Below are positions 1 through 19,735 of a stretch of DNA of 19,735 nt, piece after piece. Origin of the DNA: Hormoscilla sp. (GTDB taxonomy: Bacteria; Cyanobacteriota; Cyanobacteriia; Cyanobacteriales; Desertifilaceae); NCBI GenBank assembly GCA_051439505.1, contig JBFRWI010000221.1:1-19735 (forward strand), written 5' to 3'. The translations under genes were made by a program, and so were the position numbers. The notes below the pieces were generated by a model that was given only the letters and a program-made list of their open reading frames with translations, was not told the DNA's origin and ran no database searches. The stretch's first letter is position 1, and each line of letters begins with the position of its first letter.

Positions 1-40
1 GTTTAGCTTTGAATTGTAATTCATTGGTCTGCGCTGGCAT
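1..40 (-). CDS. 5' end of a gene running off the window (MPAQTNELQFKAK...), product unknown
   Basis: ATG at 40-38, frame open to the window edge; the ATG overlaps the TGA (42-40) of an upstream mini-ORF as TGATG. Only 13 codons visible. Confidence 0.5.
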   Translation of the reverse strand, partial: MPAQTNELQFKAK

Positions 41-72
41 CACCGCCAATTTTGGACATACCTTTTACGCAC
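40..72 (-). CDS. 10-aa upstream ORF (MRKRYVQNWR), a truncated paralog of the N-terminus of the 1471-1896 protein
   Basis: GGAGG Shine-Dalgarno, 5 nt, then GTG (72-70). Codons GTG CGT AAA AGG TAT GTC CAA AAT TGG align with GTG CAG AAA AGG TGT GCC CGA AAT CGG at 1896-1870. An in-frame ATG at 84 is an alternative start. Confidence 0.45.
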   Translation of the reverse strand: MRKRYVQNWR

Positions 73-240
73 TTCCACCTCCATGGGAAATCACTTCATT
101 AAGTGATGAAAGGCTGCGCTGAAGAGACTGAGATCGTAAAGACCGTCGAAGCCCGCTTCGTTGCCATCGGGATGCAAGACGATTGCATCTCCCGAAAGCA
201 AAAAATATTTCATCGCTACCGAGTCTCTACTCTACAATAA
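51..240 (-). promoter_or_regulatory. Promoter/structured 5' leader module, copy 1
   Basis: 120-159 matches 1944-1983 at 39/40 nt. Also shared with copy 2: TCACT-N6-AGTGA hairpin, GGAGGTGGAAGTGC RBS block and TCTACTCTACA box (226-236 = 2051-2061). Confidence 0.75.
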
Positions 241-347
241 CGGAATAAAGGATGACTCACGATCATGTTAGAGTTTACACGATTGAGTCTCGAACGGCAA
301 GAGAATCAAGTTTCTCATTTAAATCTTAAGTTGAAATAGGGTCTCAA

Positions 348-1376
348 TTATTTTTGATAAACCAAGGGTTCGGGTTCTGTAAAACTGGCAACAACATCCT
401 GTAAAATTTCTTCCAAGGATTTGCTCGGTTGCCAGCCAATATACTGCCGAATTTTACTATTATCGGGAACGCGGCGCTGCATGTCTTCAAAGCCCGGTGC
501 ATAAGCCTGTCCATAGGGAACAAATTCAATGGCAGATTGATTTCCTTGCTCTTTTGGGGTTGCCAGAGAAATCACTTTTTGGGCTAACTCTAAAATCCCG
601 ATTTCCTCTGTCGAACCCACATTGAAGACTTCTCCAATCGCTTCCCCACACTCGGACAGCGTTAATAAGGCTCTGACAGCATCGGCAACATGCAGGAAAC
701 AGCGACTCTGCCGACCATCCCCAAAAACGGTTAAGTTTTCTCCCTTCAACGCTTGCTGAACGAAGCGAGGGATGACCATGCCGTATTGTCCCGTTTGCCG
801 GGGACCGACGGTGTTAAATAAACGGGCAATGACAATCGGTAATCCTTTCTCACGATAATACGCTAAAGCTAAAAACTCATCCACCATTTTGGTCGCGGCA
901 TAAGACCAACGCGATCGGCAAGTGGGTCCCAACACGACATCATCATCTTCAACGAAGGGAACTTTATTGCCCTTTCCATATACTTCAGAGGTTGAAGCAA
1001 TCACGGTTTTCACCCGGTAACGAATCGCTGCTTGAAGAACGGACTCCATTCCCATCACGTTGGTTTCGATCGTGTGAACGGGCTTTTCGACAATCAACTT
1101 GACTCCAACTGCTGCCGCAAGATGAAGCGCGACATCGGCTTCTGACATTAACCGATCCAAGACGACTTCATCAGTAATGCTGGCATAGGCAAAGTGAAAA
1201 TTAGGATGGTTGAGAAGGTGGCGAATGTTATCCAAACTGCCCGTCGAGAGATTGTCAATGACTAAAACGCGACATCCTTGCTCGATCAAAGTATCGCATA
1301 TATGAGAACCTATAAATCCAGCTCCCCCCGTGACAAGGTAGGTTTTAGGTTGGGAAAACACTTTTGACGACACCAT
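348..1376 (-). CDS. NAD-dependent epimerase/dehydratase (extended SDR, WcaG/GalE/UDP-glucuronate decarboxylase-like)
   Basis: TGGAGFIG Rossmann motif, DNLSTG, HLAAAVGV, STSEVYG, YAATK (YxxxK), RLFNTVGPRQ, FGDGRQSRCF; 342 aa. Confidence 0.93.
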   Translation of the reverse strand: MVSSKVFSQPKTYLVTGGAGFIGSHICDTLIEQGCRVLVIDNLSTGSLDNIRHLLNHPNFHFAYASITDEVVLDRLMSEADVALHLAAAVGVKLIVEKPVHTIETNVMGMESVLQAAIRYRVKTVIASTSEVYGKGNKVPFVEDDDVVLGPTCRSRWSYAATKMVDEFLALAYYREKGLPIVIARLFNTVGPRQTGQYGMVIPRFVQQALKGENLTVFGDGRQSRCFLHVADAVRALLTLSECGEAIGEVFNVGSTEEIGILELAQKVISLATPKEQGNQSAIEFVPYGQAYAPGFEDMQRRVPDNSKIRQYIGWQPSKSLEEILQDVVASFTEPEPLVYQK

Positions 1377-1470
1377 TCAGTTTTAAGATTTTTTAACTTT
1401 TAGCCCAGTGTGACGAAAGTTGTGAAAAATGTCAATCTGTCAACAGAAGATCGATTCGTTACCAGATATA

Positions 1471-1896
1471 CTACATAAAGCGAAAATCTTTCACGCCGCC
1501 AAACTTCACCATCCGCGAATGCCGGCGAGTAAACTCACTCACGGATACATTGCCTCGGGGATCGATCACGCCAACAGCTTGCTGCCATAATGCTTGGGGG
1601 ACAGAGGAAACTCGATACTCGCGATCGCCCAAGCGACGGACGTGATACCAATCGACGGTTTCGCATTCGGGACACCAAAATGCTTCCAACCATTCTCCGG
1701 ATACCACCACCGAACCTCGTTGCGCGACGAGCATTAAAGCCGATCGCCGATTGACACCTCGCTCTTGTAGCTGTTTTGCCGAGTCTACATACAATGAATG
1801 CTTGGGACTGACACTATCTAAATAACAGCCATGAATGGGACAATAAATTGCTCTGCGCTTAGAGCGTTTCCGATTTCGGGCACACCTTTTCTGCAC
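1471..1896 (-). CDS. Hypothetical protein with an Arg-rich N-terminus and putative Zn ligands (141 aa from GTG 1896)
   Basis: KRCARNRKRSKRR N-terminus, CPIHGC and CPEC...YH motifs. GGAGG lies 5 nt before GTG 1896; the ORF-track start at 1902 overlaps the SD. Confidence 0.8.
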   Translation of the reverse strand: MQKRCARNRKRSKRRAIYCPIHGCYLDSVSPKHSLYVDSAKQLQERGVNRRSALMLVAQRGSVVVSGEWLEAFWCPECETVDWYHVRRLGDREYRVSSVPQALWQQAVGVIDPRGNVSVSEFTRRHSRMVKFGGVKDFRFM

Positions 1897-2065
1897 TTCC
1901 ACCTCCGGGGAAACTCACTTCGTTCAGTGACAGAAGGTTGGGTTGAAGAGACTGAGATCGTGAAGACCGTCGAAGCCCGCTTCTTAACCTCGATACGTAA
2001 CTTTGTTACGTTTGTCAAGGCCCAATAATATTTTGTATCATTACCAAGCATCTACTCTACAGTAA
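1874..2065 (-). promoter_or_regulatory. Promoter/structured 5' leader module, copy 2
   Basis: Block-wise match to 51-240; ACGTAAC-TTT-GTTACGT inverted repeat at 1995-2011. Confidence 0.75.
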
Positions 2066-2214
2066 AGCGTGATTTTTGTACAAGGGATCGATTGACAAAA
2101 TCATCCAAAATCAATGTCAACCCGTTTGTCGGCAACAAATTTTGTCCGGATCGAGTCAGTTATGTCAGTATGAAAATCAAGGGTCTCAATCTCATTCCTC
2201 ACGCGAAACGGGCT

Positions 2215-3087
2215 ATGTTGGAAAAATTCTCTCATTTCTTTTGGCGCAAGAAGCAACGGTGGTTGTATGGTTTGCTGAGTATTGTTACGGCTTTGAGCTT
2301 ATGGCTGGGAACCGCCCAAACCAGTCAAGGGATTTCATTAATCGAATTGATCTTGCGCGGCGCTCAAATCATTCAGTTATCGACGATTTCCGATAAACAA
2401 GAAGTTGCCCTCGGCAGCAAAATCAACGAACAGATTGCCGTACAGTTAGCGCGTCGGGGGACTCCCCTCGTTAAGGATCGCGCTTTGACTCATTATGTCG
2501 CACAAATCGGCAAGCGTTTGGTTCCCCATAGCGATCGCTCCGATATTCCCTATACTTTTCAAGTCGTTAACGATCCCAACGTCAACGCCTTTGCCACGAT
2601 GGGGGGTTTTGTTTATGTTAATTTGGGCTTGATGGCTTTAGCGAGCAACGAAGCGGAATTGGCGAGCGTCGTCAGTCACGAAATCGGTCACATTACCGGT
2701 CGCCACGCCATTAAACAGATGAAAGAACAGGCGATTACACAAGGCATTTTATCGGCGGCGGGTTTGGATACTTCCCAAGCCGTCCAAATCGGCGTACAGT
2801 TAGCGCTGAGCCTTCCCAATAGCCGAGGTGACGAACTCGATGCGGATAAGACGGGATTACAAACTTTGCGGGAAGCCGGATATTCTCCAGAAGCGATGGT
2901 GTCCTTTATGACCAAGTTGGGGCAGCAGGGAGGGGCGCGAGTGCCGAGCATTCTCAGTACCCACCCCGCCACGGGCGATCGCGTGCGAATTCTCCAAACC
3001 ATGCTACAGGAAAATCCTCCTCAACCCAATGAAATTGGGGGCACGGACAATCGTTCCTATGAAAATTTCATGCGTCGTTATATTTGA
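2215..3087 (+). CDS. M48 family Zn metalloprotease (BepA/YfgC-like), probably exported or membrane-anchored
   Basis: VNAFATMGG, ELASVVSHEIGH (HEXXH), ELDAD, LSTHP motifs; basic then hydrophobic N-terminus. ATG 2215 preferred over TTG 2092 (start uncertain). Confidence 0.9.
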   Translation: MLEKFSHFFWRKKQRWLYGLLSIVTALSLWLGTAQTSQGISLIELILRGAQIIQLSTISDKQEVALGSKINEQIAVQLARRGTPLVKDRALTHYVAQIGKRLVPHSDRSDIPYTFQVVNDPNVNAFATMGGFVYVNLGLMALASNEAELASVVSHEIGHITGRHAIKQMKEQAITQGILSAAGLDTSQAVQIGVQLALSLPNSRGDELDADKTGLQTLREAGYSPEAMVSFMTKLGQQGGARVPSILSTHPATGDRVRILQTMLQENPPQPNEIGGTDNRSYENFMRRYI

Positions 3088-3103
3088 TTATAGCCGCCGC
3101 GTT

Positions 3104-3134
3104 GGTTGCCGGGCTGAGGGAGCACCGGCAGACC
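3104..3134. terminator. GC-rich hairpin between the convergent M48 and sbtA genes
   Basis: GGTTGCCGGGCT-GAGGG-AGCACCGGCAGACC imperfect stem; no U-tract. Confidence 0.35.
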
Positions 3135-3150
3135 GCAACCCGTCTGGGAT

Positions 3151-4314
3151 TCAGCCGCCCAGCGCTTGGGCGAGCCCGATGAAGAGCGGTATTCCCAAGG
3201 CAAGCGCAACTGGCGTGCCGACGGCTGTGGAGGAGCCGATGTAGGCAGAGGGATTGGCCGACGGGATGCCGGCTCGTAAAGTGGGCGGCCCCGAGATGTC
3301 TGAACTGGAGGAGGCGATGACGGCCATAATAACGACACCGCCAAGGCTGAATCCCGTGACGTAGTGGGCAATCATGCCGAGACCGAAAGCAATGAACCCA
3401 TGCAGAAGCGGCGCAACAAAGGAATATAGGGCATACCACTGGCCCACCTTGCGCAGCTCGCCGAGCCTTGCTGTGGCCTCCATACCCATGACCAGCATCA
3501 GTATCGAAAGCAGACCTCGGAAGAGGGGATTGAAGAAGCTCTCATAGATACTTTCCGGCCGGGTTAGCAGACCTAGAGCGAGGCCGAGCAGCAGTGCCGA
3601 TAGGGCGGAACCTTGGAGGCTTTCTTGGATGATGGGCCAGATCTTGACCCGCTTGCCTTCGGTATCGCGCTGGGGATACCCGCGTGCGACAATGCCCTGC
3701 TCGCTGGAATACCCGCCTGCGGTATTGGAATACTCCCCTGCGGTACTGGAATACTCCCCTGCGGCAACGGGCTGCTTGCTGAGATATTCCTGCTTGTCGA
3801 GCTGCTCCTCTGCGGCACGGCGCTGCTTCTGCTTGTTGACATAAAGGCTAGCCACGACGATCGCAGTTACGAGCGCTGGGATGTCCATGAAGGGATAGAG
3901 GGCAGCAGCCCAAGGCTCATATCCTACACCTTCCGATTCCAGTAGCGTCAGACCGGCGGCGAGGGTAGAACCACTCACAGCACCGAACAAGCCTGCGGTC
4001 GCGATGGCATCCACGAATTTGACATTCGGCAGCTTGGCTAGGGTGTAGCGCCCGATGAATACGATAAAGATTCCCGTTACCACAGCGAACACCGCGGGCA
4101 ACAACATCTCCGTCAGATTGGCATTGCGGATCGCAATGCCGCCGCTCAGGCCGACTTTGATGAGCAGCATGAAGACGATGAACTTATAGACCGGATCTGG
4201 AATGGTCAGTCGGCTATTGACGGCGGCAATGACCATACCACCAATAAGAAAGCCCAGTGTCGGGGACTGCAACTTCCCCAGGAAGAGCGTCCAGAAATCG
4301 GACAAAAAATCCAT
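3151..4314 (-). CDS. sbtA: Sodium-dependent bicarbonate transporter SbtA
   Basis: MDFLSDF...LQSPTLGFLIGG start, GLFGAVSGSTL, LYPFMDIPAL, ASSSSDISGPPTLRAGIPSANPSAYIG; two hydrophobic halves around a central loop; GAGGAGG RBS. Confidence 0.96.
   Translation of the reverse strand: MDFLSDFWTLFLGKLQSPTLGFLIGGMVIAAVNSRLTIPDPVYKFIVFMLLIKVGLSGGIAIRNANLTEMLLPAVFAVVTGIFIVFIGRYTLAKLPNVKFVDAIATAGLFGAVSGSTLAAGLTLLESEGVGYEPWAAALYPFMDIPALVTAIVVASLYVNKQKQRRAAEEQLDKQEYLSKQPVAAGEYSSTAGEYSNTAGGYSSEQGIVARGYPQRDTEGKRVKIWPIIQESLQGSALSALLLGLALGLLTRPESIYESFFNPLFRGLLSILMLVMGMEATARLGELRKVGQWYALYSFVAPLLHGFIAFGLGMIAHYVTGFSLGGVVIMAVIASSSSDISGPPTLRAGIPSANPSAYIGSSTAVGTPVALALGIPLFIGLAQALGG
3704..3766 (-). repeat. Three in-frame 21-nt tandem repeats in the SbtA central loop
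   Basis: ctggaatacccgcctgcggta / ttggaatactcccctgcggta / ctggaatactcccctgcggca, encoding AGEYSST-AGEYSNT-AGGYSSE. Confidence 0.9.
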
Positions 4315-4538
4315 GTGTTAAATTCCTCCTCGATCGGATATTTATTAAGGGTCAGGACCGCAGGCAAGGGTGGCCTCGAATCCTGGGTAGCTGGCTCCGG
4401 TCATCCGGGTGAGCAGGGAGTCAACCCGCCAACGCAGTTGCATCTGCATCCCGGTGCGTCGCGTTAATCAGTGGTGATTCACCGAATGAGTGTCAAAGTG
4501 AGCGATCGTCCACTTCACTCTGGTGGATTACAAAATTC

Positions 4539-4554
4539 ATAGACTTTTATCTAT
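4539..4554. promoter_or_regulatory. NdhR/CcmR (LysR-type) operator ATAG-N8-CTAT upstream of sbtA
   Basis: ATAG-ACTTTTAT-CTAT exact motif match, 225 bp upstream of sbtA, an established NdhR/CcmR target. Confidence 0.75.
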
Positions 4555-4640
4555 GCGACTTTTCCTTTCCTTGTAGATGAGTCTATAGCAAAAACTTAAG
4601 AAAGTCTTCATTTGGCAAAATAATCTTTCAAATCTTATTG

Positions 4641-4655
4641 ATAAGTTATATTTAT
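4641..4655. promoter_or_regulatory. Second LysR-type box ATAA-N7-TTAT
   Basis: ATAA-GTTATAT-TTAT (T-N11-A core) in the AT-rich region upstream of sbtA; could be chance. Confidence 0.4.
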
Positions 4656-5012
4656 GTAACTGCCGTTCTCAGATAAGTTAGTGTGATATGCGATTGGTGA
4701 GATTGCTAGCTGCTGCGCAGCCGCTGCGAAGGCCGGGGGGAACTGTTGCGATCGCCCGGGTCGCTACCCAAAGGCTTGTTTCGCGGTCATCTCTTCTGGA
4801 AATTCTGGTGCCTCGGGCGATCGCTCTTGCACCGGTGCGGCGGACTGTGGCTGTGATTCCTGCTGTGCCGGTTATTAGGCTGTTGTCGAGAGGCATTGGT
4901 CCTGTCTTGCTGTAGCTGTCGGGTAGCGATCGCGCTCTGATACCGGCGTGACCGACTGTGGCTGAGGTTATGCTGGTGTAGAGGCTATTGAAAATGGGGC
5001 GATCGCTTAACC

Positions 5013-5044
5013 AATTCAAAATTCAAAATTCAAAATTCAAAATT
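5013..5044. repeat. Heptamer tandem repeat (AATTCAA)x4.6, STRR-like
   Basis: Read directly from the sequence. Confidence 0.9.
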
Positions 5045-5122
5045 GGGAAAATAGAAGAAGTGCAAGGGTTTCAGGATTTGGAGCCATGCAATTTAAATGC
5101 GCGATCGCATATGGGTGAGCGC

Positions 5123-5159
5123 AAACCTCGTTTCTTGGTTTCGGGAAAAGGGGCGATCG
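5123..5159 (+). repeat. 37-nt direct repeat, copy 1
   Basis: 35/37 identical to 5847-5883; last 30 nt GTTTCTTGGTTTCGGGAAAAGGGGCGATCG are exact. Confidence 0.85.
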
Positions 5160-5312
5160 GGCTTTACCGGTTGTCCGCTCCTATGCTGGAATAGAAAATC
5201 GATAATATCTGGTGAAGCATTATGCCCGATACCAAAGTCAAGTTAAAATCCGATATGTGAGCAAACCCGTAGAAAAGGGATATGAAGATAAAATAAATAT
5301 CCCACGATCGGG

Positions 5313-5362
5313 AAAAAAAATTAAAAAAACCCTTGACAAGTTCCACTCCCGTTAGCTATACT
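5313..5362 (+). promoter_or_regulatory. Strong sigma70-type promoter with an A-tract UP element
   Basis: AAAAAAAATTAAAAAAA, TTGACA (5333-5338), 18-nt spacer, TATACT (5357-5362). Confidence 0.7.
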
Positions 5363-5368
5363 TGATTA

Positions 5369-5585
5369 AGAAGAAAGGTTCATGGGGGCTTGTCAAATCA
5401 ACCGTTAACAAGCCCAAGCGAAACCAGGGATGCCCGGCCCGGACTGCGCAAAGAGCGCCCCACTTGGGTCAAGCAACGTTTCTGAGGCGCTTTTTTGCGT
5501 AACTCCGGGTCAGGTAAATCTCTAAATCGCTCACTTCTACTCCACATGGAGAGCCCTGTGGCAGGGTTCTCCTGCGCATTTTTAA
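5369..5585 (+). ncRNA. Candidate orphan small RNA with three stem-loops
   Basis: Downstream of the strong promoter; stems 5386-5393/5408-5415, 5446-5459/5486-5500 (with T6 run), 5548-5558/5562-5572; no credible ORF. Confidence 0.4.
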
Positions 5586-5794
5586 ATAATTTTTAATTTT
5601 CAATTGCTACGTCACGGTTTTACCCGATCGGGCCTTGTATTCCCCCTGCACCGGTCATCAAAATCTTTCGTTGTATCTCCGCCGTGGGAGTTGCGATCGG
5701 AAAATAGTTGAACGGGACGCATATATGGACACGGGTTCTGATATAACTTTTTACCCACTTGAAGTCATTCGGTGGGCGATCGGGCGTGCGTTCA

Positions 5795-5883
5795 GAAACC
5801 GGGTTTCTTGGCCAAATTATCGCTGGGAGTGCCAACATTGTGGCAGAAACCCGGTTTCTTGGTTTCGGGAAAAGGGGCGATCG
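5795..5883. repeat. AGAAACCGGGTTTCT / AGAAACCCGGTTTCT palindrome pair, plus direct repeat copy 2 (5847-5883)
   Basis: Two inverted copies of the 15-nt palindrome at 5795-5809 and 5845-5859, followed by HIP1 at 5877. Confidence 0.8.
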
Positions 5884-5904
5884 CTAACCAGATCGCTTAA
5901 CCTG

Positions 5905-6510
5905 CTACTCCAAAATACCCACCAACACCCGCACCAGATCCTCCACATCATCGGGCACTTTGTATCCCCCAATATCCTGAGTCACAAGCTTTTCCTGGCC
6001 ATCCAAACAACCAAACACCCAAAAACTACCAATTGTCACTGCCCCATAAATGTAGCGCGGTGCATCCTCATCTAATGAAAGGGCAATCATCTCTACTGCT
6101 AACTGGGTAAAGCCACGAGTTAGATCGTCCCGCTTCGCCTCTACCACTACAACCTGCTGCTGGGCCCGAATCAAATAATCTAAATTACCCTGAAGCCAAT
6201 TATTCACCTTGAGGGGATACTCAAATCGCAATACCTGATGGCAGATCGTTACTACCCGCAGCAGCACCGGAGCCACCAAAACCTCCCGTTTCGCCGCCTC
6301 ACTTGTCAGTAGCACGTAGGGTAACGTAGCTTCAATTTGCCCCTTTAAGTCAGACAGATCCGGTAAAGACTTTGTTGTTTTCGGCAAGGCCAGTCGCCCC
6401 TGGGCATAGCCATAGTCAAACTCTGCTAATATTTCATCGGGGTCGAAAGGCAGATCGAAGAACGATCTAAAGGTATAGTTAGCCTCTGGCTGCAAAATCT
6501 TCGGCATCAC
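5905..6510 (-). CDS. Hypothetical protein, probable PD-(D/E)XK restriction-endonuclease-like fold
   Basis: SEAAKRE, FEYPL, GNLDY...VVVEAK, QLAVEM, YGAVTIG..WVF pattern; GGAGGAG RBS; GTG 6510 or ATG 6507 start. Confidence 0.75.
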   Translation of the reverse strand: MMPKILQPEANYTFRSFFDLPFDPDEILAEFDYGYAQGRLALPKTTKSLPDLSDLKGQIEATLPYVLLTSEAAKREVLVAPVLLRVVTICHQVLRFEYPLKVNNWLQGNLDYLIRAQQQVVVVEAKRDDLTRGFTQLAVEMIALSLDEDAPRYIYGAVTIGSFWVFGCLDGQEKLVTQDIGGYKVPDDVEDLVRVLVGILE

Positions 6511-6540
6511 TCAACTCCTCCAAGAACGCGGCGTCTACTC

Positions 6541-6804
6541 CAATACTTCTCGGTTAAAAACTTGTCATTGCGAGGGGGGCAACTTACGAAACTATTTGTC
6601 GATCCTCGAAGCAATCCCCCCCGTTAGCGCAGCGGCCCGACGCAGGAGGGCTAGCAATCCCCCCGTCCTGTATGATATGAATAGCCCTTCTGCTTCGTCG
6701 GTGAGATTGCTTCGGGGGGGGGTTAACGAGCGTTGAGCGGGCCGTTAATCGCTACGTCCCCCCCCCTCGCAATGACAAATAACCGCAAAACCTACGAAGT
6801 ATTG
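6541..6804. mobile_element. MITE-like element A (264 bp), CAATACTTC...GAAGTATTG ends
   Basis: Terminal inverted repeat; degenerate 10-bp target duplication gcgtctactc/gcatctaata (7/10); left end identical over 17 nt to 16862-16878. Confidence 0.65.
6562..6778. repeat. Nested palindromic element GTCATTGCGAG...GAAGCAATC...GATTGCTTC...CTCGCAATGAC
   Basis: Perfect 18-bp IR 6562-6579/6761-6778 and inner 10-bp IR 6607-6616/6705-6714. Confidence 0.88.
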
Positions 6805-6843
6805 GCATCTAATATTCTAGGTTATTTCCCAATTATTCAACAA

Positions 6844-6871
6844 TTAGCCATTAGCCCTTAGCCATTAGCCC
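6844..6871. repeat. Heptamer tandem repeat TTAGCC(A/C) x4, STRR-like
   Basis: ttagcca ttagccc ttagcca ttagccc. Confidence 0.9.
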
Positions 6872-6878
6872 TTCACAA

Positions 6879-8714
6879 CTATTCCAAATTGCGGCTGCGG
6901 CGCACCGCACAGCGAGGGGCAATATACCAGGCACCGCCATCATTACCTCTTAAATTGCAGTTGTCGATCGGGCCAGCGCCATTGGACTCCACATGTATGC
7001 CCTGTTGTTTATTTCCATAGATATTACAGCCTCGGACAGTCAGGTTGCAACCCCTTTTAACCTTTATCCCCACTCCCTTATTATTAAAGATATCGCATTC
7101 CTCTACCGTTACTTCACTTTTATTGGTAACAAATATCCCATCCGATGCCATGTCGTGAATTTGGCAGCGCCGCAAATGAGGGTTGCTACCTTTGAGAACA
7201 TATACTCCAATTTCCTGACCGTAAATATTGCAATCTTCCACCTTTATCCTGACCTTTTGGCTCAACAAAATGCCATATTTTGCGCCCTCATAGATTTGAC
7301 AGCCGCGAAGGGAAGGTTTCGCAGTAGCACCGTGAATATATACGCAAGCAATGCCTGTAGAGGTAATATTGCAGTTCTCCAGAATTAACTCTCCTTGAGG
7401 AATATCAATAGCATAGGGTTTCAGCAGGGGTTGACTGACAAAACGACCTATAGCATCAGCATTTTTCGTCAGATCCTGATGGCGCAGAGTTATGCCTCTA
7501 ACTACAGCCCGATCGGTCCGCATCTGAATGCAGGGTGCTAATGTACTCTCGACGATCACGTCTTCGCTAGCCCCATCCCCAATAATTTCTAGGGGCTTAT
7601 CAATTACGAGATTTTCCGCGTAGAAACCAGCACCCACCTGGATAATCGTATCATAAAAGGCATTGGCGATCGCCTCACTAATAGTGCGATAATCAGCAGG
7701 ACCGAGTTTGGCCACAGTCAGGGTTGGTGCCGAGGGGATGTCCAGGTCAATATTAAAATCTGGGCTCAAATCTGATAAGATGGGCTCTGATGGAACCGAA
7801 ATTGACTTTGTAGAAGTAGACTGTAAATCTCCTAGTACCTCATCTACTGATTGATAGCGTTCGTGCATCATCAACGTAATCATCTTATCCAACACCATGC
7901 CGAGATTTTCGCTGACATAAATTCCATTCTTAAGATAATCACGCCACAACCAACCTCCCTCTCGTGGTTGATAAAGTTCATCGGGATCGACCGCAGTCAG
8001 CAGATGAATGCAGGTAACGCCCAAACTGTAGATATCGCTAGCAGGATAAGCTTTACCAGTGAGCATCTGTTCGATCGGGGCATAACCCTGGGTGCCAATA
8101 CCTGCCGTGCCCGTTTTGGTCATCACAGTTTGGGCCAGTTGCTTAGAAATACCAAAATCAATCAGCACCAACTTGCCATCGGACTGACGGCGCATGATAT
8201 TGGCAGGCTTGATGTCCCGGTGAACGATCTGGCGATCGTGGATAAACTGGAGTACGGGTAACAGATCCAGTAACAGTTCCCGGATCTGGGTTTCGCCAAA
8301 AGCTCCCTGCTGTTGCAACTCCTGGGAGAGGTCCTGTCCTTCCACAAACTCCTGCACCAGATAGCGCTGGTTATCTTCCTCAAAGAAGTCCAACAGCAGG
8401 GGTATTTGGGGATGTTCCTCCAGCTTCACCAGACGCTGGGCCTCTTGCTCAAATAGGGCGATCGCCTTGGCTAGCAACTGGCGATCGCCCTTAATTTCTG
8501 GCAAAGGCACCAGTTGTTTGATCGCGCAGTTAGCACCCTCCCTAGCAACATCTGCCGCCAGATAGGTTTTCGCGAACCCCCCCAGATCCGAAAGCAAGCG
8601 GATAACGCGATAGCGACCTTTCAGTAGTCTGAGTTCAGTTCCACAACTTTGGCAAAACCTTGTACCAGCTGGGTTTTGGGGTTGAGGGCAATTCGGATTC
8701 AGGCAATAGCTCAT
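6879..8714 (-). CDS. Ser/Thr protein kinase with N-terminal 4-Cys prefix and C-terminal right-handed beta-helix (611 aa)
   Basis: MSYCLNPNC...CQSCG, GGFAKTY, CAIK, HRDIKPAN, DFG, GYAPIE, SDIYSLG; C-terminal YRTISEAI...GFYAENLVIDK followed by CxI..N...GIxV repeats. Start placed at ATG 8714 rather than 8816. Confidence 0.92.
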   Translation of the reverse strand: MSYCLNPNCPQPQNPAGTRFCQSCGTELRLLKGRYRVIRLLSDLGGFAKTYLAADVAREGANCAIKQLVPLPEIKGDRQLLAKAIALFEQEAQRLVKLEEHPQIPLLLDFFEEDNQRYLVQEFVEGQDLSQELQQQGAFGETQIRELLLDLLPVLQFIHDRQIVHRDIKPANIMRRQSDGKLVLIDFGISKQLAQTVMTKTGTAGIGTQGYAPIEQMLTGKAYPASDIYSLGVTCIHLLTAVDPDELYQPREGGWLWRDYLKNGIYVSENLGMVLDKMITLMMHERYQSVDEVLGDLQSTSTKSISVPSEPILSDLSPDFNIDLDIPSAPTLTVAKLGPADYRTISEAIANAFYDTIIQVGAGFYAENLVIDKPLEIIGDGASEDVIVESTLAPCIQMRTDRAVVRGITLRHQDLTKNADAIGRFVSQPLLKPYAIDIPQGELILENCNITSTGIACVYIHGATAKPSLRGCQIYEGAKYGILLSQKVRIKVEDCNIYGQEIGVYVLKGSNPHLRRCQIHDMASDGIFVTNKSEVTVEECDIFNNKGVGIKVKRGCNLTVRGCNIYGNKQQGIHVESNGAGPIDNCNLRGNDGGAWYIAPRCAVRRSRNLE

Positions 8715-8862
8715 AAAATGCAAACAATCAGCAGCTTCATCTATGGTATTACCTAGGTTTGAGTTGATGTGATGCCTCTCACAGAAAAGTCCGATCGCGT
8801 CCCCTAGTGCAGCCATTCGGTACAGGTTAAAATGCTAGTCGTGAGTTGCGATCGAGCGCAGT

Positions 8863-9696
8863 ATGGAAACCAACTGGCAGGCAGCCAAAACCTACGAAGA
8901 TATACTTTATCACAAAACCGACGGCATTGCCAAAGTCACCATTAACCGTCCCCACAAGCGCAATGCCTTCCGGCCCCAAACTGTATTTGAACTTTATGAC
9001 GCCTTTTGCGACGCCAGGGAGGACAGTAACATCGGCGTCGTCCTCCTGACTGGCGCAGGCCCCCACACCGATGGCAAATATGCCTTCTGTGCTGGTGGCG
9101 ATCAAACTGTCCGAGGTAAAGCGGGCTATCTAGATGATGCCGGCGTGCCCCGTCTCAACGTCCTGGATCTGCAGCGCCTGATCCGTTCCATGCCCAAAGT
9201 TATTATCGCCCTGGTAGCGGGCTACGCCATCGGAGGGGGACATGTCCTGCACCTGATCTGCGATCTGACCATTGCTGCCGACAATGCCATCTTTGGTCAA
9301 ACCGGTCCCAAAGTCGGCAGTTTTGACGGCGGTTTCGGTGCCAGCTACCTGGCCCGCATTGTCGGTCAAAAGAAAGCGCGGGAAATTTGGTTTCTCTGCC
9401 GTCAGTACAATGCCCAGCAGGCCCTAGACATGGGTTTAGTCAACTGTGTCGTACCCCTCGAACAGTTAGAAGCAGAAGGCATTCAGTGGGCTAACGAGAT
9501 TTTACAGAAAAGCCCGATCGCCATTCGCTGCTTAAAAGCGGCCTTTAACGCCGACTGCGACGGTCAAGCCGGGCTGCAAGAATTAGCTGGTAATGCCACT
9601 TTACTGTATTATATGACCGAAGAAGGAGCCGAAGGCAAACAGGCATTTCTAGAAAAACGTCAACCTGATTTTCGCGCCTTTCCCTGGTTGCCCTGA
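8863..9696 (+). CDS. menB: 1,4-dihydroxy-2-naphthoyl-CoA synthase
   Basis: [65 protein letters not shown]. Confidence 0.98.
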
Positions 9697-9789
9697 ACGG
9701 CTTCTTCCCTTAATGATGGGATCGCTCTGGGATAAGCGTAAAACTAACTTGCTTATTTTATAGTTTTTTCAACTGATTTTTCTCAATGT

Positions 9790-10113
9790 CTAGGCTACCG
9801 CCAGTTCTTTTGCGGGCGCTTCACTCTGGGATATTCTATTTTCAGCAGGATCGCTCTTAAAAGCAACATTGGGCACGCATTCCCATGGCATTACCTCTGA
9901 TATAGTCAGATTTTCAGCTTGCCATATCGCGATCCCCTCAATCACTTCCCACGAAGGTGCAAAGGCGGGGATCGCTAAAGAACATGCCTTCCAACCTCCA
10001 CGAACCAGCACCCCGAGTTGTTCGCAGTTGCCACCCCGCCGTCCAGATAGCACGAAATGACGACAATGACGACAATGCTGACAGGTTGATGCTGGGAAAT
10101 TGCTAGTTTTCAT
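9790..10113 (-). CDS. Small Cys-rich hypothetical protein (putative metal-binding)
   Basis: CQHCRHCRHF...GRRGGNCEQLG...WKACSLA; purine-rich RBS upstream; ATG 10113 or GTG 10119 start. Confidence 0.7.
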   Translation of the reverse strand: MKTSNFPASTCQHCRHCRHFVLSGRRGGNCEQLGVLVRGGWKACSLAIPAFAPSWEVIEGIAIWQAENLTISEVMPWECVPNVAFKSDPAENRISQSEAPAKELAVA

Positions 10114-10725
10114 CTTCACTTCCTCTCGGGGATCTTCTACTTGTCTGCTTCTCTTCTATTTTGCTGCACTCTCGATCCCCGCCCAGAGCCCCAGGAAGCG
10201 AGCGAACAATTATCCCGTATAGGTTCTAGCGATCCCGGAGTAAATTAGAGCCTTTATTATTTCTTTATATTTCCGTTATATTTAGAAACAGTTTGCTAAA
10301 GCCAGCGCTCAGGGATGAAGCGAACAAGGAGACGAATTAAGGCGAAAACGGTCGGGGATCAAGAGAAAAGCCAAGCAATAGCGAACCAGAAAAGGGATTT
10401 TGTAGCCTAAAATACTATTCCCGGGAGAGGCGATATCCAACAGCCTCTGTCAATGGCAGTTCGACGATGCCGAGTCTTGATAAGGGTAGATTGTTGACAT
10501 TGGCGATGGGCCGTCTTCGACAGAGCATCGCCAGTGTTGACTTACCGATGGCCTGATTTGGTAAAATATCACCCAAGACGATGGTGGGTGTAGAGAAATG
10601 CGCTCCTGTCAGAAGCGCGGCAAATAAGGATTTTTACGGCTGAGAAGATTGCCTCGAAGAGTTGACGGTGTTGAGAACGGACAACGGACACAGAAATTAC
10701 CAAATATAAGTAGAGGAGTTTGGCG

Positions 10726-11898
10726 ATGAGTCAAGGGCACCAGGCGCAAGCAACTCCAAAGTTACATCCGGTACTACAGGGCGCTCTGAGGAGTTTAGAT
10801 GTTAACCTGGAATCAGAATTAAAACGATACCGACGCGCCCAAGCAGGAGAACCACTACAGCGTGGCCTGACAGTTAGTTCCCAAAATGGCATGCGCTCAG
10901 ATGCGATTTCAGCAATGCACCGATTGCCGGCTTTACAAAACAGTTGGCTGCTAACAGCACAATCAAATGGGGATCGCGTCCCCTATATGTCAGAGGTGAG
11001 GCCACAGAGAAACCACCGAAATACCGAACAGCTGGCGGAGGACGTTGTGGAAGCGCAGGACGCTGATGCTAGTTTGGCCTTAATATCAGCGGCAGGTCAG
11101 GTCGCTGCGAGTAGTGGAAGCGCACCGGACAAGGAGGTCGCGATCGCACAACTAGAGAAAGAACCAGATGACTATCTAGAATCTTCCGAAGAACTACTTA
11201 AAAGTCTGGCATCTCCAGCGGAAGTAGAAGCCGCAACTTCCGCAAATACCGAAAGTTGTAGAAAAAGCAACCTGCTGACTCCTTTGGGAATTGGCTCTAT
11301 GTTGCTGCTGTTGATGACTGGTGGAACCCTGTGGTTCGCAGGGAAAGACCCATCGCTAGTGGGTCATTTGAAGGGCGATCGCCCGGTGGAGGAGAGCAAC
11401 CCCAAGCAGGCGAACACCGATATGTCGGAAAGGGTAGCAGTGGATTTGAATTTGGATAGTATTAGTAGATTGCCCACTAGCTCCAGCTCCAGTCCTCAAC
11501 AGGTCTCCTCGCCGGCGGATCGAGAGCGATCGCCGCAAGTAGAACCAAAGCTGCCCGTGAATAGTCCGGCAACAGCACAACGCTTAGTGGAGATTCCTAC
11601 TGTGGTGCCAATACCAAGAACCTCGACCCAGCTTGACGGTTCGACGGAGGTCGCAAGTGAATTATCTACCCAGACTGATGCTGCTTTCGGGCAATACTAT
11701 TATGTGGTGGCTTCCGATCCAGGAGTTGACAGCCGAGAGCAGATCGAAAAAATAATTCCCGAAGCGACGGTGCGGGACTTTCCCCAAGGAAGGTTTCTGC
11801 AGTTGGGTGTCTTCCGGGAAGAGTCAAGGGCCCGAGCGCTGGTAGAGAATCTTGCCGACCGGGGAATTTATGCCCAGATATACAAGCATCGCTATTAA
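10726..11898 (+). CDS. Single-pass membrane protein with a C-terminal SPOR-like domain
   Basis: N-terminal ALRSLDVNLESELKRYRR, PDDYLESSEELL, TM segment LGIGSMLLLLMTGGTLWFA, S/P-rich linker, C-terminal LQLGVFREESRARALVENLADRGI; AGAGGAG RBS before ATG 10726. Confidence 0.75.
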   Translation: MSQGHQAQATPKLHPVLQGALRSLDVNLESELKRYRRAQAGEPLQRGLTVSSQNGMRSDAISAMHRLPALQNSWLLTAQSNGDRVPYMSEVRPQRNHRNTEQLAEDVVEAQDADASLALISAAGQVAASSGSAPDKEVAIAQLEKEPDDYLESSEELLKSLASPAEVEAATSANTESCRKSNLLTPLGIGSMLLLLMTGGTLWFAGKDPSLVGHLKGDRPVEESNPKQANTDMSERVAVDLNLDSISRLPTSSSSSPQQVSSPADRERSPQVEPKLPVNSPATAQRLVEIPTVVPIPRTSTQLDGSTEVASELSTQTDAAFGQYYYVVASDPGVDSREQIEKIIPEATVRDFPQGRFLQLGVFREESRARALVENLADRGIYAQIYKHRY

Positions 11899-11956
11899 CT
11901 TCAACCCCAGCAAGGCAAGGCAAAATGATAATAGTAGCGATCGAGGAGTCAGTGCG

Positions 11957-12622
11957 ATGGGATTGATAAAAAGTATCTGGCGAGGGATTAGATCCCAGAT
12001 CGATAGCCTGGTGGCAGAAGCCGCAGATCCAGAAAAAGTGCTGGAAGAGGCAGTGATGGATATGCAGGAAGATTTGATTCACATGCGGCAGGCAGTAGCT
12101 CAGGCGATCGCGACCCAAAAGCGTACACAAAGACAATGCTTGCAAGCGGAAGCTACCGCCGAGCAATGGCGAGAGCGAGCCAAAATAGCTCTGGTGCAAG
12201 GGGATGAAATGCTTGCCCGTCAAGCATTGGCGCGACGCCAACCCTACAGCGAAACGGCACGAAATCTGCGCCAGCAAATGCAACAGCAGAGCGTTGTTGT
12301 CAGCAAGCTCAGGCAGGACTTGCAAGCTTTAGAACAGAAAATTGCTGAGGTGAAAGCGAAAAAGGATTTGTATATCGCCCGCGCTCGCTCTGCGGTAGCC
12401 TCTATAGAAATCAACTCCATTATGGACGGGCTCAATTCGAGGGCTTCTAGGTCGGCCTGGGAGCGCATGGAAGAGCAAGTCCACCAGTCGGAAGCGATGG
12501 CCTCCCTTACGAGGGGTATGGGATCCGGTGAGGACTGGGACGAAAGATTTGCAGCAAGATCAGCCGGTAGCGATGTCGATCGGGAGTTAGCTTTGCTCAA
12601 ATCTCAAAGTTATCAAGGTTGA
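11957..12622 (+). CDS. pspA: PspA/IM30 family protein (short paralog, 221 aa)
   Basis: MGLIKSIWR...ADPEKVLEEAV.DMQEDL...ALVQGDEMLARQAL...WERMEEQV; no C-terminal extension; GAGGAG RBS before ATG 11957. Confidence 0.85.
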   Translation: MGLIKSIWRGIRSQIDSLVAEAADPEKVLEEAVMDMQEDLIHMRQAVAQAIATQKRTQRQCLQAEATAEQWRERAKIALVQGDEMLARQALARRQPYSETARNLRQQMQQQSVVVSKLRQDLQALEQKIAEVKAKKDLYIARARSAVASIEINSIMDGLNSRASRSAWERMEEQVHQSEAMASLTRGMGSGEDWDERFAARSAGSDVDRELALLKSQSYQG

Positions 12623-12942
12623 ACTTTCCATGGGTAACTTGGGGTAAGTCTTATGTAACGGAAGAAAATTACCACCAGTAGGTGTCATGACCCCCCTAAC
12701 GTAGGTCTAATCGGGGGACCTGCATTTTTCATCTTCCCGAGGGAGATAATTCCCGACATTGCCAGAAATTACTGGATTTTATGCAAGAGTTGACAGAATC
12801 GTTATCGGGTGCAGCACCCTCACCCGATGTGCTAAGACTAAAGCATAGCATATTAACCTGGTTCCATAGCAGGCGGAGCGATCGGGCTGACTGATGCTCA
12901 AGCCGAGCTTTTAAAAATACTACGGAAAGGAAAAACAGAATT

Positions 12943-13701
12943 ATGGGATTATTCGACCGCATTAGCCGAGTAATCAAGGCAAATATCAACGATCTGGTCA
13001 GCAAGGCTGAAGATCCTGAAAAGTTGCTAGAACAGTCTCTACTGGAGATGCAGGAGGATCTGGTGCAGCTGCGTCAGGCTGTGGCCAGCGCGATCGCCAG
13101 CCAAAAACGAGTTCAGCAACAATACTCCCAGGCTCAAGATCAAGTCAAGACCTGGCATCAGCGGGCGCAGCTAGCTCTGCAAAAAGGTGATGAAAATCTG
13201 GCGAGGGAAGCGCTGCAACGCAAAAAGACTCATGTAGACACGGCAACTACCCTCAAAGGGCAGTTGGAGCAACAAAACCAGCATGTAGACACTCTCAAAC
13301 GCAGCCTGCTGGCCCTAGAAGGGAAGATCTCGGAAGCCAAGACCAAAAAAGACATGCTCAAGGCCCGGCTGCAAGCTGCCAAGGCTCAAGAGCAAGTGCA
13401 AGAAACGGTTGGCAAGATCGGCACGTCCAGCGCCGCCGCTGCGTTCGATCGCATGGAAGAAAAGGTCTTGCAAATAGAAGCTCGTGCAGGGGCGGCAGGG
13501 GAGCTAGCTGGCGAGGATCTGGAACGCAAATTTGCTGCCCTGACAGGTAGCGATGTCGATGAGGAGTTGGCTCAGATGAAAGCTGAGATGGGTGGCGCTT
13601 CTCTATCCCAAGGACAGTTGCCGGCGGCTGAGCCGTCATCCTCTTCCGGTGATGATGCTGATGACTTGGAAAAGCTGCGTCGGGAACTGGATAAAATGTA
13701 A
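12943..13701 (+). CDS. vipp1: Vipp1/IM30 (ESCRT-III-like thylakoid membrane protein)
   Basis: MGLFDRISRVIKANINDLVSKAEDPEK, FDRMEEKV, plus linker and extra C-terminal helix DDLEKLRRELDKM. Confidence 0.93.
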   Translation: MGLFDRISRVIKANINDLVSKAEDPEKLLEQSLLEMQEDLVQLRQAVASAIASQKRVQQQYSQAQDQVKTWHQRAQLALQKGDENLAREALQRKKTHVDTATTLKGQLEQQNQHVDTLKRSLLALEGKISEAKTKKDMLKARLQAAKAQEQVQETVGKIGTSSAAAAFDRMEEKVLQIEARAGAAGELAGEDLERKFAALTGSDVDEELAQMKAEMGGASLSQGQLPAAEPSSSSGDDADDLEKLRRELDKM

Positions 13702-13881
13702 ACGCGGTTCAACAAGGCACCCCAGCTTCCATTCCCCTCCCGATACGAAGTGCAACGCGCTAGCTAGGGCGGGTGGGGGAAAATGCCTATTTCCGGTGAT
13801 GGAGACAAAATACAAACTGGATTGTCAAGATTGTAATCACAGCAGGTTAAACTAGGAAAGGCTAATTAATTATTGGGTCAG

Positions 13882-14220
13882 ATGAGCAGCGTCAAAGTAA
13901 TTTCAGATAATGAGTTTGAAACAGAAGTATTGAAAGCAACGCAGCCAGTGTTGGTGTACTTTTGGGCTAGTTGGTGTGGACCTTGTCGCTTGGTGTCTCC
14001 CTCGATGGACTGGGCAGCTAGTCATTATGACTCACGCCTCAAGGTAGTGAAGATGGAAGTGACAGAGGATAACGATCAGAAATCTGTAAAGAAATGTAAT
14101 GTAGAAGGGGTTCCGGCTCTGAGATTATTTCAGAAGGGTGAAGTGATAGCTGAGCATGAGGGTGCTATTACCAAAGATAAACTAAAATCATTTCTGGACG
14201 AGCATCTAGTAAATGGGTGA
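13882..14220 (+). CDS. Thioredoxin
   Basis: VLVYFWASWCGPC active site, VEGVPAL cis-Pro motif; 112 aa from ATG 13882. Confidence 0.92.
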   Translation: MSSVKVISDNEFETEVLKATQPVLVYFWASWCGPCRLVSPSMDWAASHYDSRLKVVKMEVTEDNDQKSVKKCNVEGVPALRLFQKGEVIAEHEGAITKDKLKSFLDEHLVNG

Positions 14221-14258
14221 GATGAAAAAAATCTGGAGCTATTAGCAAAGGAAAAATC

Positions 14259-15422
14259 ATGCAATTTGCCGAACGTTTACAACCCCTAAAAGCTAATGTA
14301 TTTGCGGATATGGACTCGGCAAAGGCGACTGCTGCTGCTGCTGGTAGGCAGGTGATAGATTTATCTCTGGGTTCTTCTGACTTACCAGCGCCAGATGAGG
14401 CCATAGGGGCGATCGCATCTTCCTTATCGGACGCCAGTACCCACGGATATCTGCTATTTGAGGGTACAAAATCATTCCGTCAAGCGGCAGCTAGTTGGTA
14501 TACTCGGAAATTCGGCATTTCGGTAGACCCAGAAACAGAGGTACTGACGCTGATCGGTTCCCAGGAAGGGACGGCCCATTTACCTTTAGCAATACTCAAT
14601 CCGGGAGATTTTGCCCTGCTACAAGACCCAGGTTACCCTTCCCATGCAGGTGGTGTCTACCTGGCTAGCGGACAAGTTTACCCGATGCCCCTACGGGCAG
14701 AAAATGATTTTTTGCCTGTGTTTGCTGAGATACCACCATTAATTTTAGCGCAGTCGCGGATGATGGTACTCAGCTATCCTCATAATCCTACTACGGCAAC
14801 TGCGCCTTTGTCTTTATTTCAATCAGCGGTGGATTTCTGTCGCCGTCATGACCTGGTCTTGGTACATGATTTCCCCTATGCTGATTTAGTATTTGATGGT
14901 AGTTCGCCTCCTTCTATTCTGCAAGCAGATCGGGAGAAAAATATTTCTATCGAGTTCTTTAGCATGTCTAAGTCCTATAGCATGGGTGGGTTTAGAATTG
15001 GCTATGCGATCGGGAATGCTCAGTTAATTAGGGCCTTGCGACAAGTGAAGGCTGTAATAGATTTTAACCAGTATCGGGGAATATTGAATGGGGCGATCGT
15101 GGCTCTGAGTGGTCCTCAAGATAGGGTGCGGGCAACTGTAGAAAAGTTCCGCAGGCGTAGAGATGTCTTTGTGGCCGCATTACATGACATTGGATGGGAT
15201 GTGCCGACCCCAGGGGCGACAATGTATGTGTGGGCTCCATTGCCAGCTCATTGGGCAGAAGATTCGATCGAATTCTGTACTCAGCTTGTAGCAGCAACAG
15301 GTGTGGCAGCTGCCCCAGGATCTGGTTTTGGTAAGGCCGGAGAAGGATACGTGCGCTTTGCCTTGGTCCACGAACCAGCGGTTTTACAAACAGCGGTACA
15401 GAGAATTGCTAAATTCCTATAA
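14259..15422 (+). CDS. PLP-dependent class I/II aminotransferase (LL-diaminopimelate aminotransferase/AlaC-like)
   Basis: IDLSLGSSD, GSQEG, DPGYP, YPHNPT, HDFPY, SMSKSYSMGGFRIG (PLP lysine), PGSGFG..GEGYVRFAL. Confidence 0.92.
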   Translation: MQFAERLQPLKANVFADMDSAKATAAAAGRQVIDLSLGSSDLPAPDEAIGAIASSLSDASTHGYLLFEGTKSFRQAAASWYTRKFGISVDPETEVLTLIGSQEGTAHLPLAILNPGDFALLQDPGYPSHAGGVYLASGQVYPMPLRAENDFLPVFAEIPPLILAQSRMMVLSYPHNPTTATAPLSLFQSAVDFCRRHDLVLVHDFPYADLVFDGSSPPSILQADREKNISIEFFSMSKSYSMGGFRIGYAIGNAQLIRALRQVKAVIDFNQYRGILNGAIVALSGPQDRVRATVEKFRRRRDVFVAALHDIGWDVPTPGATMYVWAPLPAHWAEDSIEFCTQLVAATGVAAAPGSGFGKAGEGYVRFALVHEPAVLQTAVQRIAKFL

Positions 15423-15596
15423 CTTCACGAAAACTTTAAGAGAAGTTAACGAAAGCTTTATATATAACTGCCTTTGATGGGTTTAAGCTAAAGGTAGCTC
15501 AGATCGGATTAGGCCAGTCCCAATTGTTTAGCTAAACTGAAGTGTAATCCGAGCAGAACAATCAGGATCTCAAACCCAGAAGAACGTCAATACTAT

Positions 15597-16491
15597 ATGA
15601 TTTTGCCCGAGGATGAATTTTTAATGAAATAACGCAGCAGCGAAATAATTGTTCTGAGGGCTATCCATGAGTTCTTGCAAGCATGCATAACCGTGGAAGA
15701 ATCTTACAAGGAGATCATCCGATCTATATTCCCAGGTTATATAGGAGCGCTATTTGAGCAAAGTTGCTTACAAAACACTTGCCACTCCCATGGGATCCCT
15801 GTTCCCTGGTTGTGCAGGAGGGCTGTTTATGGCTAAACAACAATTGGCGCAGATTATTTCAGAACACATTCGTCTGGCATTGGAGAATTTAAACCTGCGG
15901 CAAATAATTGCATCACAACTTATTCGCGACCCTCTGACAGGTTTATTCAATCGACGTTACATGGAAAAGTACCTGGAACGGGAGTTTAAAATATGCGATC
16001 GCAACGGGCAACCTCTGAGTATCATTATGCTGGACCTCGATCGCTTTAAGCACTTCCATGATAATTTTGGTCACTCTGCCTCGGATGGAGTCCTGCAAGA
16101 GTTGGGCATGTTTTTGCAAGAAAATATCCGTAATTTTGATATGGCCTGTCGCTACGGGGGAGACGAGTTCATGTTAATTCTGCCAGAAGTATCCCTAACC
16201 GACCAGCTAATTGCCTGTCGCTACGGGGGAGACGAGTTCATGTTAATTCTGCCAGAAGTATCTCTAGATAGTGCTGGACATCTGGCGGAGCAGTTGCGAG
16301 AAACAATTAAACATCTGCGCTTACAATATGGCGGTCACCAGGTGAGTTCTGTGACGGGAGCTGTGGGAGTAGCTTGTTTCCCAGAACATGGTTTAACGGG
16401 AAATGCCGCGATCTCGGCAGCTCGTGCAGCGCTCGATCGGGCAAAACAAGAAGGGCGCGATCGGGTGGTTACAGCAAGTGATATTTTATGA
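15597..16491 (+). pseudogene. Eroded GAF-GGDEF diguanylate cyclase gene
   Basis: ATG 15597 frame hits TAA at 15630-15632, then continues as a GAF-like start (FLQACITVEESY...FPGYIGALF). The GGDEF-containing ORF 15754-16491 is in another frame, lacks the GAF core and has RYGGDEF twice. Confidence 0.7.
16144..16262 (+). repeat. Exact 50-nt duplication (69-nt period) of the GGDEF motif segment
   Basis: 16144-16193 is identical to 16213-16262. Confidence 0.97.
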
Positions 16492-16737
16492 ACGGGTCTG
16501 ACAGCATTTAGCCCGAACGGAAAGATAATAACCTCTGTTGATATTGATAGAAATATAATATGATGGAATGTCGATCAGGAGTAAGCGCTAAGATATAGAA
16601 GATGCCTTACCCCATGTCCTGAAAGCGATCGTCGGGCAAGGGGTGGAGTTGTGAGGGATTCTGAGATTAGAGATTGTGAGAACTATAGCGATCGCCCGTA
16701 TTGGCCAGGGAACCCATTGCCTCCGGGCGGTCGCGCA

Positions 16738-16796
16738 GGCACGGCGGTATGAAATCGATCGGATTTACCGATAAACTGTTGATGCCGTGCCCCGAC
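16738..16796. repeat. REP/REPIN-like palindrome GGCACGGC...GCCGTGCCCCGAC
   Basis: IR 16738-16745/16784-16791 with inner ATCGG-N5-CCGAT hairpin. Confidence 0.6.
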
Positions 16797-16862
16797 AGTT
16801 CTTTTGCGAACCCATACCATCGGGTGTGGTCTTGCGCCCGTCGATCGTTCATGGGCCCTCCC

Positions 16863-16999
16863 CAATACTTCTCGGTTAGAGAGAAGGGAGAAGGGAGAAG
16901 GGAGAACCCGTCGGTGTCTTCACCGACACTTTTCGGGAGGGGAGTGGCCAGTGGCCACTCCCCTCCCGAGGAATTTATTGCAAAATATATGCAGTATTG
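16863..16999. mobile_element. MITE-like element B (137 bp), CAATACT...AGTATTG ends
   Basis: Same left end as element A; degenerate 11-bp target duplication tgggccctccc/cggaccctccc (9/11). Contains (GAGAAGG)x3.7, a 7-bp hairpin 16910-16927 and a perfect 17-bp hairpin 16933-16969. Confidence 0.65.
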
Positions 17000-17078
17000 C
17001 GGACCCTCCCAGTCGCAGGATCTCCTCCACGGGGGGTTTGGGGGGGGCTCGGAGTACACAACTGCTCTTACAAACCCG

Positions 17079-17141
17079 TTTACATTGGGTTAGGGTAAAC
17101 TTACATAGGCTTAATGTAAGCTTACATAGGCTTAATGTAAG
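17079..17141. repeat. Three tandem 21-nt palindromic units (TTAC-N11-GTAA)
   Basis: tttacattgggttagggtaaa / cttacataggcttaatgtaag / cttacataggcttaatgtaag. Confidence 0.9.
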
Positions 17142-17323
17142 GCAGTAATAGTTCGTTGTCAGCAAGCAATAGCTTATTGTCAAGCTGCGTCTATGCTTGC
17201 GTTCCATACCATCTGCCGTTTCCAAACTTGCTGTACTCAATAAATAGCAAAACCTGATTGGGACATTAATAAGCCGCAAGTCCCTTAGCCCTGCGATCGC
17301 CGAACATAGAAGCGCTAAAGCGG

Positions 17324-17835
17324 TTACCACCAACCGGCTAAAACTATTGCCACCAACCGGCTAAAGCTCATACTGGCAACCGGGCTTTTTACCAAAACCG
17401 AATTACTATCAACCGGCTAAAGCTTTTACTACCAACCGGTGGTAACCCCTCAAATAAACACAACCGTATCTGCTAACACCTTATCTGATATCCAACGGGT
17501 GTAGTTGGATGGGGCTGTACACCGGTTGTATGCCAACCCGCCGGATGCAACTCAGGAAATAAGCGCGAAAGGGGTTGCTGCCAGTTGGTAGCAACCCCTC
17601 AAATCAAGACAACACCATCCCCATTTAATATCCAACGAGCGTAGTTGGATGCGACTGTACACCGGTTGCAAGCGCTTTAGCGCTTACTACTAACTGGCCA
17701 AAGCGCTTACTAACCGGTGGCAACCGCTCAAACGAGCACAAAACTATCTACCAACACCCCATCTGACATCCAACCAGTGTAGTTGGATGGGGCTGTACGC
17801 CGGTTGTATATCAACCCGCCCCATCCAACCCAGGC
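17324..17835. repeat. Composite non-coding array: 23-nt CAACCGG repeats plus three ~139-bp-spaced ATCCAAC-N7-GTTGGAT units
   Basis: CAACCGG at 17331, 17354, 17377, 17410, 17433; palindromes start at 17490, 17630, 17768. Confidence 0.85.
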
Positions 17836-17895
17836 AACAGGGGTGCGGTCACAAATAGTTGATAGCCGGGAGTCGAGACGCGATGCATGTAATAT

Positions 17896-17971
17896 AGCCC
17901 GCGCAGGCGGGCTTAGTTCCTGTAGCCGGACCCCTCGTTCCCACGGCTCTGCCCGGCGATGCCTGGGAACG
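17896..17971. repeat. Two REP-like hairpins just downstream of glyQ (possible 3'-end structure)
   Basis: AGCCCGC-GCAG-GCGGGCT (17896-17913) and CGTTCCCA...TGGGAACG (17936-17971). Confidence 0.6.
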
Positions 17972-17983
17972 GGTTCGGGCGGC

Positions 17984-18859
17984 TTATCCCTTAGCTGTCA
18001 CCAGTGGTAACCCCAAAGTTTCCCGCTGCTCCAAGTACAGTTTCGCCACCCGTCGGGCCAAATTCCGAATCCGGCCAATATAGCGAGTCCGCTCAGTGAC
18101 CGAAATCACCCCTCGGGCATCCAGCAAATTAAAACTGTGGGAACACTTCAAAACATAGTCAAGACTCGGCAACACCAGGCCCCGCTGAGTCAGTTGCTCA
18201 GCCTCCTGCTCGTACAGGCCAAACAGAGTAAACAGCAGCTCCGGATTAGAAGCCTCAAAATTATAAGTACATTGCTCCACCTCCCCCTGGAGATGAACAT
18301 CACCATAGGTAACAGAGTCAGTCCAGCGAATCTTAGTAAAAGCATCCGTCTCCTGGAGATACATCGTCAGTCGCTCCAGGCCATAGGTAATCTCAATCGA
18401 AACCGGACGACAATCAATCCCGCCGCACTGCTGGAAGTAAGTAAATTGGGAAATTTCCATCCCATCAAGCCAGACTTCCCAGCCCACGCCCCAGGCCCCC
18501 AAAGTCGGAGACTCCCAGTTATCCTCCACAAACCGGATATCATGCTCCTCGGGACGCACGCCCAAGGCCCGCAACGAATCAAGATACATCTCTTGGATAT
18601 TATCCGGTGAAGGCTTAATCAGCAGCTGGTACTGGTAGTAATGTTGATAGCGATTGGGATTTTCCCCGTAACGTCCATCCGTAGGCCGGCGGCAGGGCTC
18701 CACATAGGCCACTGACCACGGTTCAGGCCCGATCGCCCGTAAGAAAGTATGAGGACTCATAGTGCCAGCACCCTTTTCCGTATCGTAGGGCTGGGCGATC
18801 AGGCAGCCCCGATCGGCCCAGAACCGGTGCAAAGTAGCAATCACCGACTGAAAATTCAC
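17984..18859 (-). CDS. glyQ: Glycine--tRNA ligase alpha subunit
   Basis: [74 protein letters not shown] 18859 start with GGAGG upstream. Confidence 0.98.
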
Positions 18860-19013
18860 AGAGAAATAGCCTCCCCGAAAAAAAATTTCCAAAAAAATTT
18901 TACCCCAAAACCCTCTCAGGGACTAGGTTTCAGAGATCTGCGAACCATCGCGTCCCAACCAGCAATCAGCAACCACGATCTCAGAAGATGGGCGAGGCTT
19001 CGACCAGGGGTTA

Positions 19014-19439
19014 TCACCGGCGATTTGGACAGCCTTTCAACTGGCTCCGGAACTTTTGGGCTTCAAACCCTTGTATGTCAAGCAAATCAGCCTTATGACC
19101 CACGGGAGTGGCTCGCGATCGCCCCTCCGGAGAGAGGACCGGTCTGACTCAGAGCACATACCGGTCCATAAACTGTCACCCTCGCAGCACCACCGGCAAT
19201 CAGGGTCCAAGCCTCGCCAAGGGAATTTCACTGGCGATTTGGACAGCCTTTCAACTCGCTCCGGAACTTTTTGGGCTTTTATTTATAAGTTTTTCTCGCA
19301 TCAAACCCTTGTCTGTCATGCAAATCAGCCTTATTACCCAGACAATAGCCAGCGATCGCCCCTCCGGAGAGATCACCGGTCTGACTCAGAGCACATACCG
19401 GTCCAGAAGCTAGAACAATCCCATCACCACCGGCAATCA
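19014..19439 (+). repeat. Imperfect tandem duplication of ~190-210 bp units (19014-19202 and 19228-19439)
   Basis: Shared blocks GGCGATTTGGACAGCCTTTCAACT, TCAAACCCTTGT.TGTCA.GCAAATCAGCCTTAT, GCGATCGCCCCTCCGGAGAGA, ACCGGTCTGACTCAGAGCACATACCGGTCCA, CACCACCGGCAATCA. Confidence 0.92.
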
Positions 19440-19735
19440 TCAGAGTTTTTCTGGTCTTTTCACCGGCAACTTACCTCGGGCCACCGGCATAAATGCGACC
19501 TCGAACGCCGAATTCGTGAGTTATTACCTACTAAAATCCTCGTTCGAGCAGGAAATCCTGCTCCGATCCAAGCCTCGCCAAGGTGCGATCGCCGGTGATA
19601 TAGCCAGGATTTCCACCGCCTCGGGAACTTTTTTCGCTTTTTTTCAGAAAAATTTTAGCGGCTCAAACCCTTACCCAGAAAGCATTTCAGAATTTGGAGA
19701 AAAAAAACTTCCCAAAAAACTTGAAATTGGGGTTG

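Follow-up and report, generated by a model that had tools for sequence, protein, structure and literature searches.

Why Hormoscilla sp. carries two copies of one leader, one on each side of a nucleotide-sugar gene, and whether this leader works together with the protein encoded behind it, are the questions raised by the DNA analyzed here. The window comprises 19,735 nucleotides and is the entire contig C221 of genome G000, which ends at position 1. A preliminary description had noticed two minus-strand copies ~1.8 kb apart, and comparison agreed with it (1824 nt apart; family D2, 79% over 142 nt; blastn E of 2e-28); these were the only two element copies across the 6.47-Mb genome.

A duplicated cassette in Hormoscilla sp.

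Conservation between the copies was block-wise, as first described. The 40-nt core was identical at 39 of 40 positions and the promoter-like box TGTAGAGTAGA at 11 of 11, with 36/68 identities in the spacer from box to core, 18/25 in the loop of stem P2, 27/32 in the stretch formed by the Shine-Dalgarno (SD) sequence, linker, and tail, and 30/48 in the next 48 columns (the relic coding part); the core differed from the spacer plus relic with a Fisher P of 6e-8. The repeat is a promoter-leader-gene-start cassette.

Copy 2 heads an intact 141-aa gene of the Alr5224 family (1471 to 1896, minus strand), which begins with GTG at 1896 behind an SD sequence at 1906 to 1902 and for which the genome collection's gene call also gives 141 aa. 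As previously stated, an epimerase follows: 94 nt after the end of this gene begins a 342-aa NAD-dependent nucleotide-sugar epimerase/dehydratase (348 to 1376, minus strand; PF16363, E of 1e-62; PF01370, E of 1e-57), which fell under every NCBIfam equivalog cutoff shown. Upstream of copy 2, a candidate promoter (2051 to 2083, minus strand) may be formed by the -10-like box TAGAGT at 2059 to 2054 and a weak -35-like hexamer at 2083 to 2078, separated by an 18-nt spacer; its box is kept 11/11 in copy 1 (candidate -10 region at 226 to 236, minus strand) and nearly so at loci L001 to L003, and the candidate did not appear in a sigma-70 scan. Within the leader, all on the minus strand, the bulged hairpin P1 (1945 to 1983) was recognized by folding, covariation, and column conservation, and consists in order of an outer stem, a 5-bp stem, a 2-nt U-Y bulge (1973 and 1972), a G-C and an A-U pair, a 1-nt Y bulge (1969), a 4-bp stem, and the loop. 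Stem P2 (1901 to 1938) pairs 1938 to 1933 with 1906 to 1901, contains the SD sequence, and closes a variable loop, and the conserved tail (1879 to 1896) overlaps codons 1 to 6.

Copy 1 stands after the epimerase in the same orientation. Its P1 (121 to 159) folds as in copy 2 (model match of 59.2 bits), its P2 (77 to 114) pairs 114 to 109 with 82 to 77, including three G-U pairs (R2 match of 83.9 bits), and its tail is joined to a decayed gene start (1 to 72), in which GTG at 72 opens 10 codons up to TGA at 42 to 40, after which similarity is lost. The preliminary description had placed both copies at the same distance from a start codon, but the one behind copy 1, GTG 72, opens only the 10 decayed codons; it had also taken the repeat as wholly noncoding, whereas the repeat runs ~70 nt into this relic of an Alr5224-family gene start. 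Inside the window, copy 1 heads no intact gene. The block TCACT-N6-AGTGA, once counted as kept, belongs to the variable loop of P2, and the three closest relatives do not keep it. The linker upstream of the core has indeed diverged in sequence, but a clade-specific hairpin, P0, folds there in both copies and the three relatives (z of -2.75 to -4.37, 5/5), lying at 1986 to 2022 in copy 2 (z of -4.37 for 1985 to 2047) and, with a different sequence at the equal position, at 161 to 202 in copy 1 (z of -2.75 for 161 to 222), both on the minus strand. As a family-wide feature P0 was rejected, with z below -2 in only 24 of 191 family copies.

One contig of sequencing run X1 matched 139 to 1983 without a difference and therefore reaches both cores, a support that is non-independent because X1 may be the source sample. 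Runs X1 and X2 carried a variant at 42 that abolishes the relic stop, and none of the five strain variants at 31 to 168 fell inside P1 of copy 1. No sequence overlapping the contig beyond position 1 was found among the contigs of the sequencing runs and the closest relatives. A single element copy occurs in each of the three closest relatives (two named Spirulina sp.), where an ABC exporter directly follows the epimerase; the duplication is therefore local. The cassette would have been duplicated behind the epimerase, whereupon the second gene start would have decayed and the RNA would have been retained.

Structure of the element RNA

The core of the element, which is ~110 nt in size, is a structured RNA whose parts are the bulged hairpin P1, the stem P2 with its variable loop, and a conserved tail. 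In the family, P1 is followed after ~6 nt by P2, which closes the variable loop, and then by the tail. Because single-sequence folding was nonsignificant (z of +1.23 to -1.02 in four folds), the structure rests on covariation, a check proposed in the preliminary description that the core passed. Two-sided cells numbered 58 versus 21 after shuffling in alignment A4, 169 versus 64 in A9, and 192 versus 57 in A10 (50 copies, nearly all outside the seed of the model), counts that lean high because the structure guided the alignments and the kin are related; in each alignment, 0 of 500 shuffles reached the observed value, which lay above every slid control. A further covariation test gave 15 two-sided versus 3 shuffled. 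In A9 and A10, two-sided changes affected all seven P2 pairs, and the pair preceding the bulge changed from U-A to C-G in 10 sequences, while the innermost core pairs are conserved rather than proven, because they hardly vary. Under a structure-blind swap control, 0 of 1000 swaps equaled P2 in copies scored as unlinked to the gene, a class into which the pattern used in the P2/P3 swap test misfiled some gene-linked copies; the gene-linked copies barely exceeded this control because they vary too little.

Among 112 copies, the first bulge base was U in all 112 and the second always a pyrimidine, followed by G in 110 and A in 112, whose pairing partners were C in 110 and U in 111; the base ahead of the bulge was U or C. 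The structure belongs to the transcript, because conserved G-U pairs (108/113 and 86/113) fit the sense strand only and because the copies are oriented with it, 137 of 147 pointing into the next ORF and 162 of 163 lying outside long ORFs. Two further pairings were rejected, namely, a third hairpin, P3, in the tail (in unlinked copies the swap control was equally high in 873 of 1000 swaps) and a competing pairing in which the bulge would bind the linker behind P2, for which no covariation was seen. Consistent with the initial impression that the core belonged to no known family, Rfam covariance models, including JUMPstart, epsC/EAR, wcaG, manA, and riboswitches, gave no match to the element at an E of ≤1 in the window and six element-bearing loci.

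Of 108 genes behind an element, 107 had CAG as the glutamine codon in the tail, as did 5 of 10 genes without one, and Gln codons elsewhere in those genes were CAA and CAG at 667:437; judging by these codons, the tail is under nucleotide-level constraint. The consensus pause carries G-10, Y-1, and G+1 (PMC5423485), and G 1891, T 1882, and G 1881 of copy 2 match these bases. They were also the best-kept tail bases of 124 unlinked copies (98, 115, and 84, respectively), and the pause motif was found in 92 of 123 tails, 63 of 123 shuffled tails, and 36 to 42 in the following windows, counts that lean on the model that itself placed the tail. Pause-like sites occur frequently, with an excess at translation starts (PMC5423485). 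This consensus match suggests that RNA polymerase may pause at the tail. The G-10 of copy 1 is shifted one base out of register, a loss that counts against the pause and antitermination reading.

The Alr5224 family and its linkage to the RNA

The 141-aa protein has an Arg-rich N terminus, a pI of 10.2, and a putative zinc site. Of the CxxHxC and CxxC motifs pointed out earlier, the conserved ligand set is C19, H22, C75, and C78 (81, 79, 81, and 81 of 81 close homologs, in 141-aa numbering), whereas C24 of CxxHxC, present in 76 of 81 close homologs, is mostly lost in distant ones (8/49); R9, R11, and R15 were kept in 81/81. Relatives at an E of ≤0.001 numbered 890, and the named ones among the 120 matches listed were cyanobacterial hypothetical proteins; a profile search yielded 204 clusters at 50% identity, and an Atlas search returned solely unnamed cyanobacterial clusters. 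No Pfam or NCBIfam family (E of ≤1) and no PHROGs or PDB-sequence family was found for the protein, nor were NusG N-terminal or KOW domains (Pfam and NCBIfam at an E of ≤1; profile search, no PDB sequence). The structure model (pLDDT, 78.8) showed a beta-rich core plus two helices. Foldseek comparison of this model with PDB and BFVD gave nothing at an E of ≤0.001, with residues 118 to 143 barely covered, and the best VIA-align match had a Z of 5.7 and an rmsd of 3.1 over 70 aligned residues, with the same residues barely covered.

Alr5224 of Nostoc sp. PCC 7120 is 62% identical to the 141-aa protein and comes after the glycosyltransferase alr5223. Both genes went up ~3.3- to 3.7-fold upon sigJ overexpression (PMC2779892) and had low RNA-seq read counts in their rows of PMC3141674, while in the parts available of PMC1906773 and PMC12267927 one or the other appears only in tables. 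Alr5224 is annotated solely as hypothetical, with no function or RNA partner in the papers naming it. Neighboring proteins (32 from 31 of 80 homolog loci) were mostly Wzm, Wzc, ABC exporters, epimerases, GMD, sugar dehydrogenases, and glycosyltransferases, and at most remaining loci the next gene begins, by eye, like the tested Wzm. A match to the RNA model, which was partly built from these loci, was obtained at 76 of the 80.

Pattern and model searches of genome samples bore out the expectation that the core is conserved over cyanobacteria. Across 301 genomes sampled from the phylum, 44 had a close homolog, and 38 of these carried the exact core pattern; none of the 257 others did, 92 of them being of the same class by our own count. 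The RNA model added G026, G074, and G261. In a class sample of 151 genomes, which partly overlaps the phylum sample, 40 had the RNA, 45 the protein, 39 both, and 105 neither, kin being non-independent in these as in all our counts. Co-occurrence with homologs of the 141-aa protein, which the preliminary description had foreseen, was thus found in 39 of 40 RNA-positive genomes, the sole exception being 86% complete, and 39 of 45 protein-positive genomes had the RNA; the element occurred in at least 19 families of the class sample. Counting against the linkage are the six protein-positive genomes without RNA and three genomes of genus g9, which have a close homolog (~52% identity) and no element. 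Two model matches in the g9 genomes were chance matches antisense to a gene, and those in G105 and G167 (L185, L186, and L199) were also judged chance. Some RNA-positive genomes, e.g., G390, hold only distant members of the protein family. In genus g22 (five genomes in which no intact gene was found), two genomes keep a damaged element ahead of a gene relic; the gene is a relic and the element damaged in G095 and G217.

Upstream of 14 distant homologs (L111 to L124), R1 gave no match except one marginal one. At L112, one divergent look-alike was seen by eye, which R2 does not find. Viral contigs gave 17 pattern matches, none convincing, and only partial weak model matches, whereas a metagenome scan yielded at least 121 stretches, of which 79 were scored with R1 and 42 gave full-length matches, the remaining scored stretches being mostly chance matches of a short pattern. 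RNA and protein probably form one system, a conclusion more secure than any on the step that they control.

The element is broader than first thought: it is family-wide, with copies acting far from the gene, and the genes downstream of these copies upheld the proposed link to polysaccharide genes. Up to 12 copies per genome head polysaccharide operons distant from the gene. G071 has 12 elements, its gene being located elsewhere with only a weak remnant, and G390 has nine, none at its three paralogs, with Wzx, Wzc, Wza, a priming transferase, a nucleotidyl transferase, or GT2 as the first gene in 8/9. Trans layouts were also seen in G302, G303, G335, G351, G363, and G365, and in G117 and G157 the element follows the gene and precedes a glycosyltransferase. 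Counting against this link, many dispersed copies head Uma2, DUF29, nucleotidyltransferase, or other passenger genes within such clusters, and two head a reductase. By eye, sigma-70-like boxes lie ~60 nt upstream in most of eight aligned G071 copies. The co-directional run downstream of the element had a median of 18 kb at 20 loci hand-picked from good assemblies (15/20 of ≥8 kb, retaining L414, which scored 0 via a spurious antisense ORF), versus 2.5 kb for 524 run heads in G000 as the control, a single other genome (13% of ≥8 kb). Polysaccharide clusters are long anyway, which weakens this contrast.

Candidate mechanisms and related systems

The covariation of the RNA structure, its linkage to the protein family, and its position and orientation ahead of long polysaccharide operons are the observations from which an interpretation must start. 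We see an even chance that they reflect an antitermination system with two parts, RNA and protein, in which autorepression is possible. Transcription would begin some 60 to 70 nt upstream of the element, the nascent RNA would fold into P1 and P2, and RNA polymerase would pause at the tail, ~20 nt beyond P2; an Alr5224-family protein would bind the P1 bulge via its arginine-rich arm and load onto the paused complex, which could then read through polysaccharide operons of 10 to 20 kb or more. Where the gene is first in the operon behind its own element, as it often is, P2 also masks the ribosome-binding site of the gene and could curb production of the protein, and in other genomes one gene may serve many dispersed elements in trans. 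The genomic marks of processive antitermination, a promoter-proximal element, long operons, and a dedicated factor, were all present. Terminator-like hairpins after the element were not enriched (6 of 191 copies, and also 6 on the opposite strand). The rarity of leader terminators was counted against antitermination.

A more specific version of this reading is tentative: a Tat/TAR-like, host-encoded device, in which a small zinc- and arginine-rich protein without a known fold would recognize a TAR-type leader bulge, load onto polymerase at the adjacent pause, and antiterminate a polysaccharide regulon with operons of 10 to 20 kb or more without a NusG paralog. Tat also binds zinc, and lambda N and Nun place arginine-rich arms on boxB. 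The arginine sandwich motif of HIV Tat-TAR and HEXIM/Tat-7SK has, like P1, a pyrimidine bulge whose first base is U, followed by a G-C and an A-U pair, with the triples U23:A27-U38 in TAR and U40:A43-U66 in 7SK, and its partner has an arginine-rich motif (PMC6189040); the N terminus of the Alr5224 family is likewise arginine-rich. In its columns (U 112/112, Y, G 110, and A 112), P1 has the secondary-structure layout of this motif, whereas the base before the bulge is A in TAR and 7SK and U or C in the element (PMC6189040). The likeness would be a secondary-structure analogy only, as no homology was found and the polymerase is bacterial.

Rather less likely is a posttranscriptional role, in which the protein, like ribosomal proteins acting on their own leaders, would protect or process the long mRNA through P1 and repress its own translation via P2, leaving RNA polymerase unchanged. 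Covariation and co-occurrence fit this equally well, as do the absence of leader terminators and the location of the SD sequence on the 3' side of P2, seen in 31 of 34 gene-linked copies. Judging from the positions of gene starts, however, translational control can apply only to the 34 of 134 scored copies whose tail contains the start; the unlinked copies lie a median of 150 nt from the next start codon, 81 of 100 are more than 50 nt away and too distant for occlusion, and 86 of 121 have no SD-like word, while the pause-like tail and the link to very long runs would be left unexplained. A riboswitch sensing a metabolite or ion for polysaccharide genes, with the protein gene merely one of its targets, is improbable: the near-invariant bulged core, the varied downstream genes of one pathway, and tandem copies at L177, L359, and L360 would suit it, but the element almost never occurs without the protein, even where the gene is far off, and is damaged where the gene is a relic, most copies have neither terminator nor SD platform, and the bulge-linker pairing does not covary. 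Slightly less probable still is that the element acts as DNA, being an operator or hairpin to which a zinc-ribbon transcription factor would bind. The zinc-ligand pattern, an NrdR zinc ribbon among the weak fold matches (Z of 3.6), and the promoter-proximal location would point to this; against it, P1 and P2 pairing is kept despite sequence change, the G-U pairs are strand specific, the element orientation follows transcription, and the loop closed by P2 differs widely in length. That the element is merely a repeat, neutral or mobile (a recently duplicated stretch, a miniature element, or a site of cassette recombination), is very improbable, for although the three closest relatives have a single copy and near-identical repeats adjoin passenger genes in G071, G086, and G223, conservation between both copies is block-wise, the element covaries and spans at least 19 families, nine G071 copies show no terminal repeats by eye, and no viral match was convincing.

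The antitermination system envisaged here resembles several known systems in its working and is a member of none of those tested. LoaP with the dfn/mln leader hairpin of Bacillus velezensis shares a proposed loading through the leader hairpin, a downstream pause, long biosynthetic operons, and several target leaders, and there a pause behind the hairpin aids loading (PMC12691694); LoaP, however, is a NusG paralog using a UNCG hairpin and a leader terminator (PMC12691694), whereas the Alr5224-family protein has no NusG domain, the element loop varies in length and sequence, and terminator-like hairpins follow in 6/191. The conAn system of pLS20 (ConAn1 protein and conAn2 RNA) likewise heads a long operon with protein plus RNA, but in Gram-positive plasmid conjugation operons, as against chromosomal polysaccharide loci and trans layouts here, a comparison made by description (PMC8955417). 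RfaH with ops/JUMPstart and UpxY also use one element to head several polysaccharide operons, with the factor first in the operon or encoded apart, as for the Alr5224 family; they are NusG paralogs reading a DNA signal (PMC7819879, PMC2864571), whereas NusG-family matches numbered one each in G000 and five element-bearing genomes. JUMPstart had no match at the element by Rfam (window and six loci), and the ops 12-mer, with one mismatch allowed, was absent from 1 to 2100, with two chance-level matches elsewhere in the window; the leaders had no ops-like match. EAR (the epsC motif) of Bacillus eps operons is a structured RNA of polysaccharide operons with antitermination activity, yet it is described as RNA-only in the parts available of PMC2864571 and PMC8955417, whereas the element tracks a dedicated protein family and has no Rfam match to EAR.

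Full-text searches, in a collection with few subscription papers, gave no description of the element and no function for the Alr5224 family. The main texts of PMC11109978 and PMC8632094 do not treat cyanobacteria, and the other cyanobacterial motifs named in PMC2864571 are covered by Rfam. A screen anchored on 931 KEGG ortholog groups reported 409 novel structures (Geissler et al. 2026, PMC12873609), and the element may be among these unnamed structures; polysaccharide, glycosyl, and alr5224 go unmentioned in its main text. The interpretation in the preliminary description is partly supported, and all its genomic predictions held.

The expression and coordination of the very long cyanobacterial sheath, capsule, and exopolysaccharide clusters are poorly understood, and the element and its candidate partner protein provide a handle on them. 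If antitermination is true, new protein and RNA families would act in the role of RfaH, LoaP, and UpxY, through an RNA recognition layout hitherto described chiefly in the control of elongation by viruses and eukaryotes, and would offer a tool to engineer polysaccharide output. Even under the main rival, the posttranscriptional one, the element would be a cis-regulatory RNA that has a regulon and has apparently not been described before.

Dispersed and mobile repeats

A palindromic short repeat at window positions 17880 to 17935, which produced a sub-threshold CRISPR-DR28 match, had 194 BLAST matches across 103 other contigs, so a CRISPR reading was rejected and the sequence was regarded as a dispersed repeat. 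The stretch at 6562 to 6778, bounded by perfect 18-nt terminal inverted repeats and matched 260 times on 114 other contigs, is a miniature mobile element.

Local repeats and neighboring genes

Direct repeats with periods of about 140 and 278 nt, together with 23-nt units, were nested in the non-coding region at 17300 to 17850, and no further copy of them was found in the rest of the Hormoscilla genome. Within the longer repeats at 18992 to 19649, an 83-nt unit occurred three times, and a similar array was carried by another contig of this genome (C68). Repeats were also observed inside genes: the SbtA-family transporter gene held three tandem 21-nt repeats (3705 to 3767), while a 57-nt internal duplication in a diguanylate-cyclase-like open reading frame (16141 to 16266) repeated its GGDEF-like motif. 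The tandem gene pair at 11852 to 13701 resembles PspA/Vipp1 paralogs. Moreover, a terminator-like hairpin at 1850 to 1865, an occurrence at chance level for the region, lay where the 141-aa Alr5224-family gene encodes its Arg-rich N-terminus, roughly 15 nt downstream of the leader element's tail.

Leader elements and Alr5224-family genes in other genomes

In genome G071, at least six near-identical Uma2-family genes formed an array interleaved with five leader elements (L162:4384-14630), which preceded a polysaccharide cluster. At loci L363 and L364, elements stood back-to-back on opposite strands of a divergent region, one leading an aldo-keto reductase gene and the other an Alr5224-family gene. 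Four to eight paralogs of the Alr5224-family protein were encoded per genome in one cyanobacterial family, f49 (G309, G323, G339, G379, and G409), with the element present at only some of them. Furthermore, a divergent look-alike of P1, the bulged hairpin of the element, lay upstream of a distant (33%) paralog (L112:3929-4000), and this look-alike and the paralog possibly represent a co-diverged pair.
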